DNA of 64,000 bases, from positions 64,001 through 128,000 of the IMG/VR virus record IMGVR_UViG_3300032224_000591, one strand, 5' to 3'. How positions within the stretch are numbered: position 1 is the stretch's first letter; every line of letters starts with the position of its first letter. Made by a program: the position numbers and the translations under genes. This DNA comes from a virus. Positions 1 to 64,000 of this stretch are shown in pieces. The notes below the pieces were generated by a model. The model did no database searches and was not told where the DNA came from. It saw nothing but the letters and a program-made list of their open reading frames with translations.

Positions 1-135
1 TATGATGAGCTTTATAATGATACATTAATGAAGCTTAGAAAGACTATAAAGCTTACACATAATCCAAATTATACATTTGGAACACCAAAAGAATACTTAA
101 GAATGCTATCAGAGGTGCAAGATGAATCAACCTAA
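1..135 (+). CDS. 3' end of a hypothetical protein (partial)
   Basis: Frame 1 is open from base 1 to TAA at 133-135 (YDELYNDTLMKLRK...QDEST*) and overlaps the next start. Confidence 0.6.
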   Translation, partial: YDELYNDTLMKLRKTIKLTHNPNYTFGTPKEYLRMLSEVQDEST

Positions 136-1006
136 AGTACAAATAGGTAATGAGCAAACTCTACTGGAGACAAAGGAAAACCTTAAGTCATTAAGGGCAT
201 ATAGTGCTGAGTATGCTTGGGGCAGTGACCTCTATACTGACTTTGAGAAAGCTTATGGTAAGTATCTATTAGTTCCATTTGATATTCCAAAGATTGTACC
301 AAATGATACCAATAAATTTGTGTCATTCTGGTTCACCAGGGCCGCTAATGCTGTTAAGATTAAAACTGATATGCTTAGTAAAGATGGCGTTGGTACCGGT
401 ACTAGTTCTCCATATCTACAGATAACTAGTACATCTGATAAGCATTCAGATGTCTGGAGCGATAATCCAGTCCCTGACATCTATACTGAGTTTCCGGAAA
501 TCTTTGAGCAAGTGCATGAATATATGCCATTCATTACGCGCAAAGATTTTAAGTGGTATATGTGGTCATCAAACTGGAATGTGCCACCACACCGTGATTA
601 TGGTTCACAGCTAGATTGTCCATCAGGTATTCGTATCATGTTGTTTGACAATAATCCAGAACCAACTTTAAGCATGACCGTATCACCTATAGGTAAGGTA
701 TATGATCGTAAGTATCCTATTATTGTACCTGATGATACCAATAGTTTTGCTTGGAATAACCTTCGTCAGAAGCATGAGAGTGTATACAATAAAGGTCACC
801 GAAAGGTGTTGTTTATTATCTCCCCAAAAGAGTTAACCTATTTTCTTAGCACTGTTGACAACAGAAAGACTATCAATAAATATGTTGATCTTCTGGACAG
901 AAGCATAGCTAAATATAAAGATCATGTTATTGTAGATACAGATAATGACTATACAGACTACTTGGCATTGGATAAATCTGACCCAATAAATAGCATTATC
1001 AGATAG
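122..1006 (+). CDS. Hypothetical protein, probable cupin / Fe(II)-2OG oxygenase-like; paralog of 55715-56503
   Basis: HxD (PPHRD) plus a distal His (WNNLRQKH); shares blocks with 55715 (ETKENL, YGKYL, TEFPEIFEQ, DTNSFAWNNLR, NKYVD.LDRS). Confidence 0.6.
   Translation: MNQPKVQIGNEQTLLETKENLKSLRAYSAEYAWGSDLYTDFEKAYGKYLLVPFDIPKIVPNDTNKFVSFWFTRAANAVKIKTDMLSKDGVGTGTSSPYLQITSTSDKHSDVWSDNPVPDIYTEFPEIFEQVHEYMPFITRKDFKWYMWSSNWNVPPHRDYGSQLDCPSGIRIMLFDNNPEPTLSMTVSPIGKVYDRKYPIIVPDDTNSFAWNNLRQKHESVYNKGHRKVLFIISPKELTYFLSTVDNRKTINKYVDLLDRSIAKYKDHVIVDTDNDYTDYLALDKSDPINSIIR
985..992 (+). promoter_or_regulatory. T4-type late promoter-like box (AATAAATA)
   Basis: Near match to the gp55-dependent TATAAATA, upstream of 1018 with an AGGAG RBS. 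Confidence 0.5.
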
Positions 1007-1017
1007 GAGATATATCA

Positions 1018-1395
1018 ATGGCTGTTTACATCCATCACTACATTCATAAGTCTTCAAACAATACCTTTAATGGTAGGCAAGAGATGAATGCCTCGCAGCA
1101 ACTCGCTTATACAAACTGGAATGAATACTGTGTTCAAGTTCAACCGGGTTGGGTATCAACCGACGGGCCTATCGATATTGATGAAAATACTAGAAAGATA
1201 ACATACACTATCGATATGCAATCATATGATTTTATTAATCCACATGTTACTGATTTTTGGAAGAATACTCATGATGAAAATAATCAATACTATGCTGCAT
1301 ATAAAGCAGCATTTTCAGGTAGACTAAATCATAAATTCAGAGTCACTATTGAAAAAGATGGTGTAGAGACAGACTTTATTCCTCTTCCAGCTTAG
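1018..1395 (+). CDS. Hypothetical protein (first gene of cassette 1)
   Basis: 125-aa ORF with AGGAG RBS. Confidence 0.75.
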   Translation: MAVYIHHYIHKSSNNTFNGRQEMNASQQLAYTNWNEYCVQVQPGWVSTDGPIDIDENTRKITYTIDMQSYDFINPHVTDFWKNTHDENNQYYAAYKAAFSGRLNHKFRVTIEKDGVETDFIPLPA

Positions 1396-1412
1396 TAAAA
1401 TGTTAGTATATT

Positions 1413-2615
1413 ATGAATCAACTACATTGTGGTTACTATACGTATAATGATAAAATCTATATTTCAAGAAGATCACTTCTTGATGATATAATTGCAGATA
1501 AAAGAAATTATGGTCTAGAGCATGATGTTCAATTTAATTTTAATGATGAAGTATTCAGCAAGTTAGATTGGACAGTTGAACCAGAAATTCCTTTAAAGAC
1601 TCTCTATAAAGACAGAGCACAACAGCTTAGGGATACATACGAGTATCTTATTCTTAGCTATTCAGGTGGTTCTGATTCACATGAAGTATTAAATATATTC
1701 TTAGAGAATGGTATCTTCATCGATGAAATACAGGTGGTTCATCAGTATAAATTAGTCAAAGCTTTACCTAAGAGTGTAATGGATGAAGATCCAGCTCTTA
1801 GAATGTGGTTAGAATTTGAGAAAGTAGCAGCTCCCGCACTACTTAAAGTAAAACAAGTCAGTCCAAATACTAAGCTTACTCTACTCGATGCATCTGACTT
1901 TATTGTTGATGATCTTACTACAAAGAAGTATGCATTTCTTGGACTAGATAAATTTGATACAAATGCTACATTCCTTGTTAGTACTACTCCATTTGCTAGA
2001 AACTACTTTCAACATCAGCATAATAGTAAGGTAACTACTTCTAGTAAGAAGACAGGATTTATACGAGGAACAGAGAAACCAAATCTTAAGATGTATCGTA
2101 ATACATTAAAGTTTAGCTTTACTGATGCTACAATGCATGGTATTAATCTCCTTCAGAATAGGGATATGAATGAGATATATAATATTGAAAATTTCTTTTG
2201 GTCTCCGGATGTTCCGTTGATACCTATCAAACAATCACATATTATTAAGAATGTTCTTGAGAATGACTCGTTATTCTATGCTCAATTCATGATCGCTCAA
2301 GAAAAAGCAATCATGCATACTGAGACAAATAAAAGAGGTATGTCAGGAGAGCAAGACTTTCAAAGAAAATATATTAAGTATATCTACTCATATGGAGATG
2401 AAATTAAATTTATAGCTCCTAAGAGAACATTAATATCACCTGAATTTGTAGCTACTGGGATACTGTTTGGCGAGACATCACATCATGATGCTCTCAAAGA
2501 ACAAAAGACTTTCTACAATACTAAGTATAAATCGATCGATGATCCTCGACTTCTAAATAGATCTATAGACTCAACTCGTTATGAAATTGGAGAGATAAAT
2601 GCAAAATGGAATTAA
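1413..2615 (+). CDS. PP-loop (adenine nucleotide alpha-hydrolase-like) protein
   Basis: LILSYSGGSDS (SGGxDS) motif; paralog of 3930-5141 (RAQQLRD.Y.YLIL.YSGGSDS, IE.FFWSPD.PLIP.KQ.H). Confidence 0.7.
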   Translation: MNQLHCGYYTYNDKIYISRRSLLDDIIADKRNYGLEHDVQFNFNDEVFSKLDWTVEPEIPLKTLYKDRAQQLRDTYEYLILSYSGGSDSHEVLNIFLENGIFIDEIQVVHQYKLVKALPKSVMDEDPALRMWLEFEKVAAPALLKVKQVSPNTKLTLLDASDFIVDDLTTKKYAFLGLDKFDTNATFLVSTTPFARNYFQHQHNSKVTTSSKKTGFIRGTEKPNLKMYRNTLKFSFTDATMHGINLLQNRDMNEIYNIENFFWSPDVPLIPIKQSHIIKNVLENDSLFYAQFMIAQEKAIMHTETNKRGMSGEQDFQRKYIKYIYSYGDEIKFIAPKRTLISPEFVATGILFGETSHHDALKEQKTFYNTKYKSIDDPRLLNRSIDSTRYEIGEINAKWN

Positions 2616-3504
2616 GGGTGCAGTAGCTGGCTTGATGATGATTGGTTCTGCCTCGGCGGCAGAGCAGGTATCTATTATCACAAGCATTCCAACATCTGGG
2701 TCTGGTGGGCAGATCGGTGTCGGCATCACGCAGATTTTGAATAAGGTCCAAACAGAGCGTGAGTATAAGTTCTCACAGATTCCTGGAGCGCAGGGTGATA
2801 CATCAGCGCTAAAGGTATTAGTAGATGCTAAGCTTCAGAATGTAGTAATGTTCAACGGCATCTCCGTGACTACTACAAATCGATTGCTGAACCCAAACGC
2901 TGGATTCGATCGTGATAAGGACTTCATTCAGAGTGTAGGTATTGGTAAGAACTACTATGCCATTATGGTTAACCCTGACTCGCCTATCAAGAACGTTGAT
3001 GACCTAGTGAAGTCGATCAAGAGTAAACCAAAGGCTTTCTTCTCGACCACCCTCACTGCTCCAGGTTCCGTTATCATCAATGACATCTTCCTGAAGAGGT
3101 ATGGAATCACTGATAAGGTTGACTCTATCAATTATAAGTCACCTCAAGATATTATCCTTGCACTGAACAACAAAGAGTCAGACTATACCATCTTCACGGT
3201 TTCTGATATGACTAATCTGAAGGCTATCATGGTATCGTCAGAGAAGCGTTTGATCCAGTTCCCTGACGCACCTACAGCCAAGGAAGCCGGGTTTGATGCA
3301 TTCTCACTATCATCTATTCTGATGTTCTCTATTCCTAAAGAGCGTGCTAGTTTTCAGAAGACCTTTGAGGATGATATGAAGAAGGCTTGTGCTCACCCTG
3401 ACTATGAGCGTGTTGCCATGATTCGTGCTCCTTACAGGTCAGAGTGCATGACACCGGCTGATACTATGGCAACAGTTGTAAACGAACTTAAGACGATCAG
3501 ATAA
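2599..3504 (+). CDS. TctC/Bug-family periplasmic substrate-binding protein
   Basis: Signal peptide (ASA-AE), PGAQG motif, C-terminal R..FPDAPTAKEAG typical of Bug/TctC. Confidence 0.75.
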   Translation: MQNGIKGAVAGLMMIGSASAAEQVSIITSIPTSGSGGQIGVGITQILNKVQTEREYKFSQIPGAQGDTSALKVLVDAKLQNVVMFNGISVTTTNRLLNPNAGFDRDKDFIQSVGIGKNYYAIMVNPDSPIKNVDDLVKSIKSKPKAFFSTTLTAPGSVIINDIFLKRYGITDKVDSINYKSPQDIILALNNKESDYTIFTVSDMTNLKAIMVSSEKRLIQFPDAPTAKEAGFDAFSLSSILMFSIPKERASFQKTFEDDMKKACAHPDYERVAMIRAPYRSECMTPADTMATVVNELKTIR

Positions 3505-3507
3505 ATA
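3500..3507 (+). promoter_or_regulatory. Late promoter-like box (GATAAATA)
   Basis: Same relative position in cassette 2 as the 985 box in cassette 1. Confidence 0.5.
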
Positions 3508-3529
3508 TTATCAGAAATGGGGGATCTTC

Positions 3530-3940
3530 ATGGTAATTTTAAGACGAATTTATACTAAAAATGACGGTGAAGATTGGAGAGGTGTATGGGTACCAGGTGA
3601 ACATACTGACCCACGCGACTCTAGCATTTTTGATGAGACAGAAGTTCAGCATATTCGTCAATTTAATGATCCAAGAAACTTTGTAGGATATAGTAAATTC
3701 ATACGTAAGTATGCTACTGATAATGAGTTAGTGTTTGACCTATATTTTGACACCCTTGAAAATGCACGTGTGTATTATAAAGCGTGTAGAGATAACCTTA
3801 ATACACCACTTAACACACTTATTCATGAGAAAATTGTTGATAATATGATTCCAGTTTATCAGAAAATATGGAAATTATACAGTATTGAAAATAATATTGA
3901 ATTTGAGTTTCCATTGACCTCAAAAGGATATGTACCGTAA
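3530..3940 (+). CDS. Hypothetical protein (first gene of cassette 2)
   Basis: 136-aa ORF with GGGGA RBS. Confidence 0.75.
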   Translation: MVILRRIYTKNDGEDWRGVWVPGEHTDPRDSSIFDETEVQHIRQFNDPRNFVGYSKFIRKYATDNELVFDLYFDTLENARVYYKACRDNLNTPLNTLIHEKIVDNMIPVYQKIWKLYSIENNIEFEFPLTSKGYVP

Positions 3941-5141
3941 TATTATGAATCATGATTATGATCAGCTGCATCTAGGTTATTACATATATGATAACCAGAA
4001 GTTCTTAACCCGTGAGGGTGCTTTAGATATGATGTTAGCTAAAGAGGATTATGAAGGTAATATCCAATTTTATTATAATGATCATATCTTTGATAAGATG
4101 AATTGGCGTATAAATTCTTCAATTTCAATATCAACATTCTATAAAATGCGAGCGCAGCAGCTAAGAGACAAGTACAAGTATCTTATTCTGAGATACTCAG
4201 GTGGAAGTGATTCTACACAGGTGCTAGAATCATTCCTAAAGAATAAAATCTTCCTAGACGAGATAGTAGTCATTAACCATCAGAAAGCGATCAATAATCT
4301 AGATCGAACTATGATGCTTAATGACCCTACTCTTAGTGAGTATTTAGAGTATGAAATGGCTGTAGTACCACAGCTAAAGAGGGTTAAAGAGCTCAGCCCC
4401 AATACTAAGATTACTATATTGGATTCATCTGACAATTTAATTGATCAGTTGGGCAATAAAAAGTATGAGCATCTAGGTAAGAATGATGAGCCTCGATCTT
4501 TAAGATATGTTGTTGGTGGATTGATGAAGAACTGGACACCGGTGCTTATCAAGTATGAACAACAAACAGCAACTAAAGAAGGTGTAGCCGTTATCCGCGG
4601 TTTAGAGAAACCATATATTAAGATTACTGATAGAGGTAAAATTTTATTTTCTTTTTATGACATCACAATGACTGCTACACTGTCTATGCAAAAGTCTGGA
4701 TCACCATACACTATTGAAGACTTTTTTTGGTCACCTGACTATCCACTTATTCCAGCTAAACAGGCACATATGATCGTTGATGCTCTCTCTAAGAATGAGG
4801 CACTGTTCAATGAATGGAAATCTATAAAGGCTATGATTCATCAGGCATGGCTTGATCCTGAATTAAAAAGTTCACCTGGATATATCCTAGATAGATGGTA
4901 TAATAAAATCATCTATCCAGATTGGAATCCAACTACATACGTAGCACCAAAACCTACAAAAATAAGTGCTGATTCTAAACTAGTTAGTACATTAGGTATA
5001 CAACATAATACTTTAGACTTTACGATTGAGTATTCTGAATATAAAAAGAAGCGCTACGAGAAGATAGTAAATAAGCAGCTACTTAACAGGTATATCTTCT
5101 CAAGAACCTATTATCTGGGTGAATTTCAACCACAATTCTGA
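3930..5141 (+). CDS. PP-loop (adenine nucleotide alpha-hydrolase-like) protein
   Basis: LILRYSGGSDS motif; paralog of 1413-2615. Confidence 0.7.
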   Translation: MYRNIMNHDYDQLHLGYYIYDNQKFLTREGALDMMLAKEDYEGNIQFYYNDHIFDKMNWRINSSISISTFYKMRAQQLRDKYKYLILRYSGGSDSTQVLESFLKNKIFLDEIVVINHQKAINNLDRTMMLNDPTLSEYLEYEMAVVPQLKRVKELSPNTKITILDSSDNLIDQLGNKKYEHLGKNDEPRSLRYVVGGLMKNWTPVLIKYEQQTATKEGVAVIRGLEKPYIKITDRGKILFSFYDITMTATLSMQKSGSPYTIEDFFWSPDYPLIPAKQAHMIVDALSKNEALFNEWKSIKAMIHQAWLDPELKSSPGYILDRWYNKIIYPDWNPTTYVAPKPTKISADSKLVSTLGIQHNTLDFTIEYSEYKKKRYEKIVNKQLLNRYIFSRTYYLGEFQPQF

Positions 5142-5149
5142 GGATTATA

Positions 5150-6079
5150 ATGAGAGCTTTAATACTTGCATTATCGATGATAGTGACAAATGCTGCATAT
5201 GCAGCCAAACAAATCGACATCTACTCTATGTTCTCGCCGGGTGCAGCGGGTACTATCATCGGTTACGAAGTAGTCAATAGGCTTAACACTGTACAGAGTG
5301 AGTATGAGTTTCGACTATCATCACTACCTGGTGCTGGTGGAGATATTGCCGCACTAAGAGTAATTGCACTAGCACGTACCGGTCAAGATGTTCTAATATG
5401 GCAGGGAACCGGTAGCTATACATTTGGTAAGTATACCTCTGCAAATATTAATGCATATGACCGTGATAATGATCTAGTACCTATTGCTTCATTCTCAGGT
5501 ACACCATTTCATTTAATGGTTGAACCAGATTCTGAGTTAAAAACATTAGCTGACCTAGTAAGTCAGTTTAATAAGAAGGACGTTGTTTACTTTGGTAGTA
5601 CAGCAACAAATCCGATAACACCATTCCTTAATGCTATCTTCATGAAGAGCAATGGCTTAAAGCCTTCGAAGGATCTAAACTATACAACACCATTTGATAT
5701 TACTAAAAGTGTCCTTAGTAAGGAATCTGAATATACTATATTCTCACCAACAGATGTTAGAGGTTTAAGATCACTAGTTATGTCAGGCCCAGAAAGATCT
5801 AGACTATATCCAAATGTACCTACAGGTAAAGAGCTTGGGATGAAAGACTTTGTCTTTACATCAACAATGCAGATTGCAGTTCCTAAGGAGAAGTCTGAGT
5901 TCGGTCTTAAGTTTACACGGATGATGCTTCAAATCTGCTATGACCAGAAGTTCAATGATGCTGTTGAAAAGATTGGATACGAAACAAAATGCCTCTCCGG
6001 CGATAAGCTAAAGAGCTCAATCAAAGAAGAGGCATTGATGATTAAAAAGTATGAAAACGATGTTGTCTGGAAGCCTTAA
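5150..6079 (+). CDS. TctC/Bug-family periplasmic substrate-binding protein
   Basis: Signal peptide (AYA-AK), LPGAGG motif, RS.LYPNVPTGKELG. Confidence 0.8.
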   Translation: MRALILALSMIVTNAAYAAKQIDIYSMFSPGAAGTIIGYEVVNRLNTVQSEYEFRLSSLPGAGGDIAALRVIALARTGQDVLIWQGTGSYTFGKYTSANINAYDRDNDLVPIASFSGTPFHLMVEPDSELKTLADLVSQFNKKDVVYFGSTATNPITPFLNAIFMKSNGLKPSKDLNYTTPFDITKSVLSKESEYTIFSPTDVRGLRSLVMSGPERSRLYPNVPTGKELGMKDFVFTSTMQIAVPKEKSEFGLKFTRMMLQICYDQKFNDAVEKIGYETKCLSGDKLKSSIKEEALMIKKYENDVVWKP

Positions 6080-6690
6080 ATAAACTTAGGTCCAACAACC
6101 CAAACCACGATCGACTTACGTGTTCCACTGGTTACTGGTGTAACACGGTGTCCAATAAATGAAGGGAAGAGAACACATCTTCCCTTTTTTCTTTCAATTG
6201 TAATTGGCTCATCTTGATTACCATCACATACCTGGAAATCACCACCCTCAAAATCATCATTCAGCATTAGTGTCAATGATAGTTTGCGCGTATCGTGCAT
6301 GTTTTGTGGCATATGTCCAAACCCCATATCCATATGCCAGTTATACTCACCTAATTCTGCTGCATCATATGTAGTGTATTGAAATGTTTCATAACCATTT
6401 AGATTAAAGTTATAGTACATCTCATTAATGCTTTGAACAACAAAATTCAACTTATCAAAGATCCAAGATGTTTCTGGATTTCTCATGTGAAATTTAATAT
6501 TTGACTTACGAACCTTTTCAGTAACTTCTTGATCACCTGAGAAAGTAGTACCTCGCTCTGTTCCTTGAGCATCACACCAAGCAATAAGTGTATTAAGCTC
6601 TTCTTCAGTAAATGCGTCATCCCAATATGTCCACGCATGTGTGATACGTGCACGGCGATATGGATCGTTATACAGTGTTGTATATGTCAT
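6076..6690 (-). CDS. Fe(II)/2OG-dependent oxygenase (PKHD/prolyl-hydroxylase-like)
   Basis: WHMD...RKLS...FEGG...FPSF..HRVTPVTSGTRKSIV. Confidence 0.9.
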   Translation of the reverse strand: MTYTTLYNDPYRRARITHAWTYWDDAFTEEELNTLIAWCDAQGTERGTTFSGDQEVTEKVRKSNIKFHMRNPETSWIFDKLNFVVQSINEMYYNFNLNGYETFQYTTYDAAELGEYNWHMDMGFGHMPQNMHDTRKLSLTLMLNDDFEGGDFQVCDGNQDEPITIERKKGRCVLFPSFIGHRVTPVTSGTRKSIVVWVVGPKFI

Positions 6691-7376
6691 TTGCGGAAAA
6701 TTCTCCAGTTATATGATGGTTGAATACCGGTAGGCTTTGCCTCAATTTTTCTATAGGTAAAGAATATATCACCAGCAAGGCAGACACGCTTCTTCTTTAG
6801 ATCATCCAAACACTTACAGCCTTCATCAAGCTCTGAGTTGCCATAACCTACAGTATGATGGCTGAGTCTAGCTGGGAATACAAATAGATTGCCTTCACTT
6901 GGAGCAAATCCAGTGTCGTATGCGTTAAACTTATTCTTCTCTGTCGAGTTGAACCTAATCATGCCATAGTATGGGTCGTTCATATGTGGTGGTGTAGATG
7001 AGAAGACAATAGGCTTCTCTAACTGATCGGGTATATTAGCATAGTAGGTGAATGACAGATGAGCATCCTCATGACTGTGGAAAGGTGTATGTCTCTCCTT
7101 GGTAATATTCATCCATGTCTTGACAATGTTAATGTCAAATGTTTCAGGATCAATAGCAAGTGTATGAAGGTACTCCTCAACTACTCCTGTGATATATCCA
7201 AAAAGTGGTGCAAATGCTTCCTCATGATGAATATTGACATGTCCAGTATACTCATTCGAGTAACCTTCGATCGTCATATAGTTCATCAGCTTGCTTAGAA
7301 AGATAGGCTTAAACTTATCAGCATCCCTATACTGATCTTCAATAACGAGAGTTGGGAACAGCGCATGTCTAATCAT
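6687..7376 (-). CDS. Putative Fe(II)/2OG oxygenase (TIGR02466-like)
   Basis: LFPT start, W.N...HSH...S..YY, EG.L.VFPA.L.H, R...A. Confidence 0.75.
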   Translation of the reverse strand: MIRHALFPTLVIEDQYRDADKFKPIFLSKLMNYMTIEGYSNEYTGHVNIHHEEAFAPLFGYITGVVEEYLHTLAIDPETFDINIVKTWMNITKERHTPFHSHEDAHLSFTYYANIPDQLEKPIVFSSTPPHMNDPYYGMIRFNSTEKNKFNAYDTGFAPSEGNLFVFPARLSHHTVGYGNSELDEGCKCLDDLKKKRVCLAGDIFFTYRKIEAKPTGIQPSYNWRIFRK

Positions 7377-8332
7377 CTATTTGCCTCATTCAACTTTTTC
7401 AGTTCACCTGCAAATTGGCCACCTATCTTAATTTGATACGTAACCAGTTTTTCTGCTTCATTATAATCAATCATATTCACTTCAACGTTCATCTTCATAG
7501 CCTCAGCTAGATAATCAGGGTCGGCTAGGGCTTTCTTGAATGCTTCACGTAGTTCATCTCTAGTCCATGGCGGAATACCCGGCGGCGCAACAAATGGTCT
7601 TAGCATTGAGTAGCTTGCCTCTACAATAGATAGTATTGTTTTGTCCATATCTGATTGTACTACCTCTGCAAGGGTTTGTACATCTTTATATTCAGGATGC
7701 CTATTAGTTCCATTGCCAAATTGCATGCATGCCTTAATACCTGAGTCTGGCTTTAACCAGTGTGGCTTTTGAGTCTTAATACCGACTAAGTTATAGACTA
7801 CGGCATCAACCTCTTTTCTCTCAAGTGCAAGTCTAGCATCACCGGTCGTAGCATAACCGGTGACGATCTTAGCATCTAGCTTAGCTAGGTCACGAACAAG
7901 GAAGGCTGGATTCACACCGGCATAGTTCTCAGAGCCGATGATCTTTGGATTATCAGTATTACACCATACGATGACCGCATCCTTACGGCCATCAACGTTA
8001 GATCCGATCCAGGTGAACTTACTAGCATCATACTGAACATTAGGTCCACCGAGAGCGCCGACTAATGGAATCTCTTTATAGAACGTACCAATGACTGATC
8101 CATCCTTAGGTGCGTGATTATATAGGTAGTTAGCTGCAACCATACTTGCTGCTCCAGGCATAGACTGGATAATAAGTGTAGGATGATTAGGGTGATGCTT
8201 AACTAGGTACTTACCGAGGACTCTGGCATTGATATTATAACTATCGTTGTCAGATGGGACAATAATCTTTAAGGTGTCTGCCGCAACTGATGTGACCATT
8301 AGGGTCAAAGCGAGGGCAATCGCTCGAAACAT
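7373..8332 (-). CDS. TctC/Bug-family periplasmic substrate-binding protein
   Basis: Signal peptide; MPGAAS..AANYLYN.APKDG; LALERKEVD; RPFVAPPGIP. Confidence 0.85.
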   Translation of the reverse strand: MFRAIALALTLMVTSVAADTLKIIVPSDNDSYNINARVLGKYLVKHHPNHPTLIIQSMPGAASMVAANYLYNHAPKDGSVIGTFYKEIPLVGALGGPNVQYDASKFTWIGSNVDGRKDAVIVWCNTDNPKIIGSENYAGVNPAFLVRDLAKLDAKIVTGYATTGDARLALERKEVDAVVYNLVGIKTQKPHWLKPDSGIKACMQFGNGTNRHPEYKDVQTLAEVVQSDMDKTILSIVEASYSMLRPFVAPPGIPPWTRDELREAFKKALADPDYLAEAMKMNVEVNMIDYNEAEKLVTYQIKIGGQFAGELKKLNEANR

Positions 8333-8346
8333 TTACTTCTCCATGA

Positions 8347-8379
8347 GATAAATAACAAAGAATCACGTTTGTATTTATA
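8347..8379. promoter_or_regulatory. Pair of opposed late promoters (GATAAATA on +, TATAAATA on -)
   Basis: 8347-8354 on + points to gp13; 8372-8379 TATTTATA is the reverse complement of the consensus and points to the minus-strand operon. Confidence 0.6.
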
Positions 8380-8388
8380 GGACCTCCA

Positions 8389-9129
8389 ATGGCCGCCATT
8401 TCATCAAGAGACGACTTTAAGAAATATTGCCTCCGTAAGCTAGGTGCACCCGTCATTGAGATCAATGTGGATGATGACCAGATCGAGGATCGTGTTACCG
8501 AAGCTATTAGCTACTATTGGGACTATCACTTTGATGGTGCCGAGAAGACTTACTACAAGGCACAGATTACCCGTACTGACATCACAAACAAATATATCAC
8601 AATCCCTGATAATATTATTGGTGTTGTCAACCTATTCCCAATTGGGAACTCATTGAATGTAAACAATCTCTTTAATATCCGTTATCAGATTGCATTAAAT
8701 GATCTATACACATTAACCTCTCAGAGCATGGTGCCATATGTTATGGCCATGCAACACATTCAGTTCCTAGAGCAGATCCTAGTTGGTCAGCAGCCTCTTC
8801 GCTATAACCGTATTATCGGTAAGTGTTACATCGATATGGATTGGACTATTGTCAATCCAGGCGACTTCTTAATCCTTGAAGCTTATCAAGTTGTTGATCC
8901 AGAGATATTCACCAAAGGCTATAATGAACGTTGGCTTCAGAACTATGCTACAGTCCTTATCAAGGAACAGTGGGGAGGTAATATGAAGAAGTTCGAAGGT
9001 ATGACTCTCCCAGGTGGACTAAAGTTTAACGGTCAGAAGATCTATGATGAAGCTCGTCAAGAGCGACTAGCAATGGAGCAAGAAATGATTACTGGCTTCA
9101 GCATGCCTGTTTACGATATGATCGGCTAA
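8389..9129 (+). CDS. gp13: Neck protein gp13
   Basis: LRKLGAPVIEINV, KEQWG.NM.KF...LPGG...NG; synteny. Confidence 0.93.
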   Translation: MAAISSRDDFKKYCLRKLGAPVIEINVDDDQIEDRVTEAISYYWDYHFDGAEKTYYKAQITRTDITNKYITIPDNIIGVVNLFPIGNSLNVNNLFNIRYQIALNDLYTLTSQSMVPYVMAMQHIQFLEQILVGQQPLRYNRIIGKCYIDMDWTIVNPGDFLILEAYQVVDPEIFTKGYNERWLQNYATVLIKEQWGGNMKKFEGMTLPGGLKFNGQKIYDEARQERLAMEQEMITGFSMPVYDMIG

Positions 9130-9130
9130 C

Positions 9131-9853
9131 ATGGCCACAAACTTTTTCTTCAATAACTTCAAGGCTAGTGGTGAGCAGAACCTCCTCGAGGATCTGATCG
9201 TTGAGTCGATCAGAATCTATGGTGAGGATATGACTTACATCCCCCGTAACTATGGAAATCCAGATGTTCTATATACGGCAGATGATCAATCATATTACAT
9301 GTCAACCTATTCGATTGAAATGTATATTAAGAGTGTCGATGGATTCTCCGGCGATGGCAGCTTCATGTCGAAGTTTGGCCTTGAGATTAGAGATCAGGTA
9401 ATCTTCTCTGTTGCACAACGTGTATTTGCAAATGAAATTGGATTTGAGACCGGATTTACCCGACCACGTGAAGGTGATCTGATATTTTTCCCATTGAATA
9501 AGAAGTGCTTCCAAATCAGATATGTCAATAAGTTTGAGATGTTCTACCAATTAGGCGCATTGCAGACATGGGAAATGACATGTGAACTGTTCGACTATTC
9601 ATCAGAAGTTATGAATACCGGTATACCTGAGATAGACATTCTCGAAGATAAGTTCAGCACAAATATCCTTCAATTTGCACTAAAGACTGAGGAGGATGAA
9701 TTTATGCTTGATCCTAGTGGTGACTATATTATGATTCACGATATAGCATATGATCCTATCGTTGGTAATGATGCGCCTAACGTATTTAATGCAGAGTCCA
9801 ATGACATTATAGACTTTAGCCAGGTCGACCCATTCAGTGAAGGTCATATCTAA
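9131..9853 (+). CDS. gp14: Neck protein gp14
   Basis: SKFGLEIRD, RPREGDLIFFP, FYQLG, CELFDYS. Confidence 0.93.
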   Translation: MATNFFFNNFKASGEQNLLEDLIVESIRIYGEDMTYIPRNYGNPDVLYTADDQSYYMSTYSIEMYIKSVDGFSGDGSFMSKFGLEIRDQVIFSVAQRVFANEIGFETGFTRPREGDLIFFPLNKKCFQIRYVNKFEMFYQLGALQTWEMTCELFDYSSEVMNTGIPEIDILEDKFSTNILQFALKTEEDEFMLDPSGDYIMIHDIAYDPIVGNDAPNVFNAESNDIIDFSQVDPFSEGHI

Positions 9854-10674
9854 TGTTCGGTCAAAATTTCTACTTCTCTACTCTTAGAAAATACGTAACA
9901 CTGTTTGGTACTCTTTTTGATGACATCACAATTATTCGTACGGATGCCGATCAAAATGTAAATGCAGTTATCAAGGTTCCGGTTACCTACTCATCAAATG
10001 ATAAGATGATAGCTCGTATGGAGCAGGATCCGGATATTGATAGACCGACGTCAGTGCCTACACTTCCTATTATGTCATTTGAAATGACTAATCTTACATA
10101 TGACAACACGCGCAAGCTAAACACTATTGGTAGAAGCGCAGTCAAGGCGACAGCAAATACAGAATTTTCTTATCAGTATAATCCAGTCCCGTATAATATC
10201 GGATTTAGACTCTATATCTATGTGAAAAATGCTGAAGATGGTACAAAGATTGTAGAGCAGATTCTTCCATACTTTACACCTGACTTTACGACGACACTAA
10301 AGCTTATCCCAGAGATGAATATTAACATGGATATTCCGACTGTGATGAACACGATCACACAGGAAGACAAATATACCGGTGACTTCAGAGAGCGCAGGGC
10401 AATCGTCTGGACACTAGACTTTACTATGAAGGGTTACATATATGGTCCAGTCAAGAAAGCTCCGATCATCCTGTTTGCCAATACTGTCTTCTATACACCA
10501 AAGGATATTAAAGACCTGGCTAACACTAACTACAGCAGTTATGTCTCAGTTCGTCCAGGCCTTACAGCTAACGGTCAACCTACATCAAACGCTGATCTTT
10601 CTATTAGCCCATATGATATTGTTGCTTCAGATGACTATGGATATATTATCGAGAAGGGTTATAACCAGACATGA
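9853..10674 (+). CDS. gp15: Tail sheath stabilizer/terminator gp15
   Basis: FGTLFDDI, PVPYNIGF, EQILPYFTP; synteny. Confidence 0.93.
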   Translation: MFGQNFYFSTLRKYVTLFGTLFDDITIIRTDADQNVNAVIKVPVTYSSNDKMIARMEQDPDIDRPTSVPTLPIMSFEMTNLTYDNTRKLNTIGRSAVKATANTEFSYQYNPVPYNIGFRLYIYVKNAEDGTKIVEQILPYFTPDFTTTLKLIPEMNINMDIPTVMNTITQEDKYTGDFRERRAIVWTLDFTMKGYIYGPVKKAPIILFANTVFYTPKDIKDLANTNYSSYVSVRPGLTANGQPTSNADLSISPYDIVASDDYGYIIEKGYNQT

Positions 10675-11096
10675 ACGCAAATAATGATCCGTTAGGCGCT
10701 GCGCTTAACCTGACTCCATTAGCTACTGATAATGCAGTTAAATCTATAGTCGCCAAAGCACATGATGATAGTGCAAAAAATGACTTCGAGATGGCACGAT
10801 CAAACATCCATGAAGTTATTCAGAATGGTACATATGCTATTGAGAAGCTATCACAGATTGCTGATCAGAGCCAGCATCCTAGAGCTTTTGAGGTTCTAGC
10901 AACACTCATGAAGACAATGCTTGATGCTAATAAGGACTTACTTGACCTACAGAAGAAGATCCGTGAAATCTCTTCTGCTGATGCACCAACCAATGAAGCA
11001 GCTAAACAAGTGACGAATAACCTATTTGTTGGTTCTACTGCAGACCTTCAGAAAGTCATTGAGGACATGAAGAATGGTGGATCTAAGACAGCTTAA
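10671..11096 (+). CDS. gp16: Terminase small subunit gp16
   Basis: HPRAFEV, NNLFVGSTADL. Confidence 0.93.
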   Translation: MNANNDPLGAALNLTPLATDNAVKSIVAKAHDDSAKNDFEMARSNIHEVIQNGTYAIEKLSQIADQSQHPRAFEVLATLMKTMLDANKDLLDLQKKIREISSADAPTNEAAKQVTNNLFVGSTADLQKVIEDMKNGGSKTA

Positions 11097-12720
11097 GGGC
11101 TATAACGGCAATAATAACTTAAAGCGATCACGACAGTCGATTGAGTGGACACCCGACCTGGTTAGCGAATACATTAAGTGTTCTGATGATCCGATCTACT
11201 TTATTGAAACCTATATGAAGATCATCAATATCAATGATGGTCTGGTAAGCTTCAAGCTATATGACTATCAGAAAGAGATGGTCTTAGCTATGAAGGAGAA
11301 TCGCTTCAATATCATCGCAACGGCTCGTCAGGCCGGTAAGTCGACGGTAACCTGCGGATTTATCCTTTGGTATATCATCTTTCATTCAGATAAGACCGTT
11401 GCACTGCTTGCTAACAAGGGTGAAACAGCTCGAGAGATTCTTGGCCGTGTTCAGTTGGCCTATGAGCATCTTCCCCGTTGGCTGCAGCATGGTGTTGTTG
11501 AGTGGAACAAGGGTTCATTTGAGCTTGAGAATAACTCGAGAGTTATCGCAGCAGCTACCTCTAAATCAGGTATTCGTGGTTACTCCATCAACCTACTATT
11601 CATCGATGAGGCTGCATTCATCGAGAACTGGGATGACTTCTTCACATCGGTATACCCTACCATCTCGTCTGGTAAAGAATCTAAAGTCATCCTCGTATCA
11701 ACACCAAATGGTTTGAATCACTTCTACTCTCTATGGATCAATGCCCGTGAGCAGAGAAATGGGTATAAACCTATTCAGGTTATGTGGGATGCTGTTCCTG
11801 GACGTGATGAACAATGGAGACAAGATACACTAGCCTCGATGAACTTTGACACAGAAAAGTTTGACCAGGAATATTGTGTTGAATTCATGGGTTCATCTGG
11901 CACACTTATCGCTGGTTGGAAGCTCAAGGAGCTTGTCCATCAGGTGCCTATCGTCTTAAAGCAAGGTCTATCACAATACGTCCTTCCTGAGAAGGGTCAC
12001 TCATATGTCATCATGGCAGACGTGTCCCGTGGTAAGGGATTAGACTACTCTGCTTTCCATATCATTGACGTCACAAAGATGCCATATAATCAGGTATGCG
12101 TCTATAGGAATAACTCAATTACGCCTTTAGACTACGCTGCTATTATCCATAAGATGGCCATGGCCTATAACCAAGCTTCTGTTATGGTTGAAATCAACGA
12201 CATTGGTGAGCAGGTTGGCCAATCACTACACTTTGATTACGAGTATGAAGGTGTCTTGTTGACTGAATCAGCTGGTAGAGCCGGCAAGAGAGTCACGCTT
12301 CGAAGCAGTGGACCATCAGTTGATTGGGGTATCAGAACAACAAAGAATGTTAAAGCTGCAGGTTGCTCTATCATTAAGCTGCTAATAGAACAGAATCAGT
12401 TGATCATTAATGACTTCCATACAATCGAGGAGCTAGCAACTTTCTCTCGTAAGCTTAACAGCTATGAGGCCGAAGAAGGTAAGCACGATGATCTTGTCAT
12501 GGGGCTTGTGCTGTTTGGTTGGTTATCCGATCAACAATACTTCAGAGAATACACAGACATAAATACACTACAGAGACTACGTGAGAAGTCAGAAGAAGAG
12601 ATCATGGATGATATGCTTCCATTCGGTTTCATCGATGACGGCAGAGACGACGTTATCGAACAACTCGAGTTGCCAAGGGGCAACTGGCTGGTGTCTGATA
12701 TAGAGAACGAGTTTTTATAA
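11074..12720 (+). CDS. gp17: Terminase large subunit gp17
   Basis: Walker A RQAGKST, FIDEAAF, STPNGLNHFY, nuclease DVSRG..LDYS and HDDLVM. Confidence 0.97.
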   Translation: MVDLRQLKGYNGNNNLKRSRQSIEWTPDLVSEYIKCSDDPIYFIETYMKIININDGLVSFKLYDYQKEMVLAMKENRFNIIATARQAGKSTVTCGFILWYIIFHSDKTVALLANKGETAREILGRVQLAYEHLPRWLQHGVVEWNKGSFELENNSRVIAAATSKSGIRGYSINLLFIDEAAFIENWDDFFTSVYPTISSGKESKVILVSTPNGLNHFYSLWINAREQRNGYKPIQVMWDAVPGRDEQWRQDTLASMNFDTEKFDQEYCVEFMGSSGTLIAGWKLKELVHQVPIVLKQGLSQYVLPEKGHSYVIMADVSRGKGLDYSAFHIIDVTKMPYNQVCVYRNNSITPLDYAAIIHKMAMAYNQASVMVEINDIGEQVGQSLHFDYEYEGVLLTESAGRAGKRVTLRSSGPSVDWGIRTTKNVKAAGCSIIKLLIEQNQLIINDFHTIEELATFSRKLNSYEAEEGKHDDLVMGLVLFGWLSDQQYFREYTDINTLQRLREKSEEEIMDDMLPFGFIDDGRDDVIEQLELPRGNWLVSDIENEFL

Positions 12721-12723
12721 ATA
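12716..12723 (+). promoter_or_regulatory. Late promoter TATAAATA
   Basis: Exact consensus upstream of gp18. Confidence 0.75.
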
Positions 12724-12768
12724 TCGTAGAATCTATAGCATACATTTTCCACTGGGAGGAGAACTCAA

Positions 12769-14913
12769 ATGCCTTTTCAACTAAGTCCTGGCGTAAACGT
12801 CACTGAGATCGATCTAACAACGGTCGTTCCTGCAGTCGCTACTTCAACAGGCGCTATCGCCGGTATCTTCAATTGGGGTCCGATCGGCGAGCGTGTCCTT
12901 ATCGACAATGAGACGAAGCTCTTAAATATCTTTGGTAAGCCTAATGCAAACAATGCAGAAACATGGTTTACTGCCGCTAACTTCCTAAGCTATACCAATA
13001 CCCTTTATGTTGTTCGTTCAGCAAATACGACATCGGCTGATGCTAACGTTGGTGCAACATGTGCTACCGGTAACCTTGGCCCAGTTGGATCAATTCTGAC
13101 GGAAGTTATTAAGTCTCAGGCACATTTTGATACTAAGTATATTCCTGCTAACAACTATAATGCATTTGATGCAAATACGCGCTGGGTTGCTAAGTATCCT
13201 GGTACTTTGGGCAACTCACTTTACGTTTCAGTGTGTGATAGCGCAGCCCAATATGTATCGAACATATATGCTAACGGTGCAGCAGTTAACTCAACTTACG
13301 CTAATACTGAAATGACAACAACGATTGTTATTGGCGGTAACGTTGCACAGATTTCTGTAAAGTCAACACAGGGTAACGTCGCTGCAAACATTGCAGCATC
13401 AAACGCATATCTTTCATATTCACTTGGTACAATTACTGTTGGTGATTACCTAATGGTAGGTAACTCGACTTCTGGTATTCAGTATCTTCAGATAACAGCC
13501 AATAGTGCTCTATCAACAAATAGTACACATACACTAGCTAACTTGTATTTTAGTGATAATTTTATGTTAGGTAGTGACTTCGTTTCTAACAATGCACAGA
13601 ATTCTACACTGACTCACTATTGGGAATTCTTTAATCTAGTTGGTGCTGCGCCATCTCAGACAGACTTTGTTGCTAACTTTGGCAACACAGCAGCTAATAC
13701 ATCTGATGGTATGCACGTTGTAATTCAAGACCGTAACGGTAAGTTTACCGGCGTCCCTGGCACAGTTCTAGAATCATACGAGAATCTTTCTCGTGCGACA
13801 GATGCTAAGACGACTGGTGGTGCTTCTAACTACTATAGAGATGTTATCAATCAGAACTCCAAGTATGTTTGGTCAGTTCGTGATCGTACAAATGCACCTT
13901 CGAATACAGCATTCAACGTTGCTAACTCTACATCAGCTAACGTCGCTCGCTACTTCTTCACCGGTGGTCAGGATGGTTATACTGAAGCTACGGCTCCTCT
14001 ATACATCCTATCTGACGGTTATGATAAGTTTGCTTCAGCTGAAGACGTCGATGTTTCCCTAATTCTTCAGGGTAAGCCAACTGGTGGTTCAACATCTTCT
14101 GGTGGTATGACTGTCAGTAAGTTTCAGCTAGCTAACTATCTGATTGATAATATCGCAGAGACAAGAAAAGATTGCGTTGTATTCGTCTCGCCTGATGATG
14201 GTGTTGTAACTAGCAATATGGGTAATGAAGCAACAGCTCTTGTTAACTGGCGTAACACGGTTCATGATAGTTCATACGCTGTTATTGATTCTGGTTATAA
14301 GTATCAGTATGATCGCTACAATGACGTGTATCGCTATCTGCCTTCAAATGGTGACGTAGCTGGCCTATGCGCACGCACAGACAATACACGTGATCCATGG
14401 TGGTCACCTGCGGGCTTTAATCGTGGTCAGCTCAAGAACATTGTTAAGGTTCGCTTTAACCCACGTAAGGCCGATCGTGATGCTCTTTATAGCAAGGGTA
14501 TCAACCCGATCGTTACCTTCCCTGGTCAGGGGACTGTATTGTTCGGCGATAAGACAGCTCAGACGAAGCCATCTGCATTCGATCACATCAACGTTCGTCG
14601 TCTGTTCATTGTCCTTGAGAAGGCCATTGCAACTGCTGCGAAGTTTACCCTGTTCGAGTTCAATGACGAGTTCACAAGAGCACAGTTCAAGAACCTAGTA
14701 ACTCCTTTCCTACGTGACGTTCAAGGTCGCCGTGGTATCACTGACTTCCTAGTGGTCTGCGATGCAACTAACAACACACCGGAGAGAGTGGATCGTAACG
14801 AGTTCTGGGGCGACATCTATATCAAGCCTGCACGTTCTATCAACTATATCCAGTTGAACTTCGTTGCGGTTAGAACCGGTGTTCAGTTCTCTGAAGTCGT
14901 TGGTCAGTTCTAA
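12769..14913 (+). CDS. gp18: Tail sheath protein gp18
   Basis: SPGV..TEIDLT, WWSPAG.NRG, INVRRLF, IKPARSINYI.LNFVA. Confidence 0.97.
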   Translation: MPFQLSPGVNVTEIDLTTVVPAVATSTGAIAGIFNWGPIGERVLIDNETKLLNIFGKPNANNAETWFTAANFLSYTNTLYVVRSANTTSADANVGATCATGNLGPVGSILTEVIKSQAHFDTKYIPANNYNAFDANTRWVAKYPGTLGNSLYVSVCDSAAQYVSNIYANGAAVNSTYANTEMTTTIVIGGNVAQISVKSTQGNVAANIAASNAYLSYSLGTITVGDYLMVGNSTSGIQYLQITANSALSTNSTHTLANLYFSDNFMLGSDFVSNNAQNSTLTHYWEFFNLVGAAPSQTDFVANFGNTAANTSDGMHVVIQDRNGKFTGVPGTVLESYENLSRATDAKTTGGASNYYRDVINQNSKYVWSVRDRTNAPSNTAFNVANSTSANVARYFFTGGQDGYTEATAPLYILSDGYDKFASAEDVDVSLILQGKPTGGSTSSGGMTVSKFQLANYLIDNIAETRKDCVVFVSPDDGVVTSNMGNEATALVNWRNTVHDSSYAVIDSGYKYQYDRYNDVYRYLPSNGDVAGLCARTDNTRDPWWSPAGFNRGQLKNIVKVRFNPRKADRDALYSKGINPIVTFPGQGTVLFGDKTAQTKPSAFDHINVRRLFIVLEKAIATAAKFTLFEFNDEFTRAQFKNLVTPFLRDVQGRRGITDFLVVCDATNNTPERVDRNEFWGDIYIKPARSINYIQLNFVAVRTGVQFSEVVGQF

Positions 14914-14943
14914 TAAATAGATCAAAGGACAAGGAGTAATCAA

Positions 14944-15540
14944 ATGGCCTCAGGTTTCAATATCAGCACATTCAAGGCAAGAGGTCTAACCTCTGGTGGC
15001 GCACGCCCCTCGCTCTTCGAAGTGTATCTAACAATCCCGAGCTTCGTAGCAGCCGCTACGGGCTCGGACACAAAGTTCCGCTTTACCTGCCGCGCAGCAG
15101 CGATCCCGGCAGCAACAATCGGTACGGTCAATGTTCCATACTTTGGTCGTACAATTAAGCTAGCTGGCGACAGAACATTTGCTGACTGGACAGTCACAAT
15201 CATGAACGACGAAGACTTCATCGTTCGTGCAATGTTCGAGAAGTGGTCTAACGAACTTAATAAGCTTCAGGCTAACGTTCGTAAGGCTTATAACTCAGAG
15301 AATGACTATAAGGCAATCCTTAACGTCATTCAGTACAGCAAGGACGGCATTCCGATTCGTTCATACGATATTATCGGTGCGTTCCCAACTTCGGTTGATG
15401 CCATCACTCTTGACTGGGATACTACAAACCAGATCGAGCAGTTCGGTGTTACGTTTGCCTACGACTATTGGCTGCCAACCATTGGTTCAGAGTTAGTTAA
15501 CTCTTACTATGGTGATGCCGTTAGCCCAGTAGCGACCTAA
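14944..15540 (+). CDS. gp19: Tail tube protein gp19
   Basis: ARPSLFEV, GRTIKLAGDRTFADWTVT, YDYW. Confidence 0.95.
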   Translation: MASGFNISTFKARGLTSGGARPSLFEVYLTIPSFVAAATGSDTKFRFTCRAAAIPAATIGTVNVPYFGRTIKLAGDRTFADWTVTIMNDEDFIVRAMFEKWSNELNKLQANVRKAYNSENDYKAILNVIQYSKDGIPIRSYDIIGAFPTSVDAITLDWDTTNQIEQFGVTFAYDYWLPTIGSELVNSYYGDAVSPVAT

Positions 15541-15559
15541 TATCCTGATTGGTTATTGA

Positions 15560-15585
15560 GGGGGAGCTAGTCTCCCCCATTTTTT
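15560..15585 (+). terminator. Rho-independent terminator
   Basis: GGGGGAG-ctagt-CTCCCCC followed by a T-run. Confidence 0.75.
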
Positions 15586-15601
15586 GAAAAAAGGAAAATA
15601 G

Positions 15602-17386
15602 ATGGCAGAACTATTTGGTTTCGAGTTTAAACGCAAGGTTGCAGAAGATATTGCGCCCTCCTTCTCCCCAAAAGAGAATGAAGATGGCGCGCTTGTCGTT
15701 GCAGCTGGCGGTTCCTTTGGAACGTACGTTGACCTTGACGGTACCGTACGTACAGAGGCAGAACTCGTAACAAAGTATCGCGATATGGCTCTTCAGCCAG
15801 AATGTGATGCAGCTATTGATGAAATTATCAATGAGATGATTGCTCTTGATGAGAAAGAACTTGTTAAGATTGATATTGATGGGTTAGATATTCCATCTAA
15901 TCTTAAGAAGGCTATTACAGAAGAGTTCAAGAATTGCTTGAACATTTTAGATTTTCGCCGCCATGCCTACGAGATTATTCGTCGCTGGTATATCGATGGC
16001 AGATTATACTATCATAAGATTATTGATGAGACGGATCCTAAGGCTGGTATCAAGGAGCTTCGCTACATTGATCCACGTAAGATTCGTAAAGTTCGTGAGG
16101 TAGTAAGAAAAAGAGTTCGTGGTGGTCAGCAGGGCGAACCTGTCATGACTAAGACACAGAATGAATATTACCTGTTTAATGATAAAGGCTTCTCCTTTAG
16201 CAATAGATCCACAGCGCCTGCGACTGCAGGCTTAAAGATTGCTAAAGACACTATTCTACATGTGACATCAGGTTTAACTGACACAAATGGCGCTATGGTG
16301 CTGTCACATCTACATAAGGCTATTAAGCCTCTTAATCAGCTGCGTACACTTGAAGATGCTCTTGTCATCTATCGTCTTGCCCGCGCGCCTGAGCGTCGCG
16401 TATGGTATATCGACGTTGGCAACCTTCCTAAGATGAAGGCAGAGCAGTACATCCGTGATATGATGGTTAAGCATAAGAATCGATTAATCTACGATGCTGA
16501 GTCCGGCAACGTTAGAGATGACCGCAAGTTCATGACCATGCTAGAGGACTATTGGCTAGCTCGTCGTGACGGAGGCAAGGGTACGGAGGTTACTACTCTT
16601 GCTGGCGGTCAGAATCTTAGTCAGATGGATGACGTTCTGTACTTTCAGAAAAGATTCTATGGTACACTAAATGTACCTATCAACAGAATTAACTCCGATG
16701 CATTGTTCTCCCTTGGAAGAGCAACCGAAGTTACCAGAGACGAGCTGAAATTCTCACGCTTCATCTCAAGAATGCGCGGAAAGTTCGCTATCCTATTCAC
16801 GAAGATGTTAGAGACTCAGCTCGTACTAAAACAGATTATGACTATTGAAGACTTTCATAATATTGCTGCTGATATTAAGTATGACTTTGCTAAGGACAAC
16901 TACTTCGCTGAACTTAAAGACGGTGAGATTGCTGATAATCGTATCAATCTTGCACGTAATATGCAGGATATGGTTGGCAAGTATTACTCACACGAGTGGC
17001 TTCGTAAGAATATCCTTCAGCAGTCGGATGATGATATTGAAGAGATGGATGAAGAGATTATCGCAGAGAATGAATCTGGTGATCCTCGTTGGATTAATCC
17101 AGCCATCCTACAGAATGAGCAGATGGAACAGCAGATGAACGCACCTATTGGTCCAGATGGTCAACCGGTACCGGGTGGCCAACCTGGTGATCCAACCGGC
17201 GGTACTGATCAACAGCCTTTGACTGATGACGATGGTGCAGCAGTAAGCGCTCAAAATGATCAACAGACCGCTAAGATGCAGACCGCACAATCAACTTATA
17301 ATTTGCTCATCAGCAAAAGAAATAGAACATTAGCTGATGAAGCTAAATTAAAATCAGCTACTCAGATCTTAGCTAAGAATAAATAA
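15602..17386 (+). CDS. gp20: Portal protein gp20
   Basis: IYRLARAPERRV.YIDVGNLPK.KAEQY, EDYWL.RR.GGKGTEV. Confidence 0.97.
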   Translation: MAELFGFEFKRKVAEDIAPSFSPKENEDGALVVAAGGSFGTYVDLDGTVRTEAELVTKYRDMALQPECDAAIDEIINEMIALDEKELVKIDIDGLDIPSNLKKAITEEFKNCLNILDFRRHAYEIIRRWYIDGRLYYHKIIDETDPKAGIKELRYIDPRKIRKVREVVRKRVRGGQQGEPVMTKTQNEYYLFNDKGFSFSNRSTAPATAGLKIAKDTILHVTSGLTDTNGAMVLSHLHKAIKPLNQLRTLEDALVIYRLARAPERRVWYIDVGNLPKMKAEQYIRDMMVKHKNRLIYDAESGNVRDDRKFMTMLEDYWLARRDGGKGTEVTTLAGGQNLSQMDDVLYFQKRFYGTLNVPINRINSDALFSLGRATEVTRDELKFSRFISRMRGKFAILFTKMLETQLVLKQIMTIEDFHNIAADIKYDFAKDNYFAELKDGEIADNRINLARNMQDMVGKYYSHEWLRKNILQQSDDDIEEMDEEIIAENESGDPRWINPAILQNEQMEQQMNAPIGPDGQPVPGGQPGDPTGGTDQQPLTDDDGAAVSAQNDQQTAKMQTAQSTYNLLISKRNRTLADEAKLKSATQILAKNK

Positions 17387-17398
17387 TGGAGATGACAA

Positions 17399-17653
17399 AT
17401 GACTGAAGTACAATACTCTGTCCAAGACTTAATTTCTACAGCGTTCGATCAAAAGCCCGTCGATTTCGAGAATGCGTTTAGTTCGCTTATTGTTGATCGT
17501 CTAGCGGCTGCTGTAGAAACAAGAAAGATTGAAGTAGCCCAGGCGATGTTTGGTGATCAAGCATCAAGCGAGGACTACTCATCTGATGAAACAGAGGAAG
17601 AATCAGAGGTCGAAACAGAACAAGAGGAAGAGCAAGATGGCGAAGTCGCTTAA
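17399..17653 (+). CDS. Prohead core protein, gp67-like
   Basis: Small acidic protein directly after the portal gene. Confidence 0.65.
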   Translation: MTEVQYSVQDLISTAFDQKPVDFENAFSSLIVDRLAAAVETRKIEVAQAMFGDQASSEDYSSDETEEESEVETEQEEEQDGEVA

Positions 17654-19391
17654 CGATATTCTGAAAGTAGCACACGATAGAATCAGAGGCGTGCACTCTT
17701 CTACTACTTCCGACCTTTCAACAGGTAAGGATCCTGGTGTAGACTATGCACCTAGAGCTGCTGGTGAGCAAGATTTTATTGCAAAGCATTCTGTACAGAA
17801 GTGGGATGAGCCTGAGGGTAATCCTAACTATGCTGATAAGTTAAAGTATTCTCTTGATAAAGAGACACGCCATGGCTATACAGAGCCAAAGGCCAAGAAA
17901 GTCAATGAGTCAAAAAAAGCCGAGGACACTAAGTGCAATAAAACTCCAGGCCAAACTTGGTGTCCGCTTCATGAGATGGCCGACTGCTCTAAGTCGACTA
18001 CAATTAAAGAAGATTCTGAATATGGTATGGCTCGTAATGAGCTTGCTACAGCTTCGCGTGCTATCGATAGATTAAATGCTAAGATGGGTAAGGGCGAAGG
18101 CGAGCTTGAGGCTTGGGTCCAGGCTAAAATTACTAAGGCTTCTGATTACTTAGACACTGTAGCTGACTATATGGAAAGCGGCACTATTAAAGAAGCCTAT
18201 GATGACAACAGCACTAAGGTAAGTGACTGGTCAGATAAGAAGCTGAAGTGGCATGCTAGTGATGATAGAAAGCATTCATCATCACATGTGCCGGCATGGT
18301 CAGAGCTTAAGCGCCGCGCCAAGACTTCAGCACCGAAGAAAACTAATGAAGAAGTAGAAGAGATTGAAGAACTTTCATCCGCACTTCTTTATAGAGCTAA
18401 ACAGTCTGCTCAAAAGAAAGCTGGCTGGTTAATGCCAGGTGATGGTGGCAAGGGTGACAAAGCATGGAACAGAGTTAAGAAGTTCCGTGATGCTGGCGTA
18501 GCAAAAGAAAAGCAAGAAAAAGCTGCTGTCAAGGAAGAAGTCCTCGATGAGAAGATGACAGATATGCAGAAGAAAACAGTTAAAGCTATTCAGACTTATA
18601 GAGATAAGGCTGGTATTGCTAAGCCGTCTATTACTGACACTAAGCGTTCTATTAAGTTCGTAAAGCAGAATGAAGAAGTAGAGCAGATTGATGAGCTTTC
18701 ACCTGCAACTCTTACTTCATATAAGGCTAAAGCTGCAGGTTCAGAGAAGGCATTAACAGATAAGTCTTCTACACTTTCTGTTCCTGCAAAGGACCGTAAT
18801 GTCGCTGCTGCAAAAGCTAACCAGCGCAGACAAGGTATGAATCTTGCTACCAAGAAACTTGGTGAAGAAGCTATCGATGAGATTTCGAAAGATCTTACTA
18901 AGAGCTATATTAGAAAAGCAACTCAGGATGTGGATAATACTCCAGAGGATGATGATAATGCAACAAGGAAGCTTAACAATCGTGAGAGCGGTATTCGTAC
19001 TGCTTCGATGAAGAAGAATGCTTCGAAGTATGTTAAAGTGCCGGCAACTGAAGAAGTAGTTAGTGAAGTTTTAACTAAATCAACAACTGCTGATAAAACT
19101 ATTGATGACTTTGTTCATTCAAAGAATCCACAGTTTGCTGGTAAGTCAAAAGAGAAGCGTAAGCAAATGGCTCTTGCAGCTTACTATGCTAAGCAGCGTA
19201 ACGAAGAGACTGATCCCGGTTTTAAGGAAGGTCATGTCCCTGATCATCAGCCGAAGCTTGCTCCAAAGGATGCTTCTACAATGTCAAAGGTTGCAGCTAT
19301 GATGGCTAAAGAGAGAGAATCTTTTCGTCAAAGGCAAGCAGGTAACACTGCTAAGCTAGTAGCCGCAAATAAGTCTGGGAAGGATTCCTAA
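17637..19391 (+). CDS. Repeat-containing putative internal head / prohead core polyprotein
   Basis: Lies between gp67-like and gp21; repeated EE(V/A)..(I/L)DE linkers; start moved to ATG 17637 after a GAGGA RBS. Confidence 0.7.
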   Translation: MAKSLNDILKVAHDRIRGVHSSTTSDLSTGKDPGVDYAPRAAGEQDFIAKHSVQKWDEPEGNPNYADKLKYSLDKETRHGYTEPKAKKVNESKKAEDTKCNKTPGQTWCPLHEMADCSKSTTIKEDSEYGMARNELATASRAIDRLNAKMGKGEGELEAWVQAKITKASDYLDTVADYMESGTIKEAYDDNSTKVSDWSDKKLKWHASDDRKHSSSHVPAWSELKRRAKTSAPKKTNEEVEEIEELSSALLYRAKQSAQKKAGWLMPGDGGKGDKAWNRVKKFRDAGVAKEKQEKAAVKEEVLDEKMTDMQKKTVKAIQTYRDKAGIAKPSITDTKRSIKFVKQNEEVEQIDELSPATLTSYKAKAAGSEKALTDKSSTLSVPAKDRNVAAAKANQRRQGMNLATKKLGEEAIDEISKDLTKSYIRKATQDVDNTPEDDDNATRKLNNRESGIRTASMKKNASKYVKVPATEEVVSEVLTKSTTADKTIDDFVHSKNPQFAGKSKEKRKQMALAAYYAKQRNEETDPGFKEGHVPDHQPKLAPKDASTMSKVAAMMAKERESFRQRQAGNTAKLVAANKSGKDS

Positions 19392-19636
19392 TGTCTAATA
19401 TTGTAAAGCCAACAGCTAATCAAATCTCACTAACAACAGCTAATACTGTTTACGGTTCACAGATCGTTTATATCGCTGCCACAACAGCTGCTGTAATTAC
19501 TACAGCTAATTCATCTGGTCAAATTGGTTCGTTTACACTTCCTGCTAATCAGTGGGTATTTGTTGCTAAAAATGCAACTGATACTATTGCCGCTAACGTA
19601 GCAGTATTTGCAACAGCTGCATCGTTTAGAGGGTAA
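19391..19636 (+). CDS. Small hypothetical protein (possibly virion)
   Basis: 81-aa ORF coupled to the upstream stop. Confidence 0.75.
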   Translation: MSNIVKPTANQISLTTANTVYGSQIVYIAATTAAVITTANSSGQIGSFTLPANQWVFVAKNATDTIAANVAVFATAASFRG

Positions 19637-19637
19637 C

Positions 19638-20315
19638 ATGAAGCTCATCACAGAACTTTTCGAGGGTGTAGATTATCTTTCTGAAGCTAAGGAAACTGGC
19701 GAGAAGGAACACTATATCCATGGTATCTTCATGCAAGCTAATATGCGTAATAAGAATGGTCGTGAGTATCCACATGACATTATGGAACCAGCAGTTAACA
19801 AGTATGTCAATGAGCAGGTTATGAATAACCGCGCTTATGGTGAACTAGGTCATCCTGCTGGTCCGTCTATTAATCTTGATCGTGTATCGCATCTTATCGT
19901 GTCACTTCACTTCGAAGGTCACAATGTCATTGGTAAGGCAAAACTTACCAATACGCCAATGGGTAATATTGCTAGAGGTCTATTAGAGTCAGGTGCAAAC
20001 CTAGGTGTTTCATCACGTGGTCTTGGCACACTAACAGCCGGTAAAGATGGAGTGATGGTTGTTGGTCGCGACTTCCATATTGCTACAGCAGCTGATATTG
20101 TAGCGGATCCTTCTGCACCTCATGCATTTGTGAAGGGTATCATGGAAAATGCTGAATGGGTATATGATCCTGTTAAGGATACATGGCATGAAGAAAGACT
20201 AGACAATATTAAGAAGGGTGTACATAAGATGTCAAAAAGACAGCTTGAGGAAAGCAATCTTCGCATCTTTGAGAACTATCTGAGTTCACTTGCTTTCAAG
20301 AATAAATCTATATAA
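19638..20315 (+). CDS. gp21: Prohead protease gp21
   Basis: MKLITE, N.NGR.Y, GELGHP, GVSSRGLG, DIVADPSAP. Confidence 0.96.
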   Translation: MKLITELFEGVDYLSEAKETGEKEHYIHGIFMQANMRNKNGREYPHDIMEPAVNKYVNEQVMNNRAYGELGHPAGPSINLDRVSHLIVSLHFEGHNVIGKAKLTNTPMGNIARGLLESGANLGVSSRGLGTLTAGKDGVMVVGRDFHIATAADIVADPSAPHAFVKGIMENAEWVYDPVKDTWHEERLDNIKKGVHKMSKRQLEESNLRIFENYLSSLAFKNKSI

Positions 20316-20347
20316 ATAATTGTAAATCAAAGGGGGAGACCTTTCAA

Positions 20348-21382
20348 ATGACAGATCAAGTACAAAACGACATTGAAGAGGGCACGACTGCTGCTGACTC
20401 ACTTCATCCTGCTTCTCAGTCAGGCGGTTCTGATGAGGATTCCAAGTTTAGTGTAATCGCAAAGGCTATCGGTGCGATGCATGCCATGCGCAAGGAAGAC
20501 CTTGTTAAGTGGTTCGATCAGCAGCAAGCTGTATTCGGTCCTGGTAAGGATTATGGTGTCGGCGACAAGTCTGGTGCAAACCAGTCATCAATTGACATGG
20601 CAGCAGGCGCTGGTCCTAAGACACGTGACCCAATGCCGAAGCTCTCTGTCAAGGAAGATGTCGAGGAGATGTTCTCTGGTTCTGACCTTACTGAAGAGTT
20701 TAAGGAGAAGGCATCAACTCTATTCGAAGCAGCTCTCCATGCGCGCGTTATCGCTGAGACAGTACGTCTTGAGGAAGAGTTCGATGCTCGCCTTGAAGAG
20801 GCAGTTTCTGAAATCAATGAAGAGCTAACAACTAAGGTCGATTCCTATCTTGACTATGTAGTCGAGAGCTGGATGGAAGAGAACGCAGTTGCAATTGAGT
20901 CTACACTTCGTAACGAAGTTATGGATGAGTTCATTGAAGGCCTTAAGGGTCTATTCAACGAGCATTATATCAATATTCCTGAGAACAAGATTGACGTCCT
21001 TGAGTCCCTAGCTGACAAGGTACAAGAGCTCGAGGCACAGCTTGATGATTCAATCAACGAGAACATCGAAATCAAGCAGGCTTTTGTTGAAGCTGAAAAG
21101 GAAAATGTGTTCGAGTCGTTTGTTGATAGTCTAGCACTATCTCAACAGGAAAAGTTTAAGGCCCTCGCTGAGGGTATTACTTTCGACGGCGACGTTGAAA
21201 CATACGCTAAGAAGCTTTCCATCATTAAGGAAAAGTATTTCAACGGCGAGAAGACTGCACCCGTCTCAACTAATATCGAAGAAGAGACATTCGAGGGTGG
21301 AGAGACGCTTACAGAGTCAGTGTATGTTGACCCATCTGTAAACAGATATGTGCAGGCTATTTCGAGAACCCTTAAGAAGTAA
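20348..21382 (+). CDS. gp22: Prohead core scaffold gp22
   Basis: EEFKEKASTLFEAA, VDSYLDYVVE.W; TATAAATA upstream. Confidence 0.93.
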   Translation: MTDQVQNDIEEGTTAADSLHPASQSGGSDEDSKFSVIAKAIGAMHAMRKEDLVKWFDQQQAVFGPGKDYGVGDKSGANQSSIDMAAGAGPKTRDPMPKLSVKEDVEEMFSGSDLTEEFKEKASTLFEAALHARVIAETVRLEEEFDARLEEAVSEINEELTTKVDSYLDYVVESWMEENAVAIESTLRNEVMDEFIEGLKGLFNEHYINIPENKIDVLESLADKVQELEAQLDDSINENIEIKQAFVEAEKENVFESFVDSLALSQQEKFKALAEGITFDGDVETYAKKLSIIKEKYFNGEKTAPVSTNIEEETFEGGETLTESVYVDPSVNRYVQAISRTLKK

Positions 21383-21426
21383 GTCCTAATAAATAATATA
21401 CAACCAGAAACACAAAGGAGACACAA

Positions 21427-22854
21427 ATGTTTCTAGCTGAGGAAATTCAAAAGAAGTGGGCACCAGTCCTTGATCACGAAGGTCTTGGTGCTATTAAGGA
21501 TCAGACCCGTCGTTCAGTAACGGCAGTCGTCCTCGAGAATACAGAGCGCGCTCTTCGTGAGGCCGGCTCTCATGGTCAGTACCAGACACTTTCAGAGGCG
21601 CCTACAGCTGCTTCTGTAATTCCTGCGAACTTCATGGGCGGCTCGTCTTCAACAGCAGCAGCTGGCGGTATCGATACGTTCGATCCTGTTCTTATCTCTC
21701 TAGTCCGCCGTGCAATGCCTAACCTCATTGCATACGACATCTGCGGCGTTCAGCCGATGACTGGCCCAACCGGCCTGATCTTCGCAATGCGCAGCAAGTA
21801 TACAAACCAGGCTAACGGCAACAGCGGTTATACTGGCAACCAGAACAATGAAACTTTCTACAACGAAGTTAACACTGCGTTCTCGACTGTTTCTGGCAAC
21901 GTCACTACCTCAGCTGTTGGCTTTGGTCAGGGTAACACCACACAAGGTGCATTCACTGGTACAATCCCAGGTGCTTCTAACACATCTCCTCTATCAGCTG
22001 TTGGTACATACAACACTGGTACTGGAATGTCAACAGCACAGGCTGAAGCTCTTGGTACTTACAACAACTCAGACTTTGCTCAGATGGCATTCAGCATTGA
22101 GAAGGTTACCGTCACTGCAAAGTCACGTGCCCTTAAGGCTGAGTACTCAATGGAGCTAGCACAGGATCTTAAGGCCATTCACGGTCTAGATGCTGAGACA
22201 GAGCTTGCAAACATTCTTTCGGCTGAAATCCTTGCAGAAATCAACCGTGAAGTTGTTCGTACAATCAACATCACTGCTGTTGCCGGTGCTACCGACAATA
22301 CAACAACATCTGGCGTATTCGATCTTGATACAGATTCCAACGGTCGTTGGTCTGTTGAAAAGTTCAAGGGTCTTATGTTCCAGCTTGAGCGTGAAGCTAA
22401 CCAGATTGCTAAGCAGACTCGTCGCGGTAAGGGTAACATTGTTATCTGCTCTTCAGACGTTGCTTCAGCTCTTCAGATGGCCGGCGTTCTTGACTACACA
22501 CCTGCTCTTGCTAGCAACAACCTTCAGGTTGACGACACTGGCAACACCTTCGCTGGTGTTCTTAACGGTCGCCTAAAGGTCTATATCGATCCATACGCAA
22601 TCGGCGGTAACTACCTAGTGGTTGGTTATAAGGGCGCTTCAGCATTCGATGCTGGTCTCTTCTACTGCCCATACGTTCCGCTTCAGATGGTCCGCGCTGT
22701 TGACCAGTCAAGCTTCCAGCCTAAGATTGGTTTCAAGACTCGTTACGGAATGGTTGCAAACCCATTCGCAGAGGGTCTGAACCAGGGTTCTGGTGCTCTG
22801 ACAATCAACACCAACAAGTACTATCGTCGCGTTATCGTCAACAACCTGATGTAA
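21427..22854 (+). CDS. gp23: Major capsid protein gp23
   Basis: LVRRAMPNLIAYDICGVQPM.GPTG, KSRALKAEYS.ELAQDLKA.HGLDAE. Confidence 0.98.
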   Translation: MFLAEEIQKKWAPVLDHEGLGAIKDQTRRSVTAVVLENTERALREAGSHGQYQTLSEAPTAASVIPANFMGGSSSTAAAGGIDTFDPVLISLVRRAMPNLIAYDICGVQPMTGPTGLIFAMRSKYTNQANGNSGYTGNQNNETFYNEVNTAFSTVSGNVTTSAVGFGQGNTTQGAFTGTIPGASNTSPLSAVGTYNTGTGMSTAQAEALGTYNNSDFAQMAFSIEKVTVTAKSRALKAEYSMELAQDLKAIHGLDAETELANILSAEILAEINREVVRTINITAVAGATDNTTTSGVFDLDTDSNGRWSVEKFKGLMFQLEREANQIAKQTRRGKGNIVICSSDVASALQMAGVLDYTPALASNNLQVDDTGNTFAGVLNGRLKVYIDPYAIGGNYLVVGYKGASAFDAGLFYCPYVPLQMVRAVDQSSFQPKIGFKTRYGMVANPFAEGLNQGSGALTINTNKYYRRVIVNNLM

Positions 22855-22890
22855 TTCAGGAAAGAAGACGGTTTCAAGCCGCAAACTTTA

Positions 22891-22915
22891 AGGGCAGCTT
22901 CGGCTGCCCTTTTTT
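22891..22915 (+). terminator. Rho-independent terminator with cUUCGg tetraloop
   Basis: AGGGCAGC-TTCG-GCTGCCCT-TTTTT. Confidence 0.92.
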
Positions 22916-22918
22916 AGT

Positions 22919-22948
22919 ATGTACATCTGAGTCTATCTGCTGTATAAT
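22919..22948 (+). promoter_or_regulatory. Sigma70-type early/middle promoter
   Basis: ATGTACA-17-TATAAT with upstream TG, same family as the 41.5-43 kb promoters. Confidence 0.6.
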
Positions 22949-22997
22949 AGCTATATCAGGGACAACGATAAATAGGTAACCAATATGGAGACCTTGC

Positions 22998-23522
22998 ATG
23001 GCAGCCACTGATAACACCCCAACAAATAAGAACTTTCTAAGTCCGTTGAACTTTAAGTTCCTTCTGAAGAGAGCGCCTCATATTAATTTCTTTGTAGTCA
23101 AGGCTAATATCCCATCTATCTCACTTCCTGTGATTGATATTCCTAACGTCTTTATTGATATTCCTACCACTCAGACACATCTTAAATATGGCATATTCTC
23201 GATTACCTTTCAGGTTGATGAGGATATGCTGAACTATATGGAAATCCATGATTGGATCCGTGCACTCGGTTTCCCTGATAATTTCGATGAGTATAAGAAG
23301 CTGACTATGGTTCCTCAGTACACGGGCGAGGGACTACGCTCTGATATTGGATTAGTTATTCTCAACTCCACAAAGACACCAAACTTCGAGTTTGCCTTTC
23401 GTGATGCCTTCCCAACATATTTGTCAGATGTTACTTTTGACACGACCCTTCAAGATGTACAGTATATCACGGCTACGGCTGAGTTTGCATATACTATGTA
23501 CGATGTCACTCGACCTGACTAA
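22998..23522 (+). CDS. gp3: Tail tube terminator / tail completion protein gp3
   Basis: NFLSP..FKF, VDEDM.NY.EI.DW, F.DAFPT.LS. Confidence 0.85.
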   Translation: MAATDNTPTNKNFLSPLNFKFLLKRAPHINFFVVKANIPSISLPVIDIPNVFIDIPTTQTHLKYGIFSITFQVDEDMLNYMEIHDWIRALGFPDNFDEYKKLTMVPQYTGEGLRSDIGLVILNSTKTPNFEFAFRDAFPTYLSDVTFDTTLQDVQYITATAEFAYTMYDVTRPD

Positions 23523-23528
23523 AAACTA

Positions 23529-23558
23529 GTTTACATTCACTGAAATCTGTGGTATAAT
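23529..23558 (+). promoter_or_regulatory. T4-type early promoter
   Basis: GTTTACA...TGTGGTATAAT. Confidence 0.8.
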
Positions 23559-23586
23559 TAAACCTCAGAATAAGTCAGGATGTATT

Positions 23587-24021
23587 ATGAAGCTAGAAGA
23601 CATTTATGAAGAGTGGAAGAAAGACTCAGACATCGACAAGACAGAGCTCGGTGATGAGGCATTAAAGATCCCCAAACTCCATCATAAGTACTATCAGATG
23701 TTCACACATGAGCGTCTGCTTCTTCGTAAATACGAGGCTGATTTCAAGAACCTCAAACTCTCTAAGTATGAGTTCTATACTATGGGGCCGACTGAGGAAT
23801 CTAGGGATAAAGGTTGGCAGCTACCTGCGCGCGGTATGATCCTTAAATCGGATCTACCTATGTACATGGAAGCTGATAAAGATATTGTTGACATGTCGCT
23901 ACGAATTGGTATGCAGCAGGAGAAGATTGAGCTCCTAGAGTCTATCATCAAGAGCCTTGTTAATAGAGGGTTTCAAATTAAGTCTGCAATTGAGTGGACA
24001 AAATTCACCATGGGTGCTTGA
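23587..24021 (+). CDS. uvsY: Recombination mediator UvsY
   Basis: W..DS.ID...L, LH.KY, RGFQIKSAIEW.KF..G. Confidence 0.92.
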   Translation: MKLEDIYEEWKKDSDIDKTELGDEALKIPKLHHKYYQMFTHERLLLRKYEADFKNLKLSKYEFYTMGPTEESRDKGWQLPARGMILKSDLPMYMEADKDIVDMSLRIGMQQEKIELLESIIKSLVNRGFQIKSAIEWTKFTMGA

Positions 24022-25475
24022 TGGAAATAATTGAGATCAGTCGATCTGATCACATATATAATAAGATTAGTGCTGAACCTAGTATCATGATGGAGCTCAA
24101 TGAGCACTTCACATTTGAGGTACCAGGTGCAAAGTTTATGCCATCCTATAAGAGTAAGTTCTGGGATGGTAAGATTCGTTTGTTTAATCCAATGACTGGA
24201 CTATTGTATGCCGGACTTAACTCTAAGGTAGAGAAGTTCGCCAACAGCCGTAACTATCAAATCATCTATACGTCAGACTTCTCGCAGGCAGAGTTCTCTC
24301 TAAAAGAGGCCAATGACTTTATTGACACACTAGGTATCCCCGATAAATACGAGCGTAGAGACTATCAAGTTCAAGCCTTTGCTCACGCAGTACGTAATCA
24401 TAGAGCCTTGATGCTATCGCCGACGGCTTCTGGTAAGTCGTTTATCATATACCTATTAGTGAGATACTATCATGCACGCACTCTTATTATTGTGCCAACT
24501 ACTTCTCTGGTTAGTCAACTTGCCTCTGACTTTGCTGACTATGGTTTTGTATCTGATCGGTTCGTTCATCGAATCTTTGCTGGACAAGATAAACAAACGG
24601 ATAAACCGGTTACCATCTCAACCTGGCAGTCCATATATAAGATGCCTAAAGAGTACTTCCAACAATTTGATGTGGTCGTAGGTGATGAAGCTCACCTCTT
24701 TAAAGCAAAGAGTCTTACTTCTATTATGTCTAAGCTTAGCGGTTGCGCATATCGTTTTGGTTTCACTGGTACTCTTGACGGCGCCGAGACGAACGAACTC
24801 GTGCTTCAGGGTCTCTTCGGCGATGTTAAAAGAGTTACAACAACCTCAGAACTGATCGAGCAGAAACATCTATCAGACTTTAGAATCAAGATCATAGTGC
24901 TCAAGTACTCTGATGAGATTAAGAAGTCGCTGAAGGATACTGACTATCAGGCTGAGATGGACTTCTTAGTCAGGAACGAAGCGCGTAACAACTTTATTAA
25001 GAATCTAGCGTTATCACTTGAGGGTAACACACTTTTGCTGTTTCAATTTGTTGAAAAGCATGGTATAATGTTACATAATGAAATTAAGAAGGCTACAAAT
25101 AAGCCTGTTCACTTTGTCTATGGAGGTGTTGATGGGGATGATCGTGAAGCAATACGTAAGCTCGTGGAAGAGTCGACATCCAGTATTATCGTCGCTTCTT
25201 ACGGAACTTTCTCTACCGGTGTCAACATTCGTAATCTGCATAACGTTATATTTGCAAGTCCTTCAAAATCTAAAATAAGAAACTTACAGTCCATTGGACG
25301 CGGTCTAAGGAAAGCCGAGTCGAAGGAGGAAGCTGTACTCTACGATATAGCCGACGATCTTACGTGGAAGACACGTAAGAACTTTACACTACTTCATTTG
25401 GCAGAACGTGTCAAGATCTACAACGAGGAAGGGTTCGACTACAAGATCTACCAAGTCGCCCTCAAGGAATCATAA
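24021..25475 (+). CDS. uvsW: DNA helicase UvsW
   Basis: WDGKIRL, SPTASGKS, DEAH, LQSIGRGLR. Confidence 0.96.
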   Translation: MEIIEISRSDHIYNKISAEPSIMMELNEHFTFEVPGAKFMPSYKSKFWDGKIRLFNPMTGLLYAGLNSKVEKFANSRNYQIIYTSDFSQAEFSLKEANDFIDTLGIPDKYERRDYQVQAFAHAVRNHRALMLSPTASGKSFIIYLLVRYYHARTLIIVPTTSLVSQLASDFADYGFVSDRFVHRIFAGQDKQTDKPVTISTWQSIYKMPKEYFQQFDVVVGDEAHLFKAKSLTSIMSKLSGCAYRFGFTGTLDGAETNELVLQGLFGDVKRVTTTSELIEQKHLSDFRIKIIVLKYSDEIKKSLKDTDYQAEMDFLVRNEARNNFIKNLALSLEGNTLLLFQFVEKHGIMLHNEIKKATNKPVHFVYGGVDGDDREAIRKLVEESTSSIIVASYGTFSTGVNIRNLHNVIFASPSKSKIRNLQSIGRGLRKAESKEEAVLYDIADDLTWKTRKNFTLLHLAERVKIYNEEGFDYKIYQVALKES

Positions 25476-26047
25476 TGGAAACATATGTTAAACCTAAAGC
25501 TAAAAAGCACTATGTAAATAATAAGGACCTCTACCTTGCTATGGTAGCATGGAAGGAGAAGGTCGAGTTAGCTAAAACTCAAGACAGGCAACAACCTATT
25601 ATTCCAGATTATGTAGGCACGTGCTTTATGTTGATTTGCAATAAGCTATCAACCAAGCCAAACTTTATGAACTACTCTTATAGAGATGAGATGGTAGCTG
25701 ATGCGATCGAGAATTGTGTTGCAGCGGCACACAGCTTTGATCCAGCCAAATCAACCAACCCATTTGCATACTTTACGCAGATTGCATGGAATGCAATGTT
25801 GAGACGTATTGCTAAAGAGAAGAAGCAGTCATACGTCAAGCATAAGAACTTTGAGCATATCAATATGTTTGGCGAATTATCTGCTGAAGTCAACCATGGT
25901 CAGAAACTACACAACGAGTACTCTGAGGATCTAATTAGAAACTTTGAGGAAAAGCTTTTAAAGAACTCTAAGAAGGCTAAAGAAGCCGGTCTTGATAAGT
26001 TTATCGAGGAAGTGAAAAATGAAGAACCTACATCTAGTGCCAGTTAA
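25475..26047 (+). CDS. gp55: Late-transcription sigma factor gp55
   Basis: HYVNNK, PNF.NYSYRDEM, NPFAYFTQI. Confidence 0.95.
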   Translation: METYVKPKAKKHYVNNKDLYLAMVAWKEKVELAKTQDRQQPIIPDYVGTCFMLICNKLSTKPNFMNYSYRDEMVADAIENCVAAAHSFDPAKSTNPFAYFTQIAWNAMLRRIAKEKKQSYVKHKNFEHINMFGELSAEVNHGQKLHNEYSEDLIRNFEEKLLKNSKKAKEAGLDKFIEEVKNEEPTSSAS

Positions 26048-26207
26048 TATCCAAGACCTCGTCGAGAAGATGATGGACAAGAACACAAGAGATAACGAGA
26101 AGTATAACTATACTATTCGTGTAGAGGCTATTCGTGACTTTTGTAGTGAGGCAATTCGACAGACAGAGAATAAGATCTCTGCTCAGAAGAAGTTCGTTCG
26201 TAAATGA
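26019..26207 (+). CDS. Hypothetical protein
   Basis: 62-aa ORF coupled between gp55 and gp47. Confidence 0.7.
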   Translation: MKNLHLVPVNIQDLVEKMMDKNTRDNEKYNYTIRVEAIRDFCSEAIRQTENKISAQKKFVRK

Positions 26208-27268
26208 AGATAGCGCTGATCACTGATACACATTGGGGTGTTCGTAATGATAACATTGCGTTCATGGACAACAGTAAGAAGTTCCTAGATGATATTTTCT
26301 TCCCATATCTGGATCAACACCATATTACCACTGTATGTCACCTGGGCGACCTGGTTGATAGGCGTAAGTACATTAACTACAATACTGCTTTCCGCCTTAG
26401 GCAAGATTTTCTCGCTCCAATTTTTGAGCGTGGCATCGATCTACACATTATTGCTGGCAACCATGATACTTATTTCAAGAACACTAATAGAGTCAATGCT
26501 CTAGATGAACTTGTAAGAGGTCGTTACAAGTTCAATGTTTACGACCAGATTCCACGTGAGGTGGAGTTTGATGACTGTACTGTTCTAATGCTACCATGGA
26601 TATGTGATGAGAATAGAGAAATCTGCCTACAAAAAGTCCGCACAACTCCTGCTTCAATCGTTATGGGACATCTCGAGCTTGCTGGTTTTGAAATGTACAG
26701 AGGCTCTATGGTCTCTCATGGAGATGATCGCAGTCCTTTTGATCGTTTTAATATGGTTCTTAGTGGTCACTATCACCATCGTTCCTCTGACGGCACTATC
26801 TATTATTTGGGAAGCCATGCGGAGTTCACGTGGTCAGACTACGACGATCCGAAAGGATTCCATATCCTAGACACTGATACAAAAAAGTTGGAGTTTATCA
26901 AAAATCCATTTTCAATGTTCGAGAAAGTGTGGTATAATGATACTGATCCTGGAAAAGAACCACAAGGTATTGATCTAAGTTACTTGAAGGGTAAGATCGT
27001 CAAGGTCATCGTCACTAGTAAGTCTAATCCATATCTGTTCGATAAGTTTATTGAGCAGATTGAGAAGGTTGGTGTTCTCGAGATGCAGATCGTTGATGAT
27101 CATATGAACCTTGGATTAGTGAATGATGATGACATCGTGAATGAGGCAGAGTCAACTATTGACATCTTCAAGACATACATATCCGGTATGGAGGTGCAGA
27201 ACGTTGACAAGCGTCGCCTCGAGAATACTATCACTGAACTTTACAATGAAGCGTTGACAATCGAATGA
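26204..27268 (+). CDS. gp47: Recombination endonuclease subunit gp47 (Mre11/SbcD-like)
   Basis: DTHWG, GDLVDRR, GNHD, SGHYH. Confidence 0.95.
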   Translation: MKIALITDTHWGVRNDNIAFMDNSKKFLDDIFFPYLDQHHITTVCHLGDLVDRRKYINYNTAFRLRQDFLAPIFERGIDLHIIAGNHDTYFKNTNRVNALDELVRGRYKFNVYDQIPREVEFDDCTVLMLPWICDENREICLQKVRTTPASIVMGHLELAGFEMYRGSMVSHGDDRSPFDRFNMVLSGHYHHRSSDGTIYYLGSHAEFTWSDYDDPKGFHILDTDTKKLEFIKNPFSMFEKVWYNDTDPGKEPQGIDLSYLKGKIVKVIVTSKSNPYLFDKFIEQIEKVGVLEMQIVDDHMNLGLVNDDDIVNEAESTIDIFKTYISGMEVQNVDKRRLENTITELYNEALTIE

Positions 27269-28974
27269 TCCTTTTCAAAACCCTGAGATGGAAGAATATC
27301 CTTAGTACTGGGAATATCTTCACCGAGGTTGACTTAAACAAATCTAATACAACGTTGATCGTCGGGGAGAATGGAGCTGGAAAGTCCACAATCCTCGACG
27401 CTTTGACGTACGCTTTGTTTGGTAAACCATTCCGTAAAATCACGAAGCCACAGCTTGTAAACTCTATCACTCGTAAGGACATGGTTGTAGAGATTGAGTT
27501 TGCTATTGGCCGTAATGAGTACATAATTCGTCGTGGCATGAAGCCTAACCTGTTTGAGGTATACCAGAATGGTACCATGCTCAATCAGTCTGCTGAGATG
27601 CGTGACTATCAAGAGTATCTTGAGAAGCATATCCTGAAGCTGAACCTTAAGTCATTCTGTCAGGTTGTCGTACTTGGTTCTGCAACATTTCAACCATTCA
27701 TGCAGCTTGCAGCAGCGCAGCGCAGAGAGATTATTGAGGACCTATTGGACCTACAGATCTTTACAACAATGAATACTCTGTTGAAGGATCGTGTCGCAAA
27801 GAATAATGAAGAGGTATCTGATGCCAATACTGACCAGAAACTTATCCTTGAGAGAATCAAGCTTTTCCATGAAGCCATGGCGGAGAAGCAAAATAGTAAT
27901 GAGAAAATCATTGCTGACAAAGTGGAGCGTATTGAGGAGACGAATCAAAAAGTCGAGTCTCTTAACGAACAATACTGGGAATTTGACAAAAAGATACAAA
28001 GCGGTCGCGAATCTACTGGGGACATGGATTCCATAAACAAGAAGATCACACAGCTCTCACAACTAAAGCATAAGATCGAAGCAAGGAAGTCATTGCTACT
28101 CAATGATGTTCGCTTCTTTGAAGAGCATGATGGTTGTCCTACATGTAAGCAAGAGATTGATGCATACTTTAAGGATGAAACTCTAAAGTCGAAGAAGAGT
28201 GAGATTCAAACTATCGATGGTGGGCTTGAAGAGCTGGTCAATCAGTACAACGCAACTAATCAGCGTCTATCTGATATTATGGATATTCACTCTCAGATCA
28301 ATAATGATAGTATGTCACAGTACAAGATTAAGAGCAATATCGACGCTCTCATCAAGTATCGTGAACAGCTTGAGAGAGACATCAGCCAAATCAATAGTGT
28401 TCAAGCTATTGATGAGGACTATAAGATCTCTGAGCTTGAGCAAGCACTATCTGCATCAACTGATGCGCTGACAAAATTGCTTGAGCAGAAGCAGGTATAT
28501 GTTGCAGCATCTGCCCTGTTGAAGGATGGTGGTATCAAGGCAAGGATTATCAAGCAGTATGTTCCTGTTATTAATAAGCTCATCAATAAATATCTTAGTT
28601 CTATGGATTTCTTTGTGCAGTTCGAACTCGATGAAGAGTTTAATGAAACAATCAAGTCCAGGTTTAGAGATGCCTTTTCTTATGCTTCCTTCTCTGAAGG
28701 GGAAAAGATGCGCATTAACCTTGCGATCCTGTTTACTTGGCGTGCTGTTGCTAAACTCCGCAATTCAGTTAGCACTAATCTACTCATTCTCGATGAGATA
28801 ATGGATAGCTCGCTTGATAACAATGGTACCGAGGAGTTCCTGAAGATTCTTCTTCAGTTCACAAAGGATACTAACACCTTCATCATCAGTCATAAGACAG
28901 ACCAACTTGTCGATAAGTTTGAGTCGGTGCTTAAGTTTGAGAAGAAGCAAAACTTTAGTAAGGTAGCTGCGTGA
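27265..28974 (+). CDS. gp46: Recombination ATPase subunit gp46 (Rad50/SbcC-like)
   Basis: GENGAGKST, CPTC zinc hook, FSEGEK, LILDE. Confidence 0.96.
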   Translation: MILFKTLRWKNILSTGNIFTEVDLNKSNTTLIVGENGAGKSTILDALTYALFGKPFRKITKPQLVNSITRKDMVVEIEFAIGRNEYIIRRGMKPNLFEVYQNGTMLNQSAEMRDYQEYLEKHILKLNLKSFCQVVVLGSATFQPFMQLAAAQRREIIEDLLDLQIFTTMNTLLKDRVAKNNEEVSDANTDQKLILERIKLFHEAMAEKQNSNEKIIADKVERIEETNQKVESLNEQYWEFDKKIQSGRESTGDMDSINKKITQLSQLKHKIEARKSLLLNDVRFFEEHDGCPTCKQEIDAYFKDETLKSKKSEIQTIDGGLEELVNQYNATNQRLSDIMDIHSQINNDSMSQYKIKSNIDALIKYREQLERDISQINSVQAIDEDYKISELEQALSASTDALTKLLEQKQVYVAASALLKDGGIKARIIKQYVPVINKLINKYLSSMDFFVQFELDEEFNETIKSRFRDAFSYASFSEGEKMRINLAILFTWRAVAKLRNSVSTNLLILDEIMDSSLDNNGTEEFLKILLQFTKDTNTFIISHKTDQLVDKFESVLKFEKKQNFSKVAA

Positions 28975-29558
28975 TGTTTGAAACACTGGTTATTGATGAT
29001 GTACTAGATAGAGTGTATGCGCGTGATCTACATACTATGATCATGCGTGATGCGACATGGAAGTTTCTTAATGATGTGAGCGGAGCCGAGAACCAGTCAT
29101 TTCCATCACATGGGTTTTCCCATCTGATGAAGCATCCTGATGCTGATAATGTCAGCAATCTATATAAACCGGTAACTGGTCTTTTTACTGATGTTTTTAA
29201 GAGCTTTGATCTTAGTGACATCTATCATACGCGTATCTTCCTTCAGTTGCCATTGGCTGAACCTTATATGAAGGAACATAATGGTGTGCATGTGGATCTT
29301 CCTGCGACAATGCCCCATGTTGCTGCAGTTTACTATGTAAATGGCAGCGATGGTGAGACGATCATCTATGAACAAACGTCTGATGCTGTTGTAGGTGGTG
29401 CAAATGTAAAGCTTGACGAGCATGCAAGAGTAAAACCTAAGCGTGGTCGTATGGTACTATTCGACGGCTTACGCTATCATTGCAGTTCACAACCAAAGAT
29501 CAACTATCGCTGTATCATCAACTTCGACCTATTAAAGGGTGAAAATGCTTCTAGTTAA
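28971..29558 (+). CDS. Fe(II)/2OG-dependent oxygenase
   Basis: HVD...YYVN.SDG.T...PK.GR..LFDG..YH.S...R..IN. Confidence 0.8.
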   Translation: MMFETLVIDDVLDRVYARDLHTMIMRDATWKFLNDVSGAENQSFPSHGFSHLMKHPDADNVSNLYKPVTGLFTDVFKSFDLSDIYHTRIFLQLPLAEPYMKEHNGVHVDLPATMPHVAAVYYVNGSDGETIIYEQTSDAVVGGANVKLDEHARVKPKRGRMVLFDGLRYHCSSQPKINYRCIINFDLLKGENASS

Positions 29559-30051
29559 ACACACTGATCCTATTCTGCATGAAACATGCAAACCATTTGA
29601 CTTCTCGAATCCACCTATGGATTCAGTACAATTAGCTAAAGACATGGTTCACTTTATGTACGAAGTCAATGGTATCGGCTTAGCTGCAAATCAGGTTGGA
29701 CTTCCTTATCGAGTTTTTGCTATGCGTGGCCACCCTGAAAACTTTGTATGTTTCAATCCAAAGATTGTACATTTCGGTGACACCGTGGTACAATTAGAAG
29801 AAGGTTGCGTTACGTATCCTGGTATGATAGTCAAAGTCAAGCGACCGCAGTCTATCAGAGTTAGGTACCATATGGCAAATGGTGATGTGCGCACTGATAC
29901 CTTTACCGGTATGTCGGCTAGAATCTTTCAGCATGAGCTAGACCATCTAGATGGCATCATGTTCTACGAAAGAGCTAATCGATACCATCGCGAATTGGCA
30001 ATGAAGAAGTGGAAGCGAAATGAAGTACTCGTTAGTTCGTCAGGGGGATAG
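29539..30051 (+). CDS. def: Peptide deformylase
   Basis: GIGLAANQ, EGC, QHELDHLDG. Confidence 0.95.
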   Translation: MKMLLVKHTDPILHETCKPFDFSNPPMDSVQLAKDMVHFMYEVNGIGLAANQVGLPYRVFAMRGHPENFVCFNPKIVHFGDTVVQLEEGCVTYPGMIVKVKRPQSIRVRYHMANGDVRTDTFTGMSARIFQHELDHLDGIMFYERANRYHRELAMKKWKRNEVLVSSSGG

Positions 30052-30304
30052 AAGCGCTGGTGATTCTGGACCTATGTCTGAAATCCTAGATGCTGAAAGC
30101 TATCAGCCAATTCCAGGAGAGGTGTATCCTCGAGTTGGTTGTGGCATTCGAGTTGGTTCACCGTATGGTCGCACCTACTCAGCACAAGATTATTGGCAGA
30201 CCACACCTATCACAGAAATTACCGATGAATGGGTTGATGAAAATGGATTCAGCCATGTCAGGTTTAAGACTAAGAATTCTGTGTATATCTGGAAGGAGTT
30301 TTGA
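30020..30304 (+). CDS. Hypothetical protein
   Basis: 94-aa ORF; WQTT.ITEI...FKT.NS.Y pattern. Confidence 0.7.
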   Translation: MKYSLVRQGDRSAGDSGPMSEILDAESYQPIPGEVYPRVGCGIRVGSPYGRTYSAQDYWQTTPITEITDEWVDENGFSHVRFKTKNSVYIWKEF

Positions 30305-30873
30305 TGAATATCTTTTATGTAGATCGTGACCCCGTAGTTGCGGCTCAGTGTCTAGTTGATAAGCATGTAGTCAAGATGATCCTCGAGAGCGCTCAGTTGC
30401 TCTCGACGGCTCATCGTATCCTTGATGGTGAGGAACGTGTTCAACAACGTTTAATACCTGGCACACTAGAGAATCCCATGTATCGTAAGCATCGTACGTG
30501 GAAGCTTCCCGACTCTCGGGATGATACGATGTATCAGGCTACGCATGTCAATCATCCATCTGCTGTGTGGTGCCGAACTTCGATAGAGAACTATAATTGG
30601 CTGGCAGATCACTTCCATGCTCTGCTGTGCGAGTATACGTATCGCTACGGAAAGATCCACAAGTGTGCACTAGATATTAGCTATCTGCTTATGTCCCCTC
30701 CACTAGAGTTGAAGGAGTGGGACATGACTACGATGCCGAGCTGTATGCCTGATGAGTACAAAGTTTCTGATGACCCATGTACAAACTATCGAATGTACTA
30801 TACAATAGGTAAATCAAAGTTGCACAAGTGGACTAAGCGCCAACCTCCGGAGTGGATTAATGGAAACGACTAA
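30301..30873 (+). CDS. Pyrimidine-dimer DNA glycosylase (DenV-like)
   Basis: MNIF..D.DP..AAQ...DKHVVKMILESAQLLST, H.NHP..VW, EY..RYGK.H. Confidence 0.8.
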   Translation: MMNIFYVDRDPVVAAQCLVDKHVVKMILESAQLLSTAHRILDGEERVQQRLIPGTLENPMYRKHRTWKLPDSRDDTMYQATHVNHPSAVWCRTSIENYNWLADHFHALLCEYTYRYGKIHKCALDISYLLMSPPLELKEWDMTTMPSCMPDEYKVSDDPCTNYRMYYTIGKSKLHKWTKRQPPEWINGND

Positions 30874-31063
30874 AGTAGCAGATAGAATGGCAGAGCTCAT
30901 GCTGCCAGTAGATGAGCAGATCATGATGTGTGATGGTGCTGAGGACGTTATGATGATGGCTTGTGCCATGCTTCAGAGGGTCACTGAGATGCTTGATGCA
31001 ACTATGGGTGTAGAAGGTCGTATGCAGCTTCTTAAAGAAATGGCAAATGGAGAGATTCAATGA
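30860..31063 (+). CDS. Hypothetical protein
   Basis: Coupled ORF. Confidence 0.65.
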   Translation: METTKVADRMAELMLPVDEQIMMCDGAEDVMMMACAMLQRVTEMLDATMGVEGRMQLLKEMANGEIQ

Positions 31064-31263
31064 GCCGATTTGAATGGGACTGGTTTATTGGATGGACATG
31101 CGCGACAGTTACAATTTTAGGGATTGTAACTGCAATTTATTTTGGTGTTCAGGATACTAACGCTAAGTATTATGCATCTATGGATAAGTGCACTACTGCT
31201 GGTGGTTCATTTATTCCTCAGAGTCAAGGTAGCGCAATTTGTATGATGGGAGTTAAGCAATGA
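31060..31263 (+). CDS. Small membrane protein
   Basis: One hydrophobic segment and a Cys pair. Confidence 0.65.
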   Translation: MSRFEWDWFIGWTCATVTILGIVTAIYFGVQDTNAKYYASMDKCTTAGGSFIPQSQGSAICMMGVKQ

Positions 31264-31658
31264 GTCGTGATTGGGTAAGAGACATCTTTACGATGCATAG
31301 CCATTATAAGCAACATAATGCTTTTGATAATATGGACAAGGAGAAGCTACAGAAGTTTCTTGAGTTCCGTATCAACTTCCTTCAGGAAGAACTTGATGAG
31401 ATGAAGAATGCTAAGAATGCGGACAATGTTGTGGATGCTCTTATTGATCTATGTGTGGTGGCTATCGGCACACTTGATGCGTATAATGTAGATGCATACA
31501 AAGCATGGGATGAAGTCCTGGATGCTAATATGAAGAAGGAAGTTGGTATCAAGGAAGGTCGACCTAATCCTCTTGGATTGCCTGACCTAATGAAGCCAGC
31601 TGGTTGGACTGCACCCTCACACATTGGCAATGAAGGCAAACTTAAAGAGATCTTCTAA
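31260..31658 (+). CDS. MazG-like / all-alpha NTP pyrophosphohydrolase
   Basis: LQEELDE...VVDALIDL...EV..ANM.K...KP.GW.AP. Confidence 0.85.
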   Translation: MSRDWVRDIFTMHSHYKQHNAFDNMDKEKLQKFLEFRINFLQEELDEMKNAKNADNVVDALIDLCVVAIGTLDAYNVDAYKAWDEVLDANMKKEVGIKEGRPNPLGLPDLMKPAGWTAPSHIGNEGKLKEIF

Positions 31659-32260
31659 TGTCTATCCATGATTATGCGAAGCTGCTTATGCCAAAGAATA
31701 GCTTCATCCTTGAAAAGACACCTGAGCTCAGAGACTTTATTGCCCATAAGGCACATGAAATCTTCCATAATAAAAAGCCTGGTGATAAAAGAACTGTAAC
31801 GCAAGTTTTCTGGGATACAGAAAATTCTGCACCAGAATTTATCATGCATCAAATCAATCCTAACTTTGTTAAAAATCCATGGAATGAAAATTTTAACTCC
31901 AGGGATCCTAAAACTTTTGCTTGGGATGTAAACTATGGTGACGATACTTTTGAACTGAAGCGTTGGCCAGATGATGATCGAACATCATGGTTTAGCTATT
32001 CAAAAGAACATCTTGGGACTATGCTAAAATATATCAACCTTATTGACTACGTAGTTTGTCCTAGGACTATCAAGCATGATGATGTATATGAGGTTTATTT
32101 TCCACTGATCGCTAGGGCTAAATCATTTAGTCGGTATCTAAAGCGATCAAATTACCAACATAAGGTGTACACGGATCAAGAAATAGTGTATTATAATCAC
32201 TTCTTTGCCGAACGAGACGGCGACTGTGTATTCGACCTTAACATAAAACATCGGAGCTAA
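31658..32260 (+). CDS. Hypothetical protein, possible PD-(D/E)XK nuclease
   Basis: E...WDV......ELK spacing. Confidence 0.45.
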   Translation: MSIHDYAKLLMPKNSFILEKTPELRDFIAHKAHEIFHNKKPGDKRTVTQVFWDTENSAPEFIMHQINPNFVKNPWNENFNSRDPKTFAWDVNYGDDTFELKRWPDDDRTSWFSYSKEHLGTMLKYINLIDYVVCPRTIKHDDVYEVYFPLIARAKSFSRYLKRSNYQHKVYTDQEIVYYNHFFAERDGDCVFDLNIKHRS

Positions 32261-32261
32261 T

Positions 32262-32618
32262 ATGGCAATTCTTGGACCTGGAATCGAGCGTACTTCTGTA
32301 ACCGTTCTTCGTGAGTGTATGGATCTTCAAATCAAGAAGTCCCAAGACTATCAGAACCCTAACTCGAATGTAGTGCAGGCAATGCACTATCGTCGTGGCA
32401 TTGACTCTATCCATGATATTATGCAAGGCAAGATGTATCGCGCACAGTCGTTGCTTGAGTCGGGTCGTGCTGAGGTTGCTAACTTTGAATCCCTTGAAGA
32501 TACCTATAAAGACCTGATCAACTATGCTTCATTCGCCGTTGCATGGTTGCGCGGTGGTATCGAAGGTCAGCAACCTGGCTATGACATCTTTAATAAGAAG
32601 ATCGGGCCGAAAGAATGA
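32262..32618 (+). CDS. Nucleotide-modification-associated alpha-helical protein (DUF1599-like)
   Basis: KK..DY, K..R, ESLEDT..DLINYA. Confidence 0.7.
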   Translation: MAILGPGIERTSVTVLRECMDLQIKKSQDYQNPNSNVVQAMHYRRGIDSIHDIMQGKMYRAQSLLESGRAEVANFESLEDTYKDLINYASFAVAWLRGGIEGQQPGYDIFNKKIGPKE

Positions 32619-33292
32619 TTCGTCGTAACTATGTTGAACAGATCCGTGAAGAGTTCCGCTACCTAAAGCAGCAAGGACTCTATATCACTGATAAGACTGG
32701 TGTTAAGATGCTCGAGATTCGAGGTGCATCATTTGTTGCTGATGCACCTGCAATCTTTGGTACAGTCAACCAGGACTATGTCGATCGTGAGCTCGCATGG
32801 TATCAATCCATGTCACTGAATGTGTTTGATATTCCCGGTGGTCCTCCTGCTATCTGGAAGCAGGTAGGTGATAAAGAAGGCTTTATCAACTCCAACTATG
32901 GTTGGGCTATCTGGTCTGGTCAAAACGAATATCAGTATGAGAACGTGTTGTGTGAACTCCTGAAGAACCATGAGTCACGTCGCGCGACCATGATCTATAC
33001 ACGACCGACCATGTGGACAGACTACAACAAGAATGGTCGTAGTGATTTTATGTGTACTAACGCTGTACAGTATATGATTCGTTATGGTAAGCTTGAAGCG
33101 GTAGTTCAGATGCGTTCGAACGATGTTGTGTTTGGTTATAAGAATGACTATGCATGGCAGAAGCATGTGCTTGATACTCTTGCTACCGACCTATCAGAAG
33201 CTGAAGGTGGTATTGATGTAGTGCCAGGTACGATTCATTGGAATGTTGGGAGCTTGCACGTATATGAGAGACACTTTAATCTCATTGACTAG
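32615..33292 (+). CDS. gp42: dCMP hydroxymethylase (T4 gp42-type, thymidylate synthase superfamily)
   Basis: INSNYGW, DFMCTN (catalytic Cys), MRSNDVVFGYKNDYAWQ with Asp at the dCMP-specificity position, SLHVYERHF. Confidence 0.88.
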   Translation: MIRRNYVEQIREEFRYLKQQGLYITDKTGVKMLEIRGASFVADAPAIFGTVNQDYVDRELAWYQSMSLNVFDIPGGPPAIWKQVGDKEGFINSNYGWAIWSGQNEYQYENVLCELLKNHESRRATMIYTRPTMWTDYNKNGRSDFMCTNAVQYMIRYGKLEAVVQMRSNDVVFGYKNDYAWQKHVLDTLATDLSEAEGGIDVVPGTIHWNVGSLHVYERHFNLID

Positions 33293-33782
33293 ATGGGACT
33301 ATCGATACCTCAACCTAGCTAAAGAGGTATCGACTTGGTCCAAAGATCCTAGTACTCAAGTTGGTGCTGTTATAGTCGGTGATAAGGGTCAAATCTTATC
33401 ACAGGGCTATAACGGCTTTCCTCGTGGTATTAAGGATAGTAAGAATCGCCTGAACGATCGACCAACTAAGTTAAAGCTGGTCGTTCATGCTGAGATGAAC
33501 TGTATCTATAATGCTTCATTCTCTGGTGTATCGCTGGAGAACTCAACCGTATATGTGCATGGATTGCCTGTATGCTCTGAATGTGCCAAGGGTGTTATCC
33601 AAGTTGGCATTAAACGCGTGATCATGTGTTACCCAATCGATATAGATGACAAGTGGAAAGATGCATTTGATGACACACAAAGAATGTTTGACGAAGCCGA
33701 CATCTCGTATACGAGTCTTAGTAGTGGGTATAAATCCAAGCAAGGGCTCAACGCGATCGAAGACTTTAGATCGACTATCTAA
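33264..33782 (+). CDS. cd: dCMP deaminase (start uncertain)
   Basis: SKDPSTQVGA, GYNGFPRG, HAE.N, PVCSEC. Confidence 0.92.
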   Translation: MRDTLISLTRWDYRYLNLAKEVSTWSKDPSTQVGAVIVGDKGQILSQGYNGFPRGIKDSKNRLNDRPTKLKLVVHAEMNCIYNASFSGVSLENSTVYVHGLPVCSECAKGVIQVGIKRVIMCYPIDIDDKWKDAFDDTQRMFDEADISYTSLSSGYKSKQGLNAIEDFRSTI

Positions 33783-34080
33783 ATGGGCTGAGAAGCTTGG
33801 TATCGAGTACTTCTCATTTGTCAACTGCGTACACATAACAGGTGTGTACAAACCGGTTGATATAGATTATAATACACTTATGGATTGTGCACAACTGCAT
33901 GATAAAGTGCTTGCGCTAGGTAACTTCCCGTCTCGTGCGTTGGAGATACTTGGTATCGAGCACTTTGTGCTGCCTCATCCGTCCGGACTAAATAGAAAAC
34001 TAAATGATCCGGAGTATGAGAAGCAGAAACTAAGTGAGGCTAAGAGGTACATTGATGGAAACCACAGAGTATTACGATGA
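33646..34080 (+). CDS. Uracil-DNA-glycosylase-superfamily protein (short; start uncertain)
   Basis: VLVVGINPS, F.N, ALG, LPHPSGLNR. Confidence 0.7.
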   Translation: MTSGKMHLMTHKECLTKPTSRIRVLVVGINPSKGSTRSKTLDRLSKWAEKLGIEYFSFVNCVHITGVYKPVDIDYNTLMDCAQLHDKVLALGNFPSRALEILGIEHFVLPHPSGLNRKLNDPEYEKQKLSEAKRYIDGNHRVLR

Positions 34081-35200
34081 GTACCTGCGTTACTTCACTC
34101 TGGCTAAGACACAACAAGAGAGATGCAATCTCGGGTCTATCCCCTATCTTGAATCGAGAATGGGCGACGACCTCCTCGAGCATGTTGAACTCTACGATGT
34201 TGTCGAGCGAAAGTTTGCTGGATTTTCGCAAATCATGCATGACTGCTACCATGGATGGACACCCTCCCACCCATACTGGACAAAGATGGAAAGAGGCATC
34301 CACTCTCGATACAGAGAAGTTGTAGCAAAGAACTGGACAGGCAAGCATAGTGATTTTGGACTAGCTGAGTGGCTTTATGTTTTCATCGTTCATCGTGTTA
34401 CCGGTTCAGGCATTAATTATGCTGTGAAGCCATCTGGCTATCACAACAGTATCCTATTCTCTTTGCATGAGTCAAAGACGATTGAGGATATGGTGAAGAT
34501 TATTAAGAACTATCAGTTCCCATTCTATACATCTGTAGGTTACCAGTTCCCTCAGTTTCCAAAGCCTGAGGGTGGCTACAAGAAGGGTGGCGACTACTAT
34601 CTTGGTGAGTTCGCACCCCGCCTCGCACGTGATTTGGCTGACTTCCTTGAGAAAGGTCGTGGGCGTGATCTTCGTGAGATTGGTAGTTTCATGCTCAATT
34701 GGAATACACGTAATGGGTTAAAGCAGTATCACTTTCAGTATGCGGCTATTGTTGCAGACATTGCTGATTGGTACCCATGCTATGTGAACCCACGCAGTCC
34801 ATTCTATTATGGATCAAATGCCAAAGAGTGTATCTCATATCTTGCTATCAACACACAAAAGAAAAAGCAGATCGACTTCCTTGATGACGTGATGGAACGC
34901 ATCTATGAGGATACCAACTCTTTTCCATATAATGCCGAGGACGTATGTTGTGACTTCATTCGTTGGGTTGAGAACTTTGTTAAGCCGGGTGCTTCCTATG
35001 ACCACCTTGATCGCGATGCTATCTGGTCATCCTGTAGAATCAAGGATCACCCGTTTGGCAGACAAAGGGCGATGCTTCAACTTGGTCTGGTTGATTCGTT
35101 CAACAACATGAATCATCATCCATCTGATAGCTATGTATTAGATATGAATGGCATCAGCGTGGTAGAGTACAAGAGGAAAGTAAACGAACTTGTCGCATGA
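34055..35200 (+). CDS. Putative amino acid/amine:DNA transferase (aGPT-Pplase-like, HhH glycosylase fold)
   Basis: Gene context plus C-terminal NAEDVCCDFIRW, resembling the E..(L)C(E/D)..(K/R) motif; inferred. Confidence 0.5.
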   Translation: METTEYYDEYLRYFTLAKTQQERCNLGSIPYLESRMGDDLLEHVELYDVVERKFAGFSQIMHDCYHGWTPSHPYWTKMERGIHSRYREVVAKNWTGKHSDFGLAEWLYVFIVHRVTGSGINYAVKPSGYHNSILFSLHESKTIEDMVKIIKNYQFPFYTSVGYQFPQFPKPEGGYKKGGDYYLGEFAPRLARDLADFLEKGRGRDLREIGSFMLNWNTRNGLKQYHFQYAAIVADIADWYPCYVNPRSPFYYGSNAKECISYLAINTQKKKQIDFLDDVMERIYEDTNSFPYNAEDVCCDFIRWVENFVKPGASYDHLDRDAIWSSCRIKDHPFGRQRAMLQLGLVDSFNNMNHHPSDSYVLDMNGISVVEYKRKVNELVA

Positions 35201-36092
35201 TTATCACGTACTAGATGGACATAATAAAGACTTACGCATGATGGATTGGGAGCAAGCGAAGGAGTATTATCTTTCGCTTACAGCTGGTTGGACTCCATAC
35301 AATCCTGACCCAGTTGTGATCGAACATGAGGGTGTTCGAGTAGTTAGAGATGACCTGATCGTTGGTACGAAAACTCGTGCCGGCGATCTTCTAGCTGCTA
35401 AAACAAACTACAAGACGTTGGTGTACGTACAGCCACGAACTGGATTGGCTGGTGTATCACTAAACGAGGTTGCGCGTATACATAACAAGGATGTTGTGTT
35501 ATTCATGCCTTCATCGAAGCGTATCTCCCTGCATCAGGCGTGTTGCATTGAGCAAGGTGCAAAACCTATCTTCGAACGTATCGCTGCAATGCCTATTCTA
35601 AATATTATGGCTAAAGAGTGGGCAGAGAAGAATGATGCTTTCTTCATCCCACTCGGTTTGAAGCATGAGCTTGCAACTGCTGGTATCGTGCACGCTGCAA
35701 GTAAGATCGATCCACCCGATGAGGTATATGTAGCCATATCAACAGGTGTTCTATCACGTGCTCTGCAGATTGCTTGGCCTAAAGCTAAGTTTCATTGTGT
35801 TGCAGTATCACGTAACTTAAAGGCCGGTGAACTTGGTAGAGCTGAGGTTATCTCTGATCCTCTTGCGTTTCAAACACCAGAACCATATCTTCCACCTTTC
35901 CCAACAGTTGCAACGTATGATGCAAAGGTGTGGAAGTATATCCCGAAGAACACAGGTCGTAACATCCTAATGTGGAACGTTGGGACCGAGCCTGTACTAA
36001 AAGATGAGACGATCTATGATCGCGTAGATTCATATCGTGATTGGAAAAAGAATGAAAGCACTCGTAGTAACTCCCTTCACTCCTTTATCTAA
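35190..36092 (+). CDS. PLP-dependent enzyme, fold type II
   Basis: VVRDDL..GTK.R (PLP Lys), STG.L phosphate loop, YDAK.W, L.WNVG. Confidence 0.8.
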   Translation: MSHDYHVLDGHNKDLRMMDWEQAKEYYLSLTAGWTPYNPDPVVIEHEGVRVVRDDLIVGTKTRAGDLLAAKTNYKTLVYVQPRTGLAGVSLNEVARIHNKDVVLFMPSSKRISLHQACCIEQGAKPIFERIAAMPILNIMAKEWAEKNDAFFIPLGLKHELATAGIVHAASKIDPPDEVYVAISTGVLSRALQIAWPKAKFHCVAVSRNLKAGELGRAEVISDPLAFQTPEPYLPPFPTVATYDAKVWKYIPKNTGRNILMWNVGTEPVLKDETIYDRVDSYRDWKKNESTRSNSLHSFI

Positions 36093-37101
36093 GAACTTAG
36101 CATCGCATCGCTCTGCACAAGGAGCGATCTATGCTGATCAGCTTGAGTTCTCAGGTATCAATATCGATCTAGCTATGACCGGCAATATTCCTGATGATTA
36201 CAATGAGTATGACGCTCTGTATGTCTATCATGGTAATGATTGGGGTGGCACACTCAATATGTTTGGTGGCGTCAAGAATTATGCTAACATTGATAGTGTA
36301 ATAAAGATGTCAAAATTCAAGAAAAGGGTGTATAGTATAGGTATTGAATATCCTGACTATCATGGTATGCTACGCACTAGACTTGATAAAACACCTGATG
36401 CACATCCTGACTGGAACCTGGTTGATTGGGAAGGCTTGAACATCATCAAACATCGTAGCACAGTCATGAATCCTAATGACCTGTTCCATGACTATCCTGC
36501 GATCGCTGTTGGCGACTCGCACGCTATTAGTTTGTACCGTCCTGGTTGGTTAAATGTGTCTGTACCTTTCAAGACACTACATGGTGCATTGAGCGCTGGA
36601 CTTGAGTCCTTCCTGCCTAAGGATCAAAAGTTTACAGAGATCGACTTCTACTTTGGCAACATCGATATTCGTCATCATCTTTGTAGGTTCCCCGATCCTG
36701 TTGCATCAACGCTCAAGCTCGTCAGCACATACGTAAAACAGGCTAACATGCTAGCTGAGAAGTATGATGCAACTGTAAATCTATATGAGCCATTGCCTAT
36801 TGAGAATGAGTCACGTAAGATTCCTCAGACTGGCTACTACAAAGGTAAGCCATTCCATGGTACATGGGAAGAGCGTGAACGTGTTCGTCTTTGGTTTAGA
36901 TCACATCTACAAATGGAAGCCGCAAATACCAAGCGCGTCTGGATTAAGAGATGGGTTGATGGATTCAAGAATGAAGCTGGTGAGTTAGACTTTAAGTATA
37001 TGGAGAAGCCACAGTCAGTGCATCTATCGCGTGAGTATTATCCTTATTGGCAGGGATTGAAGTGGAATGGGATTTCATCATTGAAAGGATTTATGGAATG
37101 A
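36052..37101 (+). CDS. Protein with a C-terminal SGNH/GDSL-like domain
   Basis: GDSH (block I), FGNID (block III), SVHL (block V). Confidence 0.55.
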   Translation: MKALVVTPFTPLSKNLASHRSAQGAIYADQLEFSGINIDLAMTGNIPDDYNEYDALYVYHGNDWGGTLNMFGGVKNYANIDSVIKMSKFKKRVYSIGIEYPDYHGMLRTRLDKTPDAHPDWNLVDWEGLNIIKHRSTVMNPNDLFHDYPAIAVGDSHAISLYRPGWLNVSVPFKTLHGALSAGLESFLPKDQKFTEIDFYFGNIDIRHHLCRFPDPVASTLKLVSTYVKQANMLAEKYDATVNLYEPLPIENESRKIPQTGYYKGKPFHGTWEERERVRLWFRSHLQMEAANTKRVWIKRWVDGFKNEAGELDFKYMEKPQSVHLSREYYPYWQGLKWNGISSLKGFME

Positions 37102-37445
37102 ATTCTGACGACCTAAAATATTTGGAAAATATAAAATATTTGGAAAATGTTATGAATAAATTGGATGAGAAGAATATTAAATACAAGTTTAATGAAGAGC
37201 AACTCGTTGCAGAACTGAAGGCATATATAGATGGTACCTACACATCTCATTATGTTGGCACTGACAACGTCCAGGCATTCGAGCTTATTGCAGCCGCAGG
37301 CCATGGAATGGGATTCACAATTGGCGACATTATTAAGTACGCTTCTCGCTACGGCAAGAAGGGTGGTCGCAACCGCCAAGATCTTTTGAAGATCCTTCAC
37401 TATACTATTTTAGCACTGTACGTGCATGACAAGGAGACTAAGTAA
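37098..37445 (+). CDS. DUF3310-like protein (possible nucleotide kinase family)
   Basis: HY, GF..G.IIKY..RYGKKG...DL.K..HY. Confidence 0.7.
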   Translation: MNSDDLKYLENIKYLENVMNKLDEKNIKYKFNEEQLVAELKAYIDGTYTSHYVGTDNVQAFELIAAAGHGMGFTIGDIIKYASRYGKKGGRNRQDLLKILHYTILALYVHDKETK

Positions 37446-38440
37446 TGGAAATTAAGTTTGAGTTCGACAAGCTTCAGAAGCAGAAGCTATTTGTCGCCAC
37501 TCCTATGTATGGTGGTGCTTGCGCTGGTATGTTTACCAAGTCATGTACCGACCTTTCAGCGTTCTGTGCTGCTCATAACATCCCGCTGCAGTTCTACTTC
37601 CTGTTCAACGAGTCGCTGATCACACGCGCACGTAACTACTGTGTAGACGAGTTCATGCGTTCGGGTGCTGACCATCTGATGTTCATTGACTCTGACATTG
37701 GGTTCAATGCTCAGGACATTATCGCCATGATGGTGATGCAGGGCAATGAGCCTGAAAAATACCAAATCATTGGTGGACCGTATCCTAAGAAGTGCATCTC
37801 ATGGGAGAAGATCAAGAAGGCTGTCGATAAGGGCGTAGCTGATACAGATCCGAACGTCCTTGAGCGCTTTGTTGGTGACTATGTCTTCAACCCTAAGGGT
37901 GGTTCACAGACTATTCAGATCAGCGAGCCATGCGAAGTTCTTGAGATTGGCACTGGCTTTATGATGGTTCATCGTACTGCCATGCAAAAGTTCTATGATA
38001 CTTTCCCGCAGTATATGTACAAGCCTGATCATGTTCGTACTGAACACTTTGATGGTACTCGTGAGATCATGCAGGCCTTCCAGGCTGAAGTCGATCAGCT
38101 TGACTTTAAGTCATACTACGAGCAGGAGATGAAGCGCGTCTCTGAGATGAAGCTTAATGATCCTGAAGCTATTCAGGCTGAAATTGAGAAGGTGCTTGCT
38201 ACTGCGCAAGAAATCAATAGCAAGAAGTCAAAGCGTTATCTGTCTGAAGACTACTGGTTCTGTCAGAAGGCACAGGAAGCTAACATTAAAACCTGGTTCT
38301 GCCCATGGATGCGTCTGCAGCATGTTGGCAGCTATATCTTCGGTGGCTCATTAGCCGATCTTGCAGCTATTGGTGCATCTGCTACCGCTGATCCAAGCGC
38401 GCTTGGAAAAACTAAAGTGAATCGCAAGCCTGAGCGATAA
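37445..38440 (+). CDS. GT-A fold glycosyltransferase-like protein
   Basis: ATPMYGG, ESLITRARN, FIDSDI (DxD), GTGFM, LSEDYWFC, L.HVG. Confidence 0.8.
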   Translation: MEIKFEFDKLQKQKLFVATPMYGGACAGMFTKSCTDLSAFCAAHNIPLQFYFLFNESLITRARNYCVDEFMRSGADHLMFIDSDIGFNAQDIIAMMVMQGNEPEKYQIIGGPYPKKCISWEKIKKAVDKGVADTDPNVLERFVGDYVFNPKGGSQTIQISEPCEVLEIGTGFMMVHRTAMQKFYDTFPQYMYKPDHVRTEHFDGTREIMQAFQAEVDQLDFKSYYEQEMKRVSEMKLNDPEAIQAEIEKVLATAQEINSKKSKRYLSEDYWFCQKAQEANIKTWFCPWMRLQHVGSYIFGGSLADLAAIGASATADPSALGKTKVNRKPER

Positions 38441-38466
38441 TTGAACCTTACATTATGGAGTATATT

Positions 38467-39135
38467 ATGCAGAACATGAAGCTTGACACACGTACTACGA
38501 ATATCCTGAAGAACTTCTCTTCTATCAACCCTTCGTTGCTCTTTACACCGGGCAGCACACTCAAGACGCAGTCGCCAACATCTTCTATCTTGGCGACTGC
38601 GACCATCACGCAGAACTTTGACTCACAGTTCGCTATCTATGAGCTGTCGCGTCTGCTTGGTGTCATGTCCTTGTTCAAGGAGCCTGAACTTCAGATTGAT
38701 GAGAAGTTCCTTGTCATCAAGGATAGCAATGGTCAGAAGCGTGTGAAGTACACGTTTACCGATCCTTCAAACATCATCGCCCCTAAGGCAGATGTTAAGG
38801 TTCGTATGCCTGAGACTCTTGCTGAAGTTAAGGTGACTTCTGACGTATTGAATGATGTGCTTCGTGCGGCTGCTCTCTTGAAGCATCCTGACGTTGCATT
38901 CATCGGTCAAGATGGTCAGCTGACGCTGTCGACTATCGACTCTTCGAAGAAGAGTAAGGACTCTTATGACATCACTATCGGTACGACTGAGCATACGTTT
39001 CAAGTGATCTTTAAGCTTGAGACGCTAAAGCTGCTTCCAGGTGACTATGACGTCACAGTAGCAAAGGGACTTGCCTTCTGGAAAGGTGAAGACGTCGAGT
39101 ACTACACGGGCGCTGAATCAAACTCTTCATTCTAA
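38467..39135 (+). CDS. gp45: Sliding clamp gp45
   Basis: T..ILKNFSSINPS, FAIYEL...L, LLPGDY.V. Confidence 0.93.
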   Translation: MQNMKLDTRTTNILKNFSSINPSLLFTPGSTLKTQSPTSSILATATITQNFDSQFAIYELSRLLGVMSLFKEPELQIDEKFLVIKDSNGQKRVKYTFTDPSNIIAPKADVKVRMPETLAEVKVTSDVLNDVLRAAALLKHPDVAFIGQDGQLTLSTIDSSKKSKDSYDITIGTTEHTFQVIFKLETLKLLPGDYDVTVAKGLAFWKGEDVEYYTGAESNSSF

Positions 39136-39146
39136 GGGAGTTTGAT

Positions 39147-40082
39147 ATGCTTGAGCAATTTCTGTGGGTAGAGAAGTATCGTCCGAAGACGATTGCTGAT
39201 ACGATCCTGCCTTCTGATTTGAAGGCAACGTTTCAGCAGTTCGTCGACCAAAAGAACATTCCAAACTTGATCTTGTCTGGTACGGCTGGCGTGGGTAAAA
39301 CCACGGTAGCTCGTGCTATGCTCGAAGAGCTGGCGTGTGATTATGTTGTAATCAATGGATCTATGAATGGTAACATCGACACACTCCGTAATGACATCAT
39401 GCAGTTCGCAAGTTCTATCAGCTTCACGGGTGGACGTAAGTACGTCATTCTTGACGAGGCAGATTACCTCAATCCAAACTCTACGCAGCCGGCACTCCGC
39501 AATTTCATGGAAGAGTTCTCCAGAAATTGTGGTTTCATTCTCACCTGCAACTTTAAGTCTAGAATCATTGAACCGCTTCATTCTAGGTGCTCTGTCATAG
39601 ATTTTAAGATTACGCCGAAGGACAACGCAAAGCTTGCGATGCAGTTCTTCAAGCGTGTGCAGGGTATCCTTGATAGGGAAGAGATTCAGTATGATAAGGC
39701 TGTAGTGGCTGAAGTCATTCAGAAGCACTTCCCCGACTGGCGCCGCGTGCTTAATGAGTTGCAGCGCTACTCGGCTACTGGCAAGATCGATACTGGTATC
39801 CTTGTCAACCTTGATGAGGAAGCGTTCAATCAGTTGGTTGGTCTACTTAAGGACAAGAACTTTACGAGCATGCGCAAGTGGGTAGATAGCAACACTATCG
39901 ATCAGACTGCCATGTTCCGTAAGTTCTATGATACTGCAGCTAGCTATATGACGCCAGGTGGCGTAGCACAACTCGTTATGCTACTTGGTAAGTATCAGTA
40001 TCAAGCTGCATTTGCTGCTGATCCAGTGATCAACTTCACTGCCTTCCTGACTGAGGTCATGACCAAGTGTGAGTTCGAGTAA
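39147..40082 (+). CDS. gp44: Clamp loader ATPase subunit gp44
   Basis: LWVEKYRP, GTAGVGKTT, DEAD, SRC. Confidence 0.96.
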   Translation: MLEQFLWVEKYRPKTIADTILPSDLKATFQQFVDQKNIPNLILSGTAGVGKTTVARAMLEELACDYVVINGSMNGNIDTLRNDIMQFASSISFTGGRKYVILDEADYLNPNSTQPALRNFMEEFSRNCGFILTCNFKSRIIEPLHSRCSVIDFKITPKDNAKLAMQFFKRVQGILDREEIQYDKAVVAEVIQKHFPDWRRVLNELQRYSATGKIDTGILVNLDEEAFNQLVGLLKDKNFTSMRKWVDSNTIDQTAMFRKFYDTAASYMTPGGVAQLVMLLGKYQYQAAFAADPVINFTAFLTEVMTKCEFE

Positions 40083-40459
40083 TGGCATATGATTGGCGAT
40101 ACGAGAACAGCATCAACTCCACCAAGGACTATCAGGATCCGGATGGGAATGAGCACAAGTACTCCGCATGGCGTACAAACTCGTCCCTGTCATACTTCCC
40201 TGATACTGTACTCTATGCCAATGATATGAACATGCTTCATCATCTGGATGACAAGCCACAATACGACTACCTCTTCTTCTCCATCCGCCAGAAGAAGAGG
40301 TTCTTTAAGAGGGACAAGAAGCAGGACAAAGACAGCAACTTCGCTTTAGTTCAGGACCACTATAAATATAATAATACGAGAGCAAGGGAAGCACTGCAGA
40401 TTCTTACGGAGAAGCAGCTCGATATTATTCGACAAAAAGAAGAAAAAGGTGGAACATGA
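40082..40459 (+). CDS. gp62: Clamp loader small subunit gp62
   Basis: SLSYFPDT....N.MN, QYDYL; synteny. Confidence 0.9.
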   Translation: MAYDWRYENSINSTKDYQDPDGNEHKYSAWRTNSSLSYFPDTVLYANDMNMLHHLDDKPQYDYLFFSIRQKKRFFKRDKKQDKDSNFALVQDHYKYNNTRAREALQILTEKQLDIIRQKEEKGGT

Positions 40460-40854
40460 ACTTAATCGAATCACTGGTTGAAGTGAGAATCGCTGAGGAA
40501 GAGGACTTCCTAAAGATCAAGGAAACTCTGACACGTATTGGCGTTGCATCTCGTAAGGATCAAAAGCTTTATCAGTCCTGTCATATCCTGCACAAACAGG
40601 GTAAGTACTATATCGTCCATTTCAAAGAGCTCTTTGCCCTAGATGGGAAGCCTTCGGACTTCACACCTGAGGACAAGGGAAGACGTAACACTATTGCTTT
40701 GCTCCTAGAGGAGTGGGGGCTGGTGAAGGTTGTAGAACCAGAGAGAATCGCAGAGCCTAAGGCACCGATGAGTCAGGTGAAGATCCTGCCTCATAAGGAA
40801 AAGGATAACTGGATTCTGGAAGCAAAGTACAATATCGGCAGAAAGAAGAAATAG
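40456..40854 (+). CDS. regA: Translational repressor RegA
   Basis: DFLKIKETLTRIG, LYQSCHILHKQG.YYIVHFKELF. Confidence 0.97.
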   Translation: MNLIESLVEVRIAEEEDFLKIKETLTRIGVASRKDQKLYQSCHILHKQGKYYIVHFKELFALDGKPSDFTPEDKGRRNTIALLLEEWGLVKVVEPERIAEPKAPMSQVKILPHKEKDNWILEAKYNIGRKKK

Positions 40855-40856
40855 GC

Positions 40857-41228
40857 ATGAAATTTTTTGGTATGAAGGGCAAACGCCCTGCAAAGCCGAT
40901 CGTTACTAAAACGCCGGCTGAAGTGAAGTTGGATATGATCAGGGACATCCTGTTCCCGCCGAGCGAATCCCATATCGATAAAGACGGAAGAAAGTTTCTA
41001 GTCGACTTCTCAGCTGACTTGAATCTTGACTCCGCCTTGTCGGACCTAGAAGATGGTTACAATGACAAGGCTTGTCAGCAGACCATCAAGAAAATCTCTA
41101 ATCGTATTTTCGAGGTCCGAAAGATCCTCGAGGCCCATCAAGAAATCACCGACGCAGAGTACCTGATCGTCGACGACCTTGCGGAGGAAGCTTATGAAAA
41201 AGTTCAGGCGTCAGATAGAGAGCATTGA
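40857..41228 (+). CDS. Hypothetical protein
   Basis: ORF track; coupled. Confidence 0.7.
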   Translation: MKFFGMKGKRPAKPIVTKTPAEVKLDMIRDILFPPSESHIDKDGRKFLVDFSADLNLDSALSDLEDGYNDKACQQTIKKISNRIFEVRKILEAHQEITDAEYLIVDDLAEEAYEKVQASDREH

Positions 41229-41409
41229 CAAGTTCATCGAGTCTCTAGAGGAGATGATCGATGCCCGCGATGATATGTGGCAGGAGGAGAAGTTCTGCAA
41301 CTACAAGCAGGCCGAAAAGATCCGCGTGGCTCGATACGAACCAGCTAGAGCTAGGCTAAAGGAAGCACTCACCGACCACATTGTTGAGGTCGTGGAGGAA
41401 GAGGACTAG
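41194..41409 (+). CDS. Hypothetical protein
   Basis: GGAGG RBS before ATG 41194. Confidence 0.7.
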   Translation: MKKFRRQIESIDKFIESLEEMIDARDDMWQEEKFCNYKQAEKIRVARYEPARARLKEALTDHIVEVVEEED

Positions 41410-41487
41410 CCAGAACCACATCCACCGGCCATGCCCAGAGCGCGTGTGGTGGACGATTGCCGATCGGATGCTGGATTCCATACCCCC

Positions 41488-41522
41488 GGGGACTGTGACA
41501 AAAAAGTCACAGTCCCCTTTTT
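41488..41522 (+). terminator. Hairpin terminator containing the repeated palindrome
   Basis: GGGGACTGTGAC-AAAAAA-GTCACAGTCCCC-TTTTT. Confidence 0.8.
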
Positions 41523-41590
41523 GTTAGCCCCGGGCCGCATTTTCTAGTGTACTCTGCCGCCGGTTGCTATATAATAGGCCTATCAAATGG
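41494..41590 (+). promoter_or_regulatory. Early promoter cassette copy 1
   Basis: TGTGA-N8-TCACA 41494-41511; CGCATTTT; GTGTAC 41547; 17 bp; TATAAT 41570; ggcctatcaaatg. Confidence 0.85.
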
Positions 41591-41613
41591 TAACCAACCA
41601 CTGGAGCTTAGCA

Positions 41614-41799
41614 ATGACCAAGGTTCACCAATTCATCACCCGCTATCCCACCGTCGATGGCTACGAACTCATCTGCTTCGTCGAGGCATACGGCCGGCTT
41701 CTCAGAACCTCTGTTGACCTGCTCCTATCCGAAGGGCTAGAGTCCGACCAGACTGCTCGATTCTATATCGAGTGCATCGGCCGCATGAAGGGTGTGTGA
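41614..41799 (+). CDS. Small early hypothetical protein
   Basis: GGAG RBS after the promoter. Confidence 0.7.
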   Translation: MTKVHQFITRYPTVDGYELICFVEAYGRLLRTSVDLLLSEGLESDQTARFYIECIGRMKGV

Positions 41800-41890
41800 C
41801 AAAAAAGTCACACGGTACGGCAATCGAGTCTGAGGCCGCATTTTGCGGTGTACTTTCCGGCCAGCTGCTGTATAATAGGCCTATCAAATG
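41795..41890 (+). promoter_or_regulatory. Early promoter cassette copy 2
   Basis: TGTGA-N8-TCACA 41795-41812; CGCATTTT; GTGTAC 41848; 17 bp; TATAAT 41871; ggcctatcaaatg. Confidence 0.85.
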
Positions 41891-41921
41891 CAGATTGACT
41901 GCAGACAACTGGAGCTAGACT

Positions 41922-42173
41922 ATGAAGTTCAGCAAGGCTGATTTCGACTACCACGGTGGCTACCTGACCTACGGTGCAGACCGTAAGTTTGTTGCCCGGT
42001 TTAAGTATCGCGGTAGCGTCGGCAAAGCTGCCTTCGTCCGACTCTTGACGAAGTACTACACCGTTGAGGACTACTTTGCTAAGCTTAAGCATAGTGCTCC
42101 TTTCAAGATCCTCATGGATGATGGTTTTGTGACTGTCGATACAGTCAACCATCGTATTCTTGTGGCCAAGTAA
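41922..42173 (+). CDS. Small early hypothetical protein
   Basis: GGAG RBS; F.Y.GGYL.Y...FVARFKY. Confidence 0.8.
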   Translation: MKFSKADFDYHGGYLTYGADRKFVARFKYRGSVGKAAFVRLLTKYYTVEDYFAKLKHSAPFKILMDDGFVTVDTVNHRILVAK

Positions 42174-42176
42174 GGG

Positions 42177-42271
42177 TGTGTCTTTTTTATCACACTGACC
42201 AGCTATCGAGTTTGACATCGCATTTTGTGATGTACATAGCCGGCCAGCGTGATATAATGGTCATATCAAAT
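42177..42271 (+). promoter_or_regulatory. Early promoter cassette copy 3
   Basis: TGTGT-N8-TCACA 42177-42194; CGCATTTT; ATGTAC 42230; 17 bp; TATAAT 42253; tatcaaat. Confidence 0.8.
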
Positions 42272-42293
42272 ACGGAATGACAGGAACTTGACT

Positions 42294-42407
42294 ATGGACT
42301 ACGTGATCTTTGGAATCGTCTTTGTTATCGGCTGCTCGATCGCTTGGGCTGTCGGTGTTCGTCAAGGTGCTGCTTATGCGGCACGTGCTATCATCGAGGG
42401 TATCTAA
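42294..42407 (+). CDS. 37-aa membrane peptide (not in ORF track)
   Basis: MDYVIFGIVFVIGCSIAWAVGVRQGAAYAARAIIEGI*; AGGA RBS. Confidence 0.65.
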   Translation: MDYVIFGIVFVIGCSIAWAVGVRQGAAYAARAIIEGI

Positions 42408-42505
42408 TGTCTAGCTATGAAACGTTCCTTGTGTTCTCGCCCCTTCTTGCTCTTGTTGCGGTCATGCTGATTGGCCTCATCGCGGTTGACTATATCGGAG
42501 AATGA
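42407..42505 (+). CDS. 32-aa membrane peptide (not in ORF track)
   Basis: MSSYETFLVFSPLLALVAVMLIGLIAVDYIGE*; TAATG and ATGA coupling. Confidence 0.6.
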   Translation: MSSYETFLVFSPLLALVAVMLIGLIAVDYIGE

Positions 42506-42837
42506 TCATGCGCCGTTCGACTCAGTATCGTGCCACCGTCACGACTCTCAATGATCCGCTTGTCGGGATCCTTAAACACCTTACTAAGGTGCTGAATCAT
42601 CGGCAGAAGATGCTCGAGCTTGACGGCAAGGGCAAGGTTAAGGACTACTTTGGTGATACCTATGTGACTCGCTATCGGATGATCCCCCGTGGTCGTCTCG
42701 GCAAGCACAATGTCCATGCACCTCTCTACGCGGTTGATGGACCACTCCATCGTGATGCTGCCCAGACCATTCGGCCTGAGCATGCAAGTCGATTTGATCT
42801 GTACGTGTCTGCCTACTCACAGAAGGTGAAGTCATAA
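42502..42837 (+). CDS. Early hypothetical protein
   Basis: RGRLGK.N...Y...A.RFDLY. Confidence 0.75.
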   Translation: MIMRRSTQYRATVTTLNDPLVGILKHLTKVLNHRQKMLELDGKGKVKDYFGDTYVTRYRMIPRGRLGKHNVHAPLYAVDGPLHRDAAQTIRPEHASRFDLYVSAYSQKVKS

Positions 42838-43004
42838 TGGATGCTTTGATCGAAGAACTCCTCACCCGTGTCCAGCGCTCGTATGAGCTGCTCGAGGCTT
42901 ATGAAGCTCAAGGTGCTGCTCTATCTGATCGTGAGATAGGCTATGCCCAAGGTATCCGCGAGGAGATCGGCTTCTTAGAGCGTATGCTAGAGCGTTTCGT
43001 ATAA
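42837..43004 (+). CDS. 55-aa hypothetical protein (not in ORF track)
   Basis: MDALIEELLTRVQRS...LERFV*; TAATG coupling. Confidence 0.65.
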   Translation: MDALIEELLTRVQRSYELLEAYEAQGAALSDREIGYAQGIREEIGFLERMLERFV

Positions 43005-43034
43005 GTGTACAAGCGTCCGTGAATGTGGTATAAT
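43005..43034 (+). promoter_or_regulatory. Early promoter
   Basis: GTGTACA...TGTGGTATAAT. Confidence 0.8.
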
Positions 43035-43056
43035 ATTCCTACAGTGGAGATTGACT

Positions 43057-43248
43057 ATGAGCATCAACGAAGCCCTTGACTATGCCGAACGTTTCGACCT
43101 CATGATCATGCGCTCTGAGGCTGAGGGTTGGACTCCGTCTGACTTTCGCTCTGAGTTGCTGATTCTCAATCGTGAATTCCTTGAGGAGGCCGAACGTATC
43201 GATCGAATGTTCGAAGCCGAGCACCGCTATCAGCAGGCGACTGCCTAA
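43057..43248 (+). CDS. Early hypothetical protein
   Basis: GGAG RBS. Confidence 0.7.
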   Translation: MSINEALDYAERFDLMIMRSEAEGWTPSDFRSELLILNREFLEEAERIDRMFEAEHRYQQATA

Positions 43249-43610
43249 TGACGATGCATCTGCTGCCGGCGTTCGTCACCTCGACGAACATGAACCAGAG
43301 AAAGGTCAAGCCTAAACAGCTTGACCAGCATGACGTATGGCTGCTGAAGCGCGGGCTTCATCCAGAGCAGATCCGACTTAAGAAGATTGGTGATCCTAAC
43401 TGGAAGCAGGCATACACAGAGTCTTTGCGTACCGACCGATCTAGTTATCATTCGGCAGGCATGGGTTCTGGCAAAACATCTAAAGCTGCACCCAAGGTGT
43501 ATTCCGGCGAGCGCAAGCTTCTCGGCATCGCCACGATGCATAAGTCTAATATGGTACCTGTTTTTGCTAAGCAGGATGCCGAGGATATTGCTAGGATGAG
43601 GAGAGGCTGA
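43248..43610 (+). CDS. Hypothetical protein of a type seen in T4-like phages
   Basis: C-terminal Y.G..LLGIATMHKSN.VPVF...A..IA.MRR. Confidence 0.8.
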   Translation: MTMHLLPAFVTSTNMNQRKVKPKQLDQHDVWLLKRGLHPEQIRLKKIGDPNWKQAYTESLRTDRSSYHSAGMGSGKTSKAAPKVYSGERKLLGIATMHKSNMVPVFAKQDAEDIARMRRG

Positions 43611-43783
43611 TGGATAGTGTTATGATACAGGCTCGGGATACGACAGGCAACTGGCGTACCTATCTGATCGTCATGAACGATCCTCAGCGAATTTTGAGTG
43701 AGATGCGTTCGTTGCAGTCTCGCTACCCGAGCTATCGCATTCGTGCGGTGGATGGGCATGATCGAGTGATTGACATGCTCTAA
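43610..43783 (+). CDS. 57-aa hypothetical protein (not in ORF track)
   Basis: MDSVMIQARDTTGNWRTY...RIRAVD...VIDML*; TGATG coupling. Confidence 0.7.
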   Translation: MDSVMIQARDTTGNWRTYLIVMNDPQRILSEMRSLQSRYPSYRIRAVDGHDRVIDML

Positions 43784-43867
43784 AAATAGTGATGTACAAT
43801 GCCTGAAAAACAGTGTACTATATACAAGATGACAAATTGTCGTCTACTCAACATGGAGATAGTGACT

Positions 43868-44116
43868 ATGACGAATAAGACCGCAGCTCTTGTCGAAGCC
43901 TTTAAGTCCGGCAAGGAGCTCACCGCTGATCAGATCGCCTCTAAGTATGGCCTCGTCAACCCGACCGCTTCGGTCACTGCGTTGCGCAAGGCAGGCTATC
44001 CGATCTATCTGAATACTCGCAAGGGTGTTTCCAAGTATCGCCTTGGTACTCCTACGCGTAAGATGATCGCCGCTGGTTATGCTGCGCTTGGCGCACAGGC
44101 CGCTGGCCTCGTCTGA
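43868..44116 (+). CDS. Winged-helix DNA-binding protein
   Basis: GKELTADQIASKYGL.NP.A.V..LRK.GYPIY; own promoter (ATGTACA 43792 / TACTAT 43816). Confidence 0.7.
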   Translation: MTNKTAALVEAFKSGKELTADQIASKYGLVNPTASVTALRKAGYPIYLNTRKGVSKYRLGTPTRKMIAAGYAALGAQAAGLV

Positions 44117-44126
44117 AAATAATTTC

Positions 44127-44156
44127 GCTGGAGCGGGTTTATTGCTCGCTCCAGTG
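44127..44156 (+). terminator. Hairpin, probable terminator
   Basis: GCTGGAGCGGG-tttattg-CTCGCTCCAGT; no T-run. Confidence 0.55.
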
Positions 44157-44164
44157 CATAAATA

Positions 44165-44564
44165 GGTCGCTGTTTGAAATTGTTAATGGACGCTTCGGCG
44201 TCCACTTTAGTCTGCGCCACTTGTTGTCGCATTCTAATGTGGACTTGAAGTGTCTCTTCATGGATATACAGAGCGACGCAAGATACCTTAGTGGTTGTCG
44301 GCATAACATGCGATCTTGGTAGTGTTATGTACTGTAGGCATACAGGCTGTATATCTTTGTAGAGACAACTTATTAGGTGTGGTGTTATGGAAAACTCCAG
44401 TGTTCCTGGATAGCGCACAGTCAATGGGTCCACTGTCTGCAGGCACGGCCAATACTGAGTTGTAACTGAAAATTGGGGTTGCTCCCATGCATAAGGTTAC
44501 AGAGTAAAGCGAACGGTATGGCGGTCTATCCATATCCATAACATGACATCACTCCTAATAGGTT
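44165..44564 (+). ncRNA. Candidate large structured ncRNA (one or two RNAs), unclassified
   Basis: No credible ORF; many long complementary segments (see findings); CATAAATA box at 44157. Confidence 0.55.
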
Positions 44565-44566
44565 AA

Positions 44567-44641
44567 TGGCGCATAGCTCAGTGGTAGAGCACTGTCCTGA
44601 TAAGACAGGGGTCGATGGATCGTAACCATCTGTGCCAACCA
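44567..44641 (+). tRNA. tRNA-Ile(GAU)
   Basis: Cloverleaf, ctgtc-ctGATaa-gacag, CCA; atypical T-loop ATCGTAA. Confidence 0.9.
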
Positions 44642-44791
44642 GAGTGTGGTTGCTGGTGACTCGTTGTGGAACCAGCAAACTTATCAATAGTAGTGGTTCG
44701 AAACGCTGCTATCTGAGAATACACCGGTGCGCTACGTACTCGGCGAAACACCAAAAGGGTGGGGTAAGAGCCCCAATGAGTATGGAAATTC

Positions 44792-44867
44792 GGACCGTTA
44801 GCTCAGCTGGTAGAGCAGGAGACTCTTAATCTCTTTGTCGTAGGTTCGATCCCTACACGGTTCACCA
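44792..44867 (+). tRNA. tRNA-Lys(CUU)
   Basis: ggaga-ctCTTaa-tctct, TTCGA, CCA. Confidence 0.95.
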
Positions 44868-44877
44868 AATAGAATAT

Positions 44878-44953
44878 GGGGACATAGCTCAGTTGGGAGA
44901 GCGTCTGATTTGCATTCAGAAGGTCTGCGGTTCGATCCCGCATGTCTCCACCA
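44878..44953 (+). tRNA. tRNA-Ala(UGC)
   Basis: tctga-ttTGCat-tcaga; G3:U70; CCA. Confidence 0.95.
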
Positions 44954-45179
44954 AGTTCAGGACTAACAGAGGAAGCAAATGGTTACCCTCTGTGAATGAC
45001 AATAAGATGCTGGGAAACCCGATAAATCCAACCATGGAGTGCATCTAGTCAAGATTCTGAAACAGTGTGTGGTTACTGGTGACACTCCTAAGCTGTAGGA
45101 ACCTTACTAACTATAGAGTCGCGTACGGGATGGTGTGGCTTGGCGAGGCCTGTGTACACAACATCATCCCAACTAATTC

Positions 45180-45255
<76 letters not shown>

Positions 45256-45357
45256 AAGGCAAATAGCATCAGGTTCCAACCTGATCCAAGGGATTCGCGA
45301 GTCCCTGCTCAACGGTTGTCAGTGACGATGGGTGCTATCGGAACTGTCAAAGTTTAT

Positions 45358-45432
45358 CGCGGAGTGGAGAAGCAGAATCTCGTTTGGCTCATACCCAAAA
45401 GATCGTCGGTGCAATTCCGACCTCCGCAACCA
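45358..45432 (+). tRNA. tRNA-Met(CAU), initiator-like
   Basis: C1xA72 mismatch, ctCATac loop, CCA. Confidence 0.88.
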
Positions 45433-45454
45433 ATATAGAAGACAGGAGATTGAT

Positions 45455-45754
45455 ATGCTTAAAGTTGTAGTAGTAGCTACGGTGAGTGCAATTGCACTTG
45501 CTGGTTGTACAGCACGAGAGCAACAGCTGCTTGCAGCGGGCGCCGTAGGTGCAGTTGCTGGTGCGGTTGTTGCTAGCGAGGTGTCTCAGCCTCGTCCATA
45601 CTATGTGCAGGAACGCCCATATTATGTACAGCCCCGTCCTGCATATTATGAAGAGCGTCGCCCAATCTATGTGCAACCTCATCGTCGTCCTCAATGTTTC
45701 TCCACATGGGAAAACACCCATCGTGGTATGGTAGAACGTCGCGTCTGCCGTTAA
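45455..45754 (+). CDS. Lipoprotein with glycine zipper and Pro/Tyr-rich repeats
   Basis: Lipobox LAGC, GAVGAVAGAVV, RPYYVQ repeats; AGGAG RBS. Confidence 0.8.
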   Translation: MLKVVVVATVSAIALAGCTAREQQLLAAGAVGAVAGAVVASEVSQPRPYYVQERPYYVQPRPAYYEERRPIYVQPHRRPQCFSTWENTHRGMVERRVCR

Positions 45755-45761
45755 GGTTTGA

Positions 45762-45837
45762 TTCCCGATAGCTCAGCTGGTAGAGCGTCTGACTGTTAAT
45801 CAGAATGTCCGTGGTTCGAGCCCACGTCGGGGAGCCA
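45762..45837 (+). tRNA. tRNA-Asn(GUU)
   Basis: tctga-ctGTTaa-tcaga, GCCA. Confidence 0.95.
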
Positions 45838-46008
45838 ATTCGTAGGGGTTGAGATCCTACAAATCACCACCTGTTCCGGGTTCAAGCGGTCATGGTGGAT
45901 ATAGGCTAGGGCTGCCTGAAGTGTCCCTGTTTCTTGGACCGTCTTCATCTCGGAACCTACTCCGCGTAAAGGGAGAATGCTGGATGGCAGTAACCAGCGG
46001 CGAAATTT

Positions 46009-46083
46009 GATCCCATCGATTATCGGTTAAGTCACCTGCCTGTCACGCAGGAGTGAGGGGTTCGATTCCCCTTGGGATCGCCA
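46009..46083 (+). tRNA. tRNA-Asp(GUC)
   Basis: cctgc-ctGTCac-gcagg, GCCA. Confidence 0.93.
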
Positions 46084-46242
46084 TCTTTGTGGTAAGGAAA
46101 GCCTATGGAATACCACTCGCTGCAGCAGCGTGTATGATAGGATCGGAGTAATTGACCGATAAAAGGAGAATGGGCAAGTCAAAGGCCTTGAAACCAATGA
46201 CCAGATACCTCACCTGCCATAATTTAATATAGAGGATAGTAG

Positions 46243-47190
46243 ATGAAACCTATTGCAGTATTTTGTAAAGATCCTGAACTATCTGTCTATTGGACTCTTA
46301 CAGATTTCTGTAATTTTAGTTGTAACTACTGTCCAGCTTTTCTTCATAGTGGCGAATATCATAAAGGTATATCCAAGGGTTTTCCAACAGATGAACAGAT
46401 AATTTCTTTTGTTGATAAATTAGAAGAGTTGTCTAAAACTAGAAAGCTTGAGGTTACACTAAGCGGTGGAGAGCCTACTCTTCATCCTATGTTACCCTAT
46501 ATCATAGATAGACTACGGGGCAAATGCATATTATGCATAACATCTAATGGTTCAAGAGGAAATAACTTTTGGAACACAATTCTTCCTGTGTCTACTGTTC
46601 AATTATCTCTTCATCCAGAGTTTACAAAAGCTAATAAAATCAATAGTCTCTCTAGAGTTATTATTGATAGTGGCACTGTTCTGAGATATAATTTATCATG
46701 TGATCCCAATAACTGGGAAAAAGTATTAGCTCTATATGATTCTATAGATGATGAGTTTAAACCTTTTATTACCCCAAGAGTTCTACAACATTGGGGTACT
46801 CAATCTGATGTAAAGCGTATATCTCTAACATATAGTCAAGAGCAATCTGCTTGGATTAAAGAGACGTTATTTAAGCATAGGCCATTGAATCCAGTAAACA
46901 AGTCTGATTATAAGATGTTTTTCTCTGATGGTTCATCTATATCAGCCCATAAAATGGGTGTTATAATAGTGAATGAATGGAATGATTTCAAAGGATGGAA
47001 ATGTTATGCTGGGTCACAATCTATCAATGCAACCTATTCAGGTGATGTGTTTGCTGGAGTGTGTGGATCAAAATTTCTAGGTAAGATTGATAATTTCGAA
47101 TTATTCAATGATCACATTATTTGTGAGAGACACCGATGTGTCTGTCTACCAGATATTAGAGCTAACAAACAATTAATCATTCCGGAATAG
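46243..47190 (+). CDS. Radical SAM protein with C-terminal Cys-rich (SPASM/twitch-like) region
   Basis: CNFSCNYC, SGGEP, TSNG, C.AG...C...C....C.C. Confidence 0.9.
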   Translation: MKPIAVFCKDPELSVYWTLTDFCNFSCNYCPAFLHSGEYHKGISKGFPTDEQIISFVDKLEELSKTRKLEVTLSGGEPTLHPMLPYIIDRLRGKCILCITSNGSRGNNFWNTILPVSTVQLSLHPEFTKANKINSLSRVIIDSGTVLRYNLSCDPNNWEKVLALYDSIDDEFKPFITPRVLQHWGTQSDVKRISLTYSQEQSAWIKETLFKHRPLNPVNKSDYKMFFSDGSSISAHKMGVIIVNEWNDFKGWKCYAGSQSINATYSGDVFAGVCGSKFLGKIDNFELFNDHIICERHRCVCLPDIRANKQLIIPE

Positions 47191-47256
47191 TTCAGCTGGT
47201 AGAACATCAGACTCTGAATCTGAGTGTCGGTGGTTCGAGTCCATCTTCCGGATCCA
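47181..47256 (+). tRNA. tRNA-Gln(CUG)
   Basis: tcaga-ctCTGaa-tctga, CCA. Confidence 0.95.
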
Positions 47257-47260
47257 ATAT

Positions 47261-47351
47261 GCGTGGGCTGCAGAGACGGTGGTTCTGCGACGGACTGTAA
47301 ATCCGTTCCCTAAGGGTAACATTGTAGGTTCGAATCCTTCCCCACGCACCA
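47261..47351 (+). tRNA. tRNA-Tyr(GUA)
   Basis: acgga-ctGTAaa-tccgt, long variable arm, CCA. Confidence 0.88.
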
Positions 47352-47484
47352 CTACAGGCTAGTTTTATGGTTCTCGAGATAAATAAAGCTAGGATTGTCA
47401 TCGGACCGTGCCCTACTGTGCGGCTGCCGATGTAAAAGAAGCCGCGTGGCGAGTCAGGAGCCAGTTAACGGTGGGATAGTTTAA

Positions 47485-47559
47485 GTTGCCTGGGCTAGAC
47501 GGTAAGGCGCGGGTCTGCAAAACCTTGAGAATCCGGTTCGACTCCGGAAGGTAACTCCA
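47485..47559 (+). tRNA. tRNA-Cys(GCA)
   Basis: ctGCAaa loop, U73-CCA. Confidence 0.9.
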
Positions 47560-47576
47560 AACAAAAGGAATATAAT

Positions 47577-47690
47577 ATGCAAACAGAACATGGTGATTTT
47601 GTTTATAGGCTTTGTGGTTGGATGTATGTCTACATGAAACGTGTTGGTGAAGCATATCACTATTACATTTCACACTCAAAGCTTCACTAA
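47577..47690 (+). CDS. 37-aa hypothetical peptide
   Basis: AAGGA RBS; MQTEHGDFVYRLCGW...SKLH*. Confidence 0.45.
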   Translation: MQTEHGDFVYRLCGWMYVYMKRVGEAYHYYISHSKLH

Positions 47691-47693
47691 TAC

Positions 47694-47771
47694 GTTTCGG
47701 TAGCTCAACTGGATGAGAGCATCGCGCTACGAACGCGAAGGTTGGGGGTTCGAATCCCTCTCGGAACACCA
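47694..47771 (+). tRNA. tRNA-Arg(ACG)
   Basis: tcgcg-ctACGaa-cgcga, CCA. Confidence 0.95.
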
Positions 47772-47775
47772 ATTC

Positions 47776-47850
47776 GCCGATGTAGCTCAGCGGTAGAGCA
47801 CTCGCTTCATACGCGAAGGGTCGTAGGTTCAAGTCCTACTTTCGGCACCA
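47776..47850 (+). tRNA. tRNA-Met/Ile2(CAU), elongator type
   Basis: ttCATac loop, G1-C72, CCA. Confidence 0.9.
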
Positions 47851-47855
47851 ATAAT

Positions 47856-47932
47856 CGGAGATTAGCGCAGTCTGGTAGCGTGGCTGGTTTGGAACCAGTA
47901 GGTCGCAGGTTCGAACCCTGCATCTCCGACCA
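47856..47932 (+). tRNA. tRNA-Pro(UGG)
   Basis: gctgg-ttTGGaa-ccagt, CCA. Confidence 0.95.
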
Positions 47933-47938
47933 CCTCTT

Positions 47939-48013
47939 GCGGAGGTAGCTCAGTGGTAGAGCTTCTGCTTGCCAAGCAGACGGTCGTGGGTTCGATCCCC
48001 ATTCTCCGCTCCA
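47939..48013 (+). tRNA. tRNA-Gly(GCC)
   Basis: tctgc-ttGCCaa-gcaga, TCCA. Confidence 0.95.
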
Positions 48014-48018
48014 TTAAT

Positions 48019-48095
48019 GCCCTCGTAGTCCAACTGGCAGAGGCGCCGGTCTTAGAAACCGGATGTTGTAAGTTCGAATCTTACCGGGGGCACCA
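48019..48095 (+). tRNA. tRNA-Leu(UAG), short variable loop
   Basis: ccggt-ctTAGaa-accgg, ACCA. Confidence 0.9.
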
Positions 48096-48310
48096 TATTC
48101 GATGAGCAGAATCGCATCCGATCTGAGAGTAAGCCACTATGTGGACCGTCTTTTCTCAGGTGAGCTCGGGGTAAGACATCTTACATAAGCTTGGTAACCC
48201 GGATTCTGAAAAGAGGGTCGACACTCGTCCTCATCGGACCTAATAGCACGCAGGGACCCTTGCTTTTATAGCATCGGTTCTTATTCCATAGTGAGTGTAA
48301 TGCGTGTCTC

Positions 48311-48385
48311 GCATCCTTAGCTTAGCGGTAGAGCGTTCCCTTGACATGGGAGAGGTCGTTGGTTCGATCCCAGCAGGATGCACCA
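48311..48385 (+). tRNA. tRNA-Val(GAC)
   Basis: ttccc-ttGACat-gggag, CCA. Confidence 0.93.
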
Positions 48386-48387
48386 TT

Positions 48388-48464
48388 GCCCATATAGCCA
48401 AACTGGTAAAGGCGGCAGTCTCAAAATCTGTAATCTGTAGGTTCAAATCCTACTGTGGGCACCA
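48388..48464 (+). tRNA. tRNA-Leu(CAA), short variable loop
   Basis: ctCAAaa loop, ACCA. Confidence 0.88.
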
Positions 48465-48465
48465 T

Positions 48466-48542
48466 GATTACGTAGCTCAGCAGGATAGAGCATCGGTTTC
48501 CTAAACCGAGGGTCGCATGTTCGAGTCATGCCGTGATCACCA
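48466..48542 (+). tRNA. tRNA-Arg(CCU)
   Basis: tcggt-ttCCTaa-accga, CCA. Confidence 0.95.
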
Positions 48543-48543
48543 T

Positions 48544-48619
48544 GCTGTCTTAGTGTAACTGGTAAGCACGTGAGATTGTGAATCTCGAGGTTTTGGTTCG
48601 AACCCAGAAGGCAGTACCA
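48544..48619 (+). tRNA. tRNA-His(GUG), A73, no encoded G-1
   Basis: tgaga-ttGTGaa-tctcg; ends GT-A-CCA; the preceding base is T. Confidence 0.9.
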
Positions 48620-48631
48620 TATAAATATGGC

Positions 48632-49279
48632 ATGAGGACAATTGCGCTATTCATCGACGAGTCGTCTGACGCCGCCGCAGAGTGTGGCGATGGAATAGTT
48701 GAAGCCCTATCTCCTCATTTTCATATCAAAAGATTCACCGAGGAAGAGTGTACTGCATCCACATTCAAGGGTGTGGATATGATTGCTTTTCCCGGTGGCG
48801 TTGGTGAGTCGGAAGACTATAACTATTTCTTTCGTCGAAAGAGAGAGATGGCTGTAGTCGAGTACCTTGCCAACGGTGGTAGTTATCTAGGAATCTGTGT
48901 CGGCGCTTATTGGGCCGGCTCGCATTATTTTGATGTACTTGATGGAGTGGATGCTGTACAATACATAAAGCGTCCAACAGCAGACATAAAACGAAGCTAC
49001 AATAAAGCTATCCCAGTCACATGGAATAGCAAACCTGAGCGGATGTTTTTTAGAGATGGCTGTGCCTTCATAGGAGATCAAACGAAGTTCGAAACTGTCG
49101 CTCGCTATGCAAATGGCGATCCGATGGCAATCATACAGGGCAAGATTGGCCTGATAGGTGCTTGTCCTGATTCATTACGTTCATGGTACATAGAACCATA
49201 CAACAAACCATTTTGGCATGATGGTGCACATCATCAGTTGCTACTAGAGTTCGTAAACAAAGTTGGAGCTTTCGTCTAG
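48632..49279 (+). CDS. BPL_N / class I glutamine amidotransferase-like protein
   Basis: FPGG.G, GG.YLGICVGAY.A; TATAAATA at 48620. Confidence 0.8.
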   Translation: MRTIALFIDESSDAAAECGDGIVEALSPHFHIKRFTEEECTASTFKGVDMIAFPGGVGESEDYNYFFRRKREMAVVEYLANGGSYLGICVGAYWAGSHYFDVLDGVDAVQYIKRPTADIKRSYNKAIPVTWNSKPERMFFRDGCAFIGDQTKFETVARYANGDPMAIIQGKIGLIGACPDSLRSWYIEPYNKPFWHDGAHHQLLLEFVNKVGAFV

Positions 49280-49341
49280 CGGTTCAGGACATCGCCCTCT
49301 CACGGCGAAGATCACGGGTTCGAATCCCGTAAGCTCTACCA
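49265..49341 (+). tRNA. tRNA-Glu(CUC)
   Basis: tcgcc-ctCTCac-ggcga, CCA. Confidence 0.93.
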
Positions 49342-49346
49342 AATAA

Positions 49347-49423
49347 CCCGTGTTCTTCTAAAGGCCTAGGAAAACTCGCTTTCAATGAGTGTAATGTCGG
49401 TTCGACTCCGTCACACGGGACCA
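49347..49423 (+). tRNA. tRNA-Glu(UUC)
   Basis: actcg-ctTTCaa-tgagt, CCA; one T-stem mismatch. Confidence 0.85.
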
Positions 49424-49427
49424 ATTC

Positions 49428-49503
49428 GCCTTCTTTGTATAGCTGGTGCGTACGCTGGTCTGAAGAACCAGAGGACTCCGTTCGATTCTGAGAGAAGGCA
49501 CCA
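49428..49503 (+). tRNA. tRNA-Phe(GAA)
   Basis: ctggt-ctGAAga-accag, CCA. Confidence 0.88.
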
Positions 49504-49509
49504 TAAATA

Positions 49510-49599
49510 GGAGAGTTGGCCGAGAGGCTTAAGGCACACGTTTGCTAAATGTGCGAACCCTAACCGGTTCCGTGAGTTCGAATCTCACACTCTCCGCCA
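49510..49599 (+). tRNA. tRNA-Ser(GCU)
   Basis: ttGCTaa loop, long variable arm, GCCA. Confidence 0.95.
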
Positions 49600-49603
49600 C
49601 TAT

Positions 49604-49677
49604 ATCGGTAAAGTGTTACGGTAGCACGATGGTCTCCAAAACCGCAAGCCTGGGTTCGACTCCTAGTACCGGTGCCA
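49604..49677 (+). tRNA. tRNA-Trp(CCA)
   Basis: ctCCAaa loop, GCCA. Confidence 0.9.
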
Positions 49678-49880
49678 AACATATATAGTTCGTCTGCCAC
49701 GGAATGTCAGTCGGAATAATAGTTAGTAGCTAGTCACTGCAACTACCGAGCCAACCGTGCCTCTAGATCTTGTTATATCAGACTGGTATAACTTAGGGAG
49801 TGACTTCCGAGATTGGCTGGATAGAGGGCGCTGCAGTGGGGCAGCAGGCAAGTAGCGGAGAGCTACACCCACAAGAATTA

Positions 49881-49964
49881 GGAGGGTAGCGTCTAAGGTA
49901 GACACACAGTCTTGAAAACTGCGCCACCTCACGGTTGATGGTTCGATTCCTTTACCCTCCGCCA
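49881..49964 (+). tRNA. tRNA-Ser(UGA)
   Basis: ctTGAaa loop, variable arm, GCCA. Confidence 0.88.
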
Positions 49965-50035
49965 TTATACGGTTAGTCGCGCTAAATAGACTCGTGTGGG
50001 CCACGGTTAGCCCACGACTTCAATTGGAGTTTATT

Positions 50036-50614
50036 ATGCAATTCATGAACTTATGGGCAACTCCTGTTGCCATCTTTCAAAATAGAGACTATAGAGATAT
50101 TAACGCTGAGATCCTTAAGCACGAGGAACTTAGGGGTTGCACGTTTCTTAATAAGAAGGATGTGTGGGACTATAGAGATACTGTCCCAGCCTTACAAACA
50201 CTATATGATTGGATGCTGGAATGCACGGCCAAGTACGCTGAAGAGTGTTTTGGTATGGAGTATACGCCAGAGATTTTCTATCATGGCCATGGTTCAATGA
50301 ACTTTCGTGGCAAGGGTGAAGAGGCACTTCTGCATACTCATCGCCTCACTACTGTGGTGATGACGTATTATATCGACGTCCATGACAATTGCGGCGACAT
50401 CAGACTCCTAGACCCCAGGAGCACGCTAGGTTGGATCAGCCGTAATGACGGCAGACCTTATAATCAGTACACACATAGTCCTAACAATGGTGAGCTTATC
50501 ATGTTCCCTGGTTGGGTTACACATATGGTTGCTCAGAACCAAACTGACAAGGAGCGTGTCGCTCTTACGTCAAACGTATATCTTAAGGATGAGCACAAGG
50601 ATAAAGTGTACTGA
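50036..50614 (+). CDS. Putative Fe(II)/2OG oxygenase (TIGR02466-like)
   Basis: HTH...YY...GDI...DPR...GEL.MFPGW..H.V..N....R....N. Confidence 0.8.
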   Translation: MQFMNLWATPVAIFQNRDYRDINAEILKHEELRGCTFLNKKDVWDYRDTVPALQTLYDWMLECTAKYAEECFGMEYTPEIFYHGHGSMNFRGKGEEALLHTHRLTTVVMTYYIDVHDNCGDIRLLDPRSTLGWISRNDGRPYNQYTHSPNNGELIMFPGWVTHMVAQNQTDKERVALTSNVYLKDEHKDKVY

Positions 50615-51099
50615 TGGATAGATTCTATGTAATTGACGATGTCTTTGACGAGCGTATTCGCCTCAAGATTCGTGACTTTGAATATGGTCCTGCATCACCA
50701 CAGAAGTGGTATGACTTGGGTTCTAATCCAGATCATGAGAAGATCTTTGACATTGCGGTCGAGCTTGGGTTTGGATTTATTCATGGCGCCGGTATCATTG
50801 GCTATGAGATGTGGTGCAACACCAGGGCTGTTGGTTGGCATTACGATCATGATGAGGTAGCCTCGCGTGAGGCTGGTAAGCTCATCACTCCTATCTTTGC
50901 TGCTGTATACTATGCCGAGGTGGCAAACCTAGAGGGTGGTGACCTAGTGACAGAGTCACATCGTATCACACCAAAGACTAATCGTCTTGTCATCATGAGC
51001 GGTGGTTTGAAGCATGCTGTGTATCCGTATGCAGGTACACGTAAGGCCATCACAATCAATCCATGGGATCATAAAATAATCAATGCGGGTGTGGTATAA
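50614..51099 (+). CDS. Fe(II)/2OG oxygenase (prolyl-hydroxylase-like)
   Basis: WHYD.DE, GG.L, P.TNRLV, H.V....G.R....N. Confidence 0.8.
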   Translation: MDRFYVIDDVFDERIRLKIRDFEYGPASPQKWYDLGSNPDHEKIFDIAVELGFGFIHGAGIIGYEMWCNTRAVGWHYDHDEVASREAGKLITPIFAAVYYAEVANLEGGDLVTESHRITPKTNRLVIMSGGLKHAVYPYAGTRKAITINPWDHKIINAGVV

Positions 51100-51159
51100 G
51101 GGTTGTGCCTTAGCCTTCCAAGCTAATGAAGACTGGTTCGAGTCCAGCCATCCGCTCCA
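51085..51159 (+). tRNA. tRNA-Gly(UCC)
   Basis: ttagc-ctTCCaa-gctaa, TCCA. Confidence 0.93.
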
Positions 51160-51171
51160 TTAAGGTACATA

Positions 51172-51912
51172 ATGTTCACATTCTTCCATCGTAAAAAGAG
51201 AGTGACGGTCGATTGCTTCACCTGCATTCCGGCAGTTCACGAGTATACACCAATCGTAAGAGCGTCTAAGACGATTCCCGATTGGTGGAAGAACTTGCCT
51301 AAAGTTGGGCCTCTTAAACGTGACGATGATGGAATATTTCAACTAGACAATAACATGCGTCGGTGCTATGGTTTTCTAGAGCTCTACAAGCGTGGAGCTA
51401 TCATTGAATCATGGACCGATGCGCACTTTGAGATAGCACCCGATACATATAGGTTCCATGTTACAATTGGTGATAAGCCTACATGGCATCTGAAAGAACA
51501 GTTCAAAGGTGGTTTCGATAACTATCATCATATTAAGTTAATGAGTCCTTGGCATTTCCGTGAGAAATCCGGAATGCCCTTTTTATTCATGGGAGCCGAA
51601 TGGTCTATTGAGTTTCCATTTAAGGTTCTACCCGGAGTTGTTGAGTACCAGAACGTATCAGGTACTCACATCAATATGATGGCTCCTAAGTATACTGATC
51701 CATACGAGATGACAATCAAGCTTGGGCAACCTCTTGTACATGTTATCCCATTACAGGACGATGTGCATGTAGACTTTAAGTCACATCTACTGACAAAGCC
51801 TGAGTTTGATAAGGTTACTCTTCACGGAGGTATATCATACGACGGTCTTCGAGGTATGGTAGGTATGCGTAAAAGGAATGCTGAGAGGAAGTGTCCGTTT
51901 GGCTTCGGATAA
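51172..51912 (+). CDS. Hypothetical protein
   Basis: P..A....PDWWK, GQPLVHVIP, terminal KCPF. Confidence 0.75.
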   Translation: MFTFFHRKKRVTVDCFTCIPAVHEYTPIVRASKTIPDWWKNLPKVGPLKRDDDGIFQLDNNMRRCYGFLELYKRGAIIESWTDAHFEIAPDTYRFHVTIGDKPTWHLKEQFKGGFDNYHHIKLMSPWHFREKSGMPFLFMGAEWSIEFPFKVLPGVVEYQNVSGTHINMMAPKYTDPYEMTIKLGQPLVHVIPLQDDVHVDFKSHLLTKPEFDKVTLHGGISYDGLRGMVGMRKRNAERKCPFGFG

Positions 51913-51982
51913 ATAAACACATGAACGCATCGTTATGAAATCCTGATGATTGGTAATCCTCAATTTCATAACGGAGTTTCAG

Positions 51983-53809
51983 ATGAAGAGATTTTTAGTA
52001 GCCCTAATTGGGCTATGCGCATTTACGTGTGCAGCCGTAGCACAGAACCTACCAGCCGGTTCGTTAGGAATCGTCAATAACAATACGCCAAACACATGGC
52101 AGACATTTACCTACTCGTTCACACCATCGACAACAGGTGCTAATTTCGTAGGTTTTGCATTTCGTCAGGATCCAGCATTCTGGACTTTCGACAATGTCAG
52201 ACTAACAGCAGCTGGTTCATCAACCAACCTGCTAACTAACGGTGCCTTTGATACAGGCGGACAGTTCAGTGTAACAACCACTAACGGTCCTTCCTCTATG
52301 CAGGCACCAACTAATTGGGGCGTATGGTATCAAAATGGAACATATCCTGCTGCCGCTGGCACTTGGACTAACGTTGGGGGGACTCATGGTGGCGTATGGT
52401 ATGACGGAGCTGTTGGCTCGTTCGACGGTATCTATCAAGGCGTGGCTCTCCAGGCGGGCACCACTTACACAATTTCTTTTGAAGTTAGCGGGAATCACGC
52501 TGCTGACAATGGTGCTGTTCAGCTTGGCATTTATGGCGGCGCTTGCGCAACTGTAAGTATTGCACCTAATCAGTGCACGATCCCACCATCCGCCGGATTC
52601 ACTACGCTTGCTACACCTGCTCAAGGTGCAGCTGCTGGTGGACCTGCAGTTCCTACTATCGTAAGTGAATTGCCTGGAACTCCTAGTGTATCATCATCTA
52701 GCGCCCCTGGCACATTAGTAACCACAACAGCAAGCACAAGAGGCACTTCAACAACGGCAATCGCCCGTTCAGATGCTGCTGCTAGATCCGTTAACAATAT
52801 CAATATAACAAGAACTACTGTGACCACAGTTACGACGCCGGTCACAACTGTTACCACGCGTACAACTCCTATCGTCACAACGACAACGACTATACCTAGA
52901 ACAGTCACAACGTGGAGCGATGGTACCACAACGACAACTGATGGAACACCGGTTGTCACACGCACAACAACCAATCAGATTGTCACATCATCAGCAATAG
53001 CTAACGATGTACAGTCGACAACGGGAACACAATCACAGTCTGTTAGCTCTAATGGTGCTAAGAGTGCTGTGTCTTATCGTAACAATAATCCATTCATTGT
53101 CGACACACTAAGTCAGAAAGATGGTGCATGGATCAGTCCATCGGCTAGCTACTACAAGTCAGTAGGTAGCATGTCATCAGGTGGCATCGCTGCTGGTTAT
53201 CAATGGACTGTTGAGAATAACACGTTCGGTACTGCATTTGCATACAACAGTGCAAAGAGTGGTGGACTAGTTGGATCTGATGTTCAAGCTGTCACCTACG
53301 ATGGTGTTGCATATGCACTTAGCAAGCAGGATGGTGTTTGGTTCAAGGGAACCATTGGCTATGGTTATGGTGACTACACAACCAACACATCGATCCCACT
53401 ATTTGCCCTGTACAATACGGGTAAGATGAAGCAAAAGTCATACGTAGCTGACCTGACTCTTTACAGTGCAGCAGACTACATAGGCTTCCGTCCACTGATT
53501 GGCGCTACGATCAATAAGAGCCAGATTGAGGCTTCTGCTGCTGGTAGTCCACTATTAGACACTACGGGTGACATCAAGTCTACAACTACGGTAAATCCAT
53601 ATGTAGGTGCTAGATATGACTTCACAGATAGTGTGGGTATCGAGATGAGAGCCACACAGACTAAGGACTTCAAAACAGTCGGTGGAATCCGCGCTGTTGC
53701 CAAGACTGAGCTGTTTGATGGTGTGTTCCTGAATGCTACGGTAGGACTAGATAAGGGAACAGGCTATCAAGCAGCCTCCGGAACACTAGGTATCAAGGTC
53801 GCCTTTTAA
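51983..53809 (+). CDS. Autotransporter-like surface protein (signal peptide, CBM-like passenger, Thr-rich stalk, beta-barrel)
   Basis: AVA-Q signal; NLLTNG.F CBM-like motif; Thr-rich tract; amphipathic strands ending GIKVAF. Confidence 0.75.
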   Translation: MKRFLVALIGLCAFTCAAVAQNLPAGSLGIVNNNTPNTWQTFTYSFTPSTTGANFVGFAFRQDPAFWTFDNVRLTAAGSSTNLLTNGAFDTGGQFSVTTTNGPSSMQAPTNWGVWYQNGTYPAAAGTWTNVGGTHGGVWYDGAVGSFDGIYQGVALQAGTTYTISFEVSGNHAADNGAVQLGIYGGACATVSIAPNQCTIPPSAGFTTLATPAQGAAAGGPAVPTIVSELPGTPSVSSSSAPGTLVTTTASTRGTSTTAIARSDAAARSVNNINITRTTVTTVTTPVTTVTTRTTPIVTTTTTIPRTVTTWSDGTTTTTDGTPVVTRTTTNQIVTSSAIANDVQSTTGTQSQSVSSNGAKSAVSYRNNNPFIVDTLSQKDGAWISPSASYYKSVGSMSSGGIAAGYQWTVENNTFGTAFAYNSAKSGGLVGSDVQAVTYDGVAYALSKQDGVWFKGTIGYGYGDYTTNTSIPLFALYNTGKMKQKSYVADLTLYSAADYIGFRPLIGATINKSQIEASAAGSPLLDTTGDIKSTTTVNPYVGARYDFTDSVGIEMRATQTKDFKTVGGIRAVAKTELFDGVFLNATVGLDKGTGYQAASGTLGIKVAF

Positions 53810-53810
53810 G

Positions 53811-53840
53811 GTGTACAAACTCTCTCCATCGTGGTATAAT
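53811..53840 (+). promoter_or_regulatory. Early promoter
   Basis: GTGTACA...GTGGTATAAT. Confidence 0.8.
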
Positions 53841-53863
53841 ACTTAAATGATGGAGAGAGACAC

Positions 53864-54094
53864 ATGACTGAAGTTATCCAGTTCCCACTGCAATCTAGAG
53901 ATGCTACGATTATCCAGGGAGTAGCAACTCAGCGGCCTTATAACAAGGCTAAGTACGTTGCCCTCATCGAGAGGTTCTTGACTGAGGATGATTTCGATTT
54001 TGTGATGAGAGCCATTGAGGAACCATTCCTCTATGCTGCTCTTGAGCCTCAACTGCAAAAGATCGTTGACTGTTACTTTAGTTACGATTCTTGA
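53864..54094 (+). CDS. Hypothetical protein
   Basis: GGAG RBS; VIQFP N-terminus. Confidence 0.7.
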   Translation: MTEVIQFPLQSRDATIIQGVATQRPYNKAKYVALIERFLTEDDFDFVMRAIEEPFLYAALEPQLQKIVDCYFSYDS

Positions 54095-54130
54095 TGTATA
54101 AATAAACTTACGAACACGCAAAGGTGCACC

Positions 54131-54259
54131 ATGACTAAGCAGATTACACATCGTAATCCAGTTGCTAAGGCTCTGAAGAGCCAGTCTTGCCGTGCGCGTG
54201 TGGTCGCTGCTAAACGCGGCAAGGGTTCCTACAAACGTCAGAGCTTCAAAAAGTTCTGA
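54131..54259 (+). CDS. arfA: ArfA-like alternative ribosome rescue factor (42 aa, not in ORF track)
   Basis: MTKQITHRNPVAKALKSQSCRARVVAAKRGKGSYKRQSFKKF*, matching ArfA N....L......R.RV....KGKGSY.R; TATAAATA at 54097 and AAGGT RBS. Confidence 0.7.
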   Translation: MTKQITHRNPVAKALKSQSCRARVVAAKRGKGSYKRQSFKKF

Positions 54260-54265
54260 GGTCAC

Positions 54266-54342
54266 GGATCCTTAGCTCAGTAGGTTAGAGCAGCGGTCTT
54301 TTAAACCGACGGTCCCGGGTTCGAATCCCGGAGGATCCACCA
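54266..54342 (+). tRNA. tRNA-Lys(UUU)
   Basis: ctTTTaa loop, CCA. Confidence 0.95.
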
Positions 54343-54487
54343 TTATTCTTATTCAAAGTTTTATATCATGTGCAATCTACGTGACTTTATTATGGTAGTG
54401 ATTATGTGCAACTTGATTGCAATCTTAGCATCTTGTGTTATAATTGCATTGAGTTATTGGAATTAGAAACAAACAAGGAGCAATAAA

Positions 54488-55039
54488 ATGCAAAAGACTA
54501 TCATTACGGCGCTTGTTCTTCTTGCGTCGACAGCAGTGGCTTCGGCTACTGATCTGCCAAGCAAGACGAAGGCACCGTCTCTACCCACTCTAGCTCAGTC
54601 AACAGACTTCTACGCTGGTGTGAATGCAGGCGGTAACTTCAACGATGCACGCGTCTATTCTGGTGGTGCTGTTGCTGGCTGGAACGTCCTACCGTTCCTC
54701 GCAGTAGAAGGTACATACGACTTTTCTGTTCCACAGAATAAGATCAAGGGTGATTACAACTACCAGAATACGGTTGCTGTAAACGCTGTACCGCAGTACA
54801 AGGTTCCCGCTCTTCCAGTCACTGTCTATGCACTAGGCGGCGCTGGCTATCGCTGGAACACTGCAGCTACCGTAGCGGATATTTCCGTTTATAACTTCGG
54901 TGCTGGTGCTAAGTATGAGTTTGCTAAGGGGATCGAAATCGATGGTCGCTACCGTCGTATTGATGCCATTGAGTCAAAGAACCGTACTTCGACTTCGGCC
55001 GAAGATCGTGCTACGATTGGTGTGAACGCAAAGTTCTAA
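54488..55039 (+). CDS. Outer-membrane 8-stranded beta-barrel protein (Omp25/RopB-like)
   Basis: Signal ASA-TDLPSK..AP, FYAGVNAG, terminal GVNAKF. Confidence 0.8.
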   Translation: MQKTIITALVLLASTAVASATDLPSKTKAPSLPTLAQSTDFYAGVNAGGNFNDARVYSGGAVAGWNVLPFLAVEGTYDFSVPQNKIKGDYNYQNTVAVNAVPQYKVPALPVTVYALGGAGYRWNTAATVADISVYNFGAGAKYEFAKGIEIDGRYRRIDAIESKNRTSTSAEDRATIGVNAKF

Positions 55040-55051
55040 TCTAGTACTAAG

Positions 55052-55085
55052 CTCAGGCGCAGTGATCACAGATACTGCGCCTGAG
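55052..55085 (+). terminator. Strong hairpin, probable terminator
   Basis: CTCAGGCGCAGT...ACTGCGCCTGAG. Confidence 0.7.
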
Positions 55086-55101
55086 TTGTATGCAAATAGC
55101 A

Positions 55102-55130
55102 GTGTACAAACCTGACCGGCGTGATATAAT
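55102..55130 (+). promoter_or_regulatory. Early promoter
   Basis: GTGTAC-17-TATAAT with extended TG. Confidence 0.8.
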
Positions 55131-55159
55131 ATACTAATGAATAAGACGAGGTTAACACT

Positions 55160-55516
55160 ATGAATGATTTCAACACAGCACTGACTAAAAACTATACGAA
55201 GTTGTCGCTCATCACGGTAGCTTCATTATCGAGTACCCTTGGTCTTCGTACCGAGTTAGCTATCATCCTGAATGATATGGCCATGGCTACGTGGATCTCT
55301 ATCATGTGGGTTTTTATCATCATCGCCGTCTTGGCCTACTACAAGTCTAAAGCTGATGTTGAGTTGGAAAAGTTTCGCGAGGGCGAGAAAAATCGCATCT
55401 TGATGGGTCTAAAACCACTCTCCACGTATACATACACAGGCCAGTCTGAACAGGTGATTGGCAAGGAAACATTGGATCGCCTAAACTCAGTGGATACTAA
55501 AGTTAGGGAGAAGTGA
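55160..55516 (+). CDS. Membrane protein
   Basis: Hydrophobic segment; GAGG RBS. Confidence 0.7.
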   Translation: MNDFNTALTKNYTKLSLITVASLSSTLGLRTELAIILNDMAMATWISIMWVFIIIAVLAYYKSKADVELEKFREGEKNRILMGLKPLSTYTYTGQSEQVIGKETLDRLNSVDTKVREK

Positions 55517-55517
55517 A

Positions 55518-55718
55518 ATGAACCGCTTTATCGTAAAGTACGACATTAAGCATACCGAGCGTTCGTCTCTTTTGAGTGGTGTGCTCATGCCTGAGCAGTG
55601 CAAGTTTGTTAATCTGCAGGATGCGATCAAGTTCGTTCGTGCGATGCGTGGTCATCGCACTCCTAAGTACGAGGTTGTTGGCATGCCTGTCATCGAGCAC
55701 ATCTCTAACTTCTCATGA
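55518..55718 (+). CDS. Hypothetical protein
   Basis: Coupled ORF. Confidence 0.65.
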   Translation: MNRFIVKYDIKHTERSSLLSGVLMPEQCKFVNLQDAIKFVRAMRGHRTPKYEVVGMPVIEHISNFS

Positions 55719-56503
55719 GCGACTGGGAAACTAAAGAAAACCTCACTAGAATGCGTAGCGGTGAAGCTATCGCTGCTTTTGACTCTGATGTATATAGTGA
55801 ACTTGAGAAAACGTATGGAAAATATCTCTATGTGCCATATGATGTGCCAAAGATACTTCCATACGACATCAACAAGTTTGTAGACTTCTACTTCCGCAAT
55901 GCTAAGTTCTCCCAGAAATTGAGAGAGGACATTGCGGAAGGTATCCCACCAAAGTATGAGACTACACCCTATCTGTCTGTTGATGGCGATGAAACCAATA
56001 AGAACTCAGTGTGGAGTAAGAACAGGGTACCAGAGATCTTCACGGAATTTCCGGAAATCTTTGAGCAGATAAATGAGTATATGCCATGGGTGAATGGTCC
56101 ACAGAGTTTGTCGTGGACGATGTGGTCCAGCGCTAAGGACATACTACCTCATCGTGACCTAAAGTCTATGTTGGATATGCCTATCAGGGTACGAATAAAG
56201 TTATTCGATAGTAATCCTGTGGAGACATTGAGTGTTCAACTTGCACCGGTCGAAAAGGATCAGGGTGAGTTCATTCCGCTAAGCATTCCAAGTGATACTA
56301 ACTCGTTCGCCTGGAATAATCTGAGGACGCGTCATAGGAGTTTGTTTACTCCTCCATATAGGAAAATACTGATGATCTTCTTTGCTAACTACAAAGGAGT
56401 GTCGATGAATAAGTACGTAGACATGCTTGATAGAAGTGTCCACAAATACAAGGATCATCTGATTGTAGACAATCAGACAACAGCGAAGGATTATATATTA
56501 TGA
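55715..56503 (+). CDS. Hypothetical cupin / 2OG-oxygenase-like protein; paralog of 122-1006
   Basis: LPHRD...FAWNNLRTRH. Confidence 0.6.
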   Translation: MSDWETKENLTRMRSGEAIAAFDSDVYSELEKTYGKYLYVPYDVPKILPYDINKFVDFYFRNAKFSQKLREDIAEGIPPKYETTPYLSVDGDETNKNSVWSKNRVPEIFTEFPEIFEQINEYMPWVNGPQSLSWTMWSSAKDILPHRDLKSMLDMPIRVRIKLFDSNPVETLSVQLAPVEKDQGEFIPLSIPSDTNSFAWNNLRTRHRSLFTPPYRKILMIFFANYKGVSMNKYVDMLDRSVHKYKDHLIVDNQTTAKDYIL

Positions 56504-57000
56504 TGAAGTTTGTGATCGTCCCAGCTATGGCTCTTGCTCTGGCTGGCTGCAACATGGAACCTTCTAGTGATCGCCAACAGCGTGAGCAGCAGGAAGCAAT
56601 TTCGAAACAAAGCCATATGGCCGTAGGCATGCCTGCTATCACTCGCTTCTCTGAGAAGCGTATGATGAAAGACATCCTAGAGATGCGTGATCAGATGCAT
56701 CCTACCTACACGTACCTTGTCGGTGAACAGGCCGGTGTGATTGGTGAGAAGGTTTGTGACTCACTTGGTTATGGCCTCAACGGCGCTACGCAGTATACTA
56801 ATCCTCAGAAAATGACATACTCTGATGGTGGTGGACATGTGCTAGTTCTCCCTCAGGCTGATCCTAATGGTTTGTTCTCACCCGCTACCACCGAAGGTAC
56901 GTGGGTGATGTGTAAGGTTCCTGGTACTGATAAGATCTTGCCTCAGTATATCGAGCCTCGTGTTATTGTGCTGACATTCCCCAAAGAAGCGAGGAAGTGA
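56500..57000 (+). CDS. Lipoprotein
   Basis: Lipobox LAGC; QYTNP, PQADPNGLF, GTWV.C, YIEP. Confidence 0.8.
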   Translation: MMKFVIVPAMALALAGCNMEPSSDRQQREQQEAISKQSHMAVGMPAITRFSEKRMMKDILEMRDQMHPTYTYLVGEQAGVIGEKVCDSLGYGLNGATQYTNPQKMTYSDGGGHVLVLPQADPNGLFSPATTEGTWVMCKVPGTDKILPQYIEPRVIVLTFPKEARK

Positions 57001-57194
57001 TGAAAAAGCTGAGTGAATATAATAGAGATAAGGGCGAAAGTTCGAAACCCTCTATCGGTTATGCAAATGTGAAATGCGATGATTGTGATGTTGAAATGTA
57101 CTATGACAATCCATATGTTGCTCTTGCAAGTTTGCCAATGCAGCAATCAGTTGTTTGTCCTAAATGCAACAAACGTGACTATAAGGTGCTGTGA
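56997..57194 (+). CDS. Small zinc-ribbon protein
   Basis: CDDC...CPKC. Confidence 0.7.
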   Translation: MMKKLSEYNRDKGESSKPSIGYANVKCDDCDVEMYYDNPYVALASLPMQQSVVCPKCNKRDYKVL

Positions 57195-57550
57195 TGAGCT
57201 ATAAGAATGATGCAAAAGAAGTCGCCCAGTTCTTTTCCCTGTTTGGGTTTGGTGTTTGGGGAATAGTGTTGGTACTCCTGCCGCTGATTGGTGGTCTTGG
57301 ATATATTTCCTACCTTGCGTATTCGTTCTATGCTCCCAAGTATGAGCAGGTTCGCTATGATACGTTCAAGCAGAGTCAGACGTACAATGATGGTATGCTC
57401 CGTGACCTGCAGGATCTGCAGATGGAGTACATGAAGGCTAACGACGAACAGAAGGCTGCTATGAAGGCAATCATCCTTCACCGCTTTGCTGTCTATGACG
57501 TTAATCGTCTGCCAATCGACCTTCGTTCATTCTATCAGAGTATCCGATAA
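57191..57550 (+). CDS. Membrane-anchored hypothetical protein
   Basis: N-terminal TM segment; F.QSQ.Y..G. Confidence 0.75.
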   Translation: MMSYKNDAKEVAQFFSLFGFGVWGIVLVLLPLIGGLGYISYLAYSFYAPKYEQVRYDTFKQSQTYNDGMLRDLQDLQMEYMKANDEQKAAMKAIILHRFAVYDVNRLPIDLRSFYQSIR

Positions 57551-57795
57551 TGAATCTCGAGGGTGGAGAGATTTATAAGAAGTTTATGGATGAGGGTAAG
57601 CTAATGCAGTTTATGGTTAAGCATCAGAAGTCACTGCAGTATGAGATTGACTATCTGAAGACTCAGCTAAAGGATCATGACACTGGTCATATCCGTACCG
57701 CTATCTCTGTGCTAGAGGAGCGTGTAGTTGAGATTCAGAAGTATATCGACAGTGTACACGATATGATTATTAGAGCGCAGGCGGTGCTAGGATGA
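57550..57795 (+). CDS. Hypothetical protein
   Basis: HDTGHI.TAISVL..R. Confidence 0.7.
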   Translation: MNLEGGEIYKKFMDEGKLMQFMVKHQKSLQYEIDYLKTQLKDHDTGHIRTAISVLEERVVEIQKYIDSVHDMIIRAQAVLG

Positions 57796-58463
57796 AAGTA
57801 AACATTGGTCCCTATTTGACTTGGTACGGTCCTTATCAGATCGCTGATATGATTTTCTTTTGGATTAAGACCAGGGGCATTTATCTGAAGGATGATGACC
57901 CGCTCAATGAGCGTTGGGACTATGTAGCAAAAGAAAAGTTTGGTGACTGGCTGGCTGATACTTGGGTTGCTAATTTCTGTAACTGGATCCAGGATAAGCG
58001 TAAGCGCACAGAAAAGGTTGAGATTCATCATTATGACGTATGGTCCATGGATCACACGCTCGCGCTTATCATTCATCCTATGCTGGTAAAGCTAAAGGAA
58101 CAGAAACATGGGGCTCCCTTTACCGAGGATAAAGATGTTCCAGAGCATTTGCGCTCTACCTCTGCACCTCCGCTGACTGAAGATGAAAAAAACTGTGGTT
58201 CTACTGATAAGCTGTTCTTCGATCGCTGGGAATATATTCTTAATGAGATGATTTGGGCTTTCTATCAAGCTGCAAAAGACGATCCGGACGCGCCTGAACA
58301 ACCTAAATTCTATACGCGCAAGCTGCTTGACAATGATTTCGATGATTCTCCTGATAACGTTGAAGCTTGGAAAAACTATCAAGTGGAAAATGTCAAGTTT
58401 GAGAAGCGTAAAGAGAACGGTTATTTGCTATTTGGTAAATACTATCGTGGGCTGTGGGACTGA
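57792..58463 (+). CDS. Hypothetical protein of a type seen in T4-like phages
   Basis: D.WSMDHTLA.II.PML, W..IL.EMIWAF, LFGKYY..LWD. Confidence 0.8.
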   Translation: MKVNIGPYLTWYGPYQIADMIFFWIKTRGIYLKDDDPLNERWDYVAKEKFGDWLADTWVANFCNWIQDKRKRTEKVEIHHYDVWSMDHTLALIIHPMLVKLKEQKHGAPFTEDKDVPEHLRSTSAPPLTEDEKNCGSTDKLFFDRWEYILNEMIWAFYQAAKDDPDAPEQPKFYTRKLLDNDFDDSPDNVEAWKNYQVENVKFEKRKENGYLLFGKYYRGLWD

Positions 58464-58467
58464 TTGA

Positions 58468-58542
58468 TCGGGGTTAGTTTAATAGGTAGAACGAAGGACT
58501 TTGAATCCTTTGGTCGAGGTTCGAGTCCTTGCCCCCGAGCCA
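58468..58542 (+). tRNA. tRNA-Gln(UUG)
   Basis: aagga-ctTTGaa-tcctt, GCCA. Confidence 0.92.
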
Positions 58543-58555
58543 ACGTTGGAGATAT

Positions 58556-58753
58556 ATGATGAACGATAAGTTGATAGCAGAGCTTGTCAATAAAGACAAA
58601 ATTATTGATGATTTGAAGGCAACGATGCGGGACGCAATGTTTCAAATCAATTGTGAAGACCCTTGGCAAGCCTACGAAATTCTTGAAGAAGCGGTACAAA
58701 AAAACAACGGCGATTGGGAAAAATTAGATGTTGTTCTTCAGCAAGAATGTTGA
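58556..58753 (+). CDS. Hypothetical protein
   Basis: GGAG RBS after the tRNA. Confidence 0.6.
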   Translation: MMNDKLIAELVNKDKIIDDLKATMRDAMFQINCEDPWQAYEILEEAVQKNNGDWEKLDVVLQQEC

Positions 58754-58937
58754 GAAACGAATTGCTTGGAAGATTGAGATTGATGGTATTACCACAGAAG
58801 GTAAACCAATCTATCACGTTTACAAAGCAAGAGCACCTTATGGCATGGATTTAGTTTGTGAGTTCCATGACTATGATATGGCAAAACGATTTGTAGAAAA
58901 GCACATCGACTTTCCTGTCTATTTCTACGAGGATTAG
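58728..58937 (+). CDS. Hypothetical protein
   Basis: ORF track. Confidence 0.6.
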   Translation: MLFFSKNVEKRIAWKIEIDGITTEGKPIYHVYKARAPYGMDLVCEFHDYDMAKRFVEKHIDFPVYFYED

Positions 58938-58940
58938 CAA

Positions 58941-59225
58941 ATGCCTTTTGGTGGATATAACCCATTAGATGATGGCGAGTATGAAGATTTTTCGCCATGG
59001 TTCAAACCTGAAAGAAAAGTGGAAAAAGTAGTGACAGAGACTTTAACATTCACCTGCAAAGAACTATACGACCTCTATAAGTGGATTGATGCTATGGATC
59101 CAAAGCCGCATCTTATTAAGATCTATAGCACGCAGACCGGCATCGGTCCATCTCTGCGTGCTGAGATTGATAACGGTGAAGGTGAAGGGATCTATAAGGA
59201 CTTTACCGACTATGAGAGTTGGTAA
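58941..59225 (+). CDS. Hypothetical protein
   Basis: TGIG...D.TDYESW C-terminus. Confidence 0.7.
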   Translation: MPFGGYNPLDDGEYEDFSPWFKPERKVEKVVTETLTFTCKELYDLYKWIDAMDPKPHLIKIYSTQTGIGPSLRAEIDNGEGEGIYKDFTDYESW

Positions 59226-59235
59226 ATAGAGTAAT

Positions 59236-59311
59236 GCCCGGTTAGCTCAGCGGTAGTAGCATTTCCTTTACACGGAAAATGTCGGCGGTTCGATCCCGTC
59301 ACCGGGTACCA
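59236..59311 (+). tRNA. tRNA-Val(UAC)
   Basis: tttcc-ttTACac-ggaaa, CCA. Confidence 0.95.
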
Positions 59312-59602
59312 CTACTCTTTCTTAGAAGCCTCAGTGGTCTTCTTTGCACCATCCAAGAACTGATAGATCGAGTTGATGTTCTTCTGACACTGTGTATTAT
59401 TGGTGTGCAGTTGAACAAGCAGCTTTGAAACTTCTACGTCCGTTAATGATTCCGGATTCGGAAACTTGCGGACGTTTGGACAATTGAACAAGCTTTTGTC
59501 TGGCATGATCACAACCTGTTCAGTCTTGGTCAGTACCTGAGGAGGAAGTGGCTTAGCGCAACCGACTACGATGAATGGAAGGAGTAGTACTAGCTTCTTC
59601 AT
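59312..59602 (-). CDS. o-spanin (Rz1-like lipoprotein)
   Basis: Lipobox VVGC, Pro-rich, two further Cys; overlaps the i-spanin stop. Confidence 0.8.
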   Translation of the reverse strand: MKKLVLLLPFIVVGCAKPLPPQVLTKTEQVVIMPDKSLFNCPNVRKFPNPESLTDVEVSKLLVQLHTNNTQCQKNINSIYQFLDGAKKTTEASKKE

Positions 59603-59946
59603 TTCGGTGCATCCTTTAGCTTGGTCACTGTCATCTTCAATACCTCAGAGGCAGGACGATCTAGCTTCTTTGTCTCTGCTGCAGACAGATAATCATCTGC
59701 CGCTTTCATCTTAGCATCGAAAGCATCTTTCTCAGCCTTATTTTTCTTAATAATCTCTTCTTGAGAGGCTTGGATGGCTTCCATCTTGGCCTTAAACTCT
59801 TGCTGGTCCTTAATGGCCTGTTCGATTTGTTTTTGATTGTATTCCATAAGAGCTTCACGTTCGATGCTTGAACGCCACCCATAATAGCCTGCAGTGAGTG
59901 CTCCGAAGAACATCAACCCACCGATAATGATAATGTACAGACGCAT
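59599..59946 (-). CDS. i-spanin (Rz-like)
   Basis: N-terminal TM segment followed by coiled coil. Confidence 0.78.
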   Translation of the reverse strand: MRLYIIIIGGLMFFGALTAGYYGWRSSIEREALMEYNQKQIEQAIKDQQEFKAKMEAIQASQEEIIKKNKAEKDAFDAKMKAADDYLSAAETKKLDRPASEVLKMTVTKLKDAPK

Positions 59947-59967
59947 GATAACCTCCGTGTTCTGGTC

Positions 59968-59979
59968 TATTTATAAATA
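59968..59979. promoter_or_regulatory. Palindromic bidirectional late promoter TATTTATAAATA
   Basis: TATAAATA on both strands between divergent genes. Confidence 0.7.
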
Positions 59980-59999
59980 TGACGTATCAGGAGGTTTAT

Positions 60000-60224
60000 A
60001 TGAGACAAGTTCCACTAATAGGTAATATGCAAATCGTCCCTGAAGAGATTGTCGAGTACTGTGCCAATCAACTTCCAAAAGACGAGGATAATAACTTTTC
60101 AATGTTTCTAAAGGTTGCTAAGCAGCTTAGGCACGCCGGTCTGACACCGATATTCCTGTGTTCGCAGGACCTAAGGGATCTATACGTAACGTCAGAAGAG
60201 AAACTTCAAAAAAAGTTCCACTGA
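60000..60224 (+). CDS. Hypothetical protein
   Basis: GGAGG RBS before ATG 60000. Confidence 0.7.
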   Translation: MRQVPLIGNMQIVPEEIVEYCANQLPKDEDNNFSMFLKVAKQLRHAGLTPIFLCSQDLRDLYVTSEEKLQKKFH

Positions 60225-60319
60225 CCATGTAAATTTTGTGCGTGAGCACATATATAGGATTGTGAGATGCCATCCGGGTCTTATGATAAACCAACTAACT
60301 CGCTTAATAGGAGATAGAC

Positions 60320-60832
60320 ATGACTACTACACCTTGGCCTACATATAAGTTCGATCATACGTTCGCAGACTTTAACAAGTTTGACAAGTACTTCGTTGGA
60401 GCCGACAAGTTCTTCGATCGTCTCAAAGAGACACACGATCTGATCGCTAACACTGCTGCCGTAACATACCCTCCATTCAACCTCAAGAAGACAGATGATA
60501 ACGTATATGTCCTTGAGATGGCTGTTGCAGGTTTTGCTAAGCAAGACATCGAGCTTACACTCGAGGACAACAAGCTGAAGATTGCTGGTAAGGTTGAGGG
60601 TGACGATGCAGTGACTGATGAGTACCTGCATAAGGGTATCTCAGCCCGTCCGTTCCAGCGCTCATTCGTTCTGAATGATAATGTCGTTGTCAACAACGCA
60701 CAATACTTTAATGGATTGCTGAAGATCTGGCTTGAGCATATCATCCCCGATGATAAGAAGCCTAAGAAGATTAATATCGAGGATACCGACTCTCCTGCTC
60801 CTAAGGGCAAGAAGCAGTTCCTCGCAGAGTAA
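60320..60832 (+). CDS. hsp20: Small heat-shock protein Hsp20 (IbpA-like)
   Basis: YPPFN, E.AVAGF, YLHKGIS.R.F.R.F.L, NGLL.I.L....P. Confidence 0.95.
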   Translation: MTTTPWPTYKFDHTFADFNKFDKYFVGADKFFDRLKETHDLIANTAAVTYPPFNLKKTDDNVYVLEMAVAGFAKQDIELTLEDNKLKIAGKVEGDDAVTDEYLHKGISARPFQRSFVLNDNVVVNNAQYFNGLLKIWLEHIIPDDKKPKKINIEDTDSPAPKGKKQFLAE

Positions 60833-60905
60833 TTCCCCGCCAGTAGATACGTCGATTGGCCCCTCCCGGCTCCGGCCGGGAGACTTCTATTCAAGGAATA
60901 AGAAA

Positions 60906-61085
60906 ATGACAAATCTAATATCAACTTTCAGCAGCTGGCTGAAGGGTACATCATACTATTATAATACAATTTACGAACTATCTAGATTGACGGATAGAGA
61001 GCTACAGGACATCGGGCTTACACGTAATGAAATCATCCATATTGCAAATGAGCAATATATCAAGCGGATGATAAATAATTCGTGA
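60906..61085 (+). CDS. DUF1127 (YjiS-like) small protein
   Basis: T..ELSRLTDRELQDIGLTR.EI; AAGGA RBS before ATG 60906. Confidence 0.85.
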   Translation: MTNLISTFSSWLKGTSYYYNTIYELSRLTDRELQDIGLTRNEIIHIANEQYIKRMINNS

Positions 61086-61109
61086 TCCACTCACATTTAT
61101 GGAGTTACA

Positions 61110-61724
61110 ATGTCGATTACACTAGAACAACTCATTAATTTCTTCGAAGACACTGACGACTTCGTACTAGAGAAATATGTTGAGCCTCTCAACAAGACTT
61201 TCGAAAAGTTCGAAATCAATACACCAGATCGTATTGCTATGTTCCTTGCACAGGTTGGACATGAGTCCGGCGGTCTTACTAAGATTCAAGAGAACCTAAA
61301 CTACAAGCCGGCTCGTCTGGCACAAATCTTTCCCAAATATTTTAGAGATGTTGATCCTGATGACTACGGTGGCAAGCCTGAAATGATTGCTAATCGTGTC
61401 TATGCCAGTCGCATGGGTAATGGTGATGAAGATTCTGGTGATGGTTATCGATTCCGTGGTCGTGGTTTGATTCAGCTGACTGGTCGTAATAACTATGAGT
61501 CATTTGCTGAGGACATGGAGATGGATCTAGATGCTGCTGTTGAGTATCTAGGTACACCAGAGGGCGCGTGTATGTCTGCAGGTTGGTTCTGGGATCAGAA
61601 TGACTTGAATGACCTGGCTGACAAGGGTGACATCACGCGATGCACTAAGAAGATCAATGGTGGTACCATCGGTCTTGAAGAGCGTACTGAGCTCTTCGAA
61701 GAGGCAAAGACAATTTTTGCCTGA
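61110..61724 (+). CDS. Glycoside hydrolase family 19 endolysin
   Basis: FLAQ.GHESGG, ENLNY, YRFRGRGLIQLTGR.NY, INGG..GL..R. Confidence 0.92.
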   Translation: MSITLEQLINFFEDTDDFVLEKYVEPLNKTFEKFEINTPDRIAMFLAQVGHESGGLTKIQENLNYKPARLAQIFPKYFRDVDPDDYGGKPEMIANRVYASRMGNGDEDSGDGYRFRGRGLIQLTGRNNYESFAEDMEMDLDAAVEYLGTPEGACMSAGWFWDQNDLNDLADKGDITRCTKKINGGTIGLEERTELFEEAKTIFA

Positions 61725-61739
61725 CTCTAGAACCGAGTC

Positions 61740-61769
61740 ATTTACTTTTACGTGAAATTATTGTATAAT
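61740..61769 (+). promoter_or_regulatory. Early/middle promoter for DNA polymerase
   Basis: ATTTACT...TATAAT upstream of a GGAGG RBS. Confidence 0.65.
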
Positions 61770-61789
61770 GTACCTACAATGGAGGTCAG

Positions 61790-64000
61790 ATGACTCGGTT
61801 CTACACACACGTCTATATGCGCGGCAACAAGATCTACGTCCGCGGTTACCAGAATGGCAAGCCCTTCAAGGAAGAAGAGCACTATCAGCCGTATCTGTTT
61901 GAGTACGTTCCCAACCAGAACTCGAAGTACAAGTCACTCGATGGGCGTCCAGTCCGTCGACGTGACTTTCGTAGTATCAAAGAGGCGCGTGACTATGTGA
62001 AGTCGATGGAGGGTGTGTCCAACAAGCAGATGTTTGGCACTACTCTATATCAATATGTGTACCTGAATGATGAGTTCTCAGGTGATGTTGAGTATGATCC
62101 ATCTGTCATATCTGTAGTCAGCATCGACATCGAAACACCAACCGATCAAGGTTTCCCTGATCCTACAGTAGCTGAGACGCCTATTAGCAACATCACAATC
62201 AGCAAGAATGGCAAGATCGTTGTGTTCGGTTGTGAGTACTACAAGGTTAAGGAACCTAACGTCTACTACTTCCTCTGTAAGAACGAGGAAGAGATGCTGC
62301 GTAAGTTCCTCATGGTCTGGAATGATGAGGACTGGACACCTGATGTTCTGACTGGTTGGAATATCGATGGATTCGACGTGCCATACCTGTACAATCGTAT
62401 CACTAAGCTACTTGGTGAGAATGAAGCACGTAAGCTCTCGCCGTGGCGTATGGTTGAGGCACGTGAGGTGAAGATGAAGTCAGGCGAGGTCAAGATCATC
62501 TACGATCTTGTCGGCATTGCCGTGCTTGACTATCTTGAGTTGTATAAGAAGTTCTCATTCACCAATCAGGAAAGCTACAAGCTCGATCATATCGCTAATC
62601 TCGTTTTAGGTGAGAACAAACTGGACTACTCTGAGTACAACTCACTGTATGACTTCTACAAGAAGGACTATGAGCGATTCGTCGACTACAATATCCACGA
62701 TACTGTTCTAGTTGAACGCCTTGAGGATAAGCTCGGCATGATCAAGCAGGTGTTTGCGCTTGCTTATGACGCGAAGGTTAACTATAACGACGTACTCACG
62801 ACAACACGTCAGTGGGACATCATCATCCATAACTATCTAATGAAAGATAATATTGTTGTGCCATTCTTCTCTACCTTTAAGGAGGAGTTCACTCTTATCG
62901 GCGGTTATGTGAAGGAGGTACAGACTGGTATGCATAAGTGGGTTGTGTCGTTCGACTTGAACTCGCTCTATCCTCATCTCATCATGCAGTACAATATCAG
63001 TCCCGAGACGTTTGTTAGTCGTCAACGTAATGTGCCATCAATCGACAATATCATTAAGGGTATGTATCGTGCGCCTGATGGTAATGAAGCTGTGGCTGCT
63101 AATGGCTGTACATATCGTAAGGACAAGCAAGGGTTTTTGCCAGCTCTTATGGAGAAGATGTATGATGATCGTGTGATCTACAAGAACATGATGCTTGATG
63201 CGAAGAAGCGTTATGAGCAGACGAAGAGCAAGGAGGATGAGAAGCTAATCTCTCGCTATCACAACCTACAGCTTGCCAAGAAGATCCAGTTGAACTCAGC
63301 TTACGGTGCTCTCGGCAATCGCTACTTCCGTTGGTTCTCATTCGATAATGCTGAGGCTATCACTACATCTGGCCAGCTCTCTATTCGTTGGATCGAGAGC
63401 CGTATGAATGAGTACATGAACAAGATCTGTAAGACGAAGGGTGTTGACTATGTTATCGCGTCCGATACAGACTCTATCTATGTCACATTCAAGAACCTGA
63501 TCCCTGTAGGTGCTGATGAGCTCGAGTCTGTTAAGCTTATCGATGAGTTCTGTGAGACTAAGATCCAGTCGTACATCAATAGCTGCTATGATGAGCTGGC
63601 TGGCATGATGAACGCCTATCAGCAGAAGATGCAGATGAAGCGTGAGACAATCGCTAATAAGGGTATCTGGAAAGAGAAGAAGATGTATATCCTCAACGCC
63701 TGGAACGTTGAAGGTGTGCAGTATGATAAGCCTAAGTTGAAGATGTCTGGTATCGAAGCTGTTCGTTCATCTACTCCTAAGAAGTGTCGTGAAGCTATTA
63801 AGACCGCCCTCGAGGTGCTTATGAATCAGACTGAACCTGAGTTTCAAAAGTTTATCGCTGACTTCAAACTTAAGTTCATGGAGATGCCGTTCGAGGAGGT
63901 TGCATTCCCACGTGGTGTCCGCCTGATGGGATATAAGACATCACCTACCGGTGGATCATATAAGACCACTTATAAGCTTGGCGACAAGTCATTACCTATT
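61790..64000 (+). CDS. gp43: Family B DNA polymerase gp43 (partial, runs off the window)
   Basis: DIET, GWN..GFD.PY, SFDLNSLYP, K..LNSAYG, SDTDS, GIEAVRSSTP; absent from the ORF track because it has no stop in the window. Confidence 0.97.
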   Translation, partial: MTRFYTHVYMRGNKIYVRGYQNGKPFKEEEHYQPYLFEYVPNQNSKYKSLDGRPVRRRDFRSIKEARDYVKSMEGVSNKQMFGTTLYQYVYLNDEFSGDVEYDPSVISVVSIDIETPTDQGFPDPTVAETPISNITISKNGKIVVFGCEYYKVKEPNVYYFLCKNEEEMLRKFLMVWNDEDWTPDVLTGWNIDGFDVPYLYNRITKLLGENEARKLSPWRMVEAREVKMKSGEVKIIYDLVGIAVLDYLELYKKFSFTNQESYKLDHIANLVLGENKLDYSEYNSLYDFYKKDYERFVDYNIHDTVLVERLEDKLGMIKQVFALAYDAKVNYNDVLTTTRQWDIIIHNYLMKDNIVVPFFSTFKEEFTLIGGYVKEVQTGMHKWVVSFDLNSLYPHLIMQYNISPETFVSRQRNVPSIDNIIKGMYRAPDGNEAVAANGCTYRKDKQGFLPALMEKMYDDRVIYKNMMLDAKKRYEQTKSKEDEKLISRYHNLQLAKKIQLNSAYGALGNRYFRWFSFDNAEAITTSGQLSIRWIESRMNEYMNKICKTKGVDYVIASDTDSIYVTFKNLIPVGADELESVKLIDEFCETKIQSYINSCYDELAGMMNAYQQKMQMKRETIANKGIWKEKKMYILNAWNVEGVQYDKPKLKMSGIEAVRSSTPKKCREAIKTALEVLMNQTEPEFQKFIADFKLKFMEMPFEEVAFPRGVRLMGYKTSPTGGSYKTTYKLGDKSLPI

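Follow-up and report, generated by a model that had tools for sequence, protein, structure and literature searches.

The 64,000-nucleotide window considered here (positions 64,001 to 128,000 of virus record IMGVR_UViG_3300032224_000591) raises the question of why three genes within a tRNA array have their stop codons inside the following tRNA gene, and of whether this arrangement serves regulation or reflects genome packing. On the + strand, a gene encoding a radical SAM protein (46243-47190; 315 aa; PF04055, E 3.5e-10) ends with a TAG (47188-47190) that corresponds to U8-A9-G10 of tRNA-Gln(CUG) (47181-47256, +; Rfam 66.8 bits), such that the codons I-P-E and the stop cover nt 1-10 of the tRNA. 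A BPL_N (GATase-like) gene, running on the same strand from the ATG at 48632 to 49279 (215 aa; PF09825, E 1.8e-9), has its TAG (49277-49279) at nt 13-15 of tRNA-Glu(CUC) (49265-49341, +; 65.1 bits), with the final four codons, G-A-F-V, and the stop together corresponding to nt 1-15. Likewise, the TAA (51097-51099) of a 2OG-Fe(II) oxygenase gene (50614-51099, +; 161 aa; PF13640) is found at nt 13-15 of tRNA-Gly(UCC) (51085-51159, +; 45.9 bits), with the final codons A-G-V-V and the stop making up nt 1-15. The placement of all three stops, as described in the first-pass annotation, was thus confirmed by the ORF ends, the tRNA calls and the Rfam and Pfam matches.

Purifying selection acts on all three cargo genes, as reflected in comparisons of the radical SAM gene with relative L163 (dN 0.10, dS 0.65), of the BPL_N gene with L004 (dN 0.13, dS saturated) and of the oxygenase gene with L092 (dN 0.06, dS 1.26). 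The three tRNAs are intact, each encoding CCA, matching the full cloverleaf and representing the sole copy for its anticodon in the genome. An assembly artefact was rejected, given that L163, from an independent ENA assembly (84% amino acid identity), presents the identical junction and overlap. False tRNAs were rejected on the basis of the Rfam scores and the encoded CCA, as were shadow ORFs, given the matches to the Radical_SAM, BPL_N and 2OG-FeII_Oxy_3 domains and a dN below dS.

The state of the tRNAs also bears on the idea that they are not matured from these transcripts, being dead copies or transcribed from separate promoters, in which case no non-stop RNA would arise. Such a scenario would be in line with the lower score of tRNA-Gly(UCC) and with the flagging of phage T5 tRNA-Gln2, overlapped by hegD, as a pseudogene, yet is contradicted by the complete, CCA-encoding and unique nature of all three tRNAs. 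A scan for sigma-70-type promoters revealed no excess over shuffled sequences, and no late box was detected immediately 5' of the three overlapped tRNAs. Moreover, were a promoter to lie inside the gene, RNase P would still be needed, while the full mRNA would be spared. This explanation is accordingly considered very improbable. A T4 late-promoter-type TATAAATA box, presumably functional as such, is found at 48620-48627 (+), between the CCA of tRNA-His and the BPL_N start. A search of the array against Rfam returned tRNAs only and no RNase P RNA, and single-strand folding of the junctions was uninformative (z -0.07 to -1.09).

Examination of the surroundings revealed tight packing. The four other close gene-tRNA junctions in the window all involve genes with their own stops, at gaps of 7, 6, 4 and 10 nt, and a fourth gene-tRNA overlap in the genome lies outside the window. 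Genes also overlap one another, as seen at 60 of the 89 close gene-gene junctions in the genome. Indeed, the TGA of the upstream 2OG-Fe(II) oxygenase gene (50036-50614, +; PF13759) shares bases with the ATG that follows (TGATG), a gene-gene overlap of the usual kind that stems from this same packing.

How common the layout is was addressed in a set of 167 non-redundant phage gene-tRNA junctions, based on our own ORF calls and drawn from related and hence non-independent phages. Borrowed stops were observed at 42 of 112 close junctions from these related loci (some 38%), spread over 21 unrelated gene families, with an own stop 0-10 nt upstream of the tRNA being the commoner state (64/167). Two overlaps of more than 100 nt were retained as real (L121 and L172) and six were left out, five because their tRNAs were called solely under a relaxed threshold and the sixth because it relied on a CUA-anticodon call (L037). 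No overlaps were seen in 67 bacterial control loci, although only four of these offered close junctions, such that this control shows the rarity of tight packing more than the rarity of stop borrowing. Phage tRNA arrays commonly pack their genes with such overlaps. Literature searches returned no publication dealing with stop codons shared between phage genes and tRNAs.

Where a gene lacks its own stop, the tRNA tends to supply one close by. The own stop was missing at 39 of 72 junctions offering an in-frame stop within the first 24 nt of the tRNA, as compared to three of 40 junctions that did not (Fisher p = 5e-7). This near-stop rule held when only homolog-supported ORFs were considered (35/60 vs. 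2/33), when the three query families were removed (26/55 vs. 1/36; p = 1.5e-6) and when each family was represented by a single junction (median p = 3e-4). Among the 40 short overlaps, 39 ended within 24 nt of the tRNA start, where 20.3 were expected, and 29 used the earliest of the three frames (p = 5e-7). In the case of tRNA-Ser(GCU), all 12 genes that read in with nt 12-14 as a codon encounter the T allele, which creates TGA, and none encounters the C allele (12/37 vs. 0/20), with ten of the 12 being BPL_N genes. Furthermore, the radical SAM gene of L168 encodes across the tRNA boundary a Lys that is present in all 84 homologs with the CxCxxD motif.

Because borrowed stops lie near tRNA position +1 far beyond the expectation for random frames, it would appear that ribosomes read these stops on uncut RNA, with termination at the borrowed stop of uncut precursors being the most likely outcome. 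The rule indicates that some ribosomes enter uncut tRNA, but does not give the share of protein so made. It nonetheless argues, indirectly, against most protein coming from cleaved, tmRNA-tagged mRNA. A literature search to which subscription papers were mostly inaccessible yielded no paper stating such a rule. The rule implies that ribosomes and RNase P compete for phage precursors.

The near-stop rule is also compatible with translation-gated release of the tRNA, whereby terminating ribosomes would cover the tRNA 5' strand, delay its folding and shield the mRNA from RNase P during its translation, an effect for which the overlap would have been selected. When the A site is at tRNA nt 8-15, the ribosome must sit on the 5' strand of the acceptor stem, and the fact that the radical SAM overlap has long been retained, considered below, would fit as well. 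However, an own stop 0-10 nt upstream, the state of the 64 junctions noted above, would equally place a ribosome over the tRNA 5' end, such that overlapping adds little, and overlapping and own-stop states swap among relatives. Selection for gated release is hence regarded as improbable.

Such swapping is evident in two of the three families. The overlap of the BPL_N gene has been gained or lost at least three times on the BPL_N tree, and BPL_N and 2OG oxygenase relatives often have their own stop (L044, L012, L150, L085, L116 and L170). The first-pass annotation had held that relatives with own stops upstream of the tRNA would count against its proposal; these exist for the BPL_N and oxygenase genes, but not for the radical SAM gene, where the 10-nt overlap was kept in all five non-redundant tRNA-adjacent relatives, across three tRNA types. 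Partners vary in each family, namely, Gln, Leu or Gly for radical SAM, Glu, Ser or Cys for BPL_N, and Gly, Leu or Arg for the oxygenase, and the position of the stop within the tRNA also shifts. In two BPL_N relatives, L121 and L086/L172, the reading frame continues through the whole tRNA. No BPL_N relative was found among cultured phages. None of the tails IPE, GAFV and AGVV is conserved among relatives. Such tails are dispensable, given that the BPL_N gene of L044 is closed by a stop of its own just where, in the window, the tRNA begins.

RNase P cuts at tRNA position +1, leaving the upstream fragment of any tRNA-yielding transcript without a stop. The earlier claim that non-stop fragments arise here draws support from this behavior and from the rescue factors encoded by the genome, namely, an alpha-type two-piece tmRNA (RF01849, 106.7 bits) and a 42-aa ArfA-like protein (54131-54259, +; PF03889, E 1e-5, 25.3 bits against a cut-off of 25.5). 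The further claim, that output of the enzymes is coupled to tRNA processing and ribosome rescue, was not supported. According to that proposal, tRNA maturation renders the mRNAs non-stop, with enzyme output being set by tmRNA tagging versus ArfA release. In its favor, G001 and G040, both closely related, likewise encode the two factors, the overlap of the radical SAM gene has been retained in all five tRNA-adjacent relatives, truncated products would retain all conserved residues in this genome, and a similar hypothesis has been advanced for selB/selC (PMC8124441). Yet were programming at work, the position of the stop in the tRNA should be irrelevant, whereas it is strongly constrained, and the overlap is labile and scattered over unrelated families. 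The layout is, moreover, present in phages T5 and S-CBWM1, where no ArfA match and no tmRNA scored over cut-off; as such, a phage rescue factor is not required. Overlaps were not enriched where ArfA is encoded (10/19 vs. 9/24 junctions in ArfA-negative genomes; p = 0.37), a comparison of low power involving few and partly incomplete genomes. Finally, the ArfA-like gene closes with a TGA of its own, 6 nt upstream of tRNA-Lys(UUU), and is separate from the overlaps. Programmed non-stop regulation is therefore deemed unlikely. Equally doubtful is the more specific notion of a timer selected in an aquatic T4-like clade, in which full-length enzyme would be made until RNase P cuts, followed by tmRNA-directed destruction (tag ANDNAPLVMALAA) or ArfA-like release of an active shorter form. 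The radical SAM gene, with its 10-nt overlap and three tRNA partners, would be the best candidate, and a selected switch would help explain the presence of tmRNA and ArfA-like genes in such phages.

Instead, the layout probably reflects the borrowing of stop codons in a tightly packed genome. In a putatively co-transcribed array, cargo genes lie flush against tRNA 5' ends, where deletion or point change may remove the own stop, a loss tolerated if conserved bases in the 5' part of the tRNA (U8-A9-G10, nt 12-15 or nt 19-24) offer an in-frame stop a few codons on. Less easily accommodated are the radical SAM overlap, kept in all five tRNA-adjacent relatives, and the reading through a whole tRNA in L121 and L086/L172. 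The uncut precursor would be translated to the borrowed stop, adding three or four dispensable residues. Later cleavage by RNase P at position +1 would leave the transcript as a stop-less fragment, presumably cleared by general rescue involving host or phage tmRNA and perhaps the ArfA-like peptide. While layout, frequency, lability and near-stop rule were observed directly, non-stop fragments would be a by-product of such packing. Phage tRNA genes probably double as translation terminators, the own stop having been given up in about a third of the genes packed against them. This is, as it stands, a modest point of genome architecture. Annotation rules forbidding gene-tRNA overlap will lose real genes or tRNAs.

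Comparison with known systems places the overlaps in the window within the gene-tRNA 3' overlap layout of phage tRNA arrays, as in T5. In coliphage T5 (RefSeq NC_005859), annotated genes extend 6-24 nt into the tRNA that follows (hegD/tRNA-Gln2, hegC/tRNA-Ser2, T5.069/tRNA-Asn and T5.057/tRNA-Met), with four of ten close junctions overlapping and all four stops lying within 24 nt. Here too, real genes have stops in the 5' part of intact same-strand tRNAs, overlaps are no longer than 24 nt, tRNA partners vary and the gene families are unrelated. Unlike the phage considered here, T5 is not T4-like, and two of its overlapping genes are not metabolic cargo but encode HNH homing endonucleases. In Synechococcus phage S-CBWM1 (MG450654), a cyanophage and in that respect different, gp35 overlaps tRNA-Thr by 10 nt and ends at U8-A9-G10, as does the radical SAM gene. 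In the selB/selC pair of Alpha- and Gammaproteobacteria, an ORF extends into a same-strand tRNA and processing was proposed to leave a non-stop mRNA, with the overlap being lost in some relatives (Mukai, 2021; PMC8124441). There, however, tRNA-Sec usually lies entirely within the ORF, the two genes are linked in function and their arrangement is strongly conserved, whereas the overlaps in the window span 10-15 nt, involve no nested tRNA, swap partners and show no evident gene-tRNA link. Escherichia coli arfA is the known example of an mRNA rendered stop-less by processing, through RNase III or a terminator, and sorted by tmRNA; there, a 17-18-residue hydrophobic inhibitory tail is lost and the product is the rescue factor itself (reviewed in PMC8012679). 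By contrast, the genes in the window would lose only three or four variable residues (IPE, GAFV or AGVV), not a long inhibitory or destabilizing tail, and the phage ArfA-like gene keeps its own stop. Nor is a conserved processing site that always removes the stop seen, with own stops occurring among BPL_N and 2OG oxygenase relatives and the radical SAM gene alone keeping its overlap.

Three genes in the window, all on the plus strand, were found to end within the tRNA gene that follows, at exactly the positions claimed in the first-pass annotation. The TAG stop codon of the radical SAM gene (46243-47190; PF04055) comprises nt 8-10 of tRNA-Gln(CUG) (66.8 bits), the TAG of the BPL_N gene (48632-49279; PF09825) nt 13-15 of tRNA-Glu(CUC) (65.1 bits), and the TAA of the 2OG oxygenase gene (50614-51099; PF13640) nt 13-15 of tRNA-Gly(UCC) (45.9 bits). 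Each of these tRNAs has an encoded CCA and is the sole copy for its anticodon, while the three genes, with dN/dS values of 0.10/0.65, 0.13/saturated and 0.06/1.26, respectively, are under purifying selection. The radical SAM/tRNA-Gln junction recurs unchanged in an independent assembly (L163). Four further close junctions in the window, before tRNA-Asn, -Lys, -Gln(UUG) and -Val, present stops of their own (gaps of 7, 6, 4 and 10 nt), as does one more outside it. A fourth overlap was identified elsewhere in the genome, where a conserved gene of 136 aa (161,616-162,026) extends 10 nt into tRNA-Leu(UAA), stopping at nt 8-10; the Leu codon of its conserved H-[LI] motif straddles the point where the tRNA begins.

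The window spans bases 64,001-128,000 of the viral genome. The latter is complete (167,756 bp, with direct terminal repeats), includes T4-like genes, such as that of the clamp loader (phrog_168), and contains 32 tRNA genes, 29 of them in the window. It also encodes a two-piece, alphaproteobacterial-type tmRNA (genome 15,208-15,595; RF01849, 106.7 bits; tag ANDNAPLVMALAA), from which an alphaproteobacterial host is inferred. Non-coding spacers of 130-225 nt separate tRNAs at 44642-44791, 44954-45179, 45838-46008, 46084-46242, 47352-47484, 48096-48310 and 49678-49880. These had no match in an Rfam search and might be stable RNAs, as have been annotated in the tRNA array of T5. In the stretch 48620-48634, an exact late-type TATAAATA box immediately follows the tRNA-His CCA, 4 nt upstream of the BPL_N ATG. 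As no Shine-Dalgarno sequence was detected at this start and as a similar box occurs in several relatives, the BPL_N mRNA may be leaderless.

To place these overlaps in context, tRNAs and upstream ORFs of at least 80 codons were called in some 330 phage and metagenome loci, gathered via the three query proteins and via a tRNA-Ser pattern, yielding 167 non-redundant junctions from 95 protein families. A whole stop codon lay within the tRNA at 40 junctions (19 at nt 8-10 and 10 at nt 12-15), 1-2 bases were shared at six and a gap of 0-15 nt was seen at 64; two real long read-throughs were later included on top of the 40 short overlaps. T5 (RefSeq) has overlaps at 4 of 10 close junctions and S-CBWM1 gp35 shows the same 10-nt overlap, while none was seen in KVP40 or IME-SM1 (two junctions checked in each) or at 67 junctions in bacterial control loci, just four of which were close. 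In this genome, overlaps also occur at 60 of 89 close gene-gene junctions. Three overlaps in the array are thus the normal level for such phages.

RNase P cleaves at tRNA +1, and mRNAs lacking a stop codon are dealt with by tmRNA or ArfA/ArfB. It had been proposed in the first-pass annotation that tRNA processing generates non-stop mRNAs, coupling enzyme output to ribosome rescue. Were mRNAs always cut before ribosomes arrive, the frame within the tRNA would be irrelevant. Yet the gene's own stop was missing at 39 of the 72 close junctions with an in-frame stop available in the first 24 nt of the tRNA, as opposed to 3 of the 40 without one (p 5e-7). The contrast persisted on restriction to homolog-supported ORFs (35/60 vs 2/33), on leaving out the three query families (26/55 vs 1/36) and on sampling a single junction from each family (median p 3e-4, worst 0.005). 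Of the short overlaps, 29/40 lie in whichever of the three frames reaches a stop first (p 5e-7), and 39/40 end within 24 nt (20.3 expected). Wherever a gene runs into tRNA-Ser(GCU) in the nt 12-14 frame (12 genes, ten of them BPL_N), the tRNA has the allele spelling TGA, and in the L168 radical SAM relative, the codon for a Lys common to 84/84 motif-bearing homologs straddles the gene-tRNA boundary. Such frame dependence is read as at least some ribosomes entering the uncut tRNA and terminating at the borrowed stop; long read-through is likewise read as carrying a cost, whether for the protein or for tRNA folding. Overall, frame classes are about even (42, 39 and 29), as expected had junctions formed at random and own stops been lost later. 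No paper stating this near-stop rule was found in the literature searched.

Relatives with their own stops, listed in the first-pass annotation as speaking against its proposal, were found for BPL_N (before tRNA-Cys, -Ser(UGA), -Arg or -Phe) and for the 2OG gene, which otherwise overlaps tRNA-Gly by 15 or 21 nt, tRNA-Leu(CAA) or -Arg(ACG) by 10 nt, or shares a single base. They were not found for radical SAM, where all five non-redundant tRNA-adjacent relatives overlap by 10 nt, the partner being tRNA-Gln, -Leu(UAG) or -Gly(GCC). BPL_N relatives overlap tRNA-Glu(CUC) by 15 or 23 nt and tRNA-Ser(GCU) by 14 or 23 nt; on the BPL_N tree, overlap state takes four changes, at least three forced by strong branches. 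Residues encoded within the tRNA vary among relatives, and outside arrays the common BPL_N core is followed in most homologs by 3-5 residues. By comparison, the tRNA-encoded tails are dispensable in the radical SAM, BPL_N and 2OG genes, BPL_N of one relative (L044) stopping at a codon of its own where the window's tRNA begins. L116 and L170 fall inside the BPL_N clade that has the overlap; there, the BPL_N stop was regained and an extra small ORF (reverse 5393-5504 and 4195-4434, respectively) occupies precisely the place between BPL_N and position +1 of tRNA-Ser, which suggests that cargo inserts at the 5' boundaries of tRNAs. Entire tRNAs are read through by BPL_N in L121 (262-1011; tRNA-Ser(GCU)) and L086/L172 (7334-8089; tRNA-Glu(UUC), on into tRNA-Ser), resembling the nested selC case. 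A CUA (amber-reading) tRNA occurs in L099 (1399-1473), L112, L116, L170 (1981-2055), L182 and L096, where borrowed stops are mostly TAG; none was found in the window's genome.

The ArfA-like gene invoked in the coupling proposal (54131-54259; 42 aa) is real and has relatives. It ends, however, at its own TGA, and T5 and S-CBWM1 present the layout with no ArfA match and no tmRNA over cut-off; together with the frame dependence, this argues against the coupling. Overlap rates were 10/19 in ArfA-positive and 9/24 in ArfA-negative phages (p 0.37, low power). As tmRNAs are common among relatives (8/21 over cut-off), a capacity to clear non-stop mRNAs may lower the cost of the layout. Control of E. 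coli arfA works through loss of a 17-18-residue hydrophobic tail (PMC8012679), whereas the radical SAM, BPL_N and 2OG tails are IPE, GAFV and AGVV. In L446 and L447 (records G032 and G001; reverse strand, 1501-1670), the basic core of a putative ArfA-like ORF ends (...KGYKRK) exactly at tRNA-Arg(UCU) +1, and the frame continues through the whole tRNA, adding 26 residues. Its departure from the near-stop rule and its likeness to E. coli arfA make this ORF a stronger candidate for true tRNA-processing-dependent non-stop control than are the cargo genes, for which a selected non-stop switch seems improbable.

Overlap, intact partners, lability and the near-stop rule are established, and stop borrowing under compaction is probably what accounts for the overlaps. 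Gene and downstream tRNA would be co-transcribed, a late-type box lying upstream of BPL_N; the ribosome would terminate at the borrowed stop ahead of RNase P cleavage, from which non-stop fragments would arise as a by-product. An own stop 0-10 nt upstream of the tRNA would leave the 3' end nearly as unprotected, such that the two states would differ little, fitting their interchange among relatives. That processing yields non-stop mRNAs has already been hypothesised in print for selB/selC (PMC8124441). The layout is real and ordinary for phage tRNA arrays, the same gene-into-tRNA arrangement being already annotated in T5 and S-CBWM1.

Follow-up and report, generated by a model that had tools for sequence, protein, structure and literature searches.

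The locus and its genes

A small gene of 42 codons is located on the plus strand at positions 54131-54259 of the window, the 64,000-nucleotide stretch of viral DNA analysed here, which covers bases 64,001-128,000 of a complete virus record of 167,756 bp with terminal repeats. The gene runs from an ATG start to a TGA stop, and its product was placed by homology and conservation in an alphaproteobacterial subtype of ArfA-like proteins, NPxA[KR]. A T4-type late promoter, TATAAATA, is found on the same strand at 54097-54104, 26 nt before the ATG, and a weak Shine-Dalgarno sequence, AAAGGTG (-6.3 kcal/mol; GGTG or GGAG in relatives), at 54120-54126. Six nucleotides after the stop, a tRNA-Lys(UUU) gene with CCA occupies 54266-54342 of the plus strand. 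The initial annotation had described this reading frame with its motifs, the exact late promoter, the ribosome-binding site (RBS) and the distance to the tRNA, and all of them were recovered. It had also called the gene unannotated, which is true solely of the first-stage ORF track; on public contigs the gene is called by gene callers.

The promoter 8-mer TATAAATA is not enriched by raw count (16 copies, against 13 for its reversed control). It marks the starts of reading frames, being placed before an ORF start in 11 of its 16 copies, as compared with 4/13, 0/10 and 3/14 for control 8-mers (0-31%). The TAAATA promoter core is kept in 25/25 loci of the clade.

The ArfA-like ORF is a real, conserved gene. 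Among diverged relatives, pN is 0.09-0.16 and pS is 0.27-0.51, indicating purifying selection. All 25 loci share the same frame, length and stop position, and the RBS is kept. The match to Pfam ArfA described below, the pN below pS and the calls on public contigs together show that the gene is more than a chance reading frame. The order of gene, TGA, 6-7 nt and tRNA-Lys(UUU) is likewise fixed in the 25 loci, many of which are near-identical, with protein identity down to 76%. The link to a tRNA is absent from homologues outside the clade. The 6-nt gap between ORF and tRNA was considered as a special device and rejected, as other such gaps in the window measure 0, 3, 6 and 7 nt.

Upstream, a gene of 76 aa that is conserved in the clade lies on the plus strand at 53864-54094, behind a sigma70-like promoter at 53812-53840. 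No terminator was found between this gene and the ArfA-like gene, so that read-through from the sigma70-like promoter could add early expression, a timing also seen in pelagiphage HTVC027P gp30, which is expressed early and late. Downstream of the tRNA, an outer-membrane beta-barrel gene resembling Rhizobiales porins, with its own sigma70-like promoter, is encoded on the plus strand at 54488-55039. On its other side, the unit of ArfA-like gene and tRNA is flanked by a gene for a 619-aa secreted-type protein (51950-53809) with a Thr-rich stalk and a barrel-like C-terminus, which gave no significant Pfam or PHROG match.

The phage comes from a lake and is T4-like. Its major capsid protein shares 63-68% identity with those of DLP_6, Mosig and the Sinorhizobium phages phiM12 and phiN3, and a T4-type late sigma factor (phrog_234) is encoded at 25475-26047. 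The porin gene serves as a host marker. Among phages it matched Sinorhizobium, Ochrobactrum and Agrobacterium phages only; its matches in cellular genomes were weak, and the DNA of those genomes resembles Methylobacterium, Rhizobium and Microvirga. The porin matches point to a probable host among the Rhizobiales, in the Alphaproteobacteria. Within the window, 29 tRNAs are encoded. A two-piece tmRNA of the alpha type (RF01849, 106.7 bits), with the tag ANDN...ALAA, is located outside the window at genome positions 15208-15595; matches to RF00023 were rejected as tRNAs or a fragment. Searches of the phage genome for the RF-1 family, SmpB, RtcB and a Cr30-type RNA ligase gave no match.

Homology to ArfA

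The 42-aa protein scored 25.3 bits against Pfam ArfA (PF03889; E 1.1e-5), 0.2 bits under the gathering cut-off of 25.5. Relatives that are 88% identical and carry Phe at protein position 20, where the present protein has Cys20, scored 31.0 and 30.4 bits and pass the cut-off. A search of NCBIfam with the 42-aa protein gave no match. When a family profile of 32 sequences was compared with the PDB, six E. coli ArfA sequences were found at E 1e-8 to 3e-8, and the next match was at 0.26. The profile match that the initial annotation proposed to look for is present for close relatives and falls marginally short for this copy, and its claim of ArfA homology is borne out by a profile that matches only E. 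coli ArfA in the PDB. The top ESM Atlas clusters for the phage protein are also ArfA (0.93). PDB matches to AlphaRep proteins were rejected as repeat artefacts.

The profile alignment to E. coli ArfA (E about 1.5e-8) is ungapped over residues 20-45, and residue n of the phage protein corresponds to E. coli residue n+5. Compared with E. coli ArfA (YhdL; PF03889; PDB 5H5U, 5MDV, 5MGP, 5U4I and 7OJ0), ungapped homology extends over residues 14-47. Asn14, hydrophobic residues at 16 and 20, Arg26, Arg28-Val29, GKGSY and Arg41 are kept. The channel segment KRGKGSYKR, at residues 28-36 of the phage protein, corresponds to the basic GKGSYxR segment that serves as the anchor. The segment that forms a strand with domain 2 of RF2 reads A-R-V-V in the phage protein and Q-R-V-E in E. 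coli (27-30), a likeness of sequence only. The last residue, F42, is aligned with Asn47 of E. coli, where the shortest active form of ArfA ends; truncation at 40 is inactive (PMC5378476). A real stop shortly after the motif, as first noted, is therefore found at the minimal active length, and the reported lack of the C-terminal tail also holds: the phage gene has neither the hydrophobic tail nor the in-ORF RNase III stem or terminator through which E. coli arfA is kept under non-stop control.

Other features differ from E. coli ArfA. Lys (the phage protein's own residue Lys13) replaces Ala18, Pro is found at 15, and residues 1-5 and Ile11 (Thr at 11) are missing, so that the N-terminal minidomain (2-16) is absent. 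The patch L19/L24/F25, which binds Trp319 of RF2 in E. coli (PMC5378476), reads Ala/Ser/Cys, and Pro23 is absent. The KH motif (44-45) is replaced by Phe-Lys; the motif itself is found in 21/42 bacterial ArfAs. Position 18 is Ala or Ser in 42/42 gamma-type bacterial ArfAs sampled, and Lys or Arg in 60/63 viral and 116/119 metagenomic homologues. By sequence, the 42-aa protein is homologous to ArfA; it is not a canonical ArfA on the same comparison and should not be filed as such. Activation of RF2 is not to be assumed from KGKGS alone, because Ala18, the N-terminal minidomain and KH are missing.

AlphaFold2 gave a short helix at residues 10-15 only (pTM 0.31), which is uninformative for a peptide of the kind that folds on the ribosome. 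The predicted complex of the family alignment with E. coli RF2 (110-365) scored 0.07, which gives no verdict and carries no weight as evidence.

These substitutions raise two other readings of the peptide. The A18T variant of E. coli ArfA binds RF2 without activating or opening it (PMC5378476). The phage protein could be a natural mimic of A18T, a non-activating plug that fills the vacant mRNA channel and keeps RF2 in its compact form. It would then compete with host SmpB-tmRNA or ArfB, and would block tagging or park ribosomes. Such a dominant-negative plug is a serious rival because A18T binds RF2 yet cannot open it, and Lys18, the missing minidomain and the degraded Trp319 patch, together with the retained channel anchor and RF2 strand, count in its favour (PMC5378476). 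However, a plug would work against the tmRNA that the phage itself carries, and position 18 is variable in the subtype whereas Ala17 hardly varies, a pattern suggestive of different packing and not of a designed block. This reading is judged unlikely, though a real contender, and the chromosomal members described below bear on it further.

The second reading is that the basic half binds the ribosome and the peptide then acts by another route. An ArfT-like route would recruit RF1 or either release factor; alternatively, vacant ribosomes would be protected or hibernated without release. The altered residues L19, L24 and F25 are those that give RF2 specificity, and related cellular peptides lack the GKGS loop altogether. 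However, most homologues retain an aromatic residue at position 25 (54/63 viral and 118/119 metagenomic; Phe in most relatives, Cys here), and the R-V-V strand is conserved in homologues. Action by such a route is considered improbable.

An ArfA-like subtype in phages and Alphaproteobacteria

Phage ArfA-like genes as such have already been reported. Citromicrobium phage RXM g10 (PMC8953757) and pelagiphage HTVC027P gp30 (PMC12753301) are small ArfA-domain genes in phages of Alphaproteobacteria and were proposed to aid phage translation. Both are domain annotations, RXM g10 being known here by annotation alone, whereas transcription timing is also available for gp30, which is highly transcribed and expressed early and late (PMC12753301). 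The latter is of the same NPxAK subtype and has its own stop; unlike the present gene, it has no tRNA link. No functional test of a phage ArfA was found in the literature searched.

The subtype was defined here by N14-P15-x-A17-[KR]18, a short N-terminus, GKGS[YF]xR and usually its own stop, and the 42-aa phage protein fits this definition. At least 7,694 protein clusters belong to the subtype, and at least 150 viral loci of the family were confirmed. Most viral members are short with their own stop, and 55/63 end by residue 55. A scan of genome contigs with a narrow N-terminal pattern gave 4 loci without GKGS, from which the family had seemed purely viral; this was overturned by profile searches. 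With a broader profile, the subtype was found on the chromosomes of 25/401 sampled Alphaproteobacteria (about 6%), a count in which some of the 25 matches may be prophages or contamination. ArfA has been described as restricted to gamma- and betaproteobacteria, and a 2024 survey, which used nucleotide profiles, reported 0/2,376 Alphaproteobacteria (PMC11633108). The chromosomal copies, as identified by sequence, conflict with that figure.

Within the subtype, position 18 varies (A, K, R, E or F), and many chromosomal members keep KH. Three loci (L205, L208 and L213, with Phe, Arg and Lys at position 18, respectively) carry a hairpin and U-run within the ORF. A fourth (L160) combines Lys18 and KH with an in-ORF hairpin and a hydrophobic tail, and its neighbours are non-phage genes (DUF3108, an amidohydrolase and msrP). 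The arrangement in these four loci is that of arfA and brfA, which are non-stop genes controlled by tmRNA. Wherever the surroundings of chromosomal copies were inspected, the adjacent genes were of non-phage type, with housekeeping genes such as rmuC and def among them. Chromosomal members with in-ORF terminators favour true rescue activity, since a non-stop design suits a back-up of tmRNA. They also speak against the plug, as Lys/Arg18 is shared with chromosomal alphaproteobacterial members, some of which have non-stop-type terminators.

Several further ArfA-like loci were observed. In Rhizobiales-order genomes, a small conserved chromosomal ORF lies by rmuC (L180:1462-1617, L182:1465-1623 and L185:1438-1611; def flanks it on the other side in the latter two), with an NPxA[KR] start, a shortened GKGS loop and then YxRxP[KR]H; it may be a cryptic factor of the ArfA type. 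Short ArfA-like genes with their own stop share a non-phage-looking locus in three genomes of 1.2-1.3 Mb and 25-30% GC (L191, L192 and L207), which are probably SAR11, and one protein (P0110) is named by NCBI as ArfA of Ca. Pelagibacter. The N-terminal half only, without GKGS, is found in Thiobacillus, other bacteria and Paceibacteria (L109, L110, L179, L107 and L108); L179 has a terminator-like hairpin just 5' of the stop. DUF7230 matches the N-terminal half of the window's protein weakly.

In a further set (P0007, P0008, L025, L035, L070, L073 and L074), ArfA-like units are tandem-duplicated or fused to longer basic viral proteins of 136-142 aa. In Roseobacter phage CRP-212 (MZ892988.1; L002:2495-2614), the acidic C-terminal end of gp38 is overprinted in the +1 frame by a complete ArfA-like ORF, which contains KH and scores 31.6 bits, above the Pfam cut-off; the same overprinted ORF and upstream sequence are found in three viral contigs (L038, L046 and L050). 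Caulobacter phage Cr30 (KF301602.1; L003:2944-3099) has an unannotated ArfA-like ORF of 27.3 bits, and the region around it also holds two genes for RNA ligases.

Predicted structure of the message

Two RNA structures were predicted on the plus strand within the ArfA-like gene. The first, at 54124-54197, would sequester the RBS and start codon through pairing of 54124-54129 with 54192-54197 (codons 21-23) and of 54133-54136 with 54183-54186 (codons 18-19). The second is a conserved 9-bp hairpin without a U-run at 54238-54259, with the UGA stop in its 3' arm. The RNA from RBS to stop folds at -55.1 kcal/mol, as compared with -32.4 +/- 4.3 for synonymous recodings, and the corresponding RNAs of five relatives are also within the top 3%. 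The 5' structure has a z of -3.6 against synonymous recodings, the lowest of 97 gene starts, with most of the RBS and start in predicted pairs. Similarly, the 3' hairpin ranks first in stability among 121 gene ends and keeps 7-9 of its 9 pairs in all relatives.

Across 13 related sequences, which represent few independent events and from which the structure itself was derived, 94% of cells pair; 0/500 shuffles reach that value, and slid controls give 23-43%. Four pairs change on both sides in this set, including two compensatory pairs in the RBS helix. The synonymous third position of Arg21 covaries with the RBS spacer, and in the 3' hairpin the Gln37 codon covaries with the last-Phe codon, also synonymously. 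The covariation evidence for both predicted structures is suggestive. Both are specific to the clade: among 50 viral homologues from elsewhere, only about 2 have one or the other.

Strong folding over the RBS and start also raises the reading that the gene is barely translated. Selection would then act chiefly to maintain a structured pre-tRNA leader, with the peptide as a decaying passenger, as the Phe-to-Cys change in the window's copy might suggest. However, the low pN relative to pS, the frame, length and stop fixed at every clade locus, the kept RBS and the high transcription of the HTVC027P homologue all stand against a passenger, and this reading is very unlikely. A tight RBS stem would also suit a harmful product such as the plug.

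Hairpins of about -10 kcal/mol were also found 5' of tRNA-Asn and tRNA-Val in the window (45725-45761 and about 59200-59235), in both cases over the end of the upstream frame. The 3' hairpin was rejected as a terminator, having no U-run, and as an ArfA-specific control, in view of these similar hairpins. A cut by RNase III in a 3' stem of 9-11 bp seems unlikely. Because similar hairpins precede tRNA-Asn and tRNA-Val, the predicted 3' hairpin most likely protects the mRNA end created by RNase P and keeps the stop intact. The tRNA-proximal hairpins may serve more generally to protect the ends of mRNAs after cleavage by RNase P.

The predicted 5' stem argues for control at initiation. The initial annotation had proposed an unregulated rescue factor; given that the stem covering the RBS and start codon is conserved and covarying, and that a hairpin covers the stop, the gene is probably not that.

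The neighbouring tRNA-Lys(UUU)

The tRNA-Lys(UUU) reads U36AAACC41 with a U31-A39 pair in 25/25 loci. Among sampled host-order genomes with a match, an A31-U39 copy was present in 104/104, and the sole U31-A39 match is a second copy. The Thr(UGU) and Asn(GUU) tRNAs of the phage keep U39. In phage T5, tRNA-Lys(UUU) resists the PARIS nuclease AriB, and U39A alone abolishes cleavage; resistance depends also on distal positions (PMC12409363). The T5 tRNA-Lys has the same U36AAACC41 run (U39A, C41), which is absent from standard host tRNA-Lys, although T5 and the present phage infect different host classes. As this T5-type run differs from the sampled host tRNAs, it supports an anti-tRNase role for the phage tRNA-Lys. 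The defence idea of the initial annotation appears plausible for the ArfA-tRNA unit as a whole. The tRNA sequence does not show counter-defence by the peptide itself, and the sequence of this neighbouring tRNA is the sole support for an anti-defence function.

A more elaborate proposal joins the tRNA to the RBS stem in a response to tRNA attack. One late transcript would yield both a nuclease-resistant tRNA-Lys(UUU) and an ArfA gated by lysine supply, sensing tRNA damage instead of being under tmRNA feedback. An anticodon nuclease would deplete tRNA-Lys(UUU) and cause pauses at AAA codons 28 and 35, which are invariant in the gene; the paused ribosomes would cover codons 21-23, prevent the RBS stem from closing and so increase the amount of ArfA made. 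We give this proposal only a slim chance.

Proposed mechanism of ribosome rescue

From the gene, its homology and conservation, the covarying RNA pairing, the tRNA sequence and the tmRNA, we infer co-transcription, RNase P processing, roles for both RNA structures, ribosome binding, and recruitment and activation of RF2. The preferred reading, considered fairly probable from the sequence comparisons, is that the 42-aa peptide has ArfA-type rescue activity. The gene would be transcribed late together with tRNA-Lys(UUU), and RNase P would free the tRNA, leaving an mRNA that ends 6 nt past the stop. The 3' hairpin would block removal of the stop by exonucleases. The preserved stop would give the protein its proper C-terminus and an escape from the tmRNA feedback that silences E. 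coli arfA; escape from this feedback had been suggested from the start, and it agrees with a stop preserved by the hairpin as read here. Output would be limited at initiation by the stem over the RBS. In this respect too, the phage gene differs from E. coli arfA: it has a late promoter, an RBS-sequestering stem and a place in a pre-tRNA leader.

On host ribosomes stalled on truncated mRNA, the basic C-terminal half would enter the empty mRNA channel, residues 22-25 would add a strand to host RF2, and RF2 would release the peptide. Together with the phage tmRNA and the 29 tRNAs in the window, the peptide would keep ribosomes cycling during late synthesis. The alpha-type tmRNA indicates that the phage invests in rescue.

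Lys18, the degraded Trp319 patch, the lack of Pro23, Ile11 and KH, the score just under the Pfam cut-off and the paired RBS and start count against rescue. A precedent is provided by BrfA of B. subtilis, compared here by description, which activates RF2 via a different N-terminus, with an Arg next to C1914 (PMC6881298). BrfA is an RF2-recruiting rescue peptide with a non-ArfA N-terminus, as here, and shows that a basic residue can lie near C1914 of H69; it differs from the phage protein in its long N-terminal helix, its KH and the terminator within its ORF. ArfA-RF2 and BrfA-RF2 pairs have low interspecies compatibility, and complementation in E. coli may therefore give a false negative (PMC6881298).

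Significance

Beyond the phage ArfA-like genes already reported, the analysis contributes an alphaproteobacterial subtype that has members on chromosomes, the question posed by the loss of Ala18, the predicted structure of the mRNA and a T5-like tRNA. The subtype has been overlooked and is common in aquatic phages. Cr30, a cultured Caulobacter phage carrying an unannotated homologue, offers a cheap test, and synthetic lethality of ssrA and arfB is established in Caulobacter (PMC4235212). If the peptide is active, RF2 would be switchable without Ala18 and the E. coli minidomain, and ribosome rescue would be part of the phage translation kit.
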